Assembly (NCBI GenBank): GCA_035623825.1
Contig: DASPSR010000022.1
Coordinates: 151,858 to 215,857 of the forward strand
Direction: 5' to 3'
DNA from: Nitrospirota bacterium
GTDB lineage: Bacteria > Nitrospirota > UBA9217
DNA length: 64,000 bases
The translations under genes were made by a program, and so were the position numbers. Shown one piece after another: positions 1 to 64,000 of the stretch. Below the pieces are notes generated by a model. That model saw only the letters and a program-made list of their open reading frames with translations. It was not told where the DNA came from and ran no database searches. The stretch's first letter is position 1, and each line of letters starts with the position of its first letter.

Positions 1-1012
<1,012 letters not shown>

Positions 1013-1255
1013 TCTTTCATTGTATCACAGTACAGTGAAAATGATAACCCTTTCGACAGGATTCCTATCCCGGGTTTTTTCAGCACGCCCGGTGCTCGAT
1101 GATTCTCTAAAGGGGGAAATAGCCGCCGTGCAGGCCTCTATGGTTTGAGCAACAGTGCCGGCATCGTCCGGCCATGGTTTCAAGTAATTCATGAATTTTA
1201 ATTTGAAATGTCATATAAGAATTGCCGTTCACGACTTGATTTTTTTGAAGGTTGC

Positions 1256-1430
1256 TTAATTGTTCATTAGGAATTTCTTCAGGACGAGAGAAGCGTTGAT
1301 CCCGCCGAAGCCAAGAGAGTTGGAAAGGGCGGTGTGAAGATCCTTTTTCCCGGCGCGGTTGGGGACATACTATGCTGTTGCCGAGCGGTGTGAGACCTCC
1401 CCGTCCGGTTATAACGACGCGGGCTTTCAT
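1256..1430 (-). pseudogene. fabF: Internally deleted beta-ketoacyl-ACP synthase II (fabF-like) relic
   Basis: N-terminal MKARVVITGRGGLTPLGNS joined out of frame to C-terminal YVPNRAGKKDLHTALSNSLGFGGINASLVLKKFLMNN*. Both ends resemble the intact FabF at 59190-60431 ([17 protein letters not shown]; [23 protein letters not shown]). Confidence 0.85.
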
Positions 1431-1437
1431 GGCGCGC

Positions 1438-1466
1438 AGTATAAGACCTTTGAGCATGTTTGTCAA
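1438..1466 (-). promoter_or_regulatory. sigma70 promoter of the fabF relic (probably leaderless)
   Basis: TTGACA-17 nt-TATACT-7 nt-ATG on the minus strand. Confidence 0.65.
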
Positions 1467-1471
1467 AAACA

Positions 1472-1487
1472 TGTGAAGTTTGTCACA
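1472..1487. promoter_or_regulatory. CRP-consensus palindrome (also partly Rex-like) between divergent promoters
   Basis: TGTGA-AGTTTG-TCACA lying between -35 boxes at 1461-1466 (-) and 1498-1503 (+). Confidence 0.5.
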
Positions 1488-1497
1488 GGAAATAAGT

Positions 1498-1525
1498 TTG
1501 ACAATGCCGTATTTTGTGATATATT
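1498..1525 (+). promoter_or_regulatory. sigma70 promoter for the DUF4912 gene
   Basis: TTGACA-16 nt-TATATT with TG extension; RBS-like AAGGGGG before ATG 1565. Confidence 0.5.
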
Positions 1526-1564
1526 TGAGAGGGTAATTCAATGCTGAAATAAAGGGGGTTTGAG

Positions 1565-2512
1565 ATGAAAAAAGCTGAATTAGCGGCAAAGACCGTAGCG
1601 GAACTCAAAGCCCTGGCCAAGAAGAAAAAGATATCGCTGCCCGCTGGGGCAAAGAAAGATGATGTCATCAAAGCGTTAATGGCGTCAGGAACGCGGCCGA
1701 AAGCTGAAAAGCCTGCTGCGAAAAAGAAGGCAGCTCCGAAAAAAGCGGCAGCTAAGAAAAAAGCGGCAGCTCCGAAGCGGCCGGCGGGTCGTGCATCAGG
1801 TTCCGCGCCTGTCGTGAAGACGGTCAAAGAACCTTCCAAAGCCCCTGCACGCAGGTGGGAAATGCCGGCGGGCGTCGAGGAGCCGCTTATGGCGCAGGAG
1901 CGCGTCGCCGAAGCCAAATTCTACACAGGCCCTGTCTCTGAACAGAAGCCGACGTCCGCAAATCGCCCTTACGAGGAACTGCCTCTCGGTTATGGCGAAG
2001 AGAAGATCGCCCTCATGGCGCGGGACCCCTACGTGGCCTATGCGTATTGGGAGGCGACGCCCTCGAGGATAGATCGGGAAAAGGCATGGTTCGGCTGGAA
2101 CAGCAGGCTGTGCGTGCGCATTTACGACGTGACCGGCGTCCAGTTCGACGGCCGGAATGCCCTGGGCTATTACGATCAGGAGGTCTCTGAGAGGATCGGC
2201 AACTGGTATTTCGATCTCGGCAGGCCTACCCATGCGTTCTGTGCCGATCTCGGCCTGCTTTCTCCCGATGGCAAGTTCCTTACGCTCGCTCGGTCGAACT
2301 ATATCACGATGCCGAGGGATGGCGCATCCGATGTAATCGACGAGAATTGGATGATCGTGGACGAGGAATTCTGGAAGCTGTACGGCTACCCCGAGGGAGT
2401 GCCTGGTGGCATTTCATCGCAGCAGGCCCAGGAGATCGTACGGCGTCGCAGACGCATGCAAGAGATCTCCTCTCCCGGCATGTCCTCCCGCGAGAAGGCA
2501 AAGAGGAAGTAG
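1565..2512 (+). CDS. DUF4912-domain protein with N-terminal Rho_N-like helix and K/A-rich linker
   Basis: TVAELKALAKK...KKDDVIKAL N-terminus; ELPLGYGE..IALMARDPY..YAYWE and LARSN..TMPR motifs; adjacent to GH57 as is typical. Confidence 0.85.
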   Translation: MKKAELAAKTVAELKALAKKKKISLPAGAKKDDVIKALMASGTRPKAEKPAAKKKAAPKKAAAKKKAAAPKRPAGRASGSAPVVKTVKEPSKAPARRWEMPAGVEEPLMAQERVAEAKFYTGPVSEQKPTSANRPYEELPLGYGEEKIALMARDPYVAYAYWEATPSRIDREKAWFGWNSRLCVRIYDVTGVQFDGRNALGYYDQEVSERIGNWYFDLGRPTHAFCADLGLLSPDGKFLTLARSNYITMPRDGASDVIDENWMIVDEEFWKLYGYPEGVPGGISSQQAQEIVRRRRRMQEISSPGMSSREKAKRK

Positions 2513-2562
2513 CGGAATACGGCAAGGTCCCGTGCCCGTATGCCTTGCCGGAGGCAAGATGC

Positions 2563-2599
2563 AAGAAAGTCCATCCTTCTCTGGATGGACTTTTCTTTT
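2563..2599 (+). terminator. Intrinsic terminator-like hairpin between DUF4912 and GH57
   Basis: AAGAAAGTCCATCC-TTCTCT-GGATGGACTTTTCTT followed by T residues. Confidence 0.5.
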
Positions 2600-2642
2600 G
2601 TAATTTCCCGCGCAGAAAAGAGAACTATTTATCGGAGGGTGA

Positions 2643-4223
2643 ATGGAAAAGGGCTATCTGGCGCTCGTGCTGCACGGCCATCTGCCGTTTGTGAGACATC
2701 CTGAATACGACCAGTTTCTTGAAGAAGACTGGTTGTACGAGGCGATCACCGAAACCTACATTCCGCTCATCAACGTGTTCGAAAGCTTGGTGAACGACGG
2801 TGTGGATTTCCGCATCACCATGAGCCTTACGCCCACACTTATCGCCATGCTTACGGACCCGCTGCTCCAGCACCGGTATATCCGCCATATCGGCAAACTG
2901 ATCGAGCTCGCAGAGAAGGAAATAGACCGAACGAAAAACCAGCCTGAGTTCAACCCCATTGCCCGCATGTACCTGGAGATGTTCAAGAACGCCCGCCTGA
3001 CGTTCGAAGAAAAATATGGGCGCAATTTGGTGAGTGCCTTCAGGAAATTTCAGGATCTGGGCAAGCTTGAGATCGTCACCTGCGGATCAACGCATGGATT
3101 CCTGCCGCTCATGCTGAACCGTAAGGCCGTCCGTGCACAGATCATGATCGCGGTCGAGCATCACAAGAAACACCTCGGCAGGGCCCCGAAAGGAATTTGG
3201 CTTCCGGAGTGCGGATACTATGAAGGGCTCGACGAGATCCTGAAAGATGCAGGCATCCGCTACTTCTTTACGGACTCCCATGGCGTCTTCCATGCTTCGC
3301 CCCGGCCGAGATACGGCGTGTACGCGCCGATCTACTGTCCTTCTGGTGTTGCCGCCTTTGGCAGAGACATCGAGTCATCCAAACAGGTTTGGAGCTCCAT
3401 CGAGGGTTATCCCGGAGATTACAATTACCGGGAGTTCTACCGTGACGTGGGTTTTGATCTCGAGTATGACTATGTCAAACCCTATCTCCACCCGGACGGG
3501 GTACGCGTCAACCTGGGGATCAAATACTACAAGATAACTGGTACGTCGAACCGTAAAGACCCTTATATCCGGCACTGGGCGCTCGAGAAGGCGGCAGCAC
3601 ATGCGGGCAATTTTCTGTTCAACCGCGAGAAGCAGGTCGAGTGGCTTTCGGATATCTTCAAGAACAGGAAGCCGATCATCGTGGCGCCCTATGATGCGGA
3701 GCTCTACGGCCATTGGTGGTTCGAGGGCCCGGACTGGATCAACTTCCTTCTCAGGAAGGCTGTCTTCGACCAGAAGACCGTGCGACTGATAACGCCGCCT
3801 GAATACCTGACGGAAAACCCCAGCTGTCAGGTCGCCACTCCCTCGACATCGAGCTGGGGGTACAAAGGCTATGCCGAGGTATGGCTCGACGGTTCGAACG
3901 ACTGGATCTATCGCCACCTGCACAAGGCAGCGGAACGCATGGTCGAGCTTGCGCAAAACCACCCGGGAGCTCAGGGGCTTCTGCGCAGAGCCCTTAACCA
4001 GGCAGCGCGGGAATTGCTTTTGGCCCAGAGCTCGGACTGGGCGTTCATCCTCAAAACGGGAAGCCACGTGGCATACGCCATCAAGAGGACGAAGGAACAC
4101 ATACTCCAGTTCACGAAATTGTATGACGATATCAAAGCAAATCATATTGACGAAGGATGGCTCGGCGATATAGAATACAGGGACAATCTGTTCCCCGATA
4201 TCGATTATGCCGTGTATGCTTAA
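2643..4223 (+). CDS. GH57 1,4-alpha-glucan branching enzyme (DUF1957)
   Basis: LVLHGHLPFV, EEDWLYEAITETYIP, GIWLPECGY (nucleophile), APYDAELYGHWWFEG, ELLLAQSSDWAF. Confidence 0.93.
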   Translation: MEKGYLALVLHGHLPFVRHPEYDQFLEEDWLYEAITETYIPLINVFESLVNDGVDFRITMSLTPTLIAMLTDPLLQHRYIRHIGKLIELAEKEIDRTKNQPEFNPIARMYLEMFKNARLTFEEKYGRNLVSAFRKFQDLGKLEIVTCGSTHGFLPLMLNRKAVRAQIMIAVEHHKKHLGRAPKGIWLPECGYYEGLDEILKDAGIRYFFTDSHGVFHASPRPRYGVYAPIYCPSGVAAFGRDIESSKQVWSSIEGYPGDYNYREFYRDVGFDLEYDYVKPYLHPDGVRVNLGIKYYKITGTSNRKDPYIRHWALEKAAAHAGNFLFNREKQVEWLSDIFKNRKPIIVAPYDAELYGHWWFEGPDWINFLLRKAVFDQKTVRLITPPEYLTENPSCQVATPSTSSWGYKGYAEVWLDGSNDWIYRHLHKAAERMVELAQNHPGAQGLLRRALNQAARELLLAQSSDWAFILKTGSHVAYAIKRTKEHILQFTKLYDDIKANHIDEGWLGDIEYRDNLFPDIDYAVYA

Positions 4224-5583
4224 GCCGTCTGTCGTCAAAGAACTGAAAAAGATCGTCGGCCCTGCCAATCTCTCCACATCGCCCGAAGAACTCGTTGTTT
4301 ACTCCTACGACGCCACGCAGCGGGAAGAGCTTCCGTGGGCCGTCGCCCGGCCAGCCTCTACGCGCGAGGTGTCAGAGATCCTCCGCCTTGCGAACCGGGA
4401 GCTGTTCCCGGTTGTACCACGCGGCGCGGGAACCGGCATGTCCGGCGGCTCCGTGCCAATCCAGGGCGGGCTCGTCCTCTCGCTCGAACGGATGAACAAG
4501 ATCCTCGAGATAGACGAGCAGAACCTCATTGCCGTGGTCGAACCAGGCGTGGTAACGGCAGACCTGCAGCGGGAGGTCGAGGCGCGAGGCTTATTCTATC
4601 CGCCGGACCCCGCCAGCCACAAATTCTGCACTATCGGTGGCAACGTGGCCGAGTGCGCTGGCGGCCTTCGTGCCGTAAAGTACGGAGTGACCAAGGACTA
4701 CGTCCTGGGGCTCGAGGTGGTGCTGCCGACGGGGGAGATCATCAAGACGGGCGCGCGCACGGCCAAGAGTGTGGCGGGTTATGACCTCACGAAACTTATA
4801 GTCGGTTCCGAGGGGACGCTCGGCGTAGCCACCATCATCATATTGAGACTCTTGCCTCTACCCGAGAGCGTGCGGACAATAGCTGTTTTTTTCAGCGACA
4901 TCGAAAGTGCCGCATCGGTTGTATCCAAGATCATCGCTAGCCACATCATCCCGTGTGTCTTAGAATTTGTCGATCGGTATGCGCTCCGCGCCGTTGAAGG
5001 CCATCTGAAGGAAGACATTTCGGGCGGTGCCGAAGCCATGCTGCTTATCGAGCTGGACGGGACAGTGGATTCGACGATGCGGGAGAGCGCGCGAATTACT
5101 GAGATCGTGGCTGAGGGCGGGCTGGCCCGTATCAAGAAAGCGGAAACTGACGCGGAGAGGGAGTCGCTCTGGAAGGCGAGGCGCTCGATCTCTCCGGCGC
5201 TGTATGCGATAAAACCGAAAAAGATAAATGAAGACATCGTCGTTCCCCGGAGCAGGATTCCTGATATCCTTCGCGAGATCGAAGTGATAGCGAAGCGGCA
5301 CGATCTTTTGATCGTGAATTTCGGCCATGCGGGTGACGGGAACATCCATACGAATATAATGATCGATGAGACGGAGATGCCGAAGGCCGATGCGGCGGTA
5401 AAGGAGATCTTTGAGGCAACGTTACGGATGGGAGGAAGCATTACCGGAGAGCATGGTATCGGCCTGTCCAAGGCTGCTTACCTGCCTATGGAGGTCGGGC
5501 CCGCTGCGCTGGCTGCAATGAAGCATATCAAACAAGCGCTTGATCCGAACAATGTCCTGAACCCGGGGAAGATATTTCTATAG
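4216..5583 (+). CDS. glcD: FAD-linked oxidase, GlcD/D-lactate dehydrogenase family
   Basis: PRGAGTGMSGG, YPPDPAS, GGNVAECAGG, GSEGTLG, GHAGDGNIH, GEHGIG, LDPNNVLNPGK; start overlaps the GH57 stop by 8 nt. Confidence 0.88.
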   Translation: MLKPSVVKELKKIVGPANLSTSPEELVVYSYDATQREELPWAVARPASTREVSEILRLANRELFPVVPRGAGTGMSGGSVPIQGGLVLSLERMNKILEIDEQNLIAVVEPGVVTADLQREVEARGLFYPPDPASHKFCTIGGNVAECAGGLRAVKYGVTKDYVLGLEVVLPTGEIIKTGARTAKSVAGYDLTKLIVGSEGTLGVATIIILRLLPLPESVRTIAVFFSDIESAASVVSKIIASHIIPCVLEFVDRYALRAVEGHLKEDISGGAEAMLLIELDGTVDSTMRESARITEIVAEGGLARIKKAETDAERESLWKARRSISPALYAIKPKKINEDIVVPRSRIPDILREIEVIAKRHDLLIVNFGHAGDGNIHTNIMIDETEMPKADAAVKEIFEATLRMGGSITGEHGIGLSKAAYLPMEVGPAALAAMKHIKQALDPNNVLNPGKIFL

Positions 5584-5711
5584 ATTCGAAGGAATCCACT
5601 ATGCGGGCGCGAGATCACAAAAGTGCGCAAAGCACAACTTTGTTACAGTTGCAGCCGGGGAATCTTTGGCCGGTTCAGTATGAAAAGATCAGAAGTCGAG
5701 TTTGATAAGGG

Positions 5712-6356
5712 ATGCAGACTGCAAAAAAAGTCATAGAGATCGTTCTTCTTCTCGCCTTCAGCTTTGCAGCACCTTCTCTGGCAGGGGCGTTGGATGCCGT
5801 AGCGCCTGATACGACCGACGAGCTCAGGGCGCAGGTGCATGCCATGGAGCAGGATGAGGCCGCTCTCGAAGAGGAAAACCAAGGCTTGAGGAAGATGCTC
5901 AAGCAAATCGACGACAATGAGATATACCTGGTGGTTGACACCGAGAGCAACCGCCTGACGATGAGGCGGGGGCGGAAGACCCTGATGACAGCGGTGGTGG
6001 GAACGGGCAGTCGGCAGTTTGTGCAGGAAGAGACAGGAAGGAGCTGGTATTTCGAAAGCCCTACAGGAGCGCTGAAGGTTCTCGGCAAGGAGCGTAACCC
6101 CGTCTGGATCAGGCCTGACTGGTCATACGCTGAAGAAAACATGCCGGTGCCACCGGAGAATGACCCTGACAGGATCGTGCGCGGCGTCCTCGGTAAGTAT
6201 GCGCTCATCCTCGGGAACGGCTATAAGATCCACGGGACCAAGTATACCGACCTCTTGGGGACCCATTTTACCCACGGATGTATTTCCGTCGGAGACAAGG
6301 ACCTTGAGACGCTGTATCGGTCTGTAAAGATCGGGACCAAAGTGTACATTTATTAG
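5712..6356 (+). CDS. Secreted L,D-transpeptidase (YkuD family) with coiled coil
   Basis: Signal peptide, coiled coil, catalytic motif IHGT...THGCI. Confidence 0.9.
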   Translation: MQTAKKVIEIVLLLAFSFAAPSLAGALDAVAPDTTDELRAQVHAMEQDEAALEEENQGLRKMLKQIDDNEIYLVVDTESNRLTMRRGRKTLMTAVVGTGSRQFVQEETGRSWYFESPTGALKVLGKERNPVWIRPDWSYAEENMPVPPENDPDRIVRGVLGKYALILGNGYKIHGTKYTDLLGTHFTHGCISVGDKDLETLYRSVKIGTKVYIY

Positions 6357-6377
6357 CGCCGTGTACGGAGTGCTACG

Positions 6378-6890
6378 ATGAAAACTGCGGCAGTGCACTT
6401 GCTTCTCCTGCTCTCGCTGTTTCTCGCTGGGATGAACGGGAACGGACAGGAACCTGATGAGCGCGAAGAACTCCTGCAGCAGCGCGAGGAGCTGAACAAG
6501 AAGATCGAGACGCTGCGGCGCGAGCAGGACTTCCTGCTTTTCGAGAAAGTGCTCTACGCGGCGGACTCCAAGTATCTGATCATCAATCTCGGCTCGAGGG
6601 CGGGACAGCTCAAGTACAAGAACCGGGTGCTTAAGGATTTCCGTTTTAAGGCGTCGCCAAAGCTTGCCGGCTCGATCGGACCCGGGGCTCTGACCCTCAC
6701 GAAGAAAAGAGAGGATCCTGGTCAGAGGCATGTTCTGGTCTTCGGGAAGTCACTCGTCATACAGTGGAAGCGCCCTCCCCGGGCTCCCTACCAGGCGGAT
6801 GTCCCGAGCCTGTCTCTTTCCAAAACAGACTTGCAGTCAATATTTTATGCCCTCGAAGAAGGAGCGAAGGCGTATATCTTGACTAGGTGA
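6378..6890 (+). CDS. Secreted coiled-coil protein, degenerate L,D-transpeptidase-like paralog
   Basis: Colinear similarity to the upstream gene, but IHG is IQW and HGC is VPS. Confidence 0.7.
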   Translation: MKTAAVHLLLLLSLFLAGMNGNGQEPDEREELLQQREELNKKIETLRREQDFLLFEKVLYAADSKYLIINLGSRAGQLKYKNRVLKDFRFKASPKLAGSIGPGALTLTKKREDPGQRHVLVFGKSLVIQWKRPPRAPYQADVPSLSLSKTDLQSIFYALEEGAKAYILTR

Positions 6891-7133
6891 AGCGATTGCA
6901 GCAATCTGAGATTTAGGCCGCTCGGGGAGATGATCAACAATTTTTCTCATGCTGTCCCTGAAACGAAAAAGCGGGAAACACGTCGGTTGTCGACCATGAC
7001 GGCAGATGGCTACATCGTGCAAGCCCGTCTTATCTTCCCCCTCTCTGGCTGATATTATTCCGCATGGCACTTTCTCATATTTCTTTATTGCGCATCACTA
7101 TGGATAGATAGGGTGTCCTTCGGGATTTTCAGA

Positions 7134-7161
7134 TTGACTACGACTGATTTCACGGTATAAT
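7134..7161 (+). promoter_or_regulatory. sigma70 promoter, probably leaderless
   Basis: TTGACT-16 nt-TATAAT-6 nt-ATG (7168); no Shine-Dalgarno. Confidence 0.65.
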
Positions 7162-7167
7162 GAATCC

Positions 7168-8577
7168 ATGCGCGAGCTTACGCGGGGCGAGGAATTTTAT
7201 GACGGTACCGCTCTCTTCGGAGACCCCGTCCATGGGTATATCTCGTTCACCACGCCTCGTGTGACAGGAGAGAAGACCGAAAAGGACCTTATCGATACCC
7301 CCTGGTTGCAGCGCCTGCGGCAGATCTATCAGCTCCAGAGCGCCCGGTGGGTATACCCTTCAGCCGAACACAGCAGGTTCCAGCACTCCCTCGGCGCCAT
7401 GCACCTCGCGGGCAGATTCGCAAGGCACCTCTATCCATCGCTCAAGGCAGCCGTTCCAGACTGTCCGTCCACAAACTACGTAGAAGAGCTCCTGCGCGTG
7501 GCAGCGCTCCTCCATGATGTCGGTCATGGCCCCTTTGGCCATTTTTTTGACGATAATTACCTGGAGCAGTTCGGGCTGACCCACGAAAAACTCGGCCAGC
7601 ACATCATCAGGACGGAGCTCGCGGAAATCATCAAGTCGATTCGCCGCGGCCCAGCCGGGGAGTTCTCCAAGGGCGAACGTCTGAGTCCCGATCAGATAGC
7701 TTTCCTTATCGGCAAGGGATCAATAGTGACTGCAAAGCAGCCAAGGTGGCTCCAGTTCCTTCAGCCGCTGCTTTCGGGCATCTATACCGTGGACAACCTC
7801 GACTATGTGCTGCGCGACGCCTATATGTGCGGGGTTGCCATCGGCGCGGTCGACATCGATCGGCTGATGTATTATACGTTTTTCACGGACAAAGGCCTCA
7901 CGCTCCATAAGTCCGGCCTAACCGCCTTGAACATGTTCCTGAACGCCCGTCTATACATGTACACGAACGTCTACTATCATCGTACAACACGAGCTATTGA
8001 CGAACATCTCAAGGAGTTGTTCAAGGAAACGATGGCTTCGCTTTTCCCGTACAATCCGGTTGAAAATCTCAATGAATATCTCGAACTCACCGACTGGTCC
8101 CTCCTCGAGGCGGTGAGGAAATGGGGGGGTGGAGAGGACGGCTCAACGGCCAAGCTCGGTCGTGAATGGGCCGCCATCCTCTCCCGAGAAGTGAAGTGGA
8201 AGATGGCCTACGACATTACGCTTTCGATGCGCGCGTTCGAAAAAGGGAAGACCATCATCGATGCGGCTGATCTCGTAAAACGCATCAAAAAAAGCCTGCC
8301 GCCGAAGCTGAAGGAACTCGATTTCCGGGTGGACATGGCAAGCCAGGACCCCCGGCCGATCAACCCTCTCATGATGGGCGAGCGCCAGATCTATGTGTTC
8401 AATCCCTCGACGCGGAAGGTCGAAAAAGAACCACTCAAGGATTTCTTCGATTATATTCCTGCGCGCGTGGTCCAGTGCCGGATATTCACCCTGAACCATG
8501 ACCATGACCAGCTCCTCGCCGATATCGTCGAGAGCGTACTTGGGCTTCAGGAGGAGAGCATCAAGACGAATGTCTGA
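7168..8577 (+). CDS. HD-domain phosphohydrolase (YwfO/SAMHD1-like dNTPase family)
   Basis: DPVHGYI, QRLRQIYQL, HSRFQHSLG, LLHDVGHGPFGH, VDNLDY..RD, VYYHRT. Confidence 0.88.
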   Translation: MRELTRGEEFYDGTALFGDPVHGYISFTTPRVTGEKTEKDLIDTPWLQRLRQIYQLQSARWVYPSAEHSRFQHSLGAMHLAGRFARHLYPSLKAAVPDCPSTNYVEELLRVAALLHDVGHGPFGHFFDDNYLEQFGLTHEKLGQHIIRTELAEIIKSIRRGPAGEFSKGERLSPDQIAFLIGKGSIVTAKQPRWLQFLQPLLSGIYTVDNLDYVLRDAYMCGVAIGAVDIDRLMYYTFFTDKGLTLHKSGLTALNMFLNARLYMYTNVYYHRTTRAIDEHLKELFKETMASLFPYNPVENLNEYLELTDWSLLEAVRKWGGGEDGSTAKLGREWAAILSREVKWKMAYDITLSMRAFEKGKTIIDAADLVKRIKKSLPPKLKELDFRVDMASQDPRPINPLMMGERQIYVFNPSTRKVEKEPLKDFFDYIPARVVQCRIFTLNHDHDQLLADIVESVLGLQEESIKTNV

Positions 8578-8928
8578 CTTAATTCCTGATAACCATTCCT
8601 CACCAGCCGTTCTTAGCCGGTTACGACGCCATTTTCCGTAACCCGGCGGACCGATGTAATCTTCATTTCATGATATAGTCGTTTGGCAGGGAGCGGTTTC
8701 GGCCGGATCCTCCGAGCTAGAATGATACGAAAGTCAGGCCTTTCGTCGTGTTCCGGGGTTGAAAGTCGCCATGAGAATCGCAACCTGAATATCAGCTTTC
8801 CGGCTGAGCATGAACCTCGTAACGTCATATTGGTTCATGACAGCCGGATGCGTTTCATGTACATTATATTTGCACCATCTGGGGTTCATCAATCTAAACG
8901 CATCTCTTTATTGCTGGTGCTTTCATTT

Positions 8929-10770
8929 TTATGGTCCTCTGCGTCCTTTCATGATCTTCTTGACTTTTTGCACGATTGTCTGGTTCGATATTTCCTCATA
9001 CCCCAGAAGCTCATCAGGCTTGCCGCTCTTCGGCATCCTCCGCACGGCGAGTGAATATACCGGCGCCGGGTGAGCGGCGAGAGCGCCCGCTACGGCTTCA
9101 CCGATTCCGCCTTCGGCGAAGTGGTCTTCGACGGTGATGATCCGTCCGGCATCGTCTGCGGCCTCCGTGAGCGTTCTCGTGTCTACGGGCTTCACGCTGT
9201 AGAGGTCTATCACGCGGATATAGATCCCCCCTGCCTTCAGTTCCTCATAAGCCTTGAGCGCCTCGTGGACCGTGATGCCTGCCGCCACGACAGCTGCCAC
9301 ATCGGCCTTGTTCGATTTCAACACCTTGCTGCCGCCGATGCGGAACACTTCATCGTTCCGGTACAGGATAGGCGTGTCTTTCCTCGTGGTACGCAGATAA
9401 GCGATCCCCGTATGCTCCGCCATTGCCTCTACGAGTTTTTCCGTGGATACGGCATCCGAAGGATAGAGCACGATGCTGTCCAAAAGAGTCCTGAACATGG
9501 CGATGTCTTCGAGACCCATCTGGGACGAGCCGTCTTCGCCGATGGACACGCCTGAGTGGGAACCGCAGAATTTTATGTTCGCATGCGAATACTGGCTCAT
9601 CCGTATCTGGTCGAAGGCCCTGGTCAGGAACGCGGCAAAGGTCGAGACAAAAGGCATCTTGCCTCGGACGGAGAGGCCGAGGGCAGCGCCGACCATATTC
9701 TGTTCGGCAATGAACATCTCGAAGAATCGATCCTTGTGCACGTCCTTGAACAGTTCGGAGAACGTGGAGTTGCTCACCTCCGCGTCGAGGACCGTTATAT
9801 CCGTGAACCGTGGGAAAATGCGCACTAGGGCGCTCCCGTAGGCATGTCTCGTGGAGACCGGTTTCTCACCTGTGTAGGATACGGAACGGATCCTCTGGGC
9901 CGATCGCTCCTCGGGCCTGATATTTTCCGGTCTTGCTATCTGACCCTTTATCGTCCTGTCGATGGGTCCCAGTTCTTCGAGCGCCCTCGCGAGTTCGTCC
10001 TTTTTGAGCGCTTTTCCATGCCAGCCGTTCTTGTCCTCGATGAAGGATACGCCCTTGCCTTTCAGGGTCTTGGCGATGACCATTGTGGGTCTCTTCTTGA
10101 CCTGAAGGGCGTGTTCATAGGCAGCCAGAACCTGAGGCAGGAGGTGGCCGTCGATGACGACCGGCTCCCACCCGAAGGACGCCACCCGCTCCTTGTACAC
10201 GGAGAGATCGTGGCCGTACATCGTTTCTCCGCGCTGTCCGAGCCGGTTCACGTCCATGATGCCGACGAGGTTATCGAGTTTGTAGTAGGCGGCGATTTCC
10301 ATCGCCTCCCATTGGGAGCCCTCGGCCATCTCGCTGTCCCCCAGGAGCACATAGGTCCGGTACGGCAGCCTGTCGATGTACTTCGCGTTCATGGCCATGC
10401 CCACTCCAATTGAAAGTCCCTGTCCTAGGGAGCCGGTAGCGGCCTCGGTATAGGGGAACGCCATGGTGGGGTGCCCCTCGAGGGGGCTGCCGAACTTCCG
10501 AAGGCTCATGATCTCTGTCTCCGTCACCTTTCCAGCAGCAGCCCAAAGTGCATAGAACAACGGCGAGGCATGCCCCTTCGAGAAGACCAGCCGATCGTTG
10601 TTCGGATGACGGGGATCGTCAGGGTCGAACCGGAATGTCCCCCCGAACAGAAGGCCGGTCATAAGGTCCGTTGCAGAGAGGGAGGATGTTGGATGCCCTG
10701 AGCCTGCCTGAGTGGTGGAAACGAGGCTGTAATAACGAATGAGTCTGGCGATGCTTTCAAGGTCGTGCAT
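8929..10770 (-). CDS. tkt: Transketolase
   Basis: GSGHPTSSLS, SKGHASP, LEGHP, TGSLGQG, ThDP motif GDSE...N, FIAEQNMV, TRAFDQIRM; GGAGG RBS before ATG 10770. Confidence 0.93.
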   Translation of the reverse strand: MHDLESIARLIRYYSLVSTTQAGSGHPTSSLSATDLMTGLLFGGTFRFDPDDPRHPNNDRLVFSKGHASPLFYALWAAAGKVTETEIMSLRKFGSPLEGHPTMAFPYTEAATGSLGQGLSIGVGMAMNAKYIDRLPYRTYVLLGDSEMAEGSQWEAMEIAAYYKLDNLVGIMDVNRLGQRGETMYGHDLSVYKERVASFGWEPVVIDGHLLPQVLAAYEHALQVKKRPTMVIAKTLKGKGVSFIEDKNGWHGKALKKDELARALEELGPIDRTIKGQIARPENIRPEERSAQRIRSVSYTGEKPVSTRHAYGSALVRIFPRFTDITVLDAEVSNSTFSELFKDVHKDRFFEMFIAEQNMVGAALGLSVRGKMPFVSTFAAFLTRAFDQIRMSQYSHANIKFCGSHSGVSIGEDGSSQMGLEDIAMFRTLLDSIVLYPSDAVSTEKLVEAMAEHTGIAYLRTTRKDTPILYRNDEVFRIGGSKVLKSNKADVAAVVAAGITVHEALKAYEELKAGGIYIRVIDLYSVKPVDTRTLTEAADDAGRIITVEDHFAEGGIGEAVAGALAAHPAPVYSLAVRRMPKSGKPDELLGYEEISNQTIVQKVKKIMKGRRGP

Positions 10771-10906
10771 GAGAACCTCCCGGTTTATCGCAGGGCGTGA
10801 AGAGGGAATGATCAAACCCAGCGAGTCGAATGATCCGTATCATGCGAATGTGGACCCGCATGTACGATAAGTATTGGCGCAACTATCAGTTTGTAACGTT
10901 AGTCAG

Positions 10907-10931
10907 TGCGTCCTCTGCGACCTTTGCGGTG
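10907..10931. repeat. Short degenerate 9-nt periodic repeat downstream of nuoN
   Basis: TGCGTCCTC-TGCGACCTT-TGCGGTG. Confidence 0.35.
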
Positions 10932-10938
10932 GAAATAA

Positions 10939-12372
10939 TCAGATCAAACAACGCATTGTCTCTCTTATCAATTCAATAATCGGTTCCGGATATACACCTA
11001 TCCAGATCAAAAGAACCGTGAGCCCTGAGAGCGCAGCGCTGTCTGTGCGCGAGAGCTCGGGAGCGTGCGCATGTTCTATTTCGGCGCGAGAATACAGGGC
11101 GACAATAATGCGCAGATAATAATAGAGCCCAATCGCGCTGTTCACCGCGAGGACGATTACTAAGAACCAGAGGCCTGATGCCACGCCTGCCGCAACGACG
11201 GTGAATTTTCCGACGAACCCTGCAGTTATCGGAATGCCTGCCAAAGAGAGCAGCATGGCGGTGAAGACTCCCGCAAGCCAGGGGCTGCGCCAGGCAAGGC
11301 CGGTATAGTCGTTCATGCTGTCGGCATCCCGGTCCTTTACCGATAGAGCCGACACCACGCCGAAAGCGCCGAGGGTGGTGATGAAGTACGCGGTCAGGTA
11401 AAAAGCCGCCGCGGTCATGGCAGCGGTCCCGCTTGCCAGCAGCGTCACGAGCAGATATCCGAGGTGCGATATCGAAGAGTATGCCAGGATCCGCTTGACA
11501 TTGCTCTCCAGCAAGGCGAGCAGGTTGCCGGTGGTCATAGAGGCGACAGCAATGATAGTGAATATTGCGAACAAGGACCGGTTGGTTAGGATGCCGGTTA
11601 CGGAGAAGTAGCGGAGTACGAGCGCGAAGACGGCGCCTTTCGAGACCGTCGCCACGAAAGCAGTTACCGGAGCGGGCGCTCCTTCGTATACGTCGGGAGT
11701 CCACAGGTGAAACGGCACAACGGCCAGTTTGAAGCCCAGACCTACGATGATCATCACCAGGCCGGATGTGAATGCCAGCCTGTGAACGCCTTCTGATGCG
11801 GCACGGGCAGCGATCTGGACAAGCTCCATGCTGCCGGTCTCAGCATAGACCAGGGCCATGCCGAAGAGTATGAACGCAGACGATACAGCGGCGAGGATCA
11901 GGTATTTGACGCCCGCCTCGATGCTCCGGTCGCGGTGACGCAGATAAGCGGTCAACGCATAGAGCGATACGCTCAGGATCTCTACCCCGAGGAAGAGCGA
12001 GGCAAAATGCATGCTTAAGGAGAGCACGGCGCAACCGAGCGTAGCGAGGAGGAGAAGAAGGTAGAATTCTTCGCGGTGGCCTTCGTGAATTTCAAGATAC
12101 GAGTAAGAAAGCGCAGCCACGAAGAAGCTCGCGGCGAAGATCAGTCCCGAGAAAAAAAGTCCATAGTAGTCGAGGATCAGAAGCGGCGTTATCCTCCGCG
12201 GAATCACGCAGGCGACCGCTGTCAGGGACATTCCGGCGATAGCGAGTCCTGCGAGGGTTAGGATTGCGGTGAGCTTGTGACTCCGGTGAAAAGCGATCAC
12301 GAGCATGACCATGATTATCGTGGCGGCAATGATGATGAGAGGCTGCAGCGCGAAGAGGTCAGATGCGTTCAT
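10939..12372 (-). CDS. nuoN: NADH-quinone oxidoreductase subunit N
   Basis: EAGVKYLIL, FKLAVVPFHLWTPDVYEGAP, KRILAYSSISH; ATG 12372 overlaps the nuoM stop (ATGA). Confidence 0.95.
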   Translation of the reverse strand: MNASDLFALQPLIIIAATIIMVMLVIAFHRSHKLTAILTLAGLAIAGMSLTAVACVIPRRITPLLILDYYGLFFSGLIFAASFFVAALSYSYLEIHEGHREEFYLLLLLATLGCAVLSLSMHFASLFLGVEILSVSLYALTAYLRHRDRSIEAGVKYLILAAVSSAFILFGMALVYAETGSMELVQIAARAASEGVHRLAFTSGLVMIIVGLGFKLAVVPFHLWTPDVYEGAPAPVTAFVATVSKGAVFALVLRYFSVTGILTNRSLFAIFTIIAVASMTTGNLLALLESNVKRILAYSSISHLGYLLVTLLASGTAAMTAAAFYLTAYFITTLGAFGVVSALSVKDRDADSMNDYTGLAWRSPWLAGVFTAMLLSLAGIPITAGFVGKFTVVAAGVASGLWFLVIVLAVNSAIGLYYYLRIIVALYSRAEIEHAHAPELSRTDSAALSGLTVLLIWIGVYPEPIIELIRETMRCLI

Positions 12373-13877
12373 TTCGTATATCCTCGCTCCGTTGTCTGAA
12401 CCGAAGAGACGCCATGCAGGATGCCGTCCAATGCCGGTCCGCACGCGTTCAGGAGGGGCTGCGGGCGGAGCCCTATCCAGAATATCGCGATGATCAAGAC
12501 CGTCATCATGCCCGTTTCGCGGATTGAGAGGTCAGGCATCCGCATGCCTTCCTTGACGGCTCCGTGGAATGCGCGTTGGACGATCCAAAGGGAGTAGATT
12601 GCCGAGAGGACCAGGCCTGTTGCCGCGAGTACCGTGATCGCAGCATTAACTCGGTACGAGCCGAGGAGCACTAGAAACTCTGCGACGAAGTTGCCGAGAC
12701 CCGGTAGACCGAGTGATGCCAGGGCGAAGACGAGCCCGACGCCGCTCAAGCGTGGGACCACGGCCCAGAATCCTCCCATTCTGTCCAGTTCACGGGTGTG
12801 AATGCGCTCCTGGATCATGCCGACGATGATGAAAAGTGCGCCGGTGCTCACACCGTGGGCAAGCATCTGGATGACCGCGCCTGTGAGCGAGTGCAGGTTA
12901 CCGGCGAAAATGCCGAGCAGGACGAAGCCCATATGGCTGACGCTGGTGTACGCCACAAGGCGCTTCAAATCGGTCTGGCCGAAGGCGCATACGGCACCGT
13001 AAATGATGCCGATGTCGGCGATGACCATGGCAGTCGGTGCGAGTGAGGCCGCCGCTCCGGGGAAGAGCGGCAGGACAAAGCGAATGAGACCGTACGCGCC
13101 GGTCTTGAGCAGCAGCCCGGCAAGGATCACGCTGCCGGCGGTTGGCGCCTCGGTGTGGGCATCGGGGAGCCACGGATGGAACGGCACTGCGGGAAGCTTC
13201 ACGGCAAAGGCGATGATGAAGCCAAGCATGAGCCACATTGCAGCGGTCGGCGAAAGGGATGTGCCGAGGAGCAGCGTGTAGTCAAAGGTATAGATGCCCG
13301 TATTTCTTCCGTGGACGAAATACAGGCCGAGGATCGACAGGAGCATGAACAGCCCGCCGGCCTGGGTGAAGATGAAGAACTTGAGCGAAGCATATACCCT
13401 GTTCTCGTGACCCCAGATATTGATTATGAAGTACATGGGGACCAGCATCAGCTCCCAGAAGAAATAGAACAGGAACAGGTCTAGAGCCGTGAAAACACCG
13501 AGAATACCTGCGAGTATCCATAGGAGGTTGAAGTGGAAGAACCCGACGCGCTCGCGGATTTCCGTCCATGAACAGATTACGGACGCGATGCCGAGGAAGA
13601 TGGTGAGTGTCATCAACAGCAGGCTCAAGCCGTCTGTCGCCAGGTGGATACTGATGCCGAGCTGGGGTATCCAGGTCCGGCTGTGCTCGACAAGCCATGC
13701 GCCGCGCTCAAGAGCGAAAGGTGCCGAAGACGCCGACCAGAGGGACAGGAGCAGGAATCCGTCAGCCACGAGAGAGGCAAGCGAGATCCACCTGGCTGCT
13801 GCGCTGTTGTTGCGGTCTAGGGACCATGCCGCCAGTCCGCCGATCAGAGGGATGATGATGAGCCATGCGAGGATCAT
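12369..13877 (-). CDS. nuoM: NADH-quinone oxidoreductase subunit M
   Basis: DGLS, FFWELMLVPMY, PFHPWLPDAHTEAPT, KRLVAYTSVSHMG. Confidence 0.96.
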   Translation of the reverse strand: MILAWLIIIPLIGGLAAWSLDRNNSAAARWISLASLVADGFLLLSLWSASSAPFALERGAWLVEHSRTWIPQLGISIHLATDGLSLLLMTLTIFLGIASVICSWTEIRERVGFFHFNLLWILAGILGVFTALDLFLFYFFWELMLVPMYFIINIWGHENRVYASLKFFIFTQAGGLFMLLSILGLYFVHGRNTGIYTFDYTLLLGTSLSPTAAMWLMLGFIIAFAVKLPAVPFHPWLPDAHTEAPTAGSVILAGLLLKTGAYGLIRFVLPLFPGAAASLAPTAMVIADIGIIYGAVCAFGQTDLKRLVAYTSVSHMGFVLLGIFAGNLHSLTGAVIQMLAHGVSTGALFIIVGMIQERIHTRELDRMGGFWAVVPRLSGVGLVFALASLGLPGLGNFVAEFLVLLGSYRVNAAITVLAATGLVLSAIYSLWIVQRAFHGAVKEGMRMPDLSIRETGMMTVLIIAIFWIGLRPQPLLNACGPALDGILHGVSSVQTTERGYTK

Positions 13878-13961
13878 AAGTGCCTGTCCTTTTGGAATCT
13901 AACTTTCATGCAAGCCGTGAAAGACATTAGGATATCGAATCTAAGTGATCAAACTTTGCGT

Positions 13962-15854
13962 TCAAAATATGACAATCCCAAGGAACACCACAGCGCCAAC
14001 CGCGATCCCGATGGCGTACCACCGGATATTGCCGGTCTGCGTTTTGATCAAGAGGCCATGTGCCATGCGGGTCAGAGACGCTATCCCTGTGTAGCCGAAA
14101 TCAAAGAAATCGTCTTTAGTGGTCCTTGTCAGCCAGATGAACGGCCGGACGAAGATCGTGTCGTAGAGCCAATCGAAGCCCCACCCTGAGAACCAAAACC
14201 TCTGGAGTATCGAGCAGCCGGGGGTCTTCGACAGGGTTTTTGCATACAGTGGCTTGCGGAGAAACAACAGATAGGCGATGAAGATGCCCCCAATTGAAAC
14301 GAGCGAGGCAATGACTTGGAGGATCATCTCTGCGCTTTCACGCGCGGGCAGCGCAACACCCTCCTCAGGGAACACACTCTGCATGAACGATGAGAACGGC
14401 CGAAGGTTCCCGAGCGTTTCGGGAGGTTCCACGAAACCGCCGATAATCGAAAGGAGACCGAGGATCAAAAGCGGAACAGCCATGCGAGTCCCCGGTTTAT
14501 GGCTCACAGCCATCTTCTCCTCGCCGAGGAATGTGATGAAGACCATGCGGAAAGCGTAAATCGGGGTGATGAAAGCGCCCAGCAGCCCAGCGGCCCAGAG
14601 ACCTTTGCTCCCCTCTGCCGAGGACCAGGCATGCCAGAGTATGAGATCCTTGCTGTAGAAACCGGCGGTCACGAGCGGCAAGGCCGAGAGGGAGGAAGCA
14701 CCGATAAGAAAGGTCCAGAACGTGATCGGAAGTCTTTTCCATAGGCCGCCCATCTTGAACATATCGTGCTCGTGGTGCTGAGCGAGGATCACGGCGCCGG
14801 CGCCGAGGAAAAGGAGGGCCTTGAAAAAGGCGTGGGTCATGAGGTGGAAGATGGCGGCAGACCACGCACCGACTCCGAGGGCGAGGAACATATAACCGAT
14901 TTGGCTGACAGTAGAATAGGCCAGGACGCGTTTGATGTCATTCTGCGCAAGAGCGCTGAATGCGGCGAGCAACAGGGTTGCCGCACCGATCAAAGCCACA
15001 ACGGACTGCACGGCTGGGGCTAAGGTGAACAGGACATGGGTGCGGGCAACGAGGTAAACGCCGGCGGTCACCATGGTCGCGGCGTGGATCAAGGCACTGA
15101 CGGGCGTGGGGCCAGCCATGGCATCGGGTAGCCACACCTGCAGCGGAAGCTGGGCCGATTTGCCGAGGGCACCGCCGAGCAGGAGCGCTGCGGCAAGAAC
15201 GGCCGTTGGGGACCCGGAAGCCCACTGATTCCGTGCGCTCTGCATCAGATCTTGGATGTTGAGAGTGCCCAGGTGCGTGAACAGGAACAATAACCCCACT
15301 GCCATCGACGTGTCGCCGATGCGCGTCACGATGAAGGCCTTACGCGCAGCCTGTCCGTTGGAGGCGTCCCTGTACCAGAAGCCGATCAAAAGATAGCTGC
15401 AGAGTCCCACGCCTTCCCATCCGAGATATAGGAGCAGCAGGTTGTCGGCGAGCACGAGGGTGAGCATGGAGCCCACGAAGAGGTTCATGAAAGCGAAAAA
15501 ACGGCTGTAGCCGTCTTCATCCTGCATGAACTCCGATGAGTAGAGGTGAATGAAAAATCCTACGATTGTCACGACCAGCATCATGACAAGTGACAACGCA
15601 TCCAGGGTGAATGATATTGTCGGTGTGAAGCTGCCGGCCCTCATCCACGTCCAGAGAGTCTGGGTGAATGCACGGCCCGCCGGCGGGTTCGTCATGAAAT
15701 CAATCGCCATGGAAACGGACAAAAGCGCGGACATACCAACTGAGCCGACGCCCACGAAGGCAATGGATGCATTCGATAGGCGGCGGCCAAGCAAGGCCAG
15801 GACAAGGAAGCCGGCAAACGGGATCACAGGTATGAGGAAGAGAAGGTTCAGCAT
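13962..15854 (-). CDS. nuoL: NADH-quinone oxidoreductase subunit L
   Basis: GWEGVGLCSYLLIGF, GKSAQLPL..WLPDAMAGPTPVSALIHAATMV. Confidence 0.96.
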   Translation of the reverse strand: MLNLLFLIPVIPFAGFLVLALLGRRLSNASIAFVGVGSVGMSALLSVSMAIDFMTNPPAGRAFTQTLWTWMRAGSFTPTISFTLDALSLVMMLVVTIVGFFIHLYSSEFMQDEDGYSRFFAFMNLFVGSMLTLVLADNLLLLYLGWEGVGLCSYLLIGFWYRDASNGQAARKAFIVTRIGDTSMAVGLLFLFTHLGTLNIQDLMQSARNQWASGSPTAVLAAALLLGGALGKSAQLPLQVWLPDAMAGPTPVSALIHAATMVTAGVYLVARTHVLFTLAPAVQSVVALIGAATLLLAAFSALAQNDIKRVLAYSTVSQIGYMFLALGVGAWSAAIFHLMTHAFFKALLFLGAGAVILAQHHEHDMFKMGGLWKRLPITFWTFLIGASSLSALPLVTAGFYSKDLILWHAWSSAEGSKGLWAAGLLGAFITPIYAFRMVFITFLGEEKMAVSHKPGTRMAVPLLILGLLSIIGGFVEPPETLGNLRPFSSFMQSVFPEEGVALPARESAEMILQVIASLVSIGGIFIAYLLFLRKPLYAKTLSKTPGCSILQRFWFSGWGFDWLYDTIFVRPFIWLTRTTKDDFFDFGYTGIASLTRMAHGLLIKTQTGNIRWYAIGIAVGAVVFLGIVIF

Positions 15855-15946
15855 GGCAATCTAAAAAAATTACCGTAATGTTGCGAAAGGCCCAACGATG
15901 GGAACCGTGACCATCGTTCTGGTTGCGCGTTTATGCGGTTCATGAT

Positions 15947-16258
15947 TCATCCTTTCATCCGGCTTGCTGCATCAGCATCGAGAGTTCTGAAACTGTGGTA
16001 AAGCTGCAAAACGAGCGCCAAGCCTACGGATACTTCGGCCGCGGCCATCGTAAGGATAAAAATGAACAGGACCTGGCCGTCAACCTGTCCCCAACGTGCG
16101 CCGGCGACAACGAAGGCCACTCCCACTGCATTCAGCATGATCTCGACGCCCATGAGCATGAACACGATGTTCCGCCGGACTATAACGCCGACCAGCCCGA
16201 GGGCAAATAGAATGGCAGCGAGGATGAGACCATGCTCCATAGGCACGGATGCGATCAT
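15947..16258 (-). CDS. nuoK: NADH-quinone oxidoreductase subunit K
   Basis: [28 protein letters not shown]. Confidence 0.95.
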
Positions 16259-16372
16259 TGATTATCCTTCATGGACCTGATTTGGCGCTTGTGACTAAGC
16301 ACGCCGAACCGATTGACTGGGCGCATATTAAATGACCTCGACCAAAACTTACGGCCTCAGCGGCAAGGCCTG

Positions 16373-16867
16373 TTAATGCCTATGTGGCCTCCCTAAATGA
16401 TACGCACCGATCAGTCCTGACAGGAGAAGCATGGACGCCAGTTCAACGCCGAGGACATAGGGGCCGAAGAGCGCAATGCCGACCTGCTTGGGGCCAACGG
16501 CGCCTGCCGCTGTGGTCCCGGCCCGTTCAGCCACGAACAGATAGATCAGCTCCGCGGCTAGGACTGCTATCAGGATCGACGGCCCAATCCATATCCCGGG
16601 GCTCAGCCATTGGGATTCCTGTTTTGCCGCCTGTGTGCCGAGGTTCAGCATCATGATCACGAACACGAAGAGAACCATGATTGCGCCCGCGTAAATGATC
16701 ACCTCGAGGGCTGCCACGAAGGGTGCTCCGAGCGAGAAGAAAATGAGCGCCACGGCCATGAGCGAAACGATCAGGTACAGGAGCGCATGTACAGCATTCG
16801 TCCTGGTGATGACCATAAGGGTTGAGATTGCGGCCACGACGGATGATATGTAAAAGAGAAGATTCAT
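16373..16867 (-). CDS. nuoJ: NADH-quinone oxidoreductase subunit J
   Basis: NAVHALLYL, EVIIYAGAIMVLFVFVIMML; start placed at MNLLFY. Confidence 0.93.
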   Translation of the reverse strand: MNLLFYISSVVAAISTLMVITRTNAVHALLYLIVSLMAVALIFFSLGAPFVAALEVIIYAGAIMVLFVFVIMMLNLGTQAAKQESQWLSPGIWIGPSILIAVLAAELIYLFVAERAGTTAAGAVGPKQVGIALFGPYVLGVELASMLLLSGLIGAYHLGRPHRH

Positions 16868-16972
16868 ACGTTGGGGTAGCGTGGATGTCAAGATACGGAA
16901 TCCACAGCAAATGTCCAGTCCCGAAAATCACATGTTGATGGACCATTGGCCTTGATCGTCGCCAATGCTTGG

Positions 16973-17488
16973 TTATGGCAGTAAGCTCTTCAGGTCCGCC
17001 GGCTCTTCTTCGTTCTCGGCCTCGCCCTTGCCCTTCCCCCCGATAGACAGTCCGGAGACACGATAGAAATTATACTCATGGTACTTCCCCGGCCCGCTGA
17101 TGAGCAGGTCCTCTTTTTCGTACACCAGATTCTGCCTCCTATATTCGCTCATTTCAAAGTCGGTCGTGAGCTGAATGGCATAGGTCGGGCATGCCTCTTC
17201 GCAGTACCCGCAGAAGATGCAGCGTGAGAAGTTTATCCTGAAGAACGCGGGATACCGCCTTCCGTGATCGTCTTCTGTTGCCTGGAGGGAGATGCAGTCC
17301 ACCGGGCATGCGGCCGCGCAGAGATAACAGGCTACGCACCGCTCCTCGCCGTCCGGGTCGCGGGAGAGGATGATGCGCCCGCGCCATCTGGGAGGGATGT
17401 AAGGCTTCTCCTCCGGGTATAGGATCGTCACCCGCTTGCGGAACATGGTCGCAAAGACTGTCAGGATTGCTTTAAGAAGACTGAGCAT
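16973..17488 (-). CDS. nuoI: NADH-quinone oxidoreductase subunit I
   Basis: [14 protein letters not shown] and [13 protein letters not shown] 2x[4Fe-4S] motifs. Confidence 0.96.
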
Positions 17489-17604
17489 AAGTTAAAGGAT
17501 ATCGAATGAGAAATCCAGCACTCCGGTCGAGAATCCAATGTAAATTTGGCACTGGCGCTTTGAAGCTTAATTGATTGCGAGCGCTTCCCTGTGGAAATCT
17601 CACT

Positions 17605-18567
17605 TCATTTTCCTCGTGTCAGCACGACCGCGCCGGTCACAACCACATTCAGGAGGGCCAGCGGAAGCATTACCTTCCAGCCAAATGACATGAGCTGATC
17701 ATACCGCGGCCGGGGAAGAGATGCACGGAGGAGCACGAAGAAACAGATAAAAGCACAGGTCTTGATCAAAAACCAGGCCAAGGGCGGGAGCAGTGGACCC
17801 ATCCACCCGCCGAAAAACAGAACCACCGTCAGGGCCGAGATGAGCGTGATGCCGAGATACTCGCCGACGAAGAACATCCCGAACTTCATTCCCGAATATT
17901 CTGAATGATACCCGGCCACGAGCTCACTTTCGGCCTCTGGCAGATCAAAGGGCAGGCGGTGTGTTTCGGCGATTCCGGCGATGAAAAAGATCGCAAATCC
18001 TATAAACTGCGGGACCACAAACCACCGATCTTTCTGAGCCTCGACGATCTCGCGCAGGTTGAAAGAGCCAGCGATCATTACAACACCCATGACGGACAGT
18101 CCCATGAACACTTCGTAACTCAGCATTTGCGCCGACGCTCGCAGACCGCCGAGCAGCGAGTACTTGCTGCTCGAAGCCCATCCCGCTAATGCCACGCTGT
18201 ACACGCCAAGCGAGGACATTGCCAGGAAGAAGAGAATGCCGATGTTCACGTCAACGACCTCTATTCCAGGCGCATAGGGGATGATGGCAAAAGACATGAG
18301 AACGACTACGACTATTACTGCCGGAGCAATGATGAAAACGGCTTTGTCCGCAAAAGGAGGGATCCAGTCTTCCTTGGAAAGGACCTTGATCATGTCGGCA
18401 AGAACCTGAAAGATTCCAAAGGGACCGACCCTGTTGGGGCCGTACCGGTCCTGCCACAAAGCCAGCAGTCGCCGTTCAAGCCAGATGAGCATTCCCCCGG
18501 TAGTCAGCACCACGAAGAGAACGCCGAAGAGGGTCACGAGATGTAGGACTGTATCCGTCATGGTCAT
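17605..18567 (-). CDS. nuoH: NADH-quinone oxidoreductase subunit H
   Basis: ERR...[43 protein letters not shown]. Confidence 0.96.
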
Positions 18568-21368
18568 TTCTTTTTTATTGTGGCAAACAGGGGGGTTACA
18601 TATCCTGATGCCGTGGACAGGTTTGCCCCCAATCCGGCTATGCCAGCCGGTAATCCTGGCAAAACAAGCATGCGCAGTTCATGTCTGGTCGCGGCCGATG
18701 ACAACTCCATCATGTCCCCCGCACGTGCCTGAAGCCTTCCCGCGTCATGGGGGTTAAGGGCGATATAAGGCTTTGGCGCACGCTCCGCGATACCTGGGGA
18801 GAGGACGCTCAATTCGTCTGAACCGAATATATGGTAGAGAGGTACGACAAGCCACTCGTCTTCTCTTGGTTTGAAGACTTCTGGAACATCGAGGGGGAAA
18901 GAGATGGCCGCGCCGGAAATCCCCCCCGTCCCGGACCCGCTCGGACGGGGGGGACGGTTTTCTGGTCCCTCCTTTGAAAGGAGAGGTGAAGGGAGATCGG
19001 CAGGTTCGATCAATCTCTTGCCAGGATCACCGCCGCGGAGACGGCCGCCAATTTCCTGCTGAAACTTGTTGAGCGACTGGCCCGAGTTCCACCCTGGCGA
19101 CCAGTAGCGCGAGATGAGCGGCGCGGGCGGTAGCCCGTCATACCCTTCCATCGAGAATGAAAGCGGTGAATCCGGGTCTTCCGGCGGTTTTGATTCATGC
19201 ACGGTGATATTTGCAAGCATGGCAGTACGTCCGCTGTAGCGATGGGGCTGGCGGGGGATTTTCATGCCCGCGACGCGATAATCAGCATGCGGGGCGACAT
19301 CCCGGACGGGCTTAAAGATTGGCAGCGTAGAAGTCATGTCATTCGTTATGTCATCCAGATTTCGCCATGTTCCTGCTTCCTCACGCCCTGATGCTGTCAT
19401 TATATCACGAATCCACTTCCAGCTTTCCTGGATGTCAGGATCTGGCGAAAGGACACGGTAAAAACGCTGTGCACGGCCTTCGCTGTTTACGAACGTGCCG
19501 TCAGACTCAGCAAAGGTGCCGGCAGGAAGCGCGACAGCCGCATTTGACGAGGTTGGGTTAAGCAGATGGTCAATGGCAATGACGTGCTTAACGCGGCCAA
19601 AGAATTCAGTCAAAGCTCTATCCTCTGCCCGGCGAAAGAGGTCGTTTTCAAGGATGACGACCGCATCAGCCTTGCCGTCCTCCGCGGCTTTGAAAGCGTC
19701 GCTCAGGCTCTTGCCGCCCATAAGCGCCAGCCCCATGCTGTTGCATTCATGGACTGCATAATAAAGTTCTGCGTTTTTCCCTCCGGCGCAAAGAGCCCAG
19801 GAGACAGCGGCGGCCGCCAGAACGACCGTCTCGCTCATGCTGCCGGTGCCGGATACGATTAATGGATGTTTCGCGTTTTTGAGGCTTTCTGCGATAATCG
19901 TTGCAAGGGATTGGATATCGTTTGTAAGACCTGAGACCGCCGCTGCATCCGCGTTCAGCTCATGGGCGACGGCGAAACCGAGACGCGCGATATTGTCCGG
20001 CGCGGCACGGTATGTCCTGACCGCGATGTCGTCGAGTTTTGTGGGCTCGCACGATGCAACGTAGAAGGGGTTCTTTTCTTCCTGGACAGCGTTCCGGACC
20101 GCATGATCGTCCCAAAGGGGGATTTTCATCTTTGCTGCAAACTCGTGGGCTTTCCGCTGCGCCGATTGCCGGAGCGCAAGTGCCAGCATGGGGGCGGTGT
20201 TCGTCACATCTTCACCGAGCACGAGCACGGCGTCGGCCGTCTCAACGTCTTTAAGAGACGGCGTGCGCGCGGGGCCTTTCCGGAGGATGTCGACAATGAG
20301 GGACAGGAGTTTTTGCTCCTGCGGCGATATCCCTGAATGGAAGTGCTCGGGACCGACAAGCGAACGCAGAGCGTAGTTCGATTCTAGCGAAGCGCGCGGC
20401 GAGCCTATGCCGATCACACTTTTACTCCTCGCCAGGATGTCGCTGACGTTTCTGAGGGATGTTTCTTTGCTTGTCGGCCGGAGCTGCCGTTCCCCGTCCG
20501 CCGTGATGAGCGGCCTGCGGATGCGATTGCCGCTGTTCACGAACTCGTATCCGTATCTGCCGCGGTCGCAGAGGAAGTATCCATTCACATCGCCGTTGTA
20601 TCGGTTCAGTATCCTGCGCAGAGTGCCGTACCGCTCACCGGGGATGGTGTTGCATCCGACCCCGCAGTGTGCGCAGACAGACGGCGCTGTCTGGAGGTCC
20701 CATTTTCTCGCGTAATGGCGCTTCAACGACTTGTCCGTGAAGACTCCGGTAGGACAGATCTCAACGAGGTTGCCGCTGAACTCGCTCTCGAGCGCGCCGT
20801 TCTCATGACGGCCGAAAAACACGTGGTCGTGGCACGCGAAGACATCGAAGTCCCGTCCGCCGGCGTAATCGCGGTAGAAACGCACGCAGCGGTAGCACTG
20901 GATACAGCGGTTCATCTCATGATTGATGAAAGGTCCGAGATCCTGGTTACGGTGGGTGCGCTTCTTGAACCGCGTTCTGCGATACGCGTGGCCGGTCATG
21001 ACCGTCATATCCTGGAGATGGCACTCGCCGCCTTCGTCGCAGACCGGGCAGTCGTGCGGATGGTTCAGCATGAGCCACTCGATCACGCTCGCCCGGAAGG
21101 TCATGGCCTCGGGGTCGTTCACAGAGAGGCGCATGCCCTCGCCCACCGGAGTCATGCAGGACATCACGATCCTGCCGCGAATGTCGTTCTCGTCCTTGAA
21201 CAACTTGACCGCGCACTGCCTGCAGGCGCCAACGGAGTGCATGGCCGGATGCCAGCAGAAGTAGGGGAGGTCGAACCCCAGGGACAGGCAGGCCTGCAGA
21301 AGGTTCTGCCCGTCCTCGACCTGGTATGGTTTGTTGTCTATGAAGATCGTAAGCATTCTTAAGCTCAT
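18564..21368 (-). CDS. nuoG: NADH-quinone oxidoreductase subunit G (long form; start may be 21356)
   Basis: FCWHP...[41 protein letters not shown]...LCDRG (N7 cluster). Confidence 0.96.
18917..18997. repeat. Palindromic repeat element inserted in frame in nuoG
   Basis: About 81 nt, AAATCCCCCCCGTCC...GGACGGGGGGG...CCCTCCTTTGAAAGGAGAGG.TGAAGGGAGAT, two hairpins; encodes a low-complexity P/G/S segment. Confidence 0.6.
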
Positions 21369-21416
21369 GTAAGGCAGAACAACGCTATAAGGCTGGATGC
21401 CGATCCAGTACTCCCG

Positions 21417-22694
21417 CTAAAGGTTCTCCCAGGGGCATCGCTTCTCGATTATGTGCCTTTCAAAATCCTCTCTGAAATATCTGATCGCGCTCTGGAGCGG
21501 TTCGACCGCACCGGGAGCCAAAGCGCAATAGGTGTTGCCGGGCCCGAGTAGGCTGCACTGCTGGACCAGAATATCGATGTCCGCCGATTCGCCCTGACCA
21601 TTCTCGATTGCCCAGAGCACCTTCTCGACCCACGGCAGCCCCTCACGGCAGGGCGTGCACCATCCGCAGGACTCCCGAGCAAAGAATTTGATGAGGTTAT
21701 GAACAAATCCGACCGGACACGTCTTATTGTCGAGCACGATCATCGTGCCCGTACCGAGGCGGCTCCCAGCCTTCATCACGGAATCAAAGTCCATCTTCAC
21801 ATCAAGATGCTGGACAACGAGGAAATCGGTGGATGCCCCGCCGGGGATCACGCCGCGGAACCGATAGCCTTCCTGCATTCCGCCTGCGTGCTCTTCAAGG
21901 ATCTCCCGTACCGTCACGCCCATGGGCAGTTCCCACAACCCGGGCCTTTTCACCTTGCCGCTTACGCCATACAGCTTGGTACCGGTGTCGGTGCTTTTGC
22001 TCAGTCCTTTGAACCATTCAGCACCGTTGTTCACGATATGCGGAATGTTCGCGATGGTCTCGACATTGTTCACGATCGTGGGTTTGCCAAAGAAGCCGCA
22101 AATCTGGGGGAAAGGCGGCTTCGCGCGCGGCGTGGCGCGCTTCCCCTCGAGAGCGTTCAGGAGGGCCGTCTCCTCCCCGCAGATGTAACGGCCTGCGCTC
22201 ACGTGGATACGGAGGTCAAGATTGTACCCCGAGCCGAGGATGTTTTTACCGAGATAATTATTTTGATACGCCTCGGCGATCGATCGATTTAACAGTCTGG
22301 CTGCGGGCCTGTATGCCCAGCGGACAAATATGTACGCCTGCTCTGCTTCGATAGCGTAGGCGCTAATGATCGCACCTTCGATGATCTGATGCGGGGAGCC
22401 TTCGAGCAGAAGACGGTCTTTGAATGTGCCGGGCTCCATCTCATCGGCGTTCACGATCAGGTATTTGGGACGATGGACTTCGGGACCCATCGGAACGAAG
22501 CTCCACTTCGTGCCCGTCGGGAAACCCGCACCTCCGCGGCCGCGAAGGTTGGATGATTTCACGATGCCCTGCACGTCCTGAGGTGACATCGCAAGCGCTT
22601 TGCGCAGACCCCGATAGCCTCCGGCATTCTCATACTCCCTGCATGAGAGGGGCGCCTGGCCGGGAACTATGTCTATCGTGAGTGGGCGTTCCAT
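21417..22694 (-). CDS. nuoF: NADH-quinone oxidoreductase subunit F
   Basis: LRGRGGAGFPTG, NADEMEPGTFKDR, YICGEETAL, ESCGWCTPCREG. Confidence 0.96.
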   Translation of the reverse strand: MERPLTIDIVPGQAPLSCREYENAGGYRGLRKALAMSPQDVQGIVKSSNLRGRGGAGFPTGTKWSFVPMGPEVHRPKYLIVNADEMEPGTFKDRLLLEGSPHQIIEGAIISAYAIEAEQAYIFVRWAYRPAARLLNRSIAEAYQNNYLGKNILGSGYNLDLRIHVSAGRYICGEETALLNALEGKRATPRAKPPFPQICGFFGKPTIVNNVETIANIPHIVNNGAEWFKGLSKSTDTGTKLYGVSGKVKRPGLWELPMGVTVREILEEHAGGMQEGYRFRGVIPGGASTDFLVVQHLDVKMDFDSVMKAGSRLGTGTMIVLDNKTCPVGFVHNLIKFFARESCGWCTPCREGLPWVEKVLWAIENGQGESADIDILVQQCSLLGPGNTYCALAPGAVEPLQSAIRYFREDFERHIIEKRCPWENL

Positions 22695-22753
22695 AAGATC
22701 TTTTTGACAGGATTTCAGGATGGGCCCTGCGGTGCCTCGGCAAGACCCACGCT

Positions 22754-22806
22754 GTCATTCTGGGCCTGCTTGAGCCTTCCTTGTACCTGACACGGAATAA
22801 TCCAGT
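22754..22806. repeat. Degenerate REP-like element in the nuoF-nuoE spacer
   Basis: GTCATTCTGGG...TGTACCTGACACGGAATAATCCAGT, followed by hairpin CATCCCCCTCGATGCAGGGATG; a related CTGGATGCCGATCCAG palindrome lies at 21393-21408. Confidence 0.4.
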
Positions 22807-22910
22807 GACCTGGCGGAAAGACGCCGCATCCCCCTCGATGCAGGGATGGCGGAATGCGACATTTTACTGCTTTGAGATGCTCATTACGTCCGTCCAGTCG
22901 TACCGTCATA

Positions 22911-23375
22911 TTATTCGTATTTCCCAAGTAATTCATCCATCGATTCCGGCGTCACCGGTCCGTACAGGTCCTCATCCACCATTATGGCAGGCGCCCGGTC
23001 GCATGCGCCGAGGCACGATATGGGGAGCAGGGTGAATCGCTTGTCAGCCGTGGTCTCGCCGAAGGTGACGCCCAGTTTCTTCTTGAGAACATCGATAAGG
23101 GGATTGCATCCCGTGATCCAGCAGCTGATGCTGTCGCAGACGAGTATGACATGGCGTCCCACGGGCTTCCGGAAGATGAAGCTGTAGAAGGTGGCGACGG
23201 CGTCGAGTTCGTCGGGCGTCATGCTGAGCATTTCGGCAACGTCCTTTACAGCCTCGTCAGGCACCCAGCCGCGATGGCGTTGGACAATGTTCAGCGCTTC
23301 GACGGATGCGGACGCCTTTATCGTGCAGTGCGCCAACTCGGCGTCGATTTCCTGTATTTCTTTTTCGTTTAACAA
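22911..23375 (-). CDS. nuoE: NADH-quinone oxidoreductase subunit E
   Basis: VATFYS, VCDSISC, SCLGACDRAP [2Fe-2S] motif; TTG start. Confidence 0.95.
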   Translation of the reverse strand: MLNEKEIQEIDAELAHCTIKASASVEALNIVQRHRGWVPDEAVKDVAEMLSMTPDELDAVATFYSFIFRKPVGRHVILVCDSISCWITGCNPLIDVLKKKLGVTFGETTADKRFTLLPISCLGACDRAPAIMVDEDLYGPVTPESMDELLGKYE

Positions 23376-23475
23376 AAAAGACCTCAGATGGTTGCAGCTA
23401 AATCACAAAATACGAGTGCCGATTCAGTCCCGTGTTTTCTTTGACGTCTTTTCGTCCTCGCGATGCATGCCGGGT

Positions 23476-25224
23476 TTATCTGTCCAGGTCCGCCAGGATA
23501 AAATCAATGCTCCCGAGTATGGCCAAAAGGTCAGCGATCATCAGACCTCTTGAAATATGGGGCACCATCTGCAAATGCGCGAACGAAGGGGTCCTGATGC
23601 GTGTACGGTATGATGAAGTACTGCCGTCGCTGATCAGATAGTATCCATTATTGCCCTTGGTCGCTTCTATGCCGAAGAACGCCTCTCCGGCAGGGATCAC
23701 CGGCCCCCAGCTTACGCTCAGGAAATGGTTGATCAGCGTTTCAATGTCATGCATGGTACGTTCCTTGAGCGGCGGCGTTGACAGCGTGTGGACAGACTTG
23801 TAAGGGCCTGCCGGCATGTTGTTCACGCACTGTTCAATGATGCGGAGGCTCTGGCGCATCTCTTCTACACGGACAACGCCGCGGTCGTAGCTGTCGCCGT
23901 GAACTGCCGTGGGTATATCGAACTCGAAGTTGTCATAGCCCGAGTAAGGTCGTTTCTTTCGGAAGTCCCATTCGAATCCGCAGGCCCGCAGGCCCGGTCC
24001 GGTCACGCCCCAGTCGATGGCTTCATCGAGAGTGTATGCTCCCACACCTTGGGTGCGCCCCTTGAAGATGCGGTTCCGCATCACGATGGAGTCGTATTCC
24101 TTGAGCCTAGGAGGCAGGTAATCAAGAAAACTTTTTATAAGGCCGTCCCATCCCGCGGGCAGGTCCTGCGCTACGCCGCCGATCCGGAACCATTCGGGAT
24201 GCATCCGGCCTCCGCAGACGGCTTCGATGATGCCGAAAACGCGTTCGCGGTCGGTGAACATATAGAAGACGGGGGAAAGCGAGCCAACGTCCTGGGCGAA
24301 TGTGCCGTACCACACGAGATGGCTGGCAATGCGGAAGAGTTCCGCCAGCATCACGCGGATCGTCTGTGCTCGCTCAGGCACCTCGATGCCCGCAAGCTTC
24401 TCAACGGCAAGGCAGTAGGCTAGATTGTTCATCACACCGCCTAAGTAGTCTACACGGTCGGTGTACGGAATATATGTGTGCCAGGACTGGCGTTCGGCCA
24501 TCTTCTCGGCGCCTCGGTGATGGTAGCCGATGTCGAGCACAGCGTCGGCGATTTCCTCACCGTCGAGCTGGAGGATGAACCGGATGAGCCCGTGTGTCCC
24601 GGGGTGCTGAGGACCGAGGTTCAGGAACATGAAATCTGTGTCCGCGGTTTTGCGCTTCATGCCCCAATCCTCAGGCCTGAACTGGAGCGCCGTCTGCTCA
24701 GCTTCTTCTTTTTCGTCAGGCAGGCGGAACGGCCCCATCTCTGTGGCGCGCGCAGGGTGGTCCTTGCGCAGGGGGTGACCTTTCCAGGTCGGAGGCATCA
24801 GGATCCTCTTCAGGTTCATGTGGCCGTCAAATTTCACGCCGAACATGTCCCATGCCTCGCGCTCGTACCAGTCTGCGGATTTCCAGAGGGCGGTTATCGT
24901 GGGGAGGGATGGGGATTCACCTTTGAGCGGGACTTTGATCCTTATGTCCTCGTTCCGTTCATAGGAAAGAAGATGATAGACGATTGTGAAGTCGCTCTCG
25001 GGCTGGCCTTGCCTATGCGTGCGCACACGCTCATCGATGGCCGTCATGTCGTACAGCGTGCGATAGGGATGAGGTGCCCCGGTCTTGAGATGCCTGAGGA
25101 TGTCGAGCATCTTGTCCCGATTCACCCAGAGCGTGGGGATCTCGTCACGAGTGGCCTGAACAGCGAGCACGGCCTCGCCGAAGGTTTTCTTGAGATCGTC
25201 GATTATCGTGCCGGTTGAGGTCAT
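23476..25224 (-). CDS. nuoCD: Fused NADH-quinone oxidoreductase subunit C/D
   Basis: Nuo[12 protein letters not shown]...GHPLRKD fused to Nuo[33 protein letters not shown]. Confidence 0.96.
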
Positions 25225-25352
25225 AGAGTCGGTGAATATCAGATGTCAAGGTCAAAATTCCCGTACATGTCGCAAATGAATATTAGGGAAGATGGCGTTG
25301 CCGGGTTCATGCTTGATATGAATCGCGGTTATTGAACTTTGAACGTATCACG

Positions 25353-25967
25353 TCACACTTCATTCGGCGGACGCAGGATCGTCGCCTTTTGACGTTCTCC
25401 GCGTTTCAGGTCCCGCATACACGGCGCCTCCGGCCGTGCCACCCCTTGGGGGCCTGCGACCCAGCTCAAGGGCCGCCGCTCCTTGCCGACCAAATCGCGC
25501 AGCATGAGGAGCCCCTCCATGAATGCATCGGGGCGGGGAGGGCAGCCGGGGACATAGACATCAACTGGGAGGAACTTGTCAACGCCCTGGACCACGCTGT
25601 AGATGTCGTACATGCCGCCGGAGTTGGCGCACGAACCCATCGAGATGACCCAGCGCGGCTCCATCATCTGCTCGTAGAGCCGCTTGATGACCGGGGCCAT
25701 CTTGATAAACACCGTGCCGGCGATGACCATCATGTCCGCTTCTCGCGGAGTGCCGCGTATTACTTCGGCGCCGAAACGGGCGATGTCGTACTTGCTTGTG
25801 AGGCTCGTCGCCATTTCCACATAGCAGCAGGAGAGCCCGAAATTAAAGGGCCAGATGGAATTCTTTCTGCCCCACGCCAGGACGTCCTGGAGCCGCGTCA
25901 GAATGAGGCTTTTACGAACGACGTCCTCTACTGAATCGTAGCCCGTTCTGGTAAGAGAATAGTCCAT
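25353..25967 (-). CDS. nuoB: NADH-quinone oxidoreductase subunit B
   Basis: [29 protein letters not shown]; start placed at MDYSL. Confidence 0.95.
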
Positions 25968-26029
25968 AGCAATCAACGTACAGGGTTCAAACCGTTTCTC
26001 TATGGCAGATATCACCGACATGCCGAGTC

Positions 26030-26431
26030 TTAAGTACTGATTTTTTTTCTAACCAAGCCTGCCCATTCCAGGGCGCCAAGCCGCCATAGGTAGACCAGCG
26101 CCGCTGCCAGAATGCCGATGAAGAGCATCATTTCCGCATAACCCGTCCAGCCCGTTTCGCGGACTGAGACGGCCCAGGCGAAGATGAAGACAGCCTCCAG
26201 ATCGAAGATGACGAAAAACATGGCGATGAGGTAGAATTTGACGTCAAACCGCACCCGTGCTGTGCCCGTGGACACGATACCAGACTCATAGGGTTCGGCT
26301 GTCTGTCTTTCCCGGTGTCGCTCCCCCAAGACGTAGGACAGCGTTATCATGACCGTCACGATGATGATGACAGCGGCGAAGTACATGGCCATGGGCCAGA
26401 GCGCCGCGTTCGCTGTTGTATGATCCACCAT
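26030..26431 (-). CDS. nuoA: NADH-quinone oxidoreductase subunit A
   Basis: [27 protein letters not shown]. Confidence 0.95.
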
Positions 26432-26437
26432 GGTAAA

Positions 26438-26465
26438 AGAATATCACAGAGGACTGGAAAGTCAA
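26438..26465 (-). promoter_or_regulatory. nuo operon promoter, probably leaderless
   Basis: TTGACT-16 nt-(TG)TATTCT-6 nt-ATG of nuoA; no Shine-Dalgarno. Confidence 0.6.
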
Positions 26466-26493
26466 GCGGTTGTAATATTTCCGGAATTGTTTA

Positions 26494-26522
26494 TTGACAA
26501 AAAAGGCGAACGCTGATAGTCT
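26494..26522 (+). promoter_or_regulatory. sigma70 promoter for the FKBP gene
   Basis: TTGACA-17 nt-TAGTCT, back to back with the nuo promoter. Confidence 0.5.
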
Positions 26523-26610
26523 ACGGTAAATTATTTACGGGATCGACTGCGGCGGCAAGGAGCCTTCGCCGTGTGGCGCTGATCCTGTCGGAAACTCGAA
26601 AGGAGATACC

Positions 26611-27297
26611 ATGAAATTAATGTTAGGGGTGGCACTGTGCGCAGTGCTCACAACAGCCCCGGTCGTTGCGGCGGAAAATGAGGAATTGAAGACGCAGAAG
26701 GATAAGATCAGCTATGTCGTCGGTCTGGATATGGGAACCAGCTTGAAGAAGAACATGATCGACGTGGATCCTGACATCGTCGCACGGGGGCTCAAGGACG
26801 CACTAGCCGGGAATAAGCCCCTCATGACCGAACAGGAAATGAAGGAGACCATTGCCGCTTTGCAGAAGGAGTTCCAGTCCAAACAGCAAGAGCTGTCAAA
26901 GGCACTCGCGGAAAAGAACAAGAAAGAAGGGGAGGCCTTCCTTGCGGAGAACAAGAAAAAGCAGGGTGTGATAACCATGCCGAGCGGTTTACAGTACAAG
27001 ATACTCGCCGGCGGGAAGGGAAAATCTCCCAAAGCAACGGATATCGTGACCGTTAATTACAAGGGCACGTTGATCGACGGGACCGAGTTTGACAACTCAT
27101 ACAAACGCGGTAAGCCGGAGACGCTCGCCGTGAACGGGGTTATTCCCGGGTGGACCGAGGCGTTACAGCTGATGAAGGAAGGCTCAAAGTGGCAGCTGTT
27201 CATCCCTTCGAATCTCGCATATGGAGAGCGGGGGGGAGGCCCCATCGGGCCGAACTCGGTCTTGATCTTTGAAGTAGAGTTGATCTCCATTAAGTAG
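26611..27297 (+). CDS. FKBP-type peptidyl-prolyl isomerase (FkpA/Mip-like)
   Basis: Signal peptide, KISYVVG dimerisation domain, SGLQYK, VNYKGTLIDGTEFD, VIPGWTEAL, IPSNLAYG. Confidence 0.94.
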   Translation: MKLMLGVALCAVLTTAPVVAAENEELKTQKDKISYVVGLDMGTSLKKNMIDVDPDIVARGLKDALAGNKPLMTEQEMKETIAALQKEFQSKQQELSKALAEKNKKEGEAFLAENKKKQGVITMPSGLQYKILAGGKGKSPKATDIVTVNYKGTLIDGTEFDNSYKRGKPETLAVNGVIPGWTEALQLMKEGSKWQLFIPSNLAYGERGGGPIGPNSVLIFEVELISIK

Positions 27298-27309
27298 TCA
27301 CATGCGGAA

Positions 27310-27336
27310 GGCCGGTCTTTGCAGACCGGCCGTTTT
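27310..27336 (+). terminator. Intrinsic terminator after the FKBP gene
   Basis: GGCCGGTCT-TTGC-AGACCGGCC-GTTTT. Confidence 0.7.
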
Positions 27337-27480
27337 ATTATCACAAGTGAGAGTGGCTGCATATACTCGTCATGCTCTCGCCGGTCCTCGCCCCGTCCAC
27401 CTTCAGGAGCGGGCAGAGACGGCGCAACGCCGTTTCTCGGCCTCCGTTCTGCTGCCTGGGCGCTCCGTCTGAAGCTCTTA

Positions 27481-28281
27481 TCATTTGCCGCCAATCCCGT
27501 CTGATGATTCCCATTCCTCTAGCTTCCCTCTGATGAATCGTATGATTTCGTTATGCTCTTCGGCGCCTCGGTCTCTGACCATGAGCGGTTTTCCGAACGC
27601 AAAGTGTACTCGCTTCGAAGGAACGATCCTGCCGTAATCTTTCAGGTACTTCCCGTTGCCCCAGGCATCGGTCTTAAGCGCTATTGGGACCACGGGCACC
27701 TCGGCTTTTTTGGCGAGTTTTATTCCGATTGTGTTGAAGGCTTCGGGGTCAAAGGCCAGCGTGCGCGTGGTCTGGGGGAAAATGATGATTGATCTCCCCG
27801 CTTTCAGGCGCTCAGTCCCTCCCTCTAGGACCGCTTTCAGGTCTTCACGGGGGTTTTCCCGGCGGACGGTGACAGGGTCCCGTGAGCGCATAACATGCCT
27901 GAAAATCGGGTATTCGACAAGACTTTGCTTGACCACGAAGGTTGTGTCTTTAAGAGGAGCTATTATGGCCGGGAGCACGAATGTTTCGAGCGTGCTCATG
28001 TGGTTTGCGATGAACACGCAAGGCCCGTTGAACGATGTAATGGAATCGATGCCCGCTATCTCTAGGTCAACCCCTACGTGTTCGAGGGCTCGAACGATGG
28101 CCAAGCTGCTTTTGCACCATTCGGCAGTGTCATAATGCCTTCTTTTTGCCTTGACGCTCCCCCGAAAAACGATTATGAAGGCATGATAGTAGAAGATGAG
28201 CGACGGGCATAGTTTCGCCGGCAGGGAAATGCCGGCATGGGCCGTCCTGTACGCGTTGTTTTCATACTGAATCCATTCCAT
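27481..28281 (-). CDS. Lysophospholipid acyltransferase family protein (PlsC-like)
   Basis: ANHMSTLE (HxxxxD variant), IIIFPQTTR, VPVVPIA. Confidence 0.85.
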   Translation of the reverse strand: MEWIQYENNAYRTAHAGISLPAKLCPSLIFYYHAFIIVFRGSVKAKRRHYDTAEWCKSSLAIVRALEHVGVDLEIAGIDSITSFNGPCVFIANHMSTLETFVLPAIIAPLKDTTFVVKQSLVEYPIFRHVMRSRDPVTVRRENPREDLKAVLEGGTERLKAGRSIIIFPQTTRTLAFDPEAFNTIGIKLAKKAEVPVVPIALKTDAWGNGKYLKDYGRIVPSKRVHFAFGKPLMVRDRGAEEHNEIIRFIRGKLEEWESSDGIGGK

Positions 28282-28515
28282 ATCCCGCCCCTGAGCAATC
28301 GTGCAATACGGCCGTTCCGATACGCTGTAAAGTATACCATGAGCGAGATCAAGATGAAAGGGGATCCGGGCGGCTTGTCAATCACCGATAGAAATGTCCT
28401 ACTTTATGGAATCCGATCCGATTCAGCTTTTGTTTATAGGTAAGCTTCCACGGATGTGTTACGGGCGGTGGATGTCCGGTGATCGCCTGAATACTGTGTG
28501 GTTGGCGGCATCTCT

Positions 28516-28986
28516 TCAGATACGGGTGCTGAACGAGGCAACGTGAGGCAGCGTAAGGCGTTCGAAATCTGTATAATGCATTCGGACAGCCTCATAGTGC
28601 GTACCGGCGTTGAAAGTGATATATTCGTCCGCCTTGAGACTCTCATCAACCCAAGTCTCGAGGCCGGCCAAGTTTCCGAAGGGCGGCATGGCCCCAATCT
28701 CGGATTCAGGAAACAGCGTCTTGATTTCATTCTCGGTGGCGATGGCTAGGGACGCTGTGCTCATCAGCGATCGAAGCGAAGAAAGGTCTATATTACGGGT
28801 TGCGGGGAGCACGGCCATGCGGTACGACTCATCAGCTTTGATGATGACCACCTTCACGAGTTCCTTCCCGGGTACGTGTAGTGCCTGTGCGAGCTGCTGA
28901 GCAGTGTACACCTCTTCATGGAGCAGAACTTTGTAGAGGACGTTGTTCTGGTCGAGATACTGCTTGATCTTTGCGAGGGTATTCAT
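28516..28986 (-). CDS. YbaK/EbsC family aminoacyl-tRNA deacylase
   Basis: ELVKVV, FPESEIGAMPPFG, FNAGTH. Confidence 0.9.
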   Translation of the reverse strand: MNTLAKIKQYLDQNNVLYKVLLHEEVYTAQQLAQALHVPGKELVKVVIIKADESYRMAVLPATRNIDLSSLRSLMSTASLAIATENEIKTLFPESEIGAMPPFGNLAGLETWVDESLKADEYITFNAGTHYEAVRMHYTDFERLTLPHVASFSTRI

Positions 28987-29083
28987 GGTGCATCCTGCGG
29001 AACAAACCGTGGTCGGTGCGTCTAGTATATCGAATGGGCGTCAATTGTCAATGAATAAATGCTTTTCCTGTTCCAAAAAACGC

Positions 29084-29112
29084 TTGCAATACCTCTGGGA
29101 AAAGGCGACAAT
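29084..29112 (+). promoter_or_regulatory. sigma70 promoter, probably leaderless
   Basis: TTGCAA-17 nt-GACAAT-5 nt-ATG (29118). Confidence 0.5.
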
Positions 29113-29117
29113 GCGCC

Positions 29118-30680
29118 ATGCAAGCCCGATCGCTCAGAGAAGATGTCTCACAGATGGTCATGCCGAGACTTGACGGATCAAAGCTCGGAGATCCCGAGTA
29201 CAGCACGCAGGTGAGGGAACTCGTTCGTGACGGCATCGGGGGCTTTATCCTGTTCGGCGGAGATGTTGAGAGCACGCCGCGTTATCTTGGCGAGCTCCAG
29301 AAGCTGGCAGCGATTCCGATGCTGGTTGCATCGGACATAGAGCGGGGCCTTGGCCAGCAGCTTGACGGAGGGACCCGGTTCCCCAGCCAGCGCGCAGTGG
29401 CTTCAGCAATCAATCGTCGGTCGAAAAAAGACGCTGAGCTCCTCGACAAGATGCTCGACGCCATCCGGATCGAGACGCGGGCCGCCGGAATCCAGGCGGT
29501 ATTCGCTCCGGTCGTTGACGTGAACAATAATCCGGACAACCCGATCATCTGCACACGGGCATTCGGGGACGATCCGCAGGTGGTGGAGTGGTTCGGTTCA
29601 CGGTACATCAAGAGATTTCAGAGGCCCACGTCTAAGAACAGGATCGAACTGCTTGCCTGTGCGAAGCATTTCCCGGGTCACGGAGACACAGATCAGGATT
29701 CACATTCTGTGCTGCCCGTGATACGGGCGGATAAGCCGAGGCTGAACCGGGTTGAACTTCCGCCATTCCGGGAAGCAGTAAAGGACGGCGTCGGCATGGT
29801 CATGGTGGCGCACCTGCTCGTCCCGGCGCTCGATCCCACAAAGCCTACGACATTCTCCAAAAAGACGGTGACCGCCCTGCTCCGAGAGGGCATGGAATTT
29901 GAGGGACTGATCGTATCCGACGCGCTCGACATGGGCGCTCTCGCCGGTGAACTTTCCCCGGGAGAGGTCGCCGTGCGCACCGTCGAAGCGGGGATGGATA
30001 TCCTGCTCCACCCACGGGACGCCCGCTCCACGGTGGATGCAGTGGTTTCAGCCGTTGAACAGGGGAGGCTGACCAGGCAGAGGATCGCCGAATCCGTCGA
30101 GCGGATTTTGGCGGCAAAGAGGAGATTGGGCCAGCTTGACCGAGAGCAGCCGGTTGCACCGCGGATCGATTATGCAAAGCATCGCCAGATTGCCGAAGAA
30201 ATAGGGCGCAAGGCGCTACGCATCATTTCGGGGAGCAAAAGCGCCCTCCCTCTTGACCATTCCGGTGGAGTGGCGTGCTTCATTCTTGACGACGACAACA
30301 CGCGGGATTCGGGCGACACCTTTATTCATGAGCTGAAGGTGCGGGTGAGAGACCTTTCAGTGATCGTTCTAACGTCCGATTCAGGCATGCCGGCATCGCT
30401 GGTACATGACAGCATTCACGGAGCTGGAGCCGTTATCTTAGCATTCTTTTCTAAAATCTCCGCTTCCAAAGGCCGTTCGGGTATAAGCGGCGGGCTCAGG
30501 GACATGGCCATGGATATCCTGCGCACGGCAAAATCGGCAAAGGGAAGAGTCATCGTGATATCCTTTGATAGTCCCTATATCCTCGATCCTTTCAGGGATT
30601 CCGATCTCCTTATCGCCGCCTACGACAGAACGGACCAGATCCAGCGTGCAGCGGCTGATCTGGTGGCGGGACAGCGATAA
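29118..30680 (+). CDS. nagZ: GH3 beta-N-acetylhexosaminidase
   Basis: KHFPGHGDTDQDSH NagZ motif, SDIERG, APVVDVN, VSDALDM. Confidence 0.88.
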   Translation: MQARSLREDVSQMVMPRLDGSKLGDPEYSTQVRELVRDGIGGFILFGGDVESTPRYLGELQKLAAIPMLVASDIERGLGQQLDGGTRFPSQRAVASAINRRSKKDAELLDKMLDAIRIETRAAGIQAVFAPVVDVNNNPDNPIICTRAFGDDPQVVEWFGSRYIKRFQRPTSKNRIELLACAKHFPGHGDTDQDSHSVLPVIRADKPRLNRVELPPFREAVKDGVGMVMVAHLLVPALDPTKPTTFSKKTVTALLREGMEFEGLIVSDALDMGALAGELSPGEVAVRTVEAGMDILLHPRDARSTVDAVVSAVEQGRLTRQRIAESVERILAAKRRLGQLDREQPVAPRIDYAKHRQIAEEIGRKALRIISGSKSALPLDHSGGVACFILDDDNTRDSGDTFIHELKVRVRDLSVIVLTSDSGMPASLVHDSIHGAGAVILAFFSKISASKGRSGISGGLRDMAMDILRTAKSAKGRVIVISFDSPYILDPFRDSDLLIAAYDRTDQIQRAAADLVAGQR

Positions 30681-30831
30681 GGAGGGGCAAGGGTTCAGAT
30701 TCAGAGAAACAGCTTGAGAATATGCGAGAGATAATCGAGATAGTAAACGAAGGCACACCGTCCTTTGTCGACGCCTTGATCCCGGATTCACGTCGACATC
30801 AGGTTCCTCCTCCTTGACGGGGACTGCGTGA

Positions 30832-32388
30832 TCAGTTTTTTGCTGGATTATTGTCCACGACCTTTTCTTCTCCATCCCATCCGCCACCTAGGGAGACAAA
30901 AAGGGCGACAGTGTCCTGATAGCGCTGGGCTTGTGCCTGGAGAAGGCCGATCTTGGCCTGTTGATACTGGTTGTTCGCGATGAGGACCTGGACATAGTTT
31001 GCCGTGCCCGCCTGGTAATTTGCCAGTATCAGCCGCAGCGCTTCCTCTGCTGAACTGAACGCTAGGGACTGCGCCTGCACCAACTCGGCGTCATGTTCCA
31101 GCGCCCGCAGGGTATCGGCAACCTGGGCAAAGGCGCTGAGGACGGTCTGACGGTAGTTAGCCAAGGACACCTGATAGGAATCGATAGCGGCCTTTCGTTC
31201 GAACCATAGTGTCCCGCCGTGGAACAGGGGAGCGGTGACGTTTGCCCCCAGATTCCAGAAGTTGCTGTTGCCATTAAAAAGTTTACTGACAGTATTGTTT
31301 CCGACACCGTAGGCGCCGTTCAAAGTAAAGCTAGGGAATAGCGCTGCGGTGGCAACGCCGATTTCGGCGCTGGCACTGTGGAGCTGGGCCTCGGCAGCGA
31401 GAATGTCGGGGCGCTGGCGAACGAACCGCGAGGGCAACGTTATCGGCAACTCGCCGGGCAGCGTCAGATCCGACCATTCGACCTCCGGCGGAGTCCACTC
31501 CGCCGGCGTGCGGCCTGCCAGTGTGGCAAGCAAGTGGTCGGTCTGGTTGAGCTTTTGCTGGAGCGGAGGGAGGGTTGCTTCAAGTGTTGCAAGCTGGCTT
31601 TGGAGGCTTAACAAGTCCGAGTAAGGGATTAAGCCGGCCTGAGCCCGCGCGTCAGTGATCTTTATTTGATCTCGCTGGAAGCTGATGATCTGCTCGGTTG
31701 CCTTGATCTGCTCTTGATAGCCCGCCCGCGCTATTATTGCGTTAACGACATTGCCAGAGAGGGCTATGTATGTTGCCATGACCGTTGCATGTTGAAAATC
31801 CACCTGGGCGCCGAGACTTTCCACAGCGCGGCGCTCCCCGCCGAATACATCCAGGGCATAGCTGACCGAAGCAGAGAGGGTGAACAGATTAAAAATGCTG
31901 CTGGGATTAAATCCTCCAGTGAGGGCCGGAGAGGATTTTTGCCGAGATGCTCCCAGCCCGGCATTCAATTGCGGGTAAAATACACCATAGCCCGCGCGGA
32001 GAAGATCCTGGCTTTGGCGCAGATTGGCTTGCGCCGCCTGCATGCTCTGGTTGTTCGATATGGCCTCTTTAACGACGTTGTCGAGCCTGGGGGAGTTAAA
32101 AAGCCGCCACCAGTCCGAAATGATCTCGGCACCCTGCTCAAAGTGCTGCGCCTTGCCGTCCGCGGGCACGGTCTCGGCCGGGATTGTCCCGGTAGTGTAG
32201 CTCTCGACCGACGGCGGTTTGGGACGCTCGAAATTAGGCCCCACGGCGCAGCCGAGCATGCTGCATAGCAATACGGCGCACAGTCCCGTGAGTCGAGGCT
32301 TCTCCGCTCTCCTGGTGCTGATCGTTTTCGCTGCTTCCGAACCGCATGTCAGTTTTTCGTGATGTAATGACATTGACTTTTCTCTCAC
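30832..32388 (-). CDS. Outer-membrane efflux lipoprotein (NodT/OprM/TolC family); start uncertain
   Basis: Lipobox MLGC-AVGP, WWRLF, RPDILAAEAQL, SLGGGW. Confidence 0.9.
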   Translation of the reverse strand: MREKSMSLHHEKLTCGSEAAKTISTRRAEKPRLTGLCAVLLCSMLGCAVGPNFERPKPPSVESYTTGTIPAETVPADGKAQHFEQGAEIISDWWRLFNSPRLDNVVKEAISNNQSMQAAQANLRQSQDLLRAGYGVFYPQLNAGLGASRQKSSPALTGGFNPSSIFNLFTLSASVSYALDVFGGERRAVESLGAQVDFQHATVMATYIALSGNVVNAIIARAGYQEQIKATEQIISFQRDQIKITDARAQAGLIPYSDLLSLQSQLATLEATLPPLQQKLNQTDHLLATLAGRTPAEWTPPEVEWSDLTLPGELPITLPSRFVRQRPDILAAEAQLHSASAEIGVATAALFPSFTLNGAYGVGNNTVSKLFNGNSNFWNLGANVTAPLFHGGTLWFERKAAIDSYQVSLANYRQTVLSAFAQVADTLRALEHDAELVQAQSLAFSSAEEALRLILANYQAGTANYVQVLIANNQYQQAKIGLLQAQAQRYQDTVALFVSLGGGWDGEEKVVDNNPAKN

Positions 32389-32403
32389 GATCTTTCTTCG
32401 ATG

Positions 32404-33366
32404 TCACTGCTGAGTCCCGGTGCTTTTTGTCTCTATCTCTGTTCCTTTAATATAGACATCTACCAATTGGCCCGGATAAACATTAACATCTCTTGGCTTC
32501 TTGAACCTGAACAGTACCGGCAAAACTCTTACATCCACTCTTTCAGTTCTTTCGCTTGATAACTCGACTTTAGGCGATACGTAAGGCTGAACACGCACGA
32601 ATTCAAGGGGAATGTTGGTATTCGTGCCCCGAATCAGCATTTGTGCCTGCATTTGTGAAGCTGGAGGCAACCTGGATATGAGTATTTCATCAATGTAGCA
32701 TCTGACGCCGATATAGGTCTGTGAACTACCCATAACAATGACGGGTGTAAATCCCTGCGTATAGGTATCGTAAGTGCCTTGGGCGGATATGTAACTACCG
32801 ACCGCGGTATTGATTGAAAGGATAACACCGTCTTCAGGCGCCCTTATTGTGTATTTGGACAGCAACGTTCGGGCGAGTTCGTACTGTTTAATCGCTACTT
32901 CGACGTTTGCTTTTGCAACTTTGACAGCGTTTTCCGCGTTATCCAGCTCGAGCTGACTCACGGATTTCGGGTTCAGTTCGTATGATTTCCTCTGTTTGTC
33001 CAGTTGGTCCTGCGCGCTCTTGAAATTTGCGTTCGCGAGATCTATCAGCGCCTTCTGCTGCTCGACGGTTGCCCTTTGAACGGAGTCATCGATCAGGATC
33101 AGCGCAGTACCTTTGTTGATCATCTTTCCTTCGGAAACGGGGATTTTTATGATGGTTCCCGTTACTTCAGGGTATATGTTGATATTTGCTCCGCTGTTCT
33201 GATAGCTTTCGATGATGCCGTTTGCGTAGACGCCCTTGGTATAGGGATTGGAAGCCGGCGTGAACGCCGGAGGCTGGGGCTTTTTCTCCAGGCTGAATAT
33301 GTAGGCGCTCACCAGGCCGGCTAACAGGCCGATGACAGCAAGGATGAATATGAGCTTATTCCTCAC
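32404..33366 (-). CDS. Efflux membrane-fusion protein (HlyD/DevB-like)
   Basis: N-terminal TM, lipoyl-like halves, IRAPEDG, ERVDVRVLPV, YPGQLVDVYI. Confidence 0.88.
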   Translation of the reverse strand: MRNKLIFILAVIGLLAGLVSAYIFSLEKKPQPPAFTPASNPYTKGVYANGIIESYQNSGANINIYPEVTGTIIKIPVSEGKMINKGTALILIDDSVQRATVEQQKALIDLANANFKSAQDQLDKQRKSYELNPKSVSQLELDNAENAVKVAKANVEVAIKQYELARTLLSKYTIRAPEDGVILSINTAVGSYISAQGTYDTYTQGFTPVIVMGSSQTYIGVRCYIDEILISRLPPASQMQAQMLIRGTNTNIPLEFVRVQPYVSPKVELSSERTERVDVRVLPVLFRFKKPRDVNVYPGQLVDVYIKGTEIETKSTGTQQ

Positions 33367-34060
33367 GTGGTCCTCCCTTTGCGATGCCGGTTATCCTGCC
33401 GTCCTCCATTCTCATGATCCTGTCGGCGTATTCGAATATCCTGCTGTCGTGGGTAACGATGATGATGCACCGGTTCTCGTTCAAAATGTTCTTCTTGACA
33501 AAATCCACGATCCGCCTGCCGGTGTCCCCGTCCAGAGAAGCGGTTGGTTCGTCGAATATTAGGATATCGGGACCGCTCGCGATCGCTCTTGCGATCGCCA
33601 CCCGCTGCTGCTCCCCTCCGCTCAATTTGACCGGTTGCAGAAATGCGCGATCCTTGATCCCCACGATGTCAAGATACTCCATGGCCTTGTTCATGGATTC
33701 AGTCCAGTCCCGTTTTTTCAGGATAAGGGGGATCGCCACGTTCTCGACCGTCATCAGTCGCGGAAAGAGGTGGTAATCCTGGAACACGAATCCTACCTTG
33801 TTCAATCTGAAATCGGCGATCTCATCGCCCGTCATGCTCCAGATATCCTGGTCCTCAACGAGGACCGAACCTGAATTTGGCCTGAGAATCCCCGAAATCA
33901 GGCTCAACAAGGTCGTCTTGCCGCTTCCCGACGGGCCTTCGATATAGAGCATTTCTCCAAAGAAGGCATCAAAACTGACGCCCCGTACAGCATACGTTTT
34001 CGCTTCTCCTTCGCCGAACCATTTGATCAATTCCTGGGCCTTCACCGCCAAACGGGCCAT
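33356..34060 (-). CDS. ABC transporter ATP-binding protein (MacB/DevA-like)
   Basis: GPSGSGKT, LSGGEQQRVAIARA, DEPT, VTHD. Confidence 0.93.
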   Translation of the reverse strand: MARLAVKAQELIKWFGEGEAKTYAVRGVSFDAFFGEMLYIEGPSGSGKTTLLSLISGILRPNSGSVLVEDQDIWSMTGDEIADFRLNKVGFVFQDYHLFPRLMTVENVAIPLILKKRDWTESMNKAMEYLDIVGIKDRAFLQPVKLSGGEQQRVAIARAIASGPDILIFDEPTASLDGDTGRRIVDFVKKNILNENRCIIIVTHDSRIFEYADRIMRMEDGRITGIAKGGPREE

Positions 34061-34063
34061 ATA

Positions 34064-35200
34064 TTACCCTCTGAAGATATCGAAAGGCTCTATCCTGAGT
34101 ACTTTCCTGACGCCGATATAGCTCGAAATGCCTGCAATGATCACGACCATGATAAAGGCGAAAACGAGATTTGGGTACATTATCCTGGCTGCGTAACTTG
34201 GCAGCCTTAGTCTTGCCATCGTGATCACGAGGGAGGCAAGACCTATGCCCAGGCCGTAGCCCGTAAGGGAGGTGAACGTCGCCTGAAACAGGATCATGAA
34301 GACCAACTCCTTCCCCTTTGCCCCAATTGCCTTTAAAGCGCCGAACTTCTCCAGGTTCTCCAGGATGAACGTGTAAAAGGTCTGGCCCGAAATGGACAGG
34401 CCAACGATGAAACTAATGATCGTCATGATGAGCACATTGGTTCCGAGTCCCGTCTGATATTTATAAAACGTGGATGTTTTCTGGATGAACTCGTCTTTTG
34501 TCAGAGCCTCGTATCCAAGCTTCGCCACTTGCTTCTTGATGTACGGCACTGCAGCGGTGCTCTTCGGATCGACTAGAATAAAAGCGGCGGTAAATCTTGT
34601 GGAGGGTATATAACTGATGGCCCTGTTGAACGTGGTGTAGAGGGTTGGCACGCCAAACAATCCGCTGGTCGTGACTTTTGCAATGCCTACGATGACTCCC
34701 CTGTGATCGTTGATCTCAAATTCGGTGCCAACCCGGGGATTACCGAGCTTGGGAAATTCGGCGTCCTTGACGACGACAAATGCATTTTCCGCGTAGATGT
34801 CCTCGATATTGCCTTCGATAAGCTCAGGCCTTCCATACAGGCTGGCGTCATCCAGGCCGAGGACCGTCACTGATTGATAGACTCCGCTGCGCAGCTTCAC
34901 GAGAGCCCCGCCCGAATACAACGGTACCGCGTATTTGACGCCATCAATGCTCCTGACCGCGTCCAACACGTAATCCGGCATCGGGATACTGTTCACCGGG
35001 GTATTGACCGCCGGGTCCATCACCCAGAGCTGGGCGCCCACGTTGAGGACCGTGGCAGATGACCGGTGCAGGATGCCGGAGAACATCGAGGTCATCATGA
35101 CCATCAAAAAGACCGCGAACGTTATGCCGACAAGCAGGGCGGCGAATTTCCCCTTGTCATTTACGAGAAGCTTGTATGCGATTCTCAGGATTCCCTTCAA
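34064..35200 (-). CDS. ABC transporter permease (MacB/FtsX/DevC-like)
   Basis: One TM, large periplasmic domain, three C-terminal TMs, FGALKAIGA; TTG start. Confidence 0.88.
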   Translation of the reverse strand: MKGILRIAYKLLVNDKGKFAALLVGITFAVFLMVMMTSMFSGILHRSSATVLNVGAQLWVMDPAVNTPVNSIPMPDYVLDAVRSIDGVKYAVPLYSGGALVKLRSGVYQSVTVLGLDDASLYGRPELIEGNIEDIYAENAFVVVKDAEFPKLGNPRVGTEFEINDHRGVIVGIAKVTTSGLFGVPTLYTTFNRAISYIPSTRFTAAFILVDPKSTAAVPYIKKQVAKLGYEALTKDEFIQKTSTFYKYQTGLGTNVLIMTIISFIVGLSISGQTFYTFILENLEKFGALKAIGAKGKELVFMILFQATFTSLTGYGLGIGLASLVITMARLRLPSYAARIMYPNLVFAFIMVVIIAGISSYIGVRKVLRIEPFDIFRG

Positions 35201-35731
35201 TGCCCTTTACCTATTTCATTAAACCAGTTGAACTATGCAAGCTGCGACAGTCTTTTAATGATCAAGTGAATACCCCTGCGATCTAGTCCCCGAATATGGA
35301 AGTGGAAGATTCTCGCAACTTTTCGGCTCTGAACTGCCTAAGGAGAATATATGCCTTTAAAATGAACCTTCGGCAGCTCTGCCATCTTGATGCCTTAAAG
35401 CCCCCGGGATTCTGCTATTTCCCATGAAGAATGCGGCTTATCAAGATTTAACTATATTCAATCATGGATATGAAAAGTTGTCAATGTCCAGAATTTGCAA
35501 CTTTTCGCCCTGATGCAGCGTAGCTCAGCCGGGTGAGAGGAAAACGGACGTACGAAGAACACGATAAGGATATTCCCGAGGCCTGGAGTGGTTTTTCGAG
35601 CAATATTCCAGAGCACTTGCAGCGAAGACCATTGTTCTATAGCATGGTGTGCGCGCTTTCAATAGTTCATCAGATTCATGTCTACAAAAAAATCATTAGC
35701 GGGCACTGCGCATCTTCCGTGAGCCTGGAAA

Positions 35732-36298
35732 TTACTCCCTTTTGCCGATTGAAAATGCCTTGCCGATGCGCTCGCCGACGCCGTAATAGGCGCCTTGCCC
35801 CGCGTCAAAAATGAGTGGCCTGACCATCAGGATGTCCACCAGTCCCTTTTCGCCGAGCGCCGACTCTTCGGCCTTGATGTCCGCGATCTCGCCGATGAAT
35901 TGCGTATGAAGCCCGATTTCCAGAGTATGGAGCACCCTGCACTCGATCACAACGGGGAATTCTTTTATGTATGGAGCGTCGACCAGCTCGCTTCGGACAG
36001 GGGTCAGCTTCGTCACGGCAAACTTATCGATATTTCTTCCCGAAACGGTTCCGATATAGTCGACCTCTTTCACCATCGCAGCAGAAGGTATGTTCACGGT
36101 GTACGCTCTGCGCTCCTTGATGGATCCGTACGTATAAGTCGCCTTGCGCAAGGAAACAGTGACGCACGGAGGTTGCGAGCAGCAGATTCCACCCCATGCT
36201 ATGGTCATGATGTTCGGTTTGCCCTGAGCGTCATAGCTTCCGACAACCCAAACGGGCGCAGGCTGAGCGAGCGTTTTGGCACCCAACGACTTTTTCAC
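35732..36298 (-). CDS. Flavin reductase (DIM6/NTAB) family protein
   Basis: [39 protein letters not shown]; strong RBS. Confidence 0.9.
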
Positions 36299-36337
36299 GG
36301 CAACCTCCTCCTTGTCAATGCGAATTGGCGGCGGTCG

Positions 36338-36865
36338 TTACTTTGTTACTTTGACCTCCGCAATATACGGCAGATTCCTGTACTGCTCCGCACAGTCCAC
36401 GCCGTAGCCCACCACGAACTTGTCCGGAATTTCAAAACCCTTGTACGCGATCGGCACCTCGACTGCACGCCGGGGCTTCTTGTCCACCAGGACAACCGCT
36501 TCGATGCCTAAAGGCCCTTTTCCCTTAAACTTCTTGAATAGGCAGTCCAGCGTTTCCCCCGTATCTATGATTGTATCGACGAGGAGAACGTATTTACCCC
36601 TGATATCGGTCTCGATGTCTTTGGTGACGACGATGTCACGTGACGGCACTGTCGAAAGACCGTAGCTCGCGGCACGAACAAAATCGATCACAACCGGTAT
36701 CGAAAGGCAGCGCATGAGGTCCGCCATGAACACGATGGCTCCCTTCAGGATGCCCACGAGCACAAGGTCCTTTCCTGCGTAGTCGCTCGATATCCGATCT
36801 GCAAGTTCCCTTACCTTTTCTGAGATAGCCTGTTCATCGAACAGTATTTCCCGTATTTCGATCAT
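36338..36865 (-). CDS. hpt: Hypoxanthine phosphoribosyltransferase
   Basis: GILKGA..FMADL, SYG, IIDTGETL, FVVGYGVD...YRNLPYI. Confidence 0.9.
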   Translation of the reverse strand: MIEIREILFDEQAISEKVRELADRISSDYAGKDLVLVGILKGAIVFMADLMRCLSIPVVIDFVRAASYGLSTVPSRDIVVTKDIETDIRGKYVLLVDTIIDTGETLDCLFKKFKGKGPLGIEAVVLVDKKPRRAVEVPIAYKGFEIPDKFVVGYGVDCAEQYRNLPYIAEVKVTK

Positions 36866-36952
36866 GTTCCTTCACTTCGATTGAGGCCGGATTAAAAGGA
36901 TTAGTGGCAATCAATGCGAAAAATGATCACCTTTTCACAACGTTAGAACAGC

Positions 36953-38662
36953 TTATACAAAGAGATCCACAATCTTGAACCGGTTCACATCCACGAGGCC
37001 CTTGTCTGTCAGCTTCAGTTCCGGGATTACCGGTAGGGCCAGGAACGAGAGTATCCCGAACGGGTGCTTGATCTTTACTCCCAACCTTTTCACTGCTTCC
37101 TCGACCTTCACCAGATTCTCGACAACGTAATCCAGCGGTCTGTCGGACATGAGCCCTGCCACCGGCAATGGGATCTCCGCTAGTACTTTCCTCTTGTTAA
37201 CGACAACCAGCCCGCCTTGGAGTTTTCTGATCTCCGATACGGCCACAAGGATATCATCGTCGCTTGCACCAACCGCAATGAGATTGTGTGAGTCGTGTGC
37301 AACGGTGCTGGCGATCGCGCCCGTCCGTATCCCGAATCCCTTGACCAGGCCGAAGCCCATATTGCCGGTTGATTTGTGACGCTCGAGCACTATGAGCTTA
37401 AGAATGTCTCTCTCCGTGTCTGAGGAAATGTAACCGTTTCGTGATGATACCGGCAGGATCGCATGTTTTGTCTCGATTTGGTCCGGAATGAGTTCGATGA
37501 CCCTGGCCTTGCCGGTTTTCGTCCTGATCAGGAGATCCTGTTTCGTGACGGGGTTGATCTTGACCGTCCCCCTGGTCTGTTCGTGGTGTCTGCTCTCGCA
37601 GGGGGTCACGCAGATATCGCCCCTAGCGACGAGTTTCCCCTGCTTGAACACCATCTCGACCGTGAAATTCTTGAAGCCGTCTATGACGGCGACATCAGCA
37701 GCATATCCCGGCAGGATAGCGCCCTTGCGCATCAGCCCGAAGTGTCGCGCGGGGTTGATCGTTGCCATCTGGACCGCCGTTATGGGATTCACGCCCAAGC
37801 GGACGGCTTTTTTGATAAGCTGGTTGATGCTTCCATTCTTAAGATCGCCGGGTTGGAAATCGTCTGTCGCGAGGCAGAAAAACCGGGAATTGGCAGGGGT
37901 GACGGCAGGCAGCAGGGCCTCCATATCCTTGGCCGTTGACCCTTCCCGGATGAAAATCGTCATACCAAGCCGGACCTTTTCCCTCACTTCGGCAACTGAA
38001 GTGCATTCGTGATCTGACGTCATGCCAGCGCCGATGTATGCCGAGAGCTCCTTGCCAGAAAGTCCGGGCGCATGGCCATCTACCAAGGTATCCCTGAAGC
38101 GGTTCAATTTTCGCAGAACGACGGTGTCGCCTGACAGGACCCCCGGGTAATTCATCATTTCCGCCAGCCCCAGAACGCGCTGATGCTTGAGGAACGGCAG
38201 GAGATCTCCCGCCGTAAGCCGTGCGCCAGAGGTTTCGAGAGGCGTTGCAGGAACGCATGAGGGGAGCATAAAATAGAAGTCGAGGGGCAGGTCCTGGCTG
38301 GCCTTGAGGATGTAAATGATACCTTTTTTCCCGAGGACATTGGCGATCTCATGCGGATCGGCGATCACGGCCGTGGTGCCGTGGGGCAACGCGGCTTTTG
38401 CGAATTCGGCCGGCGTGAGCATGGAGCTTTCGAGGTGGACATGGCTGTCGATCAGACCGGGCAGGATCAGTTTTGAGCTGATGTCGATGACCGTTTTCCC
38501 TTCGTATTCGCCGAGTCCGGCAATGCGCCCCTGATGGATCGCGACATCGGCCCTGTATATCTCCCCCGAGAAGACGTTCACGACCCGCCCGCCACTCAGG
38601 ACAAGGTCTGCCTTCCTGATGCCGCGCGCGACGGCTATCCTGTCTTTGAGGTCGTTTTCCAT
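36953..38662 (-). CDS. ade: Adenine deaminase
   Basis: PGLIDSHVHLESS, ADPHEIANV, AEMMNYP, DGHAP, SDHEC, AHDSHN. Confidence 0.95.
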   Translation of the reverse strand: MENDLKDRIAVARGIRKADLVLSGGRVVNVFSGEIYRADVAIHQGRIAGLGEYEGKTVIDISSKLILPGLIDSHVHLESSMLTPAEFAKAALPHGTTAVIADPHEIANVLGKKGIIYILKASQDLPLDFYFMLPSCVPATPLETSGARLTAGDLLPFLKHQRVLGLAEMMNYPGVLSGDTVVLRKLNRFRDTLVDGHAPGLSGKELSAYIGAGMTSDHECTSVAEVREKVRLGMTIFIREGSTAKDMEALLPAVTPANSRFFCLATDDFQPGDLKNGSINQLIKKAVRLGVNPITAVQMATINPARHFGLMRKGAILPGYAADVAVIDGFKNFTVEMVFKQGKLVARGDICVTPCESRHHEQTRGTVKINPVTKQDLLIRTKTGKARVIELIPDQIETKHAILPVSSRNGYISSDTERDILKLIVLERHKSTGNMGFGLVKGFGIRTGAIASTVAHDSHNLIAVGASDDDILVAVSEIRKLQGGLVVVNKRKVLAEIPLPVAGLMSDRPLDYVVENLVKVEEAVKRLGVKIKHPFGILSFLALPVIPELKLTDKGLVDVNRFKIVDLFV

Positions 38663-38898
38663 AAGTTCCTTGATTTACAAAGAAATGGGGATAGATACAT
38701 GCCGAACAGACCCCTGTTTTTCGTCATCGTAAAAATCATGATTACCCGGAAATGTTGGTCCAACATTGATCTGTAAAGATCATATCAAAGATCACATAAA
38801 TCAGCATCGAAGGTATTGATTTCATATGCGGCCTACTTGAAAAAGATACAGCATATTGTTAAAATTGTAAAGGGAGACAATATGGGGAGGTGAATGCC

Positions 38899-39459
38899 AT
38901 GAAAAAGGAAGCCCTTCTTGTTATCGACATGTTGAATGATTTCGTGCTGCCAGGCGCTCCTCTTGAGGTGCATGATGCAAGGACGATCATCCCTGTTGTT
39001 CAGAAAGAGATCGGGAGAGCCCGCACCGCCGGCATTCCCGTTATCTATGTATGCGATTCGCATGCTGCCGACGACAAGGAGTTCAGGAAATTCGGCTGGC
39101 CCGCCCATGCGGTGAAGGGGACAGCGGGAGCCGCGATCATCGATGATCTAAAGCCTGCACTGAGTGATTACGTGATACCGAAAGACACATACTCCGGATT
39201 TTACGGCACCAGGCTCGACGAAACCTTGAAAAGCCTGGGCGTGAACTCCCTGAGGCTCACGGGTTGCGTGACGCACATCTGCATCATGTTTACCGCCTCT
39301 GACGCCGTTCTGCGGGACTACGAGGTCTTGGTGGTGGAGAACGGGGTGGCCGGCCTCGCGAGGGAGGATCATGACGCCGCGCTCCGGATCATGAAGCAGG
39401 TGATGGGGGTTGAAATCGTAAAATCGGGGACAGAGGTATCTGGCAGGAAGGCAGCTTAG
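38899..39459 (+). CDS. pncA: Isochorismatase-family cysteine hydrolase, probable nicotinamidase
   Basis: IDMLNDF, DSH, WPAHA, K..YSGF, GCVTHIC; immediately upstream of NAPRTase. Confidence 0.8.
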   Translation: MKKEALLVIDMLNDFVLPGAPLEVHDARTIIPVVQKEIGRARTAGIPVIYVCDSHAADDKEFRKFGWPAHAVKGTAGAAIIDDLKPALSDYVIPKDTYSGFYGTRLDETLKSLGVNSLRLTGCVTHICIMFTASDAVLRDYEVLVVENGVAGLAREDHDAALRIMKQVMGVEIVKSGTEVSGRKAA

Positions 39460-39525
39460 TAAGCGTTAAATGAGGATTTTCCCCCTTGCTCATTGATGCG
39501 GCCCCTGGACCTAATGGGAGGTTAC

Positions 39526-40686
39526 ATGTTCATCACCGCTGATCCAAACGACATCCTCAACGGCAAGATCACGGACGTCTATTTCGATCGCGCCCTCAAG
39601 ATACTAAAGGCCAGGAATATAAACCCCATGGTAAAGGCGGAGTTCATCGCCAAAAACCTTCCGAACAATTGGCCCTGGGCGCTCTATACCGGTGTGGGAG
39701 AGGCCATGGAACTCATGCAGCATCTGAAGGTAAAGGTCAGGACGATGCGGGAGGGCTCAGTCTTTTATCCCTTCGAGCCGGTCATGGAGATCGAAGGAAG
39801 ATACCAGGATTTCTGCGTGTACGAGACCGCTATCCTTGGGCTCATTTGCCAGGCTTCGGGTGTTTCCACCCGGGCTTCACGCATGAAGAAGCTCGCCGGA
39901 GACCGGCTCATCATGAGCTTCGGCGCCCGCAGGATGCATCCCATCCTGGCCCCAATGATCGAGCGGAACGCTTATGTGGGCGGGTGTGACGGCGTCGCCG
40001 TGGTGAAGTCCGGCGAGGTCATCGGCGAGGACCCCATGGGCACGATGCCGCATGCCCTGATCCTGTGCCTGGGATCGACGGTAGAGGCGATCAAAGCATA
40101 CGACGAGGTGCTCGATCCGAAGCTAAAAAGGGTTGCGCTCATTGACACGTTCCAGGATGAGAAATTCGAGGTGCTGAATGTGGCTGAGGCCCTCGGGAAA
40201 CGGCTTTATGCCGTTCGGTTCGATACACCAGGATCGCGGCGCGGCAATTTTTACCGAATCCTCGAAGAAGCGAGGTGGGAACTTGAGCTCAGGGGACAGG
40301 GGCACGTGAAGTTCTTCGTGAGCGGCGGCATCAATGAAGAAGACATCCCGATCCTGAATCCCGTCGTACACGGATACGGTATCGGCACCGCGATCAGCAA
40401 CGCTCCGGTCGTTGACTTCGCAATGGACATAGTCGAAGTCGACGGGAAACCGTTCGCGAAGCGGGGCAAGTGGTCCGGCAGCAAGCGTGTGATCGTTTGC
40501 GCCCGCTGCGGGGAGAGAAAGATCGTGCCGAACAATGGCGGCGAAAATGCATCCTGTTCCTGCGGCGGCGTGGAGAATGATATACTTGTTCCGGCGCTCG
40601 ATAACGGGAAGCAACTTATCGCACAGCAGACGCCCACAAGAATCAGGGAGGCGGTGCTGCAGAGCGTGAAGAATCTGCCCATGTAG
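39526..40686 (+). CDS. pncB: Nicotinate phosphoribosyltransferase (short type with C-terminal Cys motif)
   Basis: TDVYF, SFGARRMH, GTMPHA, LIDTF, VRFDTP, FVSGGI, AKRGKWSG; CARC...CSC. Confidence 0.9.
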   Translation: MFITADPNDILNGKITDVYFDRALKILKARNINPMVKAEFIAKNLPNNWPWALYTGVGEAMELMQHLKVKVRTMREGSVFYPFEPVMEIEGRYQDFCVYETAILGLICQASGVSTRASRMKKLAGDRLIMSFGARRMHPILAPMIERNAYVGGCDGVAVVKSGEVIGEDPMGTMPHALILCLGSTVEAIKAYDEVLDPKLKRVALIDTFQDEKFEVLNVAEALGKRLYAVRFDTPGSRRGNFYRILEEARWELELRGQGHVKFFVSGGINEEDIPILNPVVHGYGIGTAISNAPVVDFAMDIVEVDGKPFAKRGKWSGSKRVIVCARCGERKIVPNNGGENASCSCGGVENDILVPALDNGKQLIAQQTPTRIREAVLQSVKNLPM

Positions 40687-40816
40687 CAATGAGTCAAAAG
40701 GATTTCCAAAAGCAGGTCGCACATTAAGACCGATTGCCAAGGAACCTTCTCTCATCTATAATGCCTTGACAATGAGGGACGAACGACAACAGGACTTTTT
40801 CTAGAAAGGGAGAAAC

Positions 40817-41389
40817 ATGAACATTAATCAGAGGCGGTTCTGGGCTTCGGTGGTTGCAGCATCGATTGTGGTTACAGGATGTAATGCGACAAAATTCAAA
40901 GCTGTTTGGGTGGATGAGACCTATCAGGCGAATCCGGTCAAAATCCTGGTCATCGGCGTTTCGAACACGCCGGCGACCAAGAGGCTTTTCGAAGACGAAT
41001 TCGTGAAAGAGCTGCAGGACCGCGGGACCGACGCCGTCGCGGGATACACAATACTGCCCGATCAACCCCAGGCCGACATGGCAGTGATTCTTGCGAAGGC
41101 GGCCGAGGCCGGTGCTGACGCAGTGCTCATTTCGGTGCCTATCGGCAGAAGGAGCGAACCCTCAGCATCTCCCTTCGGGACCTATGATGACCAATTCGTG
41201 GATACGCAGACGAACATCTATGACGTGAAGTCGGGCAAAATGATCTGGACCGCCACGACGGAGACCTGGATAATGAACTACGCATCGAATAAGAGTCAAA
41301 TCCGATCGTTCGCCAAGGTTATTGTAAAGGAACTGTCGAAGCAGAAAATTCTTAAGGAGGCGGTGTCTGAGACCAGCAAAAGGGGGTGA
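40817..41389 (+). CDS. Hypothetical lipoprotein
   Basis: Lipobox VTGC; RLFEDEFV, GADAVLI, IYDVKSGKMIW resemble DUF4136-like lipoproteins. Confidence 0.75.
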   Translation: MNINQRRFWASVVAASIVVTGCNATKFKAVWVDETYQANPVKILVIGVSNTPATKRLFEDEFVKELQDRGTDAVAGYTILPDQPQADMAVILAKAAEAGADAVLISVPIGRRSEPSASPFGTYDDQFVDTQTNIYDVKSGKMIWTATTETWIMNYASNKSQIRSFAKVIVKELSKQKILKEAVSETSKRG

Positions 41390-41601
41390 CCAGGGTCATG
41401 AGAGGGACTGCATTCCTCGTGAGACTGATATCGCCCTGCCTACCTTAAGCACAAGATCGACATGCCGGAGCTCATCCTGAACCGGTAGTAGAGGCGGCTG
41501 CTGTTTCGGTAAACGATCGAGAGAAAAACGTTGACAAATGTAACGGTCGGCTTTACATTATGCAGGAGAGGCATCCGTTTATTTCCACAGGAGATAGGAC
41601 G

Positions 41602-41880
41602 ATGTCGGCTGCCAAGACCGAGAAGAGGCAAGAACAGCGCTATTCTCTTCATTCGACCATAGACTATATCTTGATTCACGGGGCAGCCGCTGAAGTCCAC
41701 AAAGGCATTACGACGGATATCAGCGACAAGGGGCTTGGTCTTTACTTATTTGATCCACTTCCGGAGGGGCAGACGATACTCATTCAGACCGCTCTCCCCG
41801 CCGGCGGCAGGACCGCGAAGGTCTGCTGGATAAAAAAAGAGAGCGAGGATTTCTATAAATCAGGACTCACGTTCGTATGA
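41602..41880 (+). CDS. PilZ-domain protein
   Basis: EKRQEQR (RxxxR) and DISDKGLGL (DxSxxG); RBS AGGAG. Confidence 0.85.
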   Translation: MSAAKTEKRQEQRYSLHSTIDYILIHGAAAEVHKGITTDISDKGLGLYLFDPLPEGQTILIQTALPAGGRTAKVCWIKKESEDFYKSGLTFV

Positions 41881-42331
41881 CATTGTGACGGTGCTTGTGA
41901 TCCGGTTCCTCGACAGTGTCCATCTTTTGTCAGGTCCTCTCCTTCCCATCTTTGCACGGAGTGCGGCTCCGGGAGTCGTTGCCGGCGGTTCACCGGATTC
42001 GACGGCGTAGATTCTCCGGCGGCGCTGCACTGATAATCCAAATCGCCATCTCCTTTTCCCCTTGAAATCCTCAGTAAACTTCAAAGAAGTTCGCCTGCCT
42101 GGTCGGTTTCCTCTCGATTACGGCGTGCCATATGGTCTGGGCTGCCAATCTAGCCTTCACGTGGAGAATGGAATTTCCGCCGCATTCATAGAAAAACTTC
42201 GCGGACAACCGTTCGTTTGGCATACCTTCCGTAGGCGATGAACTAATGAGAACAAAGAAGGCAATTGCGGAGAAGCACATTATGCCTCAAGTCGAACCGT
42301 GAAAATCACGGCCTTCACGGCGGGAAGGATG

Positions 42332-44086
42332 TCAATCAATGAAGGTCACCCGGTTAATCTCCTTAAGGGTCGTTTCATTTGCCAGTAACTTGGCGAGAGC
42401 AGACTGGCGGAGGGTTGTCATGCCTTCGGCGATGGCAGCGTTTCTGATCTCGGAAGAAGGCCTTTTTCGGAGGATCATCTCCCGGATATGATCGGAAAGA
42501 TCCAGCAACTCCGTGACCGCCTTTCTGCCCCGATAGCCGGTATAGTTGCACTCATTGCATGCTCCGGCCTCGCAGAACGCGTGATCCTTGTATTGTTCGT
42601 ACGAAACTGCCGATTTCTCGAGTTCTTCGCGAGAGAGCCTGACCTGCTTTTTACAACGCGGACAGAGGATCCGCACGAGACGCTGGGTGAGGATGCAATT
42701 AAGGGATGACACGAGGTTATAAGGTTCGATGCCCATATTCAGGAAGCAGCCGAGCGTGTCGGAGGCGTTGTTCGCGTGAACCGTGGTTAAGACAAGGTGA
42801 CCGGTCAGGGCGGCCTGGACGGCGATCTGGGCTGTCTCTGCGTCGCGGATCTCGCCTACCATGATCTTGTCGGTATCGTGACGGAGAATGGACCGAAGCC
42901 CTGTCGAGAAGGTGAGGCCCATCTTTTCGTTCACTTGCATCTGCACGACGCCCCGGAGCCGGTGTTCCACGGGATCCTCTATGGTGATCATCTTGCCTTC
43001 GCCCGTATTGATTTCGGACATGGCGGCATAGAGGGTGGTGGTCTTGCCGCTGCGTGCGGGTCCGGTCACGAGGATCATGCCGTAGGGCCTCAGGATGCTC
43101 TTCCTGAAACGGCGAAGGTCATCAGCTTCGAAACCCAGGCTGTCGAGCTTGAAAGTGTCAGCGCCGGCGGCGATAGATTCCTTGTCTAGGATCCGGATGG
43201 CCACGTCCTCACCGAAGGCGCTAGGAAGGATCGATACTCTGAAATCGACGGTTTTCCCGCCGCTCTGCAACTTGAAACGGCCGTCCTGGGGCACTCGGCG
43301 GTCTGCGGTATCTATGTCGCTGATGACCTTGATGCGCGATACGATGGCGCTGTGGAATTTAATGTCAACGGGCTCGGATGCAGCATGAAGGACGCCGTCG
43401 ATGCGGTACTTGAACAAGACGTTTTTGTCAGTTGTCTCGATGTGGATGTCGCTTGCCCGCCGTTTGATAGCTTCAAAAATGGTGGTGTATAAGAGCTCGA
43501 TGACAGGGCTATCATCCTTGTCGATGGTATCGAGCGAGAGGGCCAGTTGGACGCCTGCATCACGATCACTGCCGCAGACCGTTTCGCCGTCCTCCTCCTC
43601 TTTAATGATATGAGACTCGAAGTCCTGGGAAACTGTCTGAAGGCCCTCTTTCGAAGTCTCGGCACGTTTCAAGACCTTATGGATCGCCGAGAGGGTACTC
43701 ACGCTGATTTCGATCGAACGGCTGAGGATCATCTCAAGGTCGTCGATGGCTGGAATGTTATTGGGGTCGGTGATGGCGATGAGGAGGTTGCCTTCGTCCG
43801 TGTCCTCGATAGGCACGAACTGGTACCGCTGCATAAGATCCAGCGGTATCATGTCGGTGAACTTCGGGTTGATGCGGAATTCTTTAAGATCGAGATACCT
43901 GAGGCCGCGCTGTTCAGCGAGTGCCATAGCGAGGCCCTCTTCGCTCACGAGGCTTTCGCCAGCGAGTAGCTCGCCGATCCGCTTTCCTCGGTCGGTCTTT
44001 GCGAGGAGCTCATTGATTTGATCTTGAGTAACGACGCCTTTGGCCGTGAGAATCTCGCCTAGCCGTCTTCTTCTGAATGAGGTCAT
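42332..44086 (-). CDS. GspE/PilB family secretion ATPase (divergent, orphan)
   Basis: RRLGEIL N-terminus, ASDIHIE, PQDGRF, Walker A GPARSGKTT, MVGEIRD, CPRC...CNEC, GYRGR. Confidence 0.9.
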   Translation of the reverse strand: MTSFRRRRLGEILTAKGVVTQDQINELLAKTDRGKRIGELLAGESLVSEEGLAMALAEQRGLRYLDLKEFRINPKFTDMIPLDLMQRYQFVPIEDTDEGNLLIAITDPNNIPAIDDLEMILSRSIEISVSTLSAIHKVLKRAETSKEGLQTVSQDFESHIIKEEEDGETVCGSDRDAGVQLALSLDTIDKDDSPVIELLYTTIFEAIKRRASDIHIETTDKNVLFKYRIDGVLHAASEPVDIKFHSAIVSRIKVISDIDTADRRVPQDGRFKLQSGGKTVDFRVSILPSAFGEDVAIRILDKESIAAGADTFKLDSLGFEADDLRRFRKSILRPYGMILVTGPARSGKTTTLYAAMSEINTGEGKMITIEDPVEHRLRGVVQMQVNEKMGLTFSTGLRSILRHDTDKIMVGEIRDAETAQIAVQAALTGHLVLTTVHANNASDTLGCFLNMGIEPYNLVSSLNCILTQRLVRILCPRCKKQVRLSREELEKSAVSYEQYKDHAFCEAGACNECNYTGYRGRKAVTELLDLSDHIREMILRKRPSSEIRNAAIAEGMTTLRQSALAKLLANETTLKEINRVTFID

Positions 44087-44297
44087 TTCGGCCGTGCCCC
44101 CATTTTGAAGCTTGGCAGGCAGAGTGCCACTCCAACCGCATTCATGATTCCTGTGGTGAGCATGAGCGCCGGTTCGATCATGTTCGCTAGAACGGTCAGT
44201 CGTTCTCACTGCCTCCTGATCATAGAATTCCGCCACGCCCTCAGGCACCTACGCCGGTCCCTGCCTCATGAACAGCCGTGCTTTCAAGCCGAGGCAT
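44083..44297 (-). pseudogene. Internally deleted GspF/PilC relic
   Basis: MPRLESTAVHEAG N-terminus, then EGVAEFYDQE, frameshift, RLTVLANMIEPALMLTTGI...VALCLPSFKMG; stop overlaps the gspE start (ATGA). Confidence 0.75.
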
Positions 44298-44303
44298 GAT
44301 TTG

Positions 44304-44333
44304 ATAATAGCAGAATGCGGAGACACAAGTCAA
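44304..44333 (-). promoter_or_regulatory. sigma70 promoter ahead of the pilC relic and gspE, probably leaderless
   Basis: TTGACT-18 nt-TATTAT-6 nt-ATG. Confidence 0.55.
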
Positions 44334-44454
44334 TAAACGTCTCTCTCGTGCATAGGTGCGAGGTCCCAATCCGAAACCACGCCATACAGGCGATATCGAC
44401 CGACAGAACAACAATTAATCGATAGTATGAATTCATTTGAACGGGACCGGCAGT

Positions 44455-45498
44455 TTATGTCAGAATCCTCCAATATTTTCTGTGTACCTTGATGATTTTT
44501 TCTATCACCTGTTCTGCCTTGGAAGAAGGGACAGGGATATCAGGCAGGTTCTGTTTTCCGAGAAGGGTAAGCAACACAGCCCTGACGCCGTCCCGTAATC
44601 CTTCTTTATGATAACCTCCTTCGAGCGTGATCAGGATCCTGCCAGGGCACGTCTCCTGCGCTATGTCCAGCACGATGCAGGCTAGGGCGCCAAATCCCAC
44701 GCCGGTGACGCCCATGCCGCCCAGGGGGTCTCTGACAAAGGGGTCGAAGCCGGCAGAGACAAGGATAAGCTCAGGCCGGTATTCGATGGCGATGGGTTTC
44801 AGAATCCTGTCATAGACATGGATGTATTCTGCATCCCCGAATCCCGTCGGAAAAGGGGCATTTACGGTGAATCCCTCACCATCGCCTCTCCCGACTTCGT
44901 CGTAGCCTCCCGATCCGGGATAGTAGGGATACTGGTGTGATGAGAAGAAGAGCACGTCAGGATCACCGTAGAAAGCGCGCTGGGTGCCGTTGCCATGGTG
45001 CAGGTCCCAATCCACAATGAGGATCTTTTTCAATCCGTACTTTTCTTTTGCATATTCCGCAGCAATCGCCACATTGTTGAAGATACAGAACCCCATGCCA
45101 CGCGCCGGTTCTGCATGGTGCCCGGGCGGGCGGACCAGAGCGAATACAGGATCCGGCGCCCGTCGTTCAGGCGTCTGGTGAATCGAATCGAGAGCCTGGA
45201 GCAGGCCACCGACCGCCAGCCTCGCGATCTCATACGACCGGGCTGACAGGCCGGTGTCGGGATCGAGTCTCGAGAAGGGCTTGCCTTCGGTTTCCGAAAC
45301 GGTCTTTATATAGAGAGGATCATGGATGAGGGCAAGCTCGCTTTCCGAGGCGAGGCGGGGAGTAATGTGCGGAAGGCCGGCGAATTCTTTCTCGATGAGG
45401 TCGTAGATCACCCGGAGCCGGTTCGGGCTTTCGGGATGGCCGTCACCCGGATTATGCTGCATATAGCGGTCATCTTTAATGAGTGCGATGGATGACAT
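44455..45498 (-). CDS. Histone deacetylase family protein
   Basis: HPESPNRL, RPPGHHA, GFCIFNN, VDWDLHHGNGTQ, SAGFD, LEGGY. Confidence 0.94.
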   Translation of the reverse strand: MSSIALIKDDRYMQHNPGDGHPESPNRLRVIYDLIEKEFAGLPHITPRLASESELALIHDPLYIKTVSETEGKPFSRLDPDTGLSARSYEIARLAVGGLLQALDSIHQTPERRAPDPVFALVRPPGHHAEPARGMGFCIFNNVAIAAEYAKEKYGLKKILIVDWDLHHGNGTQRAFYGDPDVLFFSSHQYPYYPGSGGYDEVGRGDGEGFTVNAPFPTGFGDAEYIHVYDRILKPIAIEYRPELILVSAGFDPFVRDPLGGMGVTGVGFGALACIVLDIAQETCPGRILITLEGGYHKEGLRDGVRAVLLTLLGKQNLPDIPVPSSKAEQVIEKIIKVHRKYWRILT

Positions 45499-45568
45499 TA
45501 TTGCAACCTTCGGGAGCAGCGGTCGGGCTTCCTGAAAGGCCAGATCCTTTTGAGCGGCCTGTGAAGCT

Positions 45569-46105
45569 TCAGTTGCTGTCTTGTTCCTGCTTTCTCGCGA
45601 TTGGCGGCGGCGCCGCTGCCTTGTAATCTTTTACACTCAGGGACTCAAGAAACTTTTGCATCGCCGGTGGGTTCGGAAGCTTGTCCGGAAGCTTTGCTTC
45701 GGGAGCGCAAACGGTCATGACCGTTTGAATCAGATCCTTGACGCTGAACTCCAGTATCTGCTCGATGGCCCTGGGAGAGGCCTCGTCGATCATGAGGGCA
45801 TTCTCGCGGTACCAGCCGTCGCCGTGGGGAGACATGGGGCCGCAGGGGACGTTTTCGGCATTTTTGACTTGGACGCCTATCTTTTTCGCAAAGGCCGAGA
45901 CATCAGCCCGCAGAAGTTGGAGCCCTTTGAACGCGGGGTTCGAACAGATGCCGGCCTTACCCCAACAGATGGGATCGAACCGGGAGATATTGATCCCGCA
46001 GCAGTATAGGTACGCATTCGGACCTTGTTCCGGCGTCTGGCGAATGATGATGTAAAGGAAATCGTTCTTGTATTCATAGGAACGTACGGTCTGAGGTTTC
46101 GTCAC
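45569..46105 (-). CDS. Cys-rich hypothetical protein
   Basis: Open frame; GTG start placed at 46105 after GGAGG; no motif recognised. Confidence 0.65.
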   Translation of the reverse strand: MTKPQTVRSYEYKNDFLYIIIRQTPEQGPNAYLYCCGINISRFDPICWGKAGICSNPAFKGLQLLRADVSAFAKKIGVQVKNAENVPCGPMSPHGDGWYRENALMIDEASPRAIEQILEFSVKDLIQTVMTVCAPEAKLPDKLPNPPAMQKFLESLSVKDYKAAAPPPIARKQEQDSN

Positions 46106-46233
46106 AGTGGCCTCCAGTCTTCGGCATTGCCACACGGTAGCGGTGTGTATGCATCGGGTTTGCGACCGGAACGCATGACACATTTGTGAACCGGACGCCT
46201 CTTGCTGTTTCCTGCGTTAAAAGCGGGTTTGGG

Positions 46234-46566
46234 CTACTTGTTTTTGGTGGATTTCGATGACTTCTTGCTTTTGGAAGCTGCCTTCTTTTTTACCGCTGGT
46301 TTTGCCTTCGCCTTTGCCTCGAGCTGCTGGATTTGCTTCTTGAGAGCGTCGATCTCCTGGCTCTGGTCCTTGAGCATTTGTTCGAGCTTGGCGTTGTCCT
46401 GCTTTACTGCCTCGAGCTCCTGGCGGGCGGCGTTCCGCTCGGTCCGCGCCTTGCTTGCGTACACGAAGGTAACAATCAAGAGGACCGTCACCAGTGCGGC
46501 GAGCGTTATGAAAATGAGTTTTGCCCTTTGTGCATCGTCTTTCTCATTCCTGTCCGTTCTCTCCAT
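46234..46566 (-). CDS. Single-TM coiled-coil protein with basic tail
   Basis: One TM, heptad coiled coil, K/S-rich C-terminus. Confidence 0.75.
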   Translation of the reverse strand: MERTDRNEKDDAQRAKLIFITLAALVTVLLIVTFVYASKARTERNAARQELEAVKQDNAKLEQMLKDQSQEIDALKKQIQQLEAKAKAKPAVKKKAASKSKKSSKSTKNK

Positions 46567-46608
46567 TCCGTCTTCCTGACCTCCTTTTTTTCAACGCACT
46601 ATCTGTTG

Positions 46609-47118
46609 TTAGTGATATCGGTTCACTTCAAATCTGAAGAGCTGTACCGGCGTCCCCGGAGGGATCCCGGCTTTTTGCATCGCGATGCTGATCTGCAAGT
46701 CCACGGAATCCAATCCTTCCAGATCCGGCAGGAGAAGTCCCCGCCTTCCTCCGGCCTGGACGATCACACCGTAGCGCTTCGGATCGAGCTCGCTTCTGTC
46801 TGTGACCGGTTCGGGCGGCGTGAGAACATCCACGGTATATTCGATGGCGTCCAACTCATCAGCGCGCACACAGGCAAAGCGCGGGTCGCAGGTCGCGGCG
46901 CTGATAGCGTTTCGAACGGTCTCGTGAGCTATCGTGGGCTCAGCGGGCTGGAATGTGCCGATACACCCCCTGAGATTGCCGTCTATTTTCAGACAGACGA
47001 AAACACCCGCCCGCTGATCGAGACCCGGAGTGAGATCATCTTCCCGGACATCTCGTATTTTGCCTTCCCTGATGTAGATCTCGACGGTTTCCTTTGCCAG
47101 CTTCACGAGGTGATGCAT
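46609..47118 (-). CDS. amrA: AmmeMemoRadiSam system protein A (AMMECR1 domain)
   Basis: [30 protein letters not shown]. Confidence 0.9.
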
Positions 47119-48101
47119 TACATCTCCCGCTGCACCACGTAATCCGCGAGCGCCATGAGCGCTTGGCGCGGCATCGAATCGGGGAACACGGCCAAGGCCG
47201 CCTTCGACTCGTTCGAAAGTGACTGAGCCAAGCCGAGCGCCTCTTCGACGGCTCCGTACTTCTCCATCAAACCAAGCGTATAGGTAAGGTCGTTTTCTGT
47301 GACTGCATCAGCCTCGAGGATGCCCCGGATACGTGCATGCTCTTCGGGATTCGCCTTGCGGATCGCGTAGATGAGCGGGAGGGTGACCTTGCCTTCGTCC
47401 AGGTCCTTGCCAAGGACCTTGCCGAGCTGTTTCTGGTTCGCGGCGTAATCGAGAGTGTCATCAGTGATCTGGAAAGCGAGCCCGAGCTTTTTCCCGTATG
47501 CCGTGAGAGCGTCTTCTTGGGAAAGCGGGGCCTTGCTGATGATGGCGCCGAGGCGGCAGGAGGCCGAAATAAGCACACCGGTCTTGCATTCTACGAGCCT
47601 GAAATAATCGGCCTCGGTGATCTCTGCGTTCTGGATCTGCATGAGCTGGAGAACCTCTCCCTCGGACATCATCGTGGTGGTTTCGGAAAGGACATCCATG
47701 ACGCGCTGGTTCTGGAGCCGGACAGCATGGTAGAGCGCCTTGGAGTACAGGTAGTCACCGACGAGTATGCTGGCCTGGTTGCCCCAGAGCGAATTCGCCG
47801 ATGACCTGCCCCTCCGGATCTTGGCCTCATCGACGACGTCATCGTGAAGGAGAGAGGCCGTGTGGATGTATTCCACCACGCTGCCAAGAAGGTATTCGGA
47901 AGTGTGGTCCCGGTATCCGCAGAGCCGTGCTGAAAGCAGATGAAGGAGGGGACGGAACCTTTTGCCGCCTGCGCCGAGGATATATTTGCTGACATGCTGG
48001 ATGAGTGGAACGTCGGTGCCCAAGCTCTCATGGATCCTGTGCTCCATGCGTTCCATGTCGGACTTGTATTCTTTGAGGACGTCCTGAAGTGTTGTTATCA
48101 T
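47118..48101 (-). CDS. ispB: Polyprenyl (octaprenyl-type) diphosphate synthase
   Basis: [32 protein letters not shown]. Confidence 0.9.
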
Positions 48102-48285
48102 GAGGTCGATACCTGAAAAGCTTTACGAGAATAATAGGGGAGATGTCCAATATTGTCAAGGTTTTTTCTGTTTCACGGATGTTCAGTGCAGAGCTGGAGG
48201 AGAAGGCGTAAAGGCATAAAACGGAGTTGCATCGAAGGGGTTAACGCGCTGCCCCGGAGTCAGCACCTTAGTATTAGCATATGGT

Positions 48286-48301
48286 TGCAGCGAATGTGCC
48301 A
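48286..48301 (-). promoter_or_regulatory. Possible sigma-54 promoter (-24/-12)
   Basis: TGGCAC-ATTCG-CTGCA with GG-N10-GC spacing in the trpS-ispB spacer. Confidence 0.35.
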
Positions 48302-48439
48302 TGAGTAAATGAAGGCAGGGAAACCTTTATTATCCGATTCGGGATTCATTTTGGACGGGTCCTCCGCAGCTCGCGTAATCAGGTCTTGATGATACGATGT
48401 CCTTTTCGTTCGGACATACGCGATTCTCGAGGGACGGCG

Positions 48440-49423
48440 CTACAGTTTCATCGACTTGTTGACCTCGGACAGCGTCTGTGCAGCTACGACTCGGGCGCGG
48501 CTTGAACCTTCTTTAATGATAGTGGTGATTTTCTGTGGTTCGGCTGCAAGCGCCTTTCTCCGCTCCTGCATGGGCGCGAGGTAGGCGAGGAGGTGTTTGA
48601 GGAGTTCCTTCTTGTCGTCCACGCAGCCTATGCCCGCTCGGCGGCATTCCAGATTCACGTAATTCACCCACTCCTTTGGCGCGAATATCTGGTCGAGTGC
48701 AAAGAGGGGGCAGACGTCGGGGTTACCGGGATCCTGCCTCCGCTTCCGGGCCGGGTCTGTTACCATCTGCATAACTTTCTTGGTGATTTCCTCAGTGCTG
48801 TCCGAGAGGTAGAGGCAGTTGTTATAGCTCTTGCTCATCTTTCGGCCGTCTGTGCCCGGGAGCTTGGGGTACTCGGTCATGAGCGGCTGGGGTTCGGGGA
48901 ATACCTCGCCGTAGAACGCGTTGAAGCGGCGGCAGATCTCGCGCGTGAGTTCCAGGTGCGGGAGCTGGTCGATGCCGACTGGCACGAAGTTGGCCTTGTA
49001 GATGAGGATGTCCGCGGCCTGGAGCACGGGGTATCCGAGGAACCCGTAGGTATGCAGGTCCTTGTCCTGGATCTGTTCTATCTTTTCCTTGTAGGTCGGC
49101 ACGCGTTCGAGCCAAGGAAGCGGTGTGGACATGGACAGGAGCACGTGGAGCACGGCGTGCTCGGGCACGAGCGACTGCTGGAAGAGCACGGATTTCTCCG
49201 GGTCGAGTCCGGCAGCGATCCAGTCAATGACCATCTCTGTGACATACATGCGGATATTGGAAGTGTCCGCGTAGTTGGTGGTCAGCGCATGCCAATCGGC
49301 GATGAAGTAGTAGCACTCATACTGGTCCTGGAGTTTCCTCCAGTTGTCGAGGGCGCCCATGAGGTTCCCAAGGTGGAGAAGTCCGCTCGGCTGCATCCCG
49401 CTTAAGACGCGTTGTTTTGCCAT
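48440..49423 (-). CDS. trpS: Tryptophan--tRNA ligase
   Basis: SGMQPSGLLHLGN, YPVLQAADIL, VPVGIDQ, KMSKS. Confidence 0.97.
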   Translation of the reverse strand: MAKQRVLSGMQPSGLLHLGNLMGALDNWRKLQDQYECYYFIADWHALTTNYADTSNIRMYVTEMVIDWIAAGLDPEKSVLFQQSLVPEHAVLHVLLSMSTPLPWLERVPTYKEKIEQIQDKDLHTYGFLGYPVLQAADILIYKANFVPVGIDQLPHLELTREICRRFNAFYGEVFPEPQPLMTEYPKLPGTDGRKMSKSYNNCLYLSDSTEEITKKVMQMVTDPARKRRQDPGNPDVCPLFALDQIFAPKEWVNYVNLECRRAGIGCVDDKKELLKHLLAYLAPMQERRKALAAEPQKITTIIKEGSSRARVVAAQTLSEVNKSMKL

Positions 49424-49486
49424 AAAGAATCCTTAGTTATCTACAGTTGAACTCGTTTAAATGATAAAGCTTGCGTTATCTTTAAT

Positions 49487-50188
49487 TTAACCTTTAAGAA
49501 AATACGTTGCAAGGAAGACAAGGATGTCTTGGCCGAGAAGAAGGTACAGTATAGAGACTATGATAGGCCAAATAATCGTTCCAAGTATTCTAAAAGATAA
49601 TAATGCAATTAGGATAAAAATGCCGTAAGGTTCAAGTCGGTAGTACAGTGCAGCTTGCTTATCGGGCAAGAGCCAGTAAAGGATTCTACTTCCATCAAGA
49701 GGCGGAATAGGAATCATATTAAATATCGCAAGGATAATATTAATGACGGCACCGACGCCAATCATTAGTGCAACGGGGAGAGCAACCGGTTTCCATATTG
49801 CAATTGGAACAATACCTTCCACGATGGGGATGATGATCCTTAAAAGGAAAGCAAACAATATAGCCATGAGAATATTTACGCTTGGACCTGCTAGTGAAGA
49901 AAGCGCCATATCTCGCTTAGGATTCTTAAAGTTATATGGATTAATCGGCACGGGTTTTGCGCCACCAACTACAAATCCTGTCGTAAAATAGAGTAAAAGA
50001 GGCATTATGATGGTCCAGACCAAGTCGATGTGTGGGATAGGATTGAGGGTAAGTCTTCCAGCATTACGAGCTGTAGAATCGCCGAGTTTCTCCGCTATCC
50101 AGCCGTGCATTACTTCATGAAGAATCACGGAAAAAACGAATGGCGGAGCAATAACCGCGAATTTCTGTATTGTGTTGAGATTTTCCAT
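49487..50188 (-). CDS. Site-2 protease (M50) family protein
   Basis: HEVMH, LTLNPIPHID, AGP, FNMIPIPPLDG; noticeably AT-rich. Confidence 0.92.
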   Translation of the reverse strand: MENLNTIQKFAVIAPPFVFSVILHEVMHGWIAEKLGDSTARNAGRLTLNPIPHIDLVWTIIMPLLLYFTTGFVVGGAKPVPINPYNFKNPKRDMALSSLAGPSVNILMAILFAFLLRIIIPIVEGIVPIAIWKPVALPVALMIGVGAVINIILAIFNMIPIPPLDGSRILYWLLPDKQAALYYRLEPYGIFILIALLSFRILGTIIWPIIVSILYLLLGQDILVFLATYFLKG

Positions 50189-50348
50189 AAGAAGTTGCTA
50201 TTGAAAATCGAAGTCCCAAGTCGGAAAATGCAGGTGAATATCTAAATTTAGATTTAAGAAGCAGTTATAAGAGCCGTTATTTTTGTGAAATTTGATACTA
50301 AGGGAAAATCAAGGGTGTGTCAAGGAAAAATAAAATAAGGCATGAGAG

Positions 50349-52274
50349 CTAATTCATGCTGCTCGTCAGGACAAATCTGCCGTTTTCGACCTTGATGAGA
50401 TACAGCTTTTTATGCGCCTCGGTGCTTCCCTCGAATGTGGTGGCTCCGGTTATGCCGGGATAGTCTTTCAGCGCCTGGAGGCCGTCCCTTATTGCCAGAG
50501 GGGTGTTTCTGCGCTGCTTCAGGAGCGAAAAGATCATCATGGCGGCATCATAGGCCTGCGCGGAGAGGATATCTGGCTCTTCCTGGTAAGCAGAGCGGTA
50601 AGTGTCGACGAAGGACCTGACCGCCTGGTCGGTGCTTTCCGGGAAGAATCCGTCGACAAAGACCGCCCCGTCGGCATACCGTCCTGCCCGCTCGATCAGG
50701 TCAGGGGAGTGCCAGTTGTCCGAACCGATCATTGTTTTTCCGGTAATGTTGTAGAACGCGAGTTGGGGGATGAGCAGCCCGACCCGCTCGGCGTATCCGG
50801 GGAGATAGAGCGCGTCAAAGCTCGGGGCGTATTCGAGGAACAGCTTCTTCCTCTCCGCATCATCGTCGGGAATGGGTATCTTGCGGGAACGGAGGTCGAT
50901 CTCGATAACTTTCCGTATGTACGGACCGAAGTCCTTGGTCTCCGGAGGGTAAGCTATCGTGGCGAGAATCTCGGCCTTCCGCTCCAGTTCATTGGCGAAG
51001 AGGTGCGAAAGATCCCTGCCGTAGGGTTCGTCGGGATACATGATGACGAACTTCTTCAGCTTGAGGTTGAGCGCATATTGCGTGGCCGTTTGCGCCTGAC
51101 TGTCAATCGTAAGGGCATTCCTGAATATCCACGGGCTCTTTACCATGAATCCCGCGCGCGATGCAGCTGGCCTCATCACGGGGATCTTAAGTTTTTCGAG
51201 TACGGGCACAAGCGCTTCTTCATCTCTGGTGGTCACGGGGCCGATGGCGGCTACAATGCCCTGTGAAGCGAGCTCGCCCATTGCGACGGCGGCCTTCTCC
51301 GGAGAACCCTCGGTGTCCTTCACGAGCAGTTCCACGCGGTTGTCGGGATCCTGAAGATTATAGATGTGAACGGCGAGTTGAATTCCTTTGAGTACGCGGT
51401 CCCCGAAAAAGGCGAGTTGGCCGGACTGGGGCACGAGCGCCCCGATGGTGTACCGGGGCGCGGAAAGCCTAGAGGTGGCCTCGTTCAAGATCATTTCTGC
51501 CCGCGTTTTTTCCGGGTGATTGGGAAAGCGATCGAGAAAGCCTTTGCTGATCTTGATGGCTTCGTTGTAGCTCTTCTGCTCAATCAGGAGGCTGCCGTAC
51601 CGAAGCGTGGCGATGTCGGCGGGATAAGCTGTCCCGCCGGCAAGGCTTTTAAGCTCATCTTCGGAAAGGTTTTTATCGACGATCTCCCGGACACGGTCCC
51701 GGTAGCCGGCCTTTTGTTTGTCATTCTGGGCGGTTTCGGCGAGATAGGCGTATTCCTTGACCGCCTGGAGGTAGTTCTTTTTGGCCAAGTACGAGGCGGA
51801 GAGCATCTCCGAAATTCGCCTGAGCCGCGCCGCATCGGTAATTTTGCCCCGGTCCTCCAGGTTGGAAATGGCCAGATCATACTCTTTAAGCTCGAAGTAG
51901 CACAGACCGAGCTTATATTTTGATTCGACAATAAAAGTTGAGGCTGGAAATCTCTCGATGAGATCCTTATAGTAGCTGAGCGCCTGACGATAGTCACGCC
52001 CGGCCAGGCGAATTTCTCCCATGAGGAAGAGAGCATGGTCTGTTTGCCTGCTCTTAGGGTACAGGGCGAAGAATTCATCTAGGGTTTTTGAGGCCCGGTC
52101 GTACTCTCTCCTGGCAAAAAGTCCATCTGCATGGTCAAGCAGCAGGCGTGCGTCGTTTTCCCACTCGGGCTCGGGTGGGAGCTTGGGGGCGCAGCCTGCA
52201 GGCAGGAGCACGGCCAGACATGCAAGTACGGTTAGGATAACGGTTGCTGAGGACAGCACACGCCTGAGGGGCAT
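50349..52274 (-). CDS. TPR plus periplasmic-binding-protein lipoprotein (LpoA/penicillin-binding protein activator-like)
   Basis: Lipobox PAGC, BamD-like TPRs, IGALVPQSG, AIGP, AQAYDA, YPGITG. Confidence 0.8.
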   Translation of the reverse strand: MPLRRVLSSATVILTVLACLAVLLPAGCAPKLPPEPEWENDARLLLDHADGLFARREYDRASKTLDEFFALYPKSRQTDHALFLMGEIRLAGRDYRQALSYYKDLIERFPASTFIVESKYKLGLCYFELKEYDLAISNLEDRGKITDAARLRRISEMLSASYLAKKNYLQAVKEYAYLAETAQNDKQKAGYRDRVREIVDKNLSEDELKSLAGGTAYPADIATLRYGSLLIEQKSYNEAIKISKGFLDRFPNHPEKTRAEMILNEATSRLSAPRYTIGALVPQSGQLAFFGDRVLKGIQLAVHIYNLQDPDNRVELLVKDTEGSPEKAAVAMGELASQGIVAAIGPVTTRDEEALVPVLEKLKIPVMRPAASRAGFMVKSPWIFRNALTIDSQAQTATQYALNLKLKKFVIMYPDEPYGRDLSHLFANELERKAEILATIAYPPETKDFGPYIRKVIEIDLRSRKIPIPDDDAERKKLFLEYAPSFDALYLPGYAERVGLLIPQLAFYNITGKTMIGSDNWHSPDLIERAGRYADGAVFVDGFFPESTDQAVRSFVDTYRSAYQEEPDILSAQAYDAAMMIFSLLKQRRNTPLAIRDGLQALKDYPGITGATTFEGSTEAHKKLYLIKVENGRFVLTSSMN

Positions 52275-52277
52275 CCG

Positions 52278-52388
52278 TTATTTCCCTTTCTTGGTAGCAG
52301 CTTCGGCCCTGGCTGCTTTTCGCTTTGACTTCAGGGTCTCTTCTTTCCGTTTGCGCCTGCGGCGCAGTTCACGCTGTCTCTCACGCAC
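52278..52388 (-). CDS. Small basic protein (36 aa, DUF6800-like)
   Basis: GTG start after GAAAGGAGAG; MRERQRELRRRRKRKEETLKSKRKAARAEAATKKGK*; promoter TTGACA-17-TATAGT at 52438-52466; stop 3 nt before the next gene. Confidence 0.65.
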   Translation of the reverse strand: MRERQRELRRRRKRKEETLKSKRKAARAEAATKKGK

Positions 52389-52614
52389 GGGAAGGTCTCT
52401 CCTTTCAAAGTGGTCCGGCTTATGTTTCAGACTGCATACTATATCTAAGATGGACTAATTTGTCAATAATATAGAAGGCTAAAGGCAATGGAGAAGGCAG
52501 GTGTATCTGGTCAGGAAGTGAATGCGCTTTTTCGTCCTTCTTCTGGAGTCCGCTCTGATTTTTTTCTTGATTTATTTCATCCGATAGATTAGATTATAGC
52601 CGCGTTTACGGCAG

Positions 52615-52690
52615 GGGCGAGTAGCTCAGCTGGGAGAGCACCGCGTTCGCAATGCGGGGGTCGAGGGTTCGAATCCCTTCTCGTCCACCA
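52615..52690 (+). tRNA. tRNA-Ala (anticodon CGC)
   Basis: 76 nt cloverleaf, acceptor GGGCGAG/CTCGTCC with G3.U70, anticodon loop TTCGCAA, GGTTCGAATCC T-arm, encoded CCA. Confidence 0.97.
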
Positions 52691-53116
52691 TTCAGTTTTC
52701 TTTCCTTTCAAACAGATAAATCCCAAAAACAATCCATTTTTTTACACGGTTGGTACACGAAAAGGTGCCCTCGCAAATGCGAGGGCCTTCTTGTCTTGCG
52801 GAACCAAAAAGGTTACAGTCAAAAACAGTAGAGAGGATACAAGAATGAGGCCCATGGCAACGAGGGCTTCTCAAAATACCTCTCTGCCGAATTTGTGGTA
52901 GCGAACTTTGCCATTTCAATGGCTCGATCATGCTGACGATGTAACTAGTAGGCCCCCGGGAAACCGGGGGCATTAATAGGGCGGTTTATTTAGACAGCTT
53001 GAAGGCAGGAGGGATATATGAAAAAAATCCGCTTTTAAAGTTAGCAGTCACGAACAAATAATCCAGAGATCAACTTATTTTTTTTACAGATAACCGGCGC
53101 CGTAGCCATCGGGGTC

Positions 53117-53170
53117 AAAAAGTAAGGCCCTAAAACTCGTTCAAGTGGGCGAGAACAAGTATTTAGGGCC
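53117..53170 (-). terminator. Long intrinsic terminator hairpin inside the island relic
   Basis: GGCCCTAAATACTTGTTC...GAACGAGTTTTAGGGCC-TTACTTTTT. Confidence 0.6.
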
Positions 53171-53182
53171 ATAGCGATATAT

Positions 53183-53254
53183 GGGGCGCGGAATGGTTCC
53201 CTTTTAGGGTGCCCTTAAAAGAATCTTTGAGGGGCTTGATACTCCGGCGCTCCA
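53183..53254. ncRNA. Putative tRNA-like structured RNA (strand uncertain)
   Basis: 72-nt cloverleaf-like fold: GGGGCGC/GCGCTCC-A stem, GGAA-TGG-TTCC, CTTTTAGGG-TGC-CCTTAAAAG, GGGG-CTTGATA-CTCC. Confidence 0.45.
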
Positions 53255-53273
53255 GTTACACATCTTTTATTTG

Positions 53274-53302
53274 ATAATACCAAAAAAACATGATTTAGTC
53301 AA
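53274..53302 (-). promoter_or_regulatory. sigma70 promoter reading into the structured RNA and terminator
   Basis: TTGACT-17 nt-(TG)TATTAT. Confidence 0.6.
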
Positions 53303-53540
53303 GGTTTTTCGCACAGGAGGGTCTTGGTACGCAAGGGGTGTGCAAATCGAAAATAGCAGAAATTAAACCATTGAAATAATTGGGCAATAAGTCTAAGAGT
53401 CGAGGGGTCGAATCCGTTCTCGTCCATTAAGTCATTTCCCCTGGCTGAGACAACCAGTTTCTCCCGCAGTCTCAGCGCGACGCCGTCCGGCGTGAAAGCC
53501 GGAGTGTTGAGAGTGCTGGCAGCCCCCGTATTTTTGGATA

Positions 53541-53569
53541 TTGACAGTAATCGACATCCACGTTACAAT
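53541..53569 (+). promoter_or_regulatory. sigma70 promoter upstream of the sensor kinase
   Basis: TTGACA-17 nt-TACAAT. Confidence 0.65.
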
Positions 53570-53630
53570 ATCGGAGCGATTCTATCGACTTATATCAAGG
53601 AATATTCGACAAAAATCCACCAGACATGAG

Positions 53631-53825
53631 AAACAGCTTGATGATATCGTTCGAAATGTGCTCCATGCAGCGCTTCTGGCCATGCCGAAAGACGCGGCAG
53701 GCGCCGAGAAGTAGAAAGACCCCGGGGTGCGTCTGTTCACGTGAGCAGAGGCAGTGTTTTCATACCCGGACATGAGCATGCCGGGCGTTCTGCCTGGAGT
53801 TTCATGCCGAAACACGCCCATTTAA
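53631..53825 (+). pseudogene. Decayed C-terminal fragment of a PhnD-like substrate-binding protein
   Basis: KQLDDIVRNVLHAALLAMPKDAAGAEK*KDPGVRLFT*AEAVFSY resembles phosphate/phosphonate-binding protein C-termini; two in-frame stops; ends 1 nt before the kinase ATG. Confidence 0.45.
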
Positions 53826-53826
53826 G

Positions 53827-55665
53827 ATGAAGAAGAAGATCATCATAGTCCTGAGCATTGTTTCCGTGCTCTTGCTCCTCGGCGGCATCTTTCTCATCAG
53901 GGCAATCGATGCCAACGCATCGAAGTTCGATGAGATAATCATGTTCCACGGGGTTGAGAACCTGAGAGAAAACCTCCTGCTGAGTATCCGCGATGTAGAA
54001 GCAGACCTGTATTCGCAAAGCACACGACAATCAGAGAGCGCAGAAGCGGTCGAGAGCCACGTCATAGTAATGGGGGACAGGATAAACACCTGTTTTAATT
54101 GTCACCATGTGGAGAGCGTGCTGGAGCGGCTCCACGATCTGCGTCATCAGATCGACCAGTACGGTGATGCAGTAAACAAGGTGTTGACCCTCAAGGGGAG
54201 TGCCGGCCAGTTTCAGGCGGAACAGGAGAGGGCCCATCTCATCGGGGATTCGCTCATCAATAAAGTCAATACCATGATCGTCATGACCAGCAGGAGGCTC
54301 GCCGAACAGACTGAAGACGCCAGAGAACAGGTCCACCGTACAAGGATATTCCTGATCATGCTTGTTGCCACCGGTCCGCTGCTTGTAGCTGTATTGGCCT
54401 TTACAGTGGTGCGGGGCGTCACGGGGCCGATCAATGTTCTGCTCGATGCGACGAGAAAATTGAAAACAGGCAATCTGGAGCACCGTATAGAGGGGCTGCG
54501 GGATGAGTTCGGCGAGCTGGCTGTCGGATTTAATACAATGGCAAGCTCGTTGAAGGAACAGGTGCAAAAAATAGAGGAAAGCGAGAAGCGTTACCGTCTT
54601 TTGTTCGAAAGCGCGGGAGATGCTATTTTCATTCTGGATGCCGAAGGGGATCGGCAGGGGAACATCGTTGCTGCCAATCAGGCCGCGGTAGCGATGCATG
54701 GCTATTCCCATGACGAACTGCTGAAATTAAATATACGAGACATTGATACCGCCGAAGAAGCTGCAAAAGTTGCTGATCGGTTTCGGCGAATATTCGCCGG
54801 AGAATGGATCAAGGCGGAGATCAACCATATCAGGAAAGACGGCACGGTATTCCCTCTTGAAGTAAACGCCGGGCTGCTCGAATTTGGCAACCACCGCTAT
54901 ATTCTAGCCATCGATCGTGACATCACTGAGCGGAAACAGGCTGAAGAAACGCTTCAACGAACTGAACAGCTCAAGGTGGCAGGAGAGCTGGCAACGGGAC
55001 TCGCGCACGAGATCAAGAACCCCCTTGCCGGCATCAAGGCATCGATCGAGGTCCTCTCCACGGTACCGTATCTGCCGGAAGACGACAAGGGGATTCTCAT
55101 GCAAGTGATCGGAGAGATCAAGCGGATAGAATCTTTGATAAAGGGTCTCCTCAATTTTGCCAGGCCGTCCCGGCCCCGGTTCGACGATACGGATGTGAAT
55201 GCCGTCCTCGACGCAGTCGCATACCTGGTGCTGCAAAGCCCGTCTCGCGTGCCGGGAATGCTGCGGGGGATCACGATCGTGAAGGATTTCGACCGCAACC
55301 TTCCGGTAATCACGGCCGATCCTATGCAGCTGAAGCAGGTATTCATGAACCTGCTCCTGAATGCCGTTGACGCCATGCAGGACGGCGGCATCTTGATCAT
55401 GAAAACCCGGTTCGACACGGCAACTCAGGCCGTATGGGTGGAAATATCCAATACCGGCAGGGAACTGGACGCAGCGGTGATCGACAAGATCTTCCAGCCC
55501 TTCTTCACGACAAAACCGAAGGGAACTGGGTTGGGACTGGCGATATCGAAACGGCTGGTCGAGGAACACGGAGGAAGAATCGGCGTTGCACGGAACCCGG
55601 GCGGAGGCGCCATATTTAACATAAGCCTGCCCGTAATCCAGTCCGAACGAGTGCACTCATTTTGA
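53827..55665 (+). CDS. Membrane sensor histidine kinase (periplasmic CxxCH, HAMP, PAS, HisKA, HATPase)
   Basis: Two TMs, CFNCH in the periplasmic loop, HAMP (DEFGELA..FN), PAS, LAHEIKNPL, QVFMNLLLNA, PFFTTK..GTGLGL. Confidence 0.93.
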   Translation: MKKKIIIVLSIVSVLLLLGGIFLIRAIDANASKFDEIIMFHGVENLRENLLLSIRDVEADLYSQSTRQSESAEAVESHVIVMGDRINTCFNCHHVESVLERLHDLRHQIDQYGDAVNKVLTLKGSAGQFQAEQERAHLIGDSLINKVNTMIVMTSRRLAEQTEDAREQVHRTRIFLIMLVATGPLLVAVLAFTVVRGVTGPINVLLDATRKLKTGNLEHRIEGLRDEFGELAVGFNTMASSLKEQVQKIEESEKRYRLLFESAGDAIFILDAEGDRQGNIVAANQAAVAMHGYSHDELLKLNIRDIDTAEEAAKVADRFRRIFAGEWIKAEINHIRKDGTVFPLEVNAGLLEFGNHRYILAIDRDITERKQAEETLQRTEQLKVAGELATGLAHEIKNPLAGIKASIEVLSTVPYLPEDDKGILMQVIGEIKRIESLIKGLLNFARPSRPRFDDTDVNAVLDAVAYLVLQSPSRVPGMLRGITIVKDFDRNLPVITADPMQLKQVFMNLLLNAVDAMQDGGILIMKTRFDTATQAVWVEISNTGRELDAAVIDKIFQPFFTTKPKGTGLGLAISKRLVEEHGGRIGVARNPGGGAIFNISLPVIQSERVHSF

Positions 55666-55753
55666 CGGGCTTGCGCCCGATTTCTTGCCCAATCAAGCTC
55701 AGAGGAAGAGAAAAAATTTTTCTCCCGGTTCCATCCGCTCAAGAGCTGTTTTC

Positions 55754-56404
55754 TCATGGATTCATCAGGGAAGCGTCTCCCGCGTTCCCTGCGTCGGACA
55801 CCAGAACTCTTCTACCCTCAATCTTCAGCCGTCCCTCAGAAAAAAGCTTGATTGCGCGCGAGTAGATCTTGTGTTCCTGTCTGAGGATACGTTCAGACAG
55901 GCTGTCTTCGGTATCGCTGTCCAGAATCGGCACGACAGCCTGGATGATGATCGGACCTGTGTCCATTCCTTCATCGACGAAGTGTACGGTGCAACCCGAG
56001 AACTTCGCCCCATGGGTTAGCGCTTTTTTCTGCACGTGGAGGCCGGGGAAGGCCGGCAGGAGAGAGGGGTGGATGTTCAGGACCCGGTTGGGAAAGGCCT
56101 TGATGAGCACGGGAGTTATGATTCGCATGAAACCTGCAAGACAGACGAGATCGACGTTCCGCTGCCGGAGTTCCTTTACGAGCAGGGCGTCATATTCCCC
56201 CCTCTTGTCCTTATAGCCCTTTGCGCTCACGTGGACAGCCGGGATGTTGTGCTCCCGTGCGCGCTCGAGTGCGAAGGCATCGGGCTGATCGCTGATTACG
56301 ACGGCGAGATCGGCGGGGAGTTCACCTTCTTCGATATTGTCTATGATGGCCTGAAGGTTCGAGCCACGACCGGATACGAGAACGGCGATTCGCACTTTCT
56401 TCAT
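55754..56404 (-). CDS. purN: Phosphoribosylglycinamide formyltransferase
   Basis: SGRGSNLQA, LAGFMRI, NIHPSLLPAF, GCTVHFV, DTGPII. Confidence 0.97.
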   Translation of the reverse strand: MKKVRIAVLVSGRGSNLQAIIDNIEEGELPADLAVVISDQPDAFALERAREHNIPAVHVSAKGYKDKRGEYDALLVKELRQRNVDLVCLAGFMRIITPVLIKAFPNRVLNIHPSLLPAFPGLHVQKKALTHGAKFSGCTVHFVDEGMDTGPIIIQAVVPILDSDTEDSLSERILRQEHKIYSRAIKLFSEGRLKIEGRRVLVSDAGNAGDASLMNP

Positions 56405-56452
56405 CGGGAAGACCTCACGTGCGTGTCCAGGATCAAGGCTGAGGATTAGGAA

Positions 56453-57514
56453 TCAAAGTGGCCGCAGACAATCGGACCGCCACTCTTGTCTTTCTTCGTA
56501 CTTCACGATCTGTTTGCCCTTGACTATTTCACCGATACAGTATGCTTTTTCACCGAGCCGGCCGGCTTTTTTCACGACGGCTTCGGCATGTTTCGCAGGC
56601 ACGACGAGGATCATCCCGATGCCCATGTTGAAGTCGCGATACATTTCCTTATCGTCCACGCCAGCCTTCTTCTGAAGCAGCTTGAAGACGGGGTGAATGT
56701 CCCAGGTCCCCTTGCCGATGAGGGCTTGAGCGCCTTTCGGGAGCATGCGCGGCGTATTCTCGGTGATCCCGCCGCCTGTTATGTGCGCCATTCCACGGAT
56801 GTCGAATTCCTTCAGCAGGGTCATTATCGTTTTCGCGTAGATTCGCGTGGGCGTGAGCAGCACCTCGCCAAGCGGTTTCCCGAGCTCAGGCAGTATGTCG
56901 TTCACCGTATAACCCGAAGCTTCGAGCAGGACTTTGCGTACGAGGGAGTATCCGTTGCTGTGCAGGCCCGAGGATGCAAGCCCTATGAGCTTGTCTCCGG
57001 GTTTTATCTTTGATCCGTCGATGATCTTCCTTTTCTCTACGATGCCTACGGCAAACCCTGCCAGATCATATTCGTCCTCGCCGTAGAATGACGGCATCTC
57101 GGCGGTCTCACCGCCGATGAGCGCGCAACCCGCCTGTTTGCAGCCTGTGGCGATGCCCTTGACGATGTCCGCATGCTCCAGAGGTTTCAATTTGCCTGTG
57201 GCGAGATAGTCGAGAAAGAATAGCGGCTCTGCACCCTGGACGATGATGTCATTCACGCACATAGCCACGAGGTCAATGCCAACGGAATCATGACGGCCAG
57301 TAAGGAATGCGATCTTGAGCTTCGTTCCCACGCCGTCAGTGCCGGATACGAGGACCGGGTCTTTATATTTTTTGAGTGCGAAAAGCCCGCCGAACCCGCC
57401 AATGTGCGTCATGACCTCGGGCCTGAAAGTAGATTTTACATACGGCTTTATCTTCTGGACGAAGAGGTCACCGGCGTCGATATCAACGCCTGCATCTTTG
57501 TAGGTTATGGACAT
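56453..57514 (-). CDS. purM: Phosphoribosylformylglycinamidine cyclo-ligase
   Basis: [45 protein letters not shown]. Confidence 0.97.
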
Positions 57515-57616
57515 ACCGTATCCCTCGGAAATTTTCCACGATAGTACCCGTAACACGGGGTGATGTCAATATGTTTGCCCGGCGCTGTACCCTGTGCCGT
57601 AACGAATGATGTGCGT

Positions 57617-58414
57617 TCATGCTGATGCCTGCACCAGTTGACGGAACGACGGGTGGTATGGCCCTTTCACGATAGCGCCCGGTTTTAAAAGCTCCTCGGT
57701 GGGCTGGAGGCCCACCCGTATGACCCTGATCCCGGATTGCTCGAATCTCCCCAGTGCTACCTTACACCACTTTACCGCCTCTTCGAGCGAGAGGGGGGCA
57801 TACTGGCCGGCATAAAATAACTCTTCGAGGGGCGTATCCCTGATGACAAGGGCGGGATAGATGCGGACGACGTCCGGCCTTAAATCCATTGTCCTGTCGA
57901 CGGTCGTGAAGAACCGTTCACGCGAATCCCCGGGAAGACCCGGCATAAGCTGGATGCCGATGGAAAAAGCACGTTTCCTGAGGAGGGCGACCGCATCAAC
58001 CGTATCGGCTGCAGTGTGGCCTCTGCCGGAGCGTGAAAGGACGTAATCATCCATGGATTGGGCCCCGAGTTCCACGGTCGACACCCGGTGATCCCTAAGA
58101 AGGGATAGGATCTCCTCGGTTATGCAGTCCGGCCGCGTCGAGACGCGGATGCTTTCAACCTTTCCCGCTTCGATGAACGGTTTGACGGCCGCGAGATACC
58201 TTCTCTGTATCTCAAGAGGGAGGGCGGTAAATGTTCCGCCGTAGAACGCGACCTGGACGGGCTTTTTCTTATTGTCGGTTTTCAGGTAATTGGCGATCTT
58301 TGCGGGAATCGATTCCGGGACCGGTGGATTATGCTCGCCCGTTATCCTTTTCTGGTTACAGAACACGCACTGGTGCGGGCAGCCTGCGTGAGGGATGAAA
58401 AAGGGGATGATCAT
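57617..58414 (-). CDS. Radical SAM protein (Elp3/YhcC-like)
   Basis: GCPHQCVFCNQ, FYGGTFT, STRPD, VELGAQS, QLMPGLPG. Confidence 0.9.
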   Translation of the reverse strand: MIIPFFIPHAGCPHQCVFCNQKRITGEHNPPVPESIPAKIANYLKTDNKKKPVQVAFYGGTFTALPLEIQRRYLAAVKPFIEAGKVESIRVSTRPDCITEEILSLLRDHRVSTVELGAQSMDDYVLSRSGRGHTAADTVDAVALLRKRAFSIGIQLMPGLPGDSRERFFTTVDRTMDLRPDVVRIYPALVIRDTPLEELFYAGQYAPLSLEEAVKWCKVALGRFEQSGIRVIRVGLQPTEELLKPGAIVKGPYHPSFRQLVQASA

Positions 58415-58474
58415 AAGTCGGAAGAAAGATGTCAGCTTGAAGACAGCAGACTTTGAGCGTTGAGCGAACGCTGA

Positions 58475-59188
58475 TCAGTGCCTGTCCAGCTTTCTCTCTC
58501 CTTTGCTCTCAATTAGTTTTTTCAGCGCTTCCTTCGCAGCGCGCTGCTCTGCTTCTTTCTTGCTCCTGCCGATGCCGCGGCCGCACAATATGCCCTTGAT
58601 CCACACCTCTACTTCAAACTGCTTCTGGTGATCGGGGCCGGTCTCAGACACGATTTTGTACTCCGGGAGCCGTTTGATCCGCTCCTGGCAAAGCTCCTGG
58701 AGTTCCGTTTTGTTGTCGAGGGCACCGCGCGAGGCGCAGGTCCGCTTGATCATGTCTTCGAAGAACCGGACAACAAAAGCAGCTGCCGCTTCCTTGCCCG
58801 TGTCGAGGTAAATGGATGCAATGAGCGCTTCGAGGCAATTGGCGAGAAGTGAATCTTTATCTCTGCCACCTGTCTGTTCTTCTCCTCGGCCCAGCAGGAT
58901 ATAGTCGCCGAGCCCTATCTTGCGGGCAACTGCGGAGAGGGCAGATTCGCTCACGACAGCCGCGCGGAGCTTCGACATGTCCCCCTCGGTCGAATCAGGG
59001 CATGCCGTCATGAGATATTCGCTCACCGCGAGATTGAGGACGGCGTCCCCGAGGAACTCCATCCGCTCATTGTGATAGGAGACCCTGTATTCGTTTGCGT
59101 AGGACTTGTGCGTCAAGGCCCGCTCGAGAAGCGCGATGTTGCTGAATTGATAAGCGATCCGCTCCTGAATTTCCGAGAGGGGAGGCAT
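58475..59188 (-). CDS. rnc: Ribonuclease III
   Basis: ALTHKS, NERMEFLGDAVL, dsRBD KTELQE...GPDH..F, SKKEAEQ; ATG 59188 lies 1 nt after the fabF stop. Confidence 0.95.
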   Translation of the reverse strand: MPPLSEIQERIAYQFSNIALLERALTHKSYANEYRVSYHNERMEFLGDAVLNLAVSEYLMTACPDSTEGDMSKLRAAVVSESALSAVARKIGLGDYILLGRGEEQTGGRDKDSLLANCLEALIASIYLDTGKEAAAAFVVRFFEDMIKRTCASRGALDNKTELQELCQERIKRLPEYKIVSETGPDHQKQFEVEVWIKGILCGRGIGRSKKEAEQRAAKEALKKLIESKGERKLDRH

Positions 59189-59189
59189 A

Positions 59190-60431
59190 TTACGTCCGGA
59201 ATTTCTTGAATACCAGACAGGCGTTCGTACCGCCAAAGCCGAAGGAGTTCGACATGGCCACATCTACCTGCACCGTTCTCGCGGTGTTCGGGATATAGTC
59301 CAGGTCGCACTCCGGGTCCGGGTTTTCGAGGTTGATGGTTGGCGGAAGGACTCCCCGGTCCAGGGCAAGGACCGAGATGACAGCTTCCACGCCTCCCGCG
59401 GCGCCGAGCAGATGGCCGGTCATCGATTTTGTGGAGCTGACTGGTATCTTATACGCATAATCGCCGAAAACGGTCTTGATGGCAGTGCTTTCGAGCTCGT
59501 CGCCGAACTTGGTCGAAGTTCCGTGGGCATTGATGTATCCCATCTCCGTTGGAGCGATACCTGCGTCCTGAATCGCCATCTTCATGCATCGTGCAGCTCC
59601 CTCGCCTTTCGGGGCTGGCGCGGTTATATGATAGGCATCACCCGAGGCCCCATAGCCGATCACCTCTGCGTAGATGCGAGCGCCGCGCTTCACTGCGGAT
59701 TCCATTTCCTCGAGGATGACGACCCCCGAGCCTTCGCCCATTATGAACCCGTCGCGGTCAGCATCGAAGGGGCGGCTGGCGCGCTGCGGCTCCTCGTTTC
59801 GTGTTGACAGCGCCTTCATGGCGTTGAACCCTCCGACGCCGAGGGCGCAGATGCAGGATTCCGTGCCGCCGGCAATCATTGCATCAGCATCGCCACGCTG
59901 GATCCATTTGAAGGCATCACCGATGGAGTGGGTCCCCGTGGCACAGGCCGTGACGACACAGATATTGGGTCCCTTGGCGCCATAACGCATGGAAAGGTTC
60001 CCTGCGGCCTCGTTGACGATGAGCATGGGGATGAAGAATGGCGTTATTTTGCGGAAACCCCTCTCCAGGTAAATCTTGTGGTATTTTTCTATGGCGGGGA
60101 GACCGCCCATCCCGGCGCTCACTATGACGCCCACGCGATCGGCGTTCTCAGGGGTGATCTTGAGGCCGGAATCATCCATGGCCATCTGGCTTGCCGCGAT
60201 CGCCAAATGAATGAAGCGGTCCATCTTCTTGATCTCTTTCTGATCGATGTACAGCGCAGGGTCGAAGCCGTGTATCTCACCTGCGATTTGGGTTGGAATG
60301 GTCTTGTCATCGAACTGCGTGATAGGACCGATGCCCGACTTGCCCTTGACAAGTCCATTCCATGTCTTCTCCGTATCGAGTCCGACCGGGGTGACCATCC
60401 CGACGCCGGTGACCGCCACTCTTCTCTTCAA
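59190..60431 (-). CDS. fabF: 3-oxoacyl-ACP synthase II
   Basis: [43 protein letters not shown]. Confidence 0.97.
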
Positions 60432-60449
60432 AAGGGAGCACCTCCTGCC

Positions 60450-60515
60450 AAAAAAATCCGAAAAGCCAAAAAACCCTTTTCCAGCGATTGCGTGAAAGGT
60501 TCTCTGGCTTTTGGA
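60450..60515 (-). terminator. Hairpin plus U-tract after acpP (partial terminator or stabiliser)
   Basis: Imperfect stem TCCAAAAGCCAGAGAACCTTT...AAAGGGTTTTTTGGCTTTTCGGA followed by T7. Confidence 0.5.
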
Positions 60516-60556
60516 ATTACCTGTGTTTCTGAAATTTGACTTCGTGTATGACGCCG

Positions 60557-60793
60557 TTACTTGGACTTTGCTTTGATATAGTCGATGGCGTTCTGAACGG
60601 TGGCGATCTTTTCGGCGTCTTCATCGGGGATCTCCACGCCGAACTCCTCCTCGAGGGCCATCACGAGCTCCACCGTATCGAGTGAATCAGCGCCCAGGTC
60701 GTTTACAAACGATGACTCTGGCTTCACATCACCTTCGGGTACGCCGAGTTGCTCAGAAATGATCTTTTTCACTTTTGCGTCAACATCTGCCAT
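60557..60793 (-). CDS. acpP: Acyl carrier protein
   Basis: [20 protein letters not shown]. Confidence 0.97.
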
Positions 60794-60874
60794 TGGTATC
60801 CTCCTGTGGTTGCGTTCATTTCGCTGAACTTGATTCTCTATTTTGAATTCTGGACGAGAAGCGTGATAAAGCTC

Positions 60875-61615
60875 TTACATGTACATGCCGCCGTTCACGT
60901 GGATCACCTGGCCGGATATGTACGATGCCCACGGCGATGCGAGGAACCGCACTGCGTTCGCAACGTCCCCGGGCGTACCGAGCTTGCCCATGGGTATCTG
61001 TTTTGCGAGCTCGGCCCGTACATTCTCGGAGAGGGCCTGCGTCATGGCTGTGTCGATGAATCCGGGCGCTACCGCGTTCGCCGTGATGCCGCGATTCGCG
61101 TACTCCCGGGCAATGGTCTTTGTGAGGCCGATGAGACCGGCTTTGGACGCGACGTAATTCGCCTGACCGGCATTGCCCATGGCGCCGACGATCGAGGCGA
61201 TATTGATGATTGTTCCGCCGCGCTGCTTGGCCATATGCTTAAGCGCCGCTTTGGAGCAGTTGAAAGCGCCCTTCAAGTTAATGCTGAGCACCAGGTCCCA
61301 ATCCTCTTCTTTCATCCGAAGGATGAGGCCGTCCCTGGTGATGCCTGCGTTGTTCACAAGGATGTCGATCCTGCCGAGCATCTCGACCACCTGATCGACC
61401 ATCATCGTCACTTCGGCTGACATGGCAACGTTGGCCTTAAGTGCCGCGGATTTCCTTCCCTTGGCTTCGATGTCCGATGCCGTCTTCTGCGCGGACTCGA
61501 GGTTGACGTCGCAGACGGCGACGTCGGCTCCGTCGGTTGCGAGCGCGAGCGCGATTTCCCTCCCGATACCCTGTGCTGCGCCAGTAACGAGTGCTATCTT
61601 GCCAGATAAGGTCAT
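60875..61615 (-). CDS. fabG: 3-oxoacyl-ACP reductase
   Basis: TGAAQGIG, NNAGITRD, YVASK, VAPGFI. Confidence 0.96.
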   Translation of the reverse strand: MTLSGKIALVTGAAQGIGREIALALATDGADVAVCDVNLESAQKTASDIEAKGRKSAALKANVAMSAEVTMMVDQVVEMLGRIDILVNNAGITRDGLILRMKEEDWDLVLSINLKGAFNCSKAALKHMAKQRGGTIINIASIVGAMGNAGQANYVASKAGLIGLTKTIAREYANRGITANAVAPGFIDTAMTQALSENVRAELAKQIPMGKLGTPGDVANAVRFLASPWASYISGQVIHVNGGMYM

Positions 61616-61733
61616 TATCTCTCCGAAATTAATCCAAGCAGGTTGACATGCAGGCAGGAGCGCAAGGACGCCTCGGAAACCGAAATTTCCGACTCCTGCA
61701 TTGGCATCTTCCGCGATGCGAAATGCCGCTTAT

Positions 61734-62666
61734 TTATATTCCCAGCGCGCTGAGTGTTTCGCTCATGCTTTTCTGGTCTTCGACGTTCAACACTGTTGCT
61801 TCCTTGACGATACGCCTCACGAGGCCCGAGAGTACTTTGCCCGGCCCTATCTCGATGAAGGTGTCGCAGCCGTCTGCGGCCATGTTCCTGATCGAATCTT
61901 CCCAGTAGAGCGGGGAACCGATCTGCTTGACGAGCGACGGTCTGATCTCCGATGCCGTACGCAAAAACCTTGCATCTGCATTGTTTACGATCGGCATGCT
62001 CAGGTCGCTGATATTCACTTTTGCAAGTTCTAGCGCCAATCGGTCACCGGCCCGTTTCATCATGCTGCAGTGTGATGGAACGCTCACCGGCAGGGGAATT
62101 GCTCTTTTTGCGCCCGCAACCTTCGCCAGCTCCATGGCCTTTTCCACAGCTTGCTTCTCACCGGCGATCACGATTTGCCCTGGGGAGTTGTAATTGGCAG
62201 GGGCAACTATACCATTTTTGGCCGCTTCATGGCAAGTTTTTTCTACATCTTTGCGCTCCATGCCGATAATGGCTGCCATGAGCCCTGTTCCTTCGGGAAC
62301 AGCCTCCTGCATATATCGTCCGCGCTTCTGGACTAGCCCGATGACGTCTTTGAGATCGAAGCCGCCGGCAGCTGTTATCGCGGTATATTCGCCGAGGCTA
62401 TGGCCCGCCGCGGCGCTTGCGGTGAGCCCGCGCCGTTCAAGGGGACGAAGGATGGCTATGCTCGCAGCAAGAATGGCCGGCTGCGTATGCTCCGTGAGAT
62501 TCAGCTTATCAACGGGGCCGTGCAAGCAGAGTTGTGCCAGATCGTAACCGAGAACAGAACTCGCGGCATCAAAGACATCCTTCGACTCTTGAAAATTCTC
62601 TATGAACTCCTTGCCCATGCCCGGGTACTGAGATCCTTGGCCTGGAAAGATGAAGGCGATTTTCAT
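61734..62666 (-). CDS. fabD: Malonyl-CoA:ACP transacylase
   Basis: FPGQGSQ, TQPAI, GHSLGE, PSH, EIGPGKVL. Confidence 0.96.
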   Translation of the reverse strand: MKIAFIFPGQGSQYPGMGKEFIENFQESKDVFDAASSVLGYDLAQLCLHGPVDKLNLTEHTQPAILAASIAILRPLERRGLTASAAAGHSLGEYTAITAAGGFDLKDVIGLVQKRGRYMQEAVPEGTGLMAAIIGMERKDVEKTCHEAAKNGIVAPANYNSPGQIVIAGEKQAVEKAMELAKVAGAKRAIPLPVSVPSHCSMMKRAGDRLALELAKVNISDLSMPIVNNADARFLRTASEIRPSLVKQIGSPLYWEDSIRNMAADGCDTFIEIGPGKVLSGLVRRIVKEATVLNVEDQKSMSETLSALGI

Positions 62667-62668
62667 TG

Positions 62669-63880
62669 TTATCCCCGCAGTTCCCTGAGTTTCTTTATCA
62701 TGATAGGAACGACTTCGTGGACGTCGCCAACGATGCCGTAGGTAGCGACGTTGAAGATAGGCGCATCGGGATCCTTATTGATCGCAACGATCACTTCCGA
62801 AGACTGCATGCCGGCGACATGCTGGATCGCACCGGATATGCCGCAGGCAATGTAGAGCTTGGGACAGACAGTCTTTCCGGTCTGCCCCACCTGGTGGGAG
62901 TAGGGGATCCACCCTTCGTCAACGGCGCCACGAGTTGCCGCAACAGCGCCGCCGAGCACTTTCGCCAGTTCCTCCAGCAGCTGGAAATTCTTGGCTCCGC
63001 CGAGCCCGCGGCCGCCGGCCACTATTATGTCCGCTTCGCATATGTTCACCGTCTCGCCCAGTTCTTCGATGGTCTTGATGACCTTGGTGCGGAGGTCGCC
63101 GGATTGCGTGTACTTGACTTCGATGATGTCTCCGGTCCGGGAGTCATCGCGGGGGGCTGGTTTCATGACCTTGTGCCGGACTGTTGCCATCTGGGGCCGG
63201 TGGTTTGGCGTCACGATAGTGGCCATGATGTTGCCGCCAAAGGCCGGACGGGTCTGGTGAAGGTGGCCGGTCTCTGCGTCGATGTCGAGCGCCGTACAGT
63301 CAGCGGTCAGGCCTGTATAAAGCGCTGACGCGACCTTAGGAAAGAACGATCTGCCGATGGCCGTTGCGCCTGCAAGAATGATCTCAGGCTTGTGCTGCTT
63401 CGCAAGCGTCGTCAGAATAGCCGCGTAGGAATCATCGTTGAAGTCTTTGAGCGCGGGATCGTCGGCAATGTATACGATGTCCGCGCCGTAGGCTATGAGC
63501 ACTTTTGCCTTTTCTCTTATGCCATGTCCGATGAATACTGCTGATAGCTTGGTATTCTTTTTATCGGCGAGCTTCCTGCCTTCACCGAGAAGTTCAATCG
63601 CTACACTGGAAACGCTGCCCTTGTGCTGCTCGGCAAAGACCCATACTCCCTTGTATGCAGAAAGATCCTTCGCCGCTGCCACGACCTCTTCGCTGGTCCG
63701 CTCGATTGCCTTGAACTCACAAACCTCGATACAGGCTCCGCACATGGTGCAGGCCTCGGTGATAAAGGCCTTGCCGTCCCGCATCTCAATCGCGCCGAAC
63801 GGGCACGCAGAAACACATGTCTCGCACGCCGTACATTTATCAGATATGACTCTAACGCTCACGGGTTGCTCCTTGGACAT
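62669..63880 (-). CDS. etfA: Electron transfer flavoprotein alpha subunit with N-terminal 2x[4Fe-4S] ferredoxin domain
   Basis: [12 protein letters not shown] and [11 protein letters not shown], then [30 protein letters not shown]. Confidence 0.93.
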
Positions 63881-63953
63881 CAGAGGATAGATGGCAGTGG
63901 ACAGACAAGGCTAAGACAAGTGCGTCATCTGATCGCTTGTCTTCCGCCGTCTG

Positions 63954-64000
63954 TTACATCAATGACTGCTCTTTAAGCTTGTTCACGACCTGCTCGACCT
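63954..64000 (-). CDS. etfB: Probable 3' end of ETF beta subunit (runs off the window)
   Basis: ...VEQVVNKLKEQSLM* resembles an EtfB C-terminal helix and lies upstream of etfA; only about 15 codons visible. Confidence 0.55.
   Translation of the reverse strand, partial: VEQVVNKLKEQSLM

Follow-up and report, generated by a model that had tools for sequence, protein, structure and literature searches.

The locus analyzed here lies in a 64,000-nt stretch of Nitrospirota DNA (the window), directly downstream of a tRNA-Ala(CGC) gene which has been the target of an integration (Table 1). The 3' end of this gene is repeated further downstream as a 28-nt att direct repeat (26/28 identical, spacing 739), as for a tRNA-targeting integrative element. 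No integrase remnant was detected by tblastn in the window, and no homology was found between the relic and the neighbours' proteins. In another genome of the same genus (G003, the window genome being G000), a tyrosine integrase gene (PF00589, 122.5 bits) comes after this tRNA, on the minus strand and with its end at the tRNA side. In G003, the tRNA-like element described below and attR are located on a separate contig from the integrase, and the attR copy equals the tRNA end across the aligned part. A further genome, G001, is without such an insert.

Table 1. Features of the integrated remnant and of the tRNA-like module in the window.
Feature	Position	Strand	Basis
tRNA-Ala(CGC), integration target	52615-52690	+	ARAGORN; Rfam tRNA, 63.9 bits
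Left att repeat copy (tRNA-Ala 3' 28 nt)	52660-52687	+	Repeat family D1
Integrase-less element remnant, 708 bp, between tRNA 3' end and its copy	52691-53398		
Weak promoter-like site TTTAAA-17-AATAAT (9/12), upstream of module	53034-53062	+	
Near copy GATAACCGGCGC of 53238-53250	53089-53100	+	Pattern count; alignment
Long hairpin P2	53126-53170		Fold z; compensatory changes in relatives
Spacer between P2 and tRNA-like element, 12 nt, ATAGCGATATAT	53171-53182	+	
tRNA-like element	53183-53254	+	Independent model R2; BLAST to G287; region-wise conservation
T-rich trailer 3' of tRNA-like element, transcribed start of predicted antisense RNA	53255-53273	+	
Putative antisense promoter TTGACT-17-TATTAT, with TG (extended -10), 10/12	53302-53274	-	Promoter scan
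attR-type copy of tRNA-Ala 3' end	53399-53426	+	93% identity

The tRNA-like element stands 145 nt inside attR. Its acceptor is formed by GGGGCGC (53183-53189) pairing with GCGCTCC (53247-53253) over 7 bp, including G3.T70, and is followed by an A at 53254. In the D-like arm, GGAA and TTCC form a mini hairpin around a TGG loop, and the central arm is a 9-bp stem, CTTTTAGGG-TGC-CCTTAAAAG. The T-like arm has 4 bp (GGGG / CUUGAUA / CUCC), with one G.U pair and a bulged G, and departs from the canonical 5-bp UUCRANY arm. The element also lacks U8, a 7-nt anticodon loop, TTCRA and CCA. Every sequence feature listed in a preliminary description of this DNA was located where it had been claimed, and its statement that this is not a normal tRNA holds: ARAGORN called no tRNA at the element, Rfam gave no match to it at E<=10 (52300-54000, 1.7 kb), and both called only the tRNA-Ala(CGC) gene. 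As for folding, the segment does better than most shuffled controls, by a modest margin on both the plus strand (-30 kcal/mol, z -2.27, 5/200 shuffles as good) and the minus strand (-24 kcal/mol, z -2.20).

The identity of the element is supported by comparison with related sequences. A covariance model (R2), built from copies in the genomes G180, G354 and G287 only and thus excluding the window sequence, matched exactly the interval given in Table 1 on the plus strand (43.5 bits, E 1.4e-7). Its runner-up in the window was the genuine tRNA-Ala, 570 bases upstream, with 13.8 bits. Similarly, BLAST from the window matched G287 across 53181-53254, and both R2 and a second covariance model, R1, matched the plus strand only. 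Altogether, copies were collected from five other Nitrospirota genomes, one per genome, complete in G287, G180, G354 and G558 and 5'-cut in G003, where the copy begins at element position 9. None of the relatives' copies is called by ARAGORN or by the Rfam tRNA model.

The family, known from these six lineages only, is rare and patchy, being present in 1/151, 3/151 and 2/151 genomes of three collections. The window genome holds a single copy; among the 64 genomes of its family (the whole order), only G000 and G003 carry the element; a 21-mer from it, sought in one genome per species, was found only in G003; and among 151 relatives of G354, only G354 itself has it. The element was absent from viral contigs (three patterns), 50,697 phage records and plasmids. 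Twenty-nine further R1 matches (27-32 bits) proved to be ordinary tRNAs where checked (3 loci inspected; 28 rescored), the only family member among the rescored loci being L041, from G354, and T-arm BLAST matches were likewise ordinary tRNAs where checked. Four metagenome contigs (L022, L023, L027 and L028) sharing the palindromic 21-mer are phage-like, match neither R1 nor Rfam and are non-members. A 253-nt contig from four metagenome runs carries a divergent copy of 53162-53254, with 15 differences and a 3-base gap, its six listed changes being similar to those of the G287 type; the contigs of these four runs contained no joints and no empty-site form of the element. The 15 public runs listed are all DNA, from peat or soil metagenomes.

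Conservation is unevenly distributed along the element. The Ala-type acceptor (G1-C72, G2-C71, G3.U70, G4-C69, C5-G68 and A73) is identical across the six lineages, with the G003 copy 5'-cut. In four copies compared by region, the acceptor 3' strand with A73 is 100% identical, and the same in all copies, and the 5' strand is 93% identical; the T arm and the D-like arm are each 76% identical and the central arm only 34%. G287 and G558 are short of one 5' base in the acceptor. It had been suggested that the Ala-like features could be coincidental. For the acceptor this is not so, because it is identical in six lineages while the central arm has drifted; for the TGC 'anticodon', kept in no relative, the suggestion stands. 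All copies have UGG(U/A) as their D-like loop, and the T arm is canonical or nearly so in G287, G180, G354 and G558 (loops UUCGAAU, UUCAAUC, UUCAAUU and UUCGACA among the four), with non-canonical loops in the window (CUUGAUA) and G003 (CUUAAUA). CCA is encoded in one of the six lineages (G354). The conserved central motif of the family is buried in a hairpin. In 5/5 copies the plus strand is more stable than the minus strand, by 0.3-9.3 kcal/mol, because of the invariant G3.U70 and further G.U pairs. The fold beats shuffled sequences in 3/5 copies (z -2.27, -2.28 and -4.26; G287 +0.22 and G558 -0.13), and in G354 the minimum-energy fold takes the form of a rod instead of a cloverleaf. Acceptor pairs 1-5 and A73 also match the host genome's own tRNA-Ala(GGC), and the element almost certainly descends from a tRNA-Ala gene. 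Judged by its sequence, 53183-53254 is a worn copy from a small family of tRNA-Ala-like RNA elements in Nitrospirota mobile DNA that appears to be undescribed, and the proposal of an undescribed tRNA mimic within an integrated-element remnant is supported.

On the 5' side of the element stands the long hairpin P2, with z -6.5 on the minus strand (0/200 shuffles as good) and z -4.4 on the plus strand. Read along the minus strand, UUACUUUUU (53125-53113) comes next, and P2 is therefore the likely terminator of an antisense RNA, corresponding to what had been described as a long terminator on that strand; a simple terminator scan did not list it, its loop exceeding the length which that scan allows. 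The nine outer pairs of P2 are conserved: pairs 1-9 are all Watson-Crick in four lineages, which show both-sided, compensatory changes at pairs 2, 5, 8, 9 and 11, and the fifth copy, in G558, shows more compensated changes when read by eye. The U-tract on the minus strand is convincing only in the window and in G354 (UUUUUUG tail), the tail being merely CUUCUCRUUAC in 4/6 lineages. In relatives, the spacer between P2 and the tRNA-like element is 10-22 nt long and reads nTGGYGAY. The P2 loop motif GCGAG presumably recalls CS-6 of the ssoA-like origin; such a single-strand origin was considered and dropped.

Further 5', GATAACCGGCGC stands where relatives carry another hairpin, P1, which is degenerate in the window. 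The pattern shared by GATAACCGGCGC and GATACTCCGGCGC, defined after the fact, occurs twice in the 64 kb where 0.11 is expected, and 1/100 shuffles reaches two. The reported near copy of one arm is thus present in the window, with no demonstrable counterpart in relatives. In the genome G422, P1/P2 and a transposase are present and the tRNA-like element is absent, so the parts of the unit are separable.

Could the window copy be nothing more than a decaying tRNA-Ala pseudogene, devoid of present function, whose near-identity to G003 reflects recent horizontal transfer? The copy does lie in a gutted relic and its T loop is degenerate. Identity to G003 falls abruptly at 53288/53289, from 96/98 to 76/107, as a recombination or transfer boundary would give, and the 96/98 identity could indeed be due to recent transfer rather than selection. 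The rarity and patchiness of the family and the lack of covariation in the tRNA-like stems (1 both-sided change in 16 pairs; 165/500 shuffles equal) point the same way, although this lack follows from the stems being nearly invariant. Against this, six lineages have kept one and the same derived design, in which a UGG loop closes a D arm of 4 bp, the anticodon loop is missing and the Ala acceptor is intact. In a pseudogene, G3.U70 and the T loop would decay as fast as the rest, as the central arm did. In addition, the linked P2 shows compensatory change. We therefore regard this explanation as distinctly unlikely.

The minus strand of the same segment carries its own signals, as had been noted: besides the tRNA-like fold on the plus strand, a promoter-to-hairpin unit is found on the minus strand, and its promoter was recovered by the scan. 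Equivalent antisense promoter-like sites were detected by scan in G558 (11/12, with TG) and G180 (9/12, with TG), 7-10 nt from the element, and by eye only in G287 and G354, the G287 site failing the scanner rule. Between G000 and G003, the -35 and -10 hexamers are conserved (6/6 each) and the spacer is not (13/17); 34/34 positions are identical at 53255-53288. T-runs are found 3' of the tRNA-like element in G180, G287, G354 and G558. The predicted antisense RNA would start near 53267 and end near 53113, at P2, with a length of ~150 nt; a 143-nt minus-strand RNA folds with z -5.04. It would not reach the transposase ribosome site present in relatives, in contrast to RNA-OUT.

The constancy of place and orientation of the promoter-like site in every lineage, its conserved hexamers, the P2 fold with its U-run and the strong fold of the minus-strand RNA are what would be anticipated if this small RNA (~150 nt) were the only functional product, the tRNA-like look being baggage of a captured tRNA-Ala gene. 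This reading is unlikely in our view, as the parts conserved at 93-100% are precisely the tRNA identity parts (acceptor, G3.U70 and A73, along with the T loop and the D-loop GG), which are meaningless on the complement because G.U becomes A.C. Moreover, sense promoters or a co-oriented upstream gene occur in relatives (the sense promoters at the equivalent place, 10/12 in both G354 and G422, being stronger than the weak site in the window), and the tail after P2 is not a U-run in most lineages.

The organization of the relatives sheds light on what the window has lost. The complete unit, found in G558 and largely in G287, G354 and G180, begins with a promoter, a Shine-Dalgarno sequence with ATGAGA and a short leader frame running into hairpin P1. 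P2, the spacer, the tRNA-like element and the T-run follow and, after 44-50 nt, an IS1-family transposase gene on the same strand (PF03400, 36.6 bits; NF033558) in G287, G558 and, as a fragment, G354. The interval from the tRNA-like element to the start of the transposase gene contains a convergent extended -10 promoter-like site. In G422, the IS1-family transposase comes ~330 nt after P2. The transposase is single copy in G287, G354 and G422 (the genomes searched), and the divergent upstream gene is homologous in G354 and G422 (E 9e-17). The leader frame is probably not a conserved peptide, because differences between G180 and G422 fall at codon positions 6/3/6 (own count) and the frame in G287 differs from that of the closely related G558. 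Its product is not hydrophobic, and the idea of a type I toxin-antitoxin system was dropped; so were those of a primer-binding site, no reverse transcriptase being present, and of base pairing between the central loop and the ribosome site of the transposase, which was not consistent across genomes. No transposase is found downstream of the element in the window or in G180; in G000 and G003 there was no transposase match and no tblastn remnant, and only 145 nt lie between element and attR in the window. The window unit reads as a leftover: all that remains, at the attR end, is P2, the tRNA-like element and the antisense promoter. It has lost P1, the start of the leader and the downstream gene, and its T loop is decayed.

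This context also bears on two readings drawn from phage biology. The preliminary description had proposed an antisense or attenuator immunity module akin to the P1 C4 and P4 CI RNAs, that is, an RNase P-processed immunity RNA with a nearby target. The size and tRNA-like fold of the element would suit RNase P processing, and it does lie in a mobile-element remnant. Neither an attenuator nor an immunity target was found, and complementary target repeats are lacking nearby. No C4, isrK or phage regulatory RNA matched the window (E<=10) or its relatives, the isrK score in G354 (10.2 bits, E 6.4) being on the opposite strand, and the phage records, viral contigs and plasmids searched gave 0 matches. 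In addition, the neighbouring genes are of transposase and winged-helix-like types rather than of phage immunity, and in the complete units the adjacent place is taken by the IS1-family transposase gene instead of a gene for immunity or for a repressor. An immunity RNA is thus extremely unlikely, and of the earlier interpretation the tRNA mimic in an element remnant is retained and the immunity or attenuator role is not.

The second concerns the G000/G003 type, in which the module might be the far attP arm with a retroregulator of the integrase transcript, like lambda sib/tI, split by integration. On the excised circle, the minus-strand integrase transcript would cross attP and be terminated or cleaved in the structured block. 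The G003 integrase is suitably oriented, the structured block lies 145-270 nt past the other att copy, in the same direction, and ends with a hairpin and a U-run, and the motif GATAnCCGGCGC, which is repeated, might serve as an arm-type site. However, the module occurs in G180, G287, G354 and G558 without an adjacent integrase or att repeat, and relatives carry a transposase in the integrase's stead. A promoter stands between core and hairpin, and arm sites would not keep tRNA identity features. This possibility is highly unlikely.

We favor a model, for which the chances seem about even, in which a sense tRNA-like leader and a cis-antisense RNA together control a mobile-element gene, the window copy being a worn leftover member. 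Homology, architecture, synteny and the promoter-like sites are taken from the sequence itself; transcription, processing, charging and regulation are what we infer. The sense leader would fold into the acceptor/T-arm/D-loop 'elbow' recognized by tRNA enzymes, and RNase P would cut the tRNA-like element at G1. Trimming of the 3' end would come next, possibly with CCA addition and recognition by AlaRS; three PolyA_pol/CCA-type genes in the genome make CCA addition plausible. Cleavage would sever the downstream mRNA from upstream or read-through transcripts and free a tRNA mimic of the Ala type. From its start at the 3' edge of the tRNA-like element, the antisense RNA (~150 nt) would run back to P2 and pair with the sense leader, while its promoter would collide with sense transcription. 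Pairing and collision may together keep expression of the mobile-element gene low, as IS10 RNA-OUT or IS200 art200 do. The determinants for RNase P and AlaRS (G3.U70, A73, T arm and D-loop GG) are readable in the sequence. A more specific version, rather doubtful, would make the unit a bacterial counterpart of MALAT1-mascRNA: RNase P would free a ~70-nt mimic from the transposase leader, whereupon P2 would cap the upstream RNA and the transposase mRNA would be uncoupled; the mimic might gain CCA and alanine, and the unit would be held in check by an antisense RNA arising from the mimic's 3' end.

Taken together, these data describe a tRNA-Ala-derived mimic which keeps the alanine identity set while the rest drifts, and which is part of a putative sense/antisense pair next to a transposase gene. 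If it is expressed and processed, the control of mobile DNA in this little-studied phylum would be tied to RNase P and perhaps also to AlaRS. Should the MALAT1-mascRNA-like version be true, the unit would represent a new way to insulate and control a transposase, and its mimic a new class among bacterial tRNA mimics. The window element being a leftover, its main value is as a pointer to the tRNA-like family.

Few kinds of tRNA-like RNAs are known (tmRNA, the Y-RNA-like YrlA, viral 3' ends and mascRNA), and all of them showed tRNA enzymes borrowed for another job. No description of a tRNA-like structure in a bacterial transposase leader was found in the literature, as far as the partially available texts go. 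Compared with an ordinary tRNA-Ala, the element lacks U8/N9 and the 7-nt anticodon loop and has a D loop of 3-4 nt. Like the tRNA-like domain of tmRNA (RF00023), it has an acceptor of the Ala type (G3.U70, A73), a T arm and a D region of reduced size, and no anticodon; unlike tmRNA, it has no pseudoknots and no tag frame between the halves. The tmRNA model matched G354 weakly (17.4 bits; threshold 47 bits) and the window not at all, and derivation from tmRNA was rejected, the genome's own tmRNA (210 bits, elsewhere) having different 5' and 3' ends.

Among Rfam models, mascRNA (RF01684) is the best for the relatives (G354, 36.4 bits, E 3e-6; G287, 31.3 bits), at scores below the gathering score of 42.5 bits and with no match to the window copy. 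mascRNA/menRNA and the relatives' elements are alike in shape: within ~60-70 nt, both have an acceptor of 7 bp, a very small D hairpin, a short central arm and a T arm of canonical form. mascRNA is located 3' in a longer transcript, directly past a stabilizing structure, as the elements would be. mascRNA is vertebrate and nuclear and is without the Ala-type G3.U70 identity, and the likeness is one of shape, not descent. The P1 C4 and P4 CI RNAs are small, mobile-element-borne and RNase P-dependent; the element differs from them in matching neither model and in lacking both a phage context and target repeats. Lambda sib/tI is a structured terminator beyond attP, downstream of int, which after integration is located at the far prophage end; in contrast, the present module also occurs without an integrase and contains an internal promoter.

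The unit finally resembles the systems in which a cis-antisense RNA controls a transposase leader, such as IS10 RNA-OUT, IS200 art200 and ISPpu9 Asr9/Ssr9 (PMC5006887, PMC4513863, PMC8450116). According to the accessible parts of these sources, it differs from them in that the predicted antisense RNA starts upstream of the ribosome site and covers a tRNA-like fold, and in that the transposase is of the IS1 family and single copy, the antisense RNA being here predicted from sequence. What it would share with them is an outward promoter, here a promoter-like site, near the transposase start and a small structured RNA, here a putative one, complementary to the 5' leader.

All support for the tRNA-like family is comparative and comes from six lineages, in which a homologous, constrained tRNA-Ala-like element and a linked upstream hairpin (P2) with compensatory change are documented. 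In the window, every sequence feature listed in the preliminary description is present, and the 72-nt cloverleaf, already described there as no normal tRNA, is not a tRNA according to ARAGORN and Rfam, with no Rfam family matching it even at E<=10. No phage, plasmid or viral match was found. The element is single-copy in its own genome (G000) and, among 64 genomes of the family, which also make up the whole order, it occurs only there and in G003, another genome of the genus, which was also the only genome recovered when one genome per species was scanned for a 21-mer. BLAST of 53100-53310 against 401 genomes across the phylum gave one further real match, in G287 (73% identity over 53181-53254, exactly the segment delimited from the sequence alone). 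Searching onward from G287 led to a hairpin and tRNA-like element in G180 (69% identical); further members were found in G354, first detected only as a T-arm match, and by search onward in G558, and G422 has the upstream hairpins only. A covariance model of the family, R1, recovered three real members in 151 genomes, among 32 matches at E<=0.01; the other matches (27-32 bits) were ordinary tRNAs wherever checked. Two further 151-genome searches gave 1/151 and 3/151, and the family is rare and patchy. A second model, R2, built from G180, G354 and G287 only, found the element in the 64-kb window (see the table) and scored 23.7 bits on the 5'-truncated G003 copy and 13.8 bits on genuine tRNA-Ala. 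R2 contains no window sequence, and the boundaries and strand proposed by eye therefore correspond to a family of true homologues. A 253-nt peat-metagenome contig (run X7, record 11) carries a divergent copy aligned to 53162-53254, with 15 differences and a 3-base gap, six listed changes resembling the G287 type; the same habitat therefore has more variants than genome collections show.

Features of the tRNA-Ala locus, the tRNA-like family and related loci
Feature	Position	Strand	Evidence or remark
tRNA-Ala(CGC) gene, normal	52615-52690	+	ARAGORN; Rfam tRNA 63.9 bits
Relic, 708 bp	52691-53398		bounded by att-type direct repeats
GC-rich hairpin in relic, 8 bp, GCCCTCGC / GCGAGGGC	52767-52786		terminator score on both strands; 77 nt past tRNA-Ala gene
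GC-rich hairpin in relic	52947-52972		
Hairpin P2	53126-53170		z -6.5 (-), z -4.4 (+)
tRNA-like element	53183-53254	+	R2 43.5 bits, E 1.4e-7
Repeat of tRNA-Ala last 28 nt	53399-53426		26/28 identical
Older integrase remnant, G001	L019 460-1100		tblastn E 1.9e-34
Older integrase remnant, G003	L108 (G003:C66) 230-900		tblastn E 1.8e-32
Antisense promoter, window	TTGACT-17-TATTAT	-	10/12, TG; promoter scan
Antisense promoter, G558	TTTACA-16-TATAAT; ends 7 nt before element		11/12, TG
Antisense promoter, G180	TTTATA-16-TACAAT; ends 10 nt before element		9/12, TG
Antisense promoter, G287	TTGACA-17-TATTAA after TG		by eye; fails scanner's rule for last base
Antisense promoter, G354	TGATATACT		by eye
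Module variant, G422	L070 1515-1760		without tRNA-like element
179-aa frame and opposite-strand frame, G354	L113 (G354:C18) 1882-3069		179-aa frame: no NCBIfam match at E<=0.01
Palindrome CCTTTTAGGGnnCCCTTAAAAG	L022 2527-2547		26/27 bases match window
Palindrome CCTTTTAGGGnnCCCTTAAAAG	L023 93-113		
Palindrome CCTTTTAGGGnnCCCTTAAAAG	L027 1123-1143		
Palindrome CCTTTTAGGGnnCCCTTAAAAG	L028 2420-2440		

The aligned copies have in common the acceptor GGGGCG(C) / GCGCUCC with G3.U70 and A73, a 3-4-bp stem with loop UGG(U/A) directly after the acceptor 5' strand, a central hairpin of unconserved sequence and a 5-bp T stem, whose loop is UUCGAAU in G287, UUCAAUC in G180, UUCAAUU in G354 and UUCGACA in G558. 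CCA is encoded by G354 and CC by G287 and G558; G000, G003 and G180 lack both. Mean pairwise identity among four copies is 100% for the acceptor 3' strand with A73, 93% for the acceptor 5' strand, 76% for the T arm and for the D-like arm, and 34% for the central arm. No relative has a counterpart of the TGC that forms the tip of the central arm in the window and was first read as an anticodon. The relatives' central loop contains CYUUAMAA, a motif of loose conservation, whose window counterpart is base-paired inside the 9-bp arm. Acceptor pairs 1-5 and A73 are those of the genome's own tRNA-Ala(GGC). An origin from tmRNA, to which G354 has a weak match (17.4 bits), was rejected, as the genome's own tmRNA has different ends; the element therefore almost certainly derives from tRNA-Ala.

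The palindrome of the window's central arm also occurs in four phage-like metagenome contigs, with a conserved GTTRCTAGGTCACGTAGCC block behind it. The contigs fall outside the tRNA-like family and have no Rfam family match either; among their frames are HNH endonuclease, lysozyme-like and metalloprotease-like ones. Their palindrome and block may be a separate structured element.

The tRNA-like reading draws on motif content, constraint pattern and model similarity, not on covariation, which is essentially absent because the defining stems hardly vary: of 16 pairs, a single one, in the D-like stem, is changed on both sides, a count matched by 165 of 500 shuffles. In the window, folding energy beats shuffles only modestly (-30 kcal/mol, z -2.27, 5 of 200 shuffles equally good, on the plus strand; -24 kcal/mol, z -2.20, on the minus strand); z is -2.28 in G180, whose minimum-energy fold is a clean cloverleaf, -4.26 in G354, +0.22 in G287 and -0.13 in G558. 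Hairpin P2, 10-22 nt upstream of the element, is strongly non-random. Its pairs 1-9 (counted from the hairpin ends by script; the MAFFT alignment misplaces one base of the window copy) are Watson-Crick in all four of G000, G287, G180 and G422, with both-sided changes at pairs 2, 5, 8 (three types), 9 and 11 and, by eye, further ones in G558. Since the stem is Watson-Crick throughout, it is uninformative on strand. G354 has a shorter hairpin at this place, with UUUUUUG behind it on the minus strand.

The order of the unit, along the tRNA-like strand, can be followed in G558. A divergent winged-helix-like gene and a promoter-like site are followed by GGAGG and ATGAGA, the start of a short frame that extends into a hairpin, P1; then come the motif GUAACGAGAAG, P2, a spacer, the tRNA-like element, a T-run and, 44 nt on, an IS1-family transposase gene. 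G287 has the same core, and its transposase matches PF03400 (36.6 bits) and NF033558 (66 bits, under the NCBI cut-off of 100). In G354, a sense promoter (TTGACA-17-TAGATT, 10/12) is found with the short hairpin and a tRNA-like element that encodes CCA, and an N-terminal piece of the transposase is present. In G422, which also has a sense promoter (10/12), P2 and the leader frame with P1 are present, another small hairpin stands where the others have the tRNA-like element, and the transposase follows after about 330 nt. G180 lacks the transposase and retains P2, the tRNA-like element and the leader frame with P1. Placement ahead of the IS1-family transposase gene is a conserved trait of the element. 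G287, G354 and G422 each have a single copy of the transposase, adjoining the module; this is therefore no insertion sequence present in many copies. Upstream, G354 and G422 have homologous divergent genes (29% identity, E 9e-17), which match no Pfam or NCBIfam family.

A strong Shine-Dalgarno sequence and ATGAGA lie upstream of P1 in G180, G422, G287 and G558 (L043, L070, L037 and L114), and the leader frame has 22-38 codons, with its stop in or just past P2 in all four. Its reading frame is not the same in G287 as in G558, a close relative, and the differences between G180 and G422 have no third-position bias; it probably does not encode a conserved peptide, and if translation matters here, it would be the act of translating, not the peptide. 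In the G422 variant, the small hairpin after P1 and P2 (CCACGCC-TTT-GGTGTGG) is followed by several TTGACA / GTCAA-type repeats, a 42-codon frame and then the transposase. In G354, the 179-aa frame lies beyond the transposase fragment, and the opposite strand holds a frame resembling, by look only, a restriction-modification specificity subunit.

In the window, the element lies at the right end of the relic, which is bounded by att-type repeats, since the 3' end of tRNA-Ala recurs beyond it. The relic holds no credible gene and, by tblastn, no integrase remnant; two more GC-rich hairpins lie within it. The locus was compared with three other genomes of the genus. In G001, tRNA-Ala is directly followed by an old integrase pseudogene remnant and then a histidine-kinase gene. 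In G003, an intact-looking tyrosine integrase (PF00589, 122.5 bits) follows tRNA-Ala and runs off the contig end, and a second contig begins within the tRNA-like element, passes an att copy and leads to the old integrase remnant seen in G001 and then to the kinase gene. G002 has an unrelated 2.7-kb insert at this locus. By these comparisons, the window contains what is left of a gutted element that had inserted in tandem at tRNA-Ala, and the tRNA-like segment is its end furthest from the integrase. Such an end could, in G000 and G003, be a sib-like retroregulator or an attP arm, which we regard as very improbable. The older integrase's C-terminal remnant, kept after the tRNA in G001 and after attR in G003, is nearly all deleted in the window (53427-53540). 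The G002 insert, between tRNA-Ala and the kinase gene (L018, G002:C93:15000-21000), contains small secreted- or membrane-like frames, and an rve-type transposase-like frame lies on the opposite side of tRNA-Ala.

The window copy is without the leader start and P1 (of which the alignment contains only a degenerate counterpart); the downstream gene is missing, and the T loop is not canonical. It seems improbable to us that this copy, or the family as a whole, is a tRNA pseudogene devoid of function. Between the window and G003, 53191-53288 are identical at 96 of 98 positions; from there to the att copy, identity is 76 of 107 aligned positions, and the flanking genes are 76-82% identical. The 96/98 identity over the element and the promoter -10, a comparison of two sequences, may reflect continued function, perhaps of an antisense RNA, or equally a recent transfer.

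Promoter-like sites are found on both strands. On the opposite strand, every lineage has one just 3' of the element and pointing into it, and the minus-strand promoter-to-terminator unit described from the window is thus a family feature. Neither hexamer differs between G000 and G003; the spacer has 4 changes in 17. This arrangement predicts an antisense RNA from the element's 3' edge to just past P2 (about 53267 to about 53113 in the window), and the corresponding 143-nt minus-strand stretch folds with z -5.04. It is conceivable, albeit unlikely, that only the antisense RNA matters; the plus strand of the element is more stable than its complement in five of five copies, and the invariant G3.U70 becomes an A.C mismatch on the complementary strand.

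The picture that we favor, to which we give an even chance overall and less for any single step, is a tRNA-like leader processed by tRNA enzymes, together with antisense control of the transposase. tRNA-processing enzymes would recognize the sense leader, and RNase P cleavage at G1 with 3' trimming would part the transposase mRNA from transcripts that arise upstream or read through, leaving an upstream RNA that ends in P2 and freeing a tRNA mimic in which the alanine identity set is complete. G000 encodes three PolyA_pol/CCA-type genes. The antisense RNA, and interference of its promoter with sense transcription, would hold expression low. Among Rfam models, the nearest for G354 (36.4 bits) and G287 (31.3 bits) is the tRNA-like mascRNA, whose gathering score of 42.5 is not reached. 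In the portions of the literature available, antisense control of the transposase is reported for IS10, IS200 and ISPpu9 (PMC5006887, PMC4513863, PMC8450116), and no account of a tRNA-like structure in the leader of a bacterial transposase was found. Antisense-controlled transposase leaders and tRNA mimics are each known already; the two in combination, like the tRNA-like family itself, appear to be new.

Follow-up and report, generated by a model that had tools for sequence, protein, structure and literature searches.

Why should genes for an electron-transfer flavoprotein (Etf) stand inside an operon for type II fatty-acid synthesis (FAS II)? The question is raised by a 64,000-nucleotide stretch of the genome of an uncultured Nitrospirota bacterium, hereafter the window, in which the end of etfB and a complete etfA precede fabD, fabG, acpP, fabF and rnc, all on the minus strand (Table 1). 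The original prediction was that the Etf and an acyl-CoA-dehydrogenase-like partner may serve as a bifurcating enoyl-ACP reductase or, alternatively, supply acyl primers.

Gene order and continuation of the operon

Coordinates and sequence bear out the single-strand etf-fab order and the gap of exactly 2 nt between the TAA stop of etfA and the ATG of fabD. Both fabG and fabF exceed their NCBIfam equivalog cut-offs, and acpP is 90-96% identical among family relatives. rnc is the customary downstream neighbour of a fab operon; its listed reading frame overlaps fabF by 74 nt, hence a later true start is probable. No terminator-like site was found on the coding strand between positions 57500 and 64000 of the window, and a search inside etfA for the sigma-70-like promoter that would have separated fabD from the etf genes found none.

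The right edge of the window is the end of contig C27, hence the upstream genes, expected beyond the window, sit on another contig. The end of C27 and the start of contig C7 overlap over 428 nt with 91% identity and, on this sequence match, the locus continues on C7. There an acyl-CoA-dehydrogenase-family protein (ACAD, 385 aa) is encoded directly after fabH, so that ACAD, etfB, fabH and plsX were found in the predicted order and the joined operon reads yceD-rpmF-plsX-fabH-ACAD-etfB-etfA(2x[4Fe-4S])-fabD-fabG-acpP-fabF-rnc. GC and GC3 of the ACAD-etfB-etfA trio agree with those of the neighbouring genes.

Table 1. Features of the locus (window positions unless a contig is named).
Feature	Position	Strand	Product and evidence
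etfB, complete gene	C7, L001:380-1165	minus	261 aa; Pfam ETF 169 bits
etfB, 3' end	63954-63998 (feature listed 63954..64000)	minus	last 14 codons and stop, from translation; cut by contig end
etfA	62669-63880	minus	403 aa; Pfam ETF 167 bits, ETF_alpha 126 bits
fabD	61734-62666	minus	malonyl-CoA:ACP transacylase; Pfam Acyl_transf_1 120 bits
fabG	60875-61615	minus	3-oxoacyl-ACP reductase; TIGR01830 333.6 bits, cut-off 297.75
acpP	60557-60793	minus	acyl carrier protein, 78 aa; Pfam PP-binding 65.9 bits
fabF	59190-60431	minus	3-oxoacyl-ACP synthase II; TIGR03150 670.6 bits, cut-off 493.75
rnc	58475-59263	minus	RNase III; Pfam Ribonucleas_3_3 138.6 bits, dsrm 79.6 bits

Features of the dehydrogenase and of the Etf subunits

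EtfA is composed of an N-terminal ferredoxin domain, an ETF domain and a FAD-binding domain. The first matches Fer4 in two stretches and contains the two expected [4Fe-4S] motifs, CxxCxxCxxxC at residues 16 and 44; a ferredoxin domain is likewise present in 48 of 50 adjacent EtfAs. When EtfB was compared with solved structures, the best five matches, CarD and LctB among them, all came from bifurcating complexes (210-254 bits), compared with ~90 bits for the non-bifurcating entries from human, Paracoccus and Methylophilus. Furthermore, EtfB shows the motifs DGDTAQVGP, RAFAG and SPT, which, according to PMC9232219, are the segments varied in a study of Ldh-EtfAB. By these sequence marks the Etf resembles the bifurcating kind. 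Such likeness does not prove bifurcation, since the Etf of Clostridium propionicum, a close relative of bifurcating Etfs, is cited as non-bifurcating in that same paper.

As for the ACAD, all 46 aligned sequences retain its YEGT catalytic Glu and, in a quick tree, a long branch separates the orthologue group from outgroup paralogues. Its closest relatives are enzymes of CoA esters (Bcd, 5OL2_C, 423 bits; AcrC model, 475 bits), and the sequence itself gives no mark of ACP over CoA as substrate.

ACAD-family enzymes ordinarily dehydrogenate. An oxidative role on acyl-ACP, in which the ACAD would create the double bond needed to make unsaturated fatty acids anaerobically while the Etf removed the electrons, would keep to this direction. 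It would also recall FabX of Helicobacter pylori, described in PMC8626469 as a flavoenzyme with an iron-sulfur cluster acting on acyl-ACP. We nevertheless consider this role extremely unlikely, as a high-potential acceptor (for example a quinone reductase partner) is not encoded in the operon, the Etf belongs to the NADH/ferredoxin type and enoyl reduction would be left with no assigned enzyme; moreover, the near-exclusion of FabI and FabK and the shared operon slot described below favour a reductase.

Distribution of the ACAD and of known enoyl reductases

The window holds no FabI, FabK, FabL or FabV: except for fabG itself, all SDR and NMO matches of the genome lie outside C27:151858-215857. 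In the whole genome, 89.65% complete, no FabI and no FabV were found, the FabL model gave nothing above its cut-off and a FabL-like query matched only at E values of at least 9e-13. A search with PF13561 returned seven SDRs including the operon fabG; the other six were read and scanned, of which five show Y-x3-K and the sixth, of 197 aa, no clear motif, and neither FabI nor FabL was among the best NCBIfam matches of any of them. With the FabK model (cut-off 453 bits) the best scores were 150 and 105 bits, from two NMO-family proteins; one of the two, of 329 aa, aligns with the full length of the model, and the other has 367 aa.

Either of these could be a divergent reductase. The true enoyl-ACP reductase might then be a flavoprotein of this NMO/FabK-like kind, or else some unrecognised enzyme, and the ACAD-Etf complex would act on acyl-CoA or enoyl-CoA, for example as the dehydrogenase of beta-oxidation or in the fermentative reduction of enoyl-CoA; co-regulated lipid turnover would account for its position among the fab genes. 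The CoA dependence of the best relatives of the ACAD agrees with this, and so does the presence of the 367-aa protein in 23 of 24 family genomes. In addition, the fadD-thiolase-fadB cluster of this genome includes no dehydrogenase, hence the ACAD could also serve beta-oxidation. We judge this alternative unlikely. Indeed, the 329-aa gene is not common to genomes of the same genus, while orthologues of the 367-aa protein (64-78% identical) occur together with a canonical FabK of the operon in G025 and alongside FabI in G063, and are absent from nine ACAD carriers in which no other reductase is known. Relatives with beta-oxidation clusters possess a separate ACAD in a frame of ~600 aa, which in G019 lies 3.4 kb from a fadB-like gene.

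Among 151 Nitrospirota genomes, an ACAD orthologue is present in 84, belonging to 14 families. FabI (counted at E <= 1e-30) occurs in 49, of which 48 fall in seven families with no ACAD orthologue and the last, G114, is an ACAD carrier with a weak match. FabK exceeds its cut-off in four genomes, none with the ACAD, and FabV was found in none of the 151, although its model does detect FabV in G055. Even weak FabI-like or FabK-like matches are seen in only 4 of the 84 carriers, so that in these 151 genomes the ACAD orthologue and canonical FabI/FabK hardly ever occur together. Three carriers (G103, G125 and G128) are closed genomes, with no FabI, FabK or FabV and no NMO/FabK-like gene, their sole NMO-family matches scoring ~47 bits in 494-aa frames; in the two of them searched for a FabL-like protein, G103 and G128, there is none. 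A divergent NMO-type reductase would leave these genomes unexplained.

The position between fabH and fabD is informative as well. In three genomes of sister families (G025, G034 and G030) it is occupied by an above-cut-off FabK, and in family f16 (G116 and G138) by a 269-aa SDR with Y-x6-K whose best model is FabL, an equivalence that a CoA-directed complex does not explain. Among relatives, 26 of 28 orthologue loci have fabH next to the ACAD, as expected from the predicted conservation in the clade; between genera of its own family the ACAD shares 81-95% identity, and in 21 of 25 loci its conservation equals or exceeds that of fabH.

Linkage also recurs across phyla. If a locus is counted as fab-linked when fab genes lie on its strand no more than 6.5 kb away, 51 of the best 80 loci of ACAD orthologues (65-72% identity), from more than ten phyla, are so linked, in several different gene orders. 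The ACAD has been relocated in G036 and G027, where etfB-etfA-fabD are still adjacent, and 12 of the 51 loci have no adjacent etf, two of their genomes encoding only ferredoxin-less EtfAs elsewhere. Outside Nitrospirota the exclusion is imperfect: 31 carriers were searched for FabI, FabK and FabV, and three have FabI with one further weak match, one has FabK above cut-off, nine a FabK-like match below it and one FabV, which would suit a CoA-directed role. However, a 3-hydroxyacyl-CoA dehydrogenase domain is missing from 24 of 45 genomes that carry the ACAD, and the Bacillota trios examined lie outside crt/hbd/thl operons; the module is not tied to CoA pathways.

The same data bear on primer supply, the second option of the original prediction and the less well supported one. 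The ACAD directly follows fabH and its relatives are short-chain enoyl-CoA reductases, which would fit a complex making acyl-CoA primers for FabH, for example butyryl-CoA from enoyl-CoA, or branched acyl-CoA. It is nonetheless very improbable: in many loci the ACAD stands after fabF or rnc, or before fabD, with no fabH alongside, and true reductases fill its slot in sister families. No hydratase or dehydrogenase gene able to make the enoyl-CoA precursor was found near the locus, the missing dehydrogenase domain in those 24 carriers points the same way, and enoyl-ACP reduction would have no enzyme in this genome or in the three closed ones.

Proposed reaction and comparison with known systems

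Anaerobes use such three-gene flavoprotein sets to reduce enoyl-CoA, yielding reduced ferredoxin. Gene content, domains, operon position, conservation, near-exclusive distribution and the marks of a bifurcating Etf are observed directly, and from them we infer an ACP-bound substrate, the direction of reaction and the reduction of ferredoxin. We think it fairly likely that ACAD-EtfB-EtfA is a Bcd/CarCDE-type complex working as the enoyl-ACP reductase of FAS II, probably with ferredoxin reduction. Since a bifurcating-type trio occupies the enoyl reductase slot of relatives, it is probably the last-step enzyme of the elongation round; a search of the literature found no description of such a module, and the trio would probably be an undescribed, energy-saving enzyme for this step. 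Overall, the original interpretation is supported, with no canonical reductase found in the genome, the linkage conserved among relatives and no promoter-like site inside etfA; enoyl-ACP reduction and bifurcation themselves are functions that we infer.

In the proposed mechanism, the trio would have been recruited into FAS II in place of the FabK or FabL-like SDR of sister lineages. NADH would reduce the EtfB flavin (b-FAD), from which one electron would pass through the shuttle flavin of EtfA and the FAD of the dehydrogenase to the C2=C3 bond of trans-2-enoyl-ACP, while the other would reach ferredoxin by way of the two [4Fe-4S] clusters in the N-terminal domain of EtfA. The net reaction would be 2 NADH + Fd(ox) + enoyl-ACP -> 2 NAD+ + Fd(red) + acyl-ACP.

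Among known systems, the electron-bifurcating butyryl-CoA dehydrogenase Bcd-EtfAB of Clostridioides difficile (PDB 5OL2) provides the top solved match of the ACAD, which retains the catalytic Glu. Its Etf subunits are also similar (EtfB to 5OL2_B, 233 bits; EtfA to 5OL2_A, 301 bits) and the dehydrogenase-etfB-etfA order is common to both. However, the genes here lie between fabH and fabD and not with those of crotonase, hydroxybutyryl-CoA dehydrogenase and thiolase, EtfA has the additional two-cluster ferredoxin domain, the ACAD group stands on its long branch and the proposed substrate would be ACP-bound, of all chain lengths. Both Etf subunits find their best solved match in the caffeyl-CoA reductase-Etf complex CarCDE of Acetobacterium woodii (PDB 6FAH), with 254 bits to CarD and 431 bits to CarE (6FAH_A) over the full length, ferredoxin domain with its two motifs included; EtfB has 261 aa compared with 262 in CarD and 260 in C. 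difficile EtfB. In contrast, CarC is a poorer match of the ACAD than Bcd (325 versus 423 bits), and the neighbours here are fab genes instead of caffeate-activation genes. The best NCBIfam models are those of the acryloyl-CoA reductase AcrABC of Clostridium propionicum (NF042972, NF042971 and NF042970; ACAD 475 bits, EtfA 365 bits), but all scores of the trio are under the equivalog cut-offs (640, 475 and 600), and PMC9232219 mentions an insertion in that non-bifurcating Etf which may block ferredoxin binding. Finally, FabK, the FMN-dependent enoyl-ACP reductase II (TIGR03151), shares with the trio the fabH-fabD slot of the three sister-family genomes and the proposed role, but is unrelated to it in sequence and fold, being a single NMO-type protein that uses NADH only, whereas the trio would combine three subunits, three flavins and two iron-sulfur clusters.

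Completion of the operon and the contig break

The original prediction described the 3' end of etfB followed by etfA, fabD, fabG, acpP, fabF and rnc on a single strand, with 2 nt between the etfA stop and the fabD start, and proposed that an ETF together with an acyl-CoA-dehydrogenase-like enzyme acts in FAS II either as a bifurcating enoyl-ACP reductase or in the supply of acyl primers. The gene order and the 2-nt gap were confirmed as written (see the table). The longest rnc open reading frame runs 74 nt into the end of fabF (window 59190-59263), and translation of rnc probably begins at a start codon further inside this frame.

Features of the fab operon and of other genes considered in the source genome and in family f16 (L, excerpted locus; C, contig of the source genome)
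Feature	Position	Strand	Description
etfB 3' end	window 63954-63998	minus	last 14 codons and stop
etfA	window 62669-63880	minus	403 aa; ETF and ETF_alpha domains after two CxxCxxCxxxC motifs
fabD	window 61734-62666	minus	
fabG	window 60875-61615	minus	
acpP	window 60557-60793	minus	
fabF	window 59190-60431	minus	
rnc	window 58475-59263	minus	
329-aa NMO-family protein	L004:1249-2238 = C25:31366-32355		150 bits over the whole FabK model
367-aa NMO-family protein	L003:1486-2589 = C13:109525-110628	minus	105 bits, FabK model
f16 SDR	L158:8553-9362 (G116); same position in L159 (G138)		FabL model 161 bits, cut-off 328
Beta-oxidation-like cluster	L149:5430-10867 = C37:27429-32866	minus	acyl-CoA synthetase (fadD), thiolase, 706-aa fadB-like hydratase/dehydrogenase
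2642-aa fusion	L002:2519-10447 = C17:11518-19446	plus	single open frame

The source genome comprises 3.24 Mb in 67 contigs (89.65% complete, 0.7% contamination), and the window ends where its contig, C27, ends. The start of a second contig, C7, overlaps this end over 428 nt at 91% identity (window 63573-64000 against L001:1-426, L001 being the excerpted start of C7), and the break falls within the etfB-etfA junction. On C7 and on the same strand are found the etfA N-terminus, a complete etfB (261 aa), an acyl-CoA-dehydrogenase-family gene (ACAD, 385 aa), fabH, plsX, rpmF and yceD; the dehydrogenase and plsX/fabH expected upstream are hence all present. The full operon reads yceD-rpmF-plsX-fabH-ACAD-etfB-etfA-fabD-fabG-acpP-fabF-rnc. 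Given that etfA is single copy in this genome, contig overlap aside, and that in relatives one contig spans all of these genes, the break most plausibly reflects strain variation within the metagenome assembly and not two loci; an overlap of 428 nt at 91% identity is what two strains assembled together leave behind. In public contigs from peat metagenomes the locus is variable at many positions. A public DNA contig of 956 nt, exact on L001 1-214, extends 742 nt past the C7 start; it fits a continuing etfA and does not by itself join C7 to C27.

Sigma-70-like sites were observed upstream of yceD (12/12 match) and before plsX (10/12). A separate promoter inside etfA driving fabD, which would have argued against the original prediction, was not found: no sigma-70-like site turned up within that gene, and over window 57500-64000 the coding strand was free of terminator-like sites. 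All these scans, those that gave the sites before yceD and plsX included, were consensus matches with counts not above those of shuffled sequences. Between rpmF and plsX (L001:4531-4640, minus strand) the end of rpmF is closely followed by a GC-rich hairpin with a T-rich run after it, and it is overlapped by a 10-of-12 promoter-like site. This hairpin and promoter-like site hint at a possible separate start for plsX and what follows it, besides read-through from yceD-rpmF.

The GC and GC3 of ACAD, etfB and etfA are equal to those of the neighbouring genes. Recent horizontal transfer of the trio was considered and rejected on this ground and because the ACAD tree largely follows phyla.

Enoyl reductases in the source genome and across Nitrospirota

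Each FAS II cycle is pulled forward by enoyl-ACP reduction, a classic antibiotic target for which four enzyme classes are known. No enoyl reductase had been seen in the window, and indeed none was found there among the genome's matches to the SDR family, which includes FabI and FabL, and the NMO family, which includes FabK. Over the whole source genome, searches for FabI, FabK, FabL and FabV likewise gave nothing over cut-off, two NMO proteins lying far below that of FabK (150.2 and 104.6 bits, cut-off 453.1, TIGR03151). Seven SDRs were matched by PF13561, one of them being fabG. Among the other six, five carry Y-x3-K and the sixth (197 aa) has no clear motif; none of the six has Y-x6-K, and their 25 best NCBIfam models include neither FabI nor FabL, the best being FabG-type. 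In the same genome the E. coli FabI query reached a best E of only 6.6e-11, the FabL model gave nothing over cut-off and a FabL-like query from the same phylum gave a best E of 9e-13. FabV was not matched in the source genome by PF12241 or PF12242. PF12241 matched nothing anywhere, controls included, and was replaced by PF12242, which picks up FabV in G055, from another phylum, at 119.7 bits and is therefore a working model.

The 329-aa gene is not in the three other genomes of the genus and has neighbours unrelated to lipid synthesis, one a DUF7657/DUF7654 protein and the other a protein without Pfam match. The 367-aa protein lies beside a zinc phospholipase C-like protein and a PGA_cap protein. 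It is conserved in the family, 23 of whose 24 genomes have it, and its orthologues of 64-78% identity extend to distant phyla; one occurs in G025 alongside the canonical FabK of the fab operon, another in G063 alongside FabI.

The position between fabH and fabD was compared within the phylum. In three genomes of sister families (G025, G034, G030) a FabK over cut-off sits exactly there. In the closed genomes G116 and G138 of family f16, where an ACAD orthologue, FabI, FabK and FabV had been searched first and none found, it is occupied by a 269-aa SDR with Y-x6-K whose best model is FabL. Judged from its sequence, this SDR is a candidate divergent enoyl reductase that routine annotation may leave unnamed. 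Three alternatives hence occur between fabH and fabD within a single phylum: FabK, a FabL-like SDR and ACAD-etfB-etfA. The E. coli FabI query (E <= 1e-30) misses the f16 SDR, so that a genome without a FabI match may still hold a FabL-like enzyme; a separate search for these covered the source genome, G036, G103, G128 and G106.

Among 41 relatives, an ACAD orthologue (>=70% identity) was found in 28, FabI (E <= 1e-58) in 10 others and FabK over cut-off in 3, including one with FabI as well. The association proved conserved across the clade, fabH adjoining ACAD in 26/28 orthologue loci; in the two exceptions, G036 (closed) and G027, ACAD is elsewhere and etfB-etfA, with its ferredoxin domain, is still adjacent to fabD. 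An even sample of 151 Nitrospirota genomes, all >=90% complete with the exception of the source genome, gave a similar separation. ACAD orthologues (E <= 1e-150, 69-95% identity) are present in 84 genomes of 14 families, and FabI (E <= 1e-30) in 49, of which 48 belong to seven families without the orthologue; the 49th is a weak match of 33% identity in the ACAD-carrying G114. FabK over cut-off occurs in 4 of the 151, none with ACAD, and FabK-like proteins below cut-off in 5, three of them with ACAD (G142, G154, G153); FabV was found in none of the 151. The 67 genomes without orthologue at threshold are made up of 48 with FabI, 3 more with FabK, 1 with a FabK-like protein, the 12 of f16, G006 and 2 others. 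In G151 and G182 none of ACAD orthologue, FabI, FabK and FabV was found. G006 does have the ACAD, interrupted by a 10-N run that marks a scaffold gap; the idea that a FabK-like gene had taken over there from a broken ACAD was considered and rejected on this ground.

Three closed genomes, G103, G125 (f15) and G128 (f17), have ACAD, and FabI, FabK and FabV were not found in them, nor was a FabL-like protein in G103 and G128, where it was searched. Their only NMO-family matches (~47 bits) lie in 494-aa frames, whose size and matched region suggest IMP dehydrogenase. Since kin are not independent, the unit to count in all these comparisons is the family and not the genome.

Orthologues in other phyla

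In a scan with each species represented by one genome, at least 564 ACAD relatives were returned, of which the best 80, 65-91% identical, were taken. Going by record titles, these 80 come from Nitrospirota, Thermodesulfobacteriota/'Deltaproteobacteria', Bacillota, Omnitrophota, Planctomycetota, Verrucomicrobiota, Lentisphaerota, Margulisiibacteriota, Saganbacteria, Rokuibacteriota, Ratteibacteria and Edwardsiibacteriota. In a quick maximum-likelihood IQ-TREE tree they cluster tightly together, separated by a long branch from two paralogues of 45% identity, with subclades largely following phyla. Genes of the fab set lie on the same strand within 6.5 kb at 51/80 loci, with etfB-etfA directly downstream of ACAD in 39 of these and not in 12, some of which are cut by contig ends. 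The trio occurs without such fab genes at 13 loci, two of them with a divergent fab operon ~4 kb away, and ACAD stands alone at 16. Gene orders include fabH-ACAD-etfBA-fabD, fabH-ACAD-etfBA-fabG, fabF-(rnc)-ACAD-etfBA and plsX-ACAD-fabD; given these differences between loci, the linkage has been kept or re-made through rearrangements. A Thermodesulfobacteriota-type clade (loci L118, L122, L126, L113, L117, L120) shows plsX-ACAD-fabD-fabG-acpP-fabF with no adjoining etf.

FabI, FabK and FabV were searched in 31 carriers outside the phylum. FabI was found in 3 (G063, G066, G067), plus a weak match in G051, FabK over cut-off in 1 (G058), FabK-like proteins below cut-off in 9 and FabV in 1 (G055), leaving 15 or 16 with none of the three. 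Nine carriers without these reductases, including G044 and G047, which are listed as chromosomes, also have no homologue of the 367-aa NMO-like protein. In G061 and G063 ACAD lies in the fab operon without etf, and the only EtfAs, found elsewhere at 48% identity, are ferredoxin-less. As two enoyl reductases in one genome are common in bacteria, the outside carriers with known reductases weaken the reading of ACAD as the enoyl reductase and do not overturn it.

Proposed role and comparison with known bifurcating complexes

The ACAD protein matches Acyl-CoA_dh_N, _M and _1 of Pfam, all over cut-off, and has a YEGT catalytic motif at residues 362-365, whose E363 is invariant in 46/46 orthologues. 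Its best solved relative is 5OL2_C (423 bits), which in Bcd-EtfAB of C. difficile is the butyryl-CoA dehydrogenase; CarC scores 325 bits. The best NCBIfam model is AcrC, an acryloyl-CoA reductase subunit, at 475 bits, under its cut-off of 640. The models of carrier-protein-dependent enzymes were not matched (MbtN 89 bits, cut-off 700; RedW 269, cut-off 650; PigA 249, cut-off 500), and all three score weaker than the CoA-type models. The trio itself is neither an SDR nor related to FabK. A structure prediction of the ACAD dimer with 2 FAD and AcpP scored 0.00 with unfolded controls and so speaks neither for nor against AcpP binding.

For EtfB, the top five solved relatives (210-254 bits) are CarD, LctB and the EtfBs of C. 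difficile, T. maritima and A. fermentans, all from bifurcating or confurcating complexes, against ~90 bits for the non-bifurcating Etf entries (human, Paracoccus, Methylophilus). EtfB has DGDTAQVGP at 122-130, RAFAG at 87-91 and SPT at 221-223; the Ldh-EtfAB study made variants in the conserved segments in question, for b-FAD (DGDTAQVGP), for NAD (RxFxG) and the SPT segment (PMC9232219). In the adjacent EtfBs of other loci they recur in 48/48, 42/48 and 40/48, respectively. EtfA aligns over its full length with CarE (6FAH_A, 431 bits) from residue 8, two-cluster ferredoxin domain included, with Fer4 in 2 stretches and CxxCxxCxxxC at residues 16 and 44. According to the same study, it is through such domains that electrons pass between external ferredoxin and the bifurcating flavin (PMC9232219). 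A ferredoxin domain is present in 48/50 EtfA genes following an ACAD orthologue at other loci. TRPAFGGN at EtfA 210-217 is identical to the aligned CarE segment. In LctC the arginine that contacts N5 of the bifurcating flavin is R205, and for this residue the comparison covered CarE. By its sequence marks, then, the Etf appears to be of the NADH- and ferredoxin-linked type.

Ties of the carriers to CoA-ester pathways were also considered. A 3-hydroxyacyl-CoA dehydrogenase domain (3HCDH_N, E <= 1e-25) is absent in 24/45 carriers, among them the complete or closed G036, G027, G013 and G047. At four Bacillota loci with stand-alone trios, the ten flanking genes include no crotonase, hydroxyacyl-CoA dehydrogenase or thiolase and are unrelated housekeeping genes. 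In its own organism ACAD may have a second role in beta-oxidation, given that the fadD-thiolase-fadB cluster on contig C37 has no acyl-CoA dehydrogenase gene beside it and that the only other ACAD domain of the genome is within the 2642-aa fusion protein. This fusion begins with an FAD-dependent oxidoreductase (Thi4/Pyr_redox-like) and a faint ETF-QO 4Fe-4S match (636-668), followed by ACAD N-terminal, middle and C-terminal domains (1358-1898), ETF (2087-2191) and ETF_alpha FAD-binding (2506-2587); such an all-in-one fusion of dehydrogenase, Etf and Etf-oxidoreductase-like parts is unusual. Relatives have a separate ACAD in a ~600-aa frame, which in G019 is 3.4 kb from a fadB-like gene.

From the operon slot, the distribution and the absence of alternatives, we infer that a Bcd/CarCDE-type complex is probably the FAS II enoyl reductase of these anaerobes, non-orthologous displacement being the most economical explanation. 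NADH lies at ~ -320 mV. The crotonyl-CoA/butyryl-CoA couple is given as -10 mV in the Ldh-EtfAB study (PMC9232219). Between these two potentials the reaction could bifurcate and return reduced ferredoxin; each elongation round would then yield reduced ferredoxin and the redox drop from NADH to the enoyl thioester would not be wasted. The reductase role and bifurcation taken together are proposed more tentatively from the sequences. It is conceivable, at somewhat less than even chances, that the trio represents a fifth, bifurcating class of enoyl-ACP reductase, unrelated to FabI/L, FabK and FabV and the sole one in many strict anaerobes of >10 phyla. No description of an ACAD/Etf enoyl-ACP reductase or of this operon arrangement was found in the main text of the openly available articles searched. 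If true, this proposal would fill the missing-reductase gap in reconstructions of anaerobes (Thermodesulfovibrionia, Thermodesulfobacteriota, Omnitrophota, Margulisiibacteriota and others), would be the first electron bifurcation in an anabolic core pathway, would tie lipid synthesis to the ferredoxin pool of organisms near the thermodynamic limit and would predict carriers to be insensitive to FabI-directed inhibitors.

Compared with the known complexes, the trio shares with Bcd-EtfAB and CarCDE a dehydrogenase of the ACAD fold with its catalytic glutamate and the b-FAD, NAD and SPT segments of a bifurcating-type EtfB, and with CarE the N-terminal ferredoxin domain with two [4Fe-4S] motifs. 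It differs from them in its genomic setting: Bcd and CarCDE complexes stand in the context of CoA-ester pathways (crotonase/hbd/thiolase, caffeate activation), whereas the trio described here is flanked by fabH and fabD.
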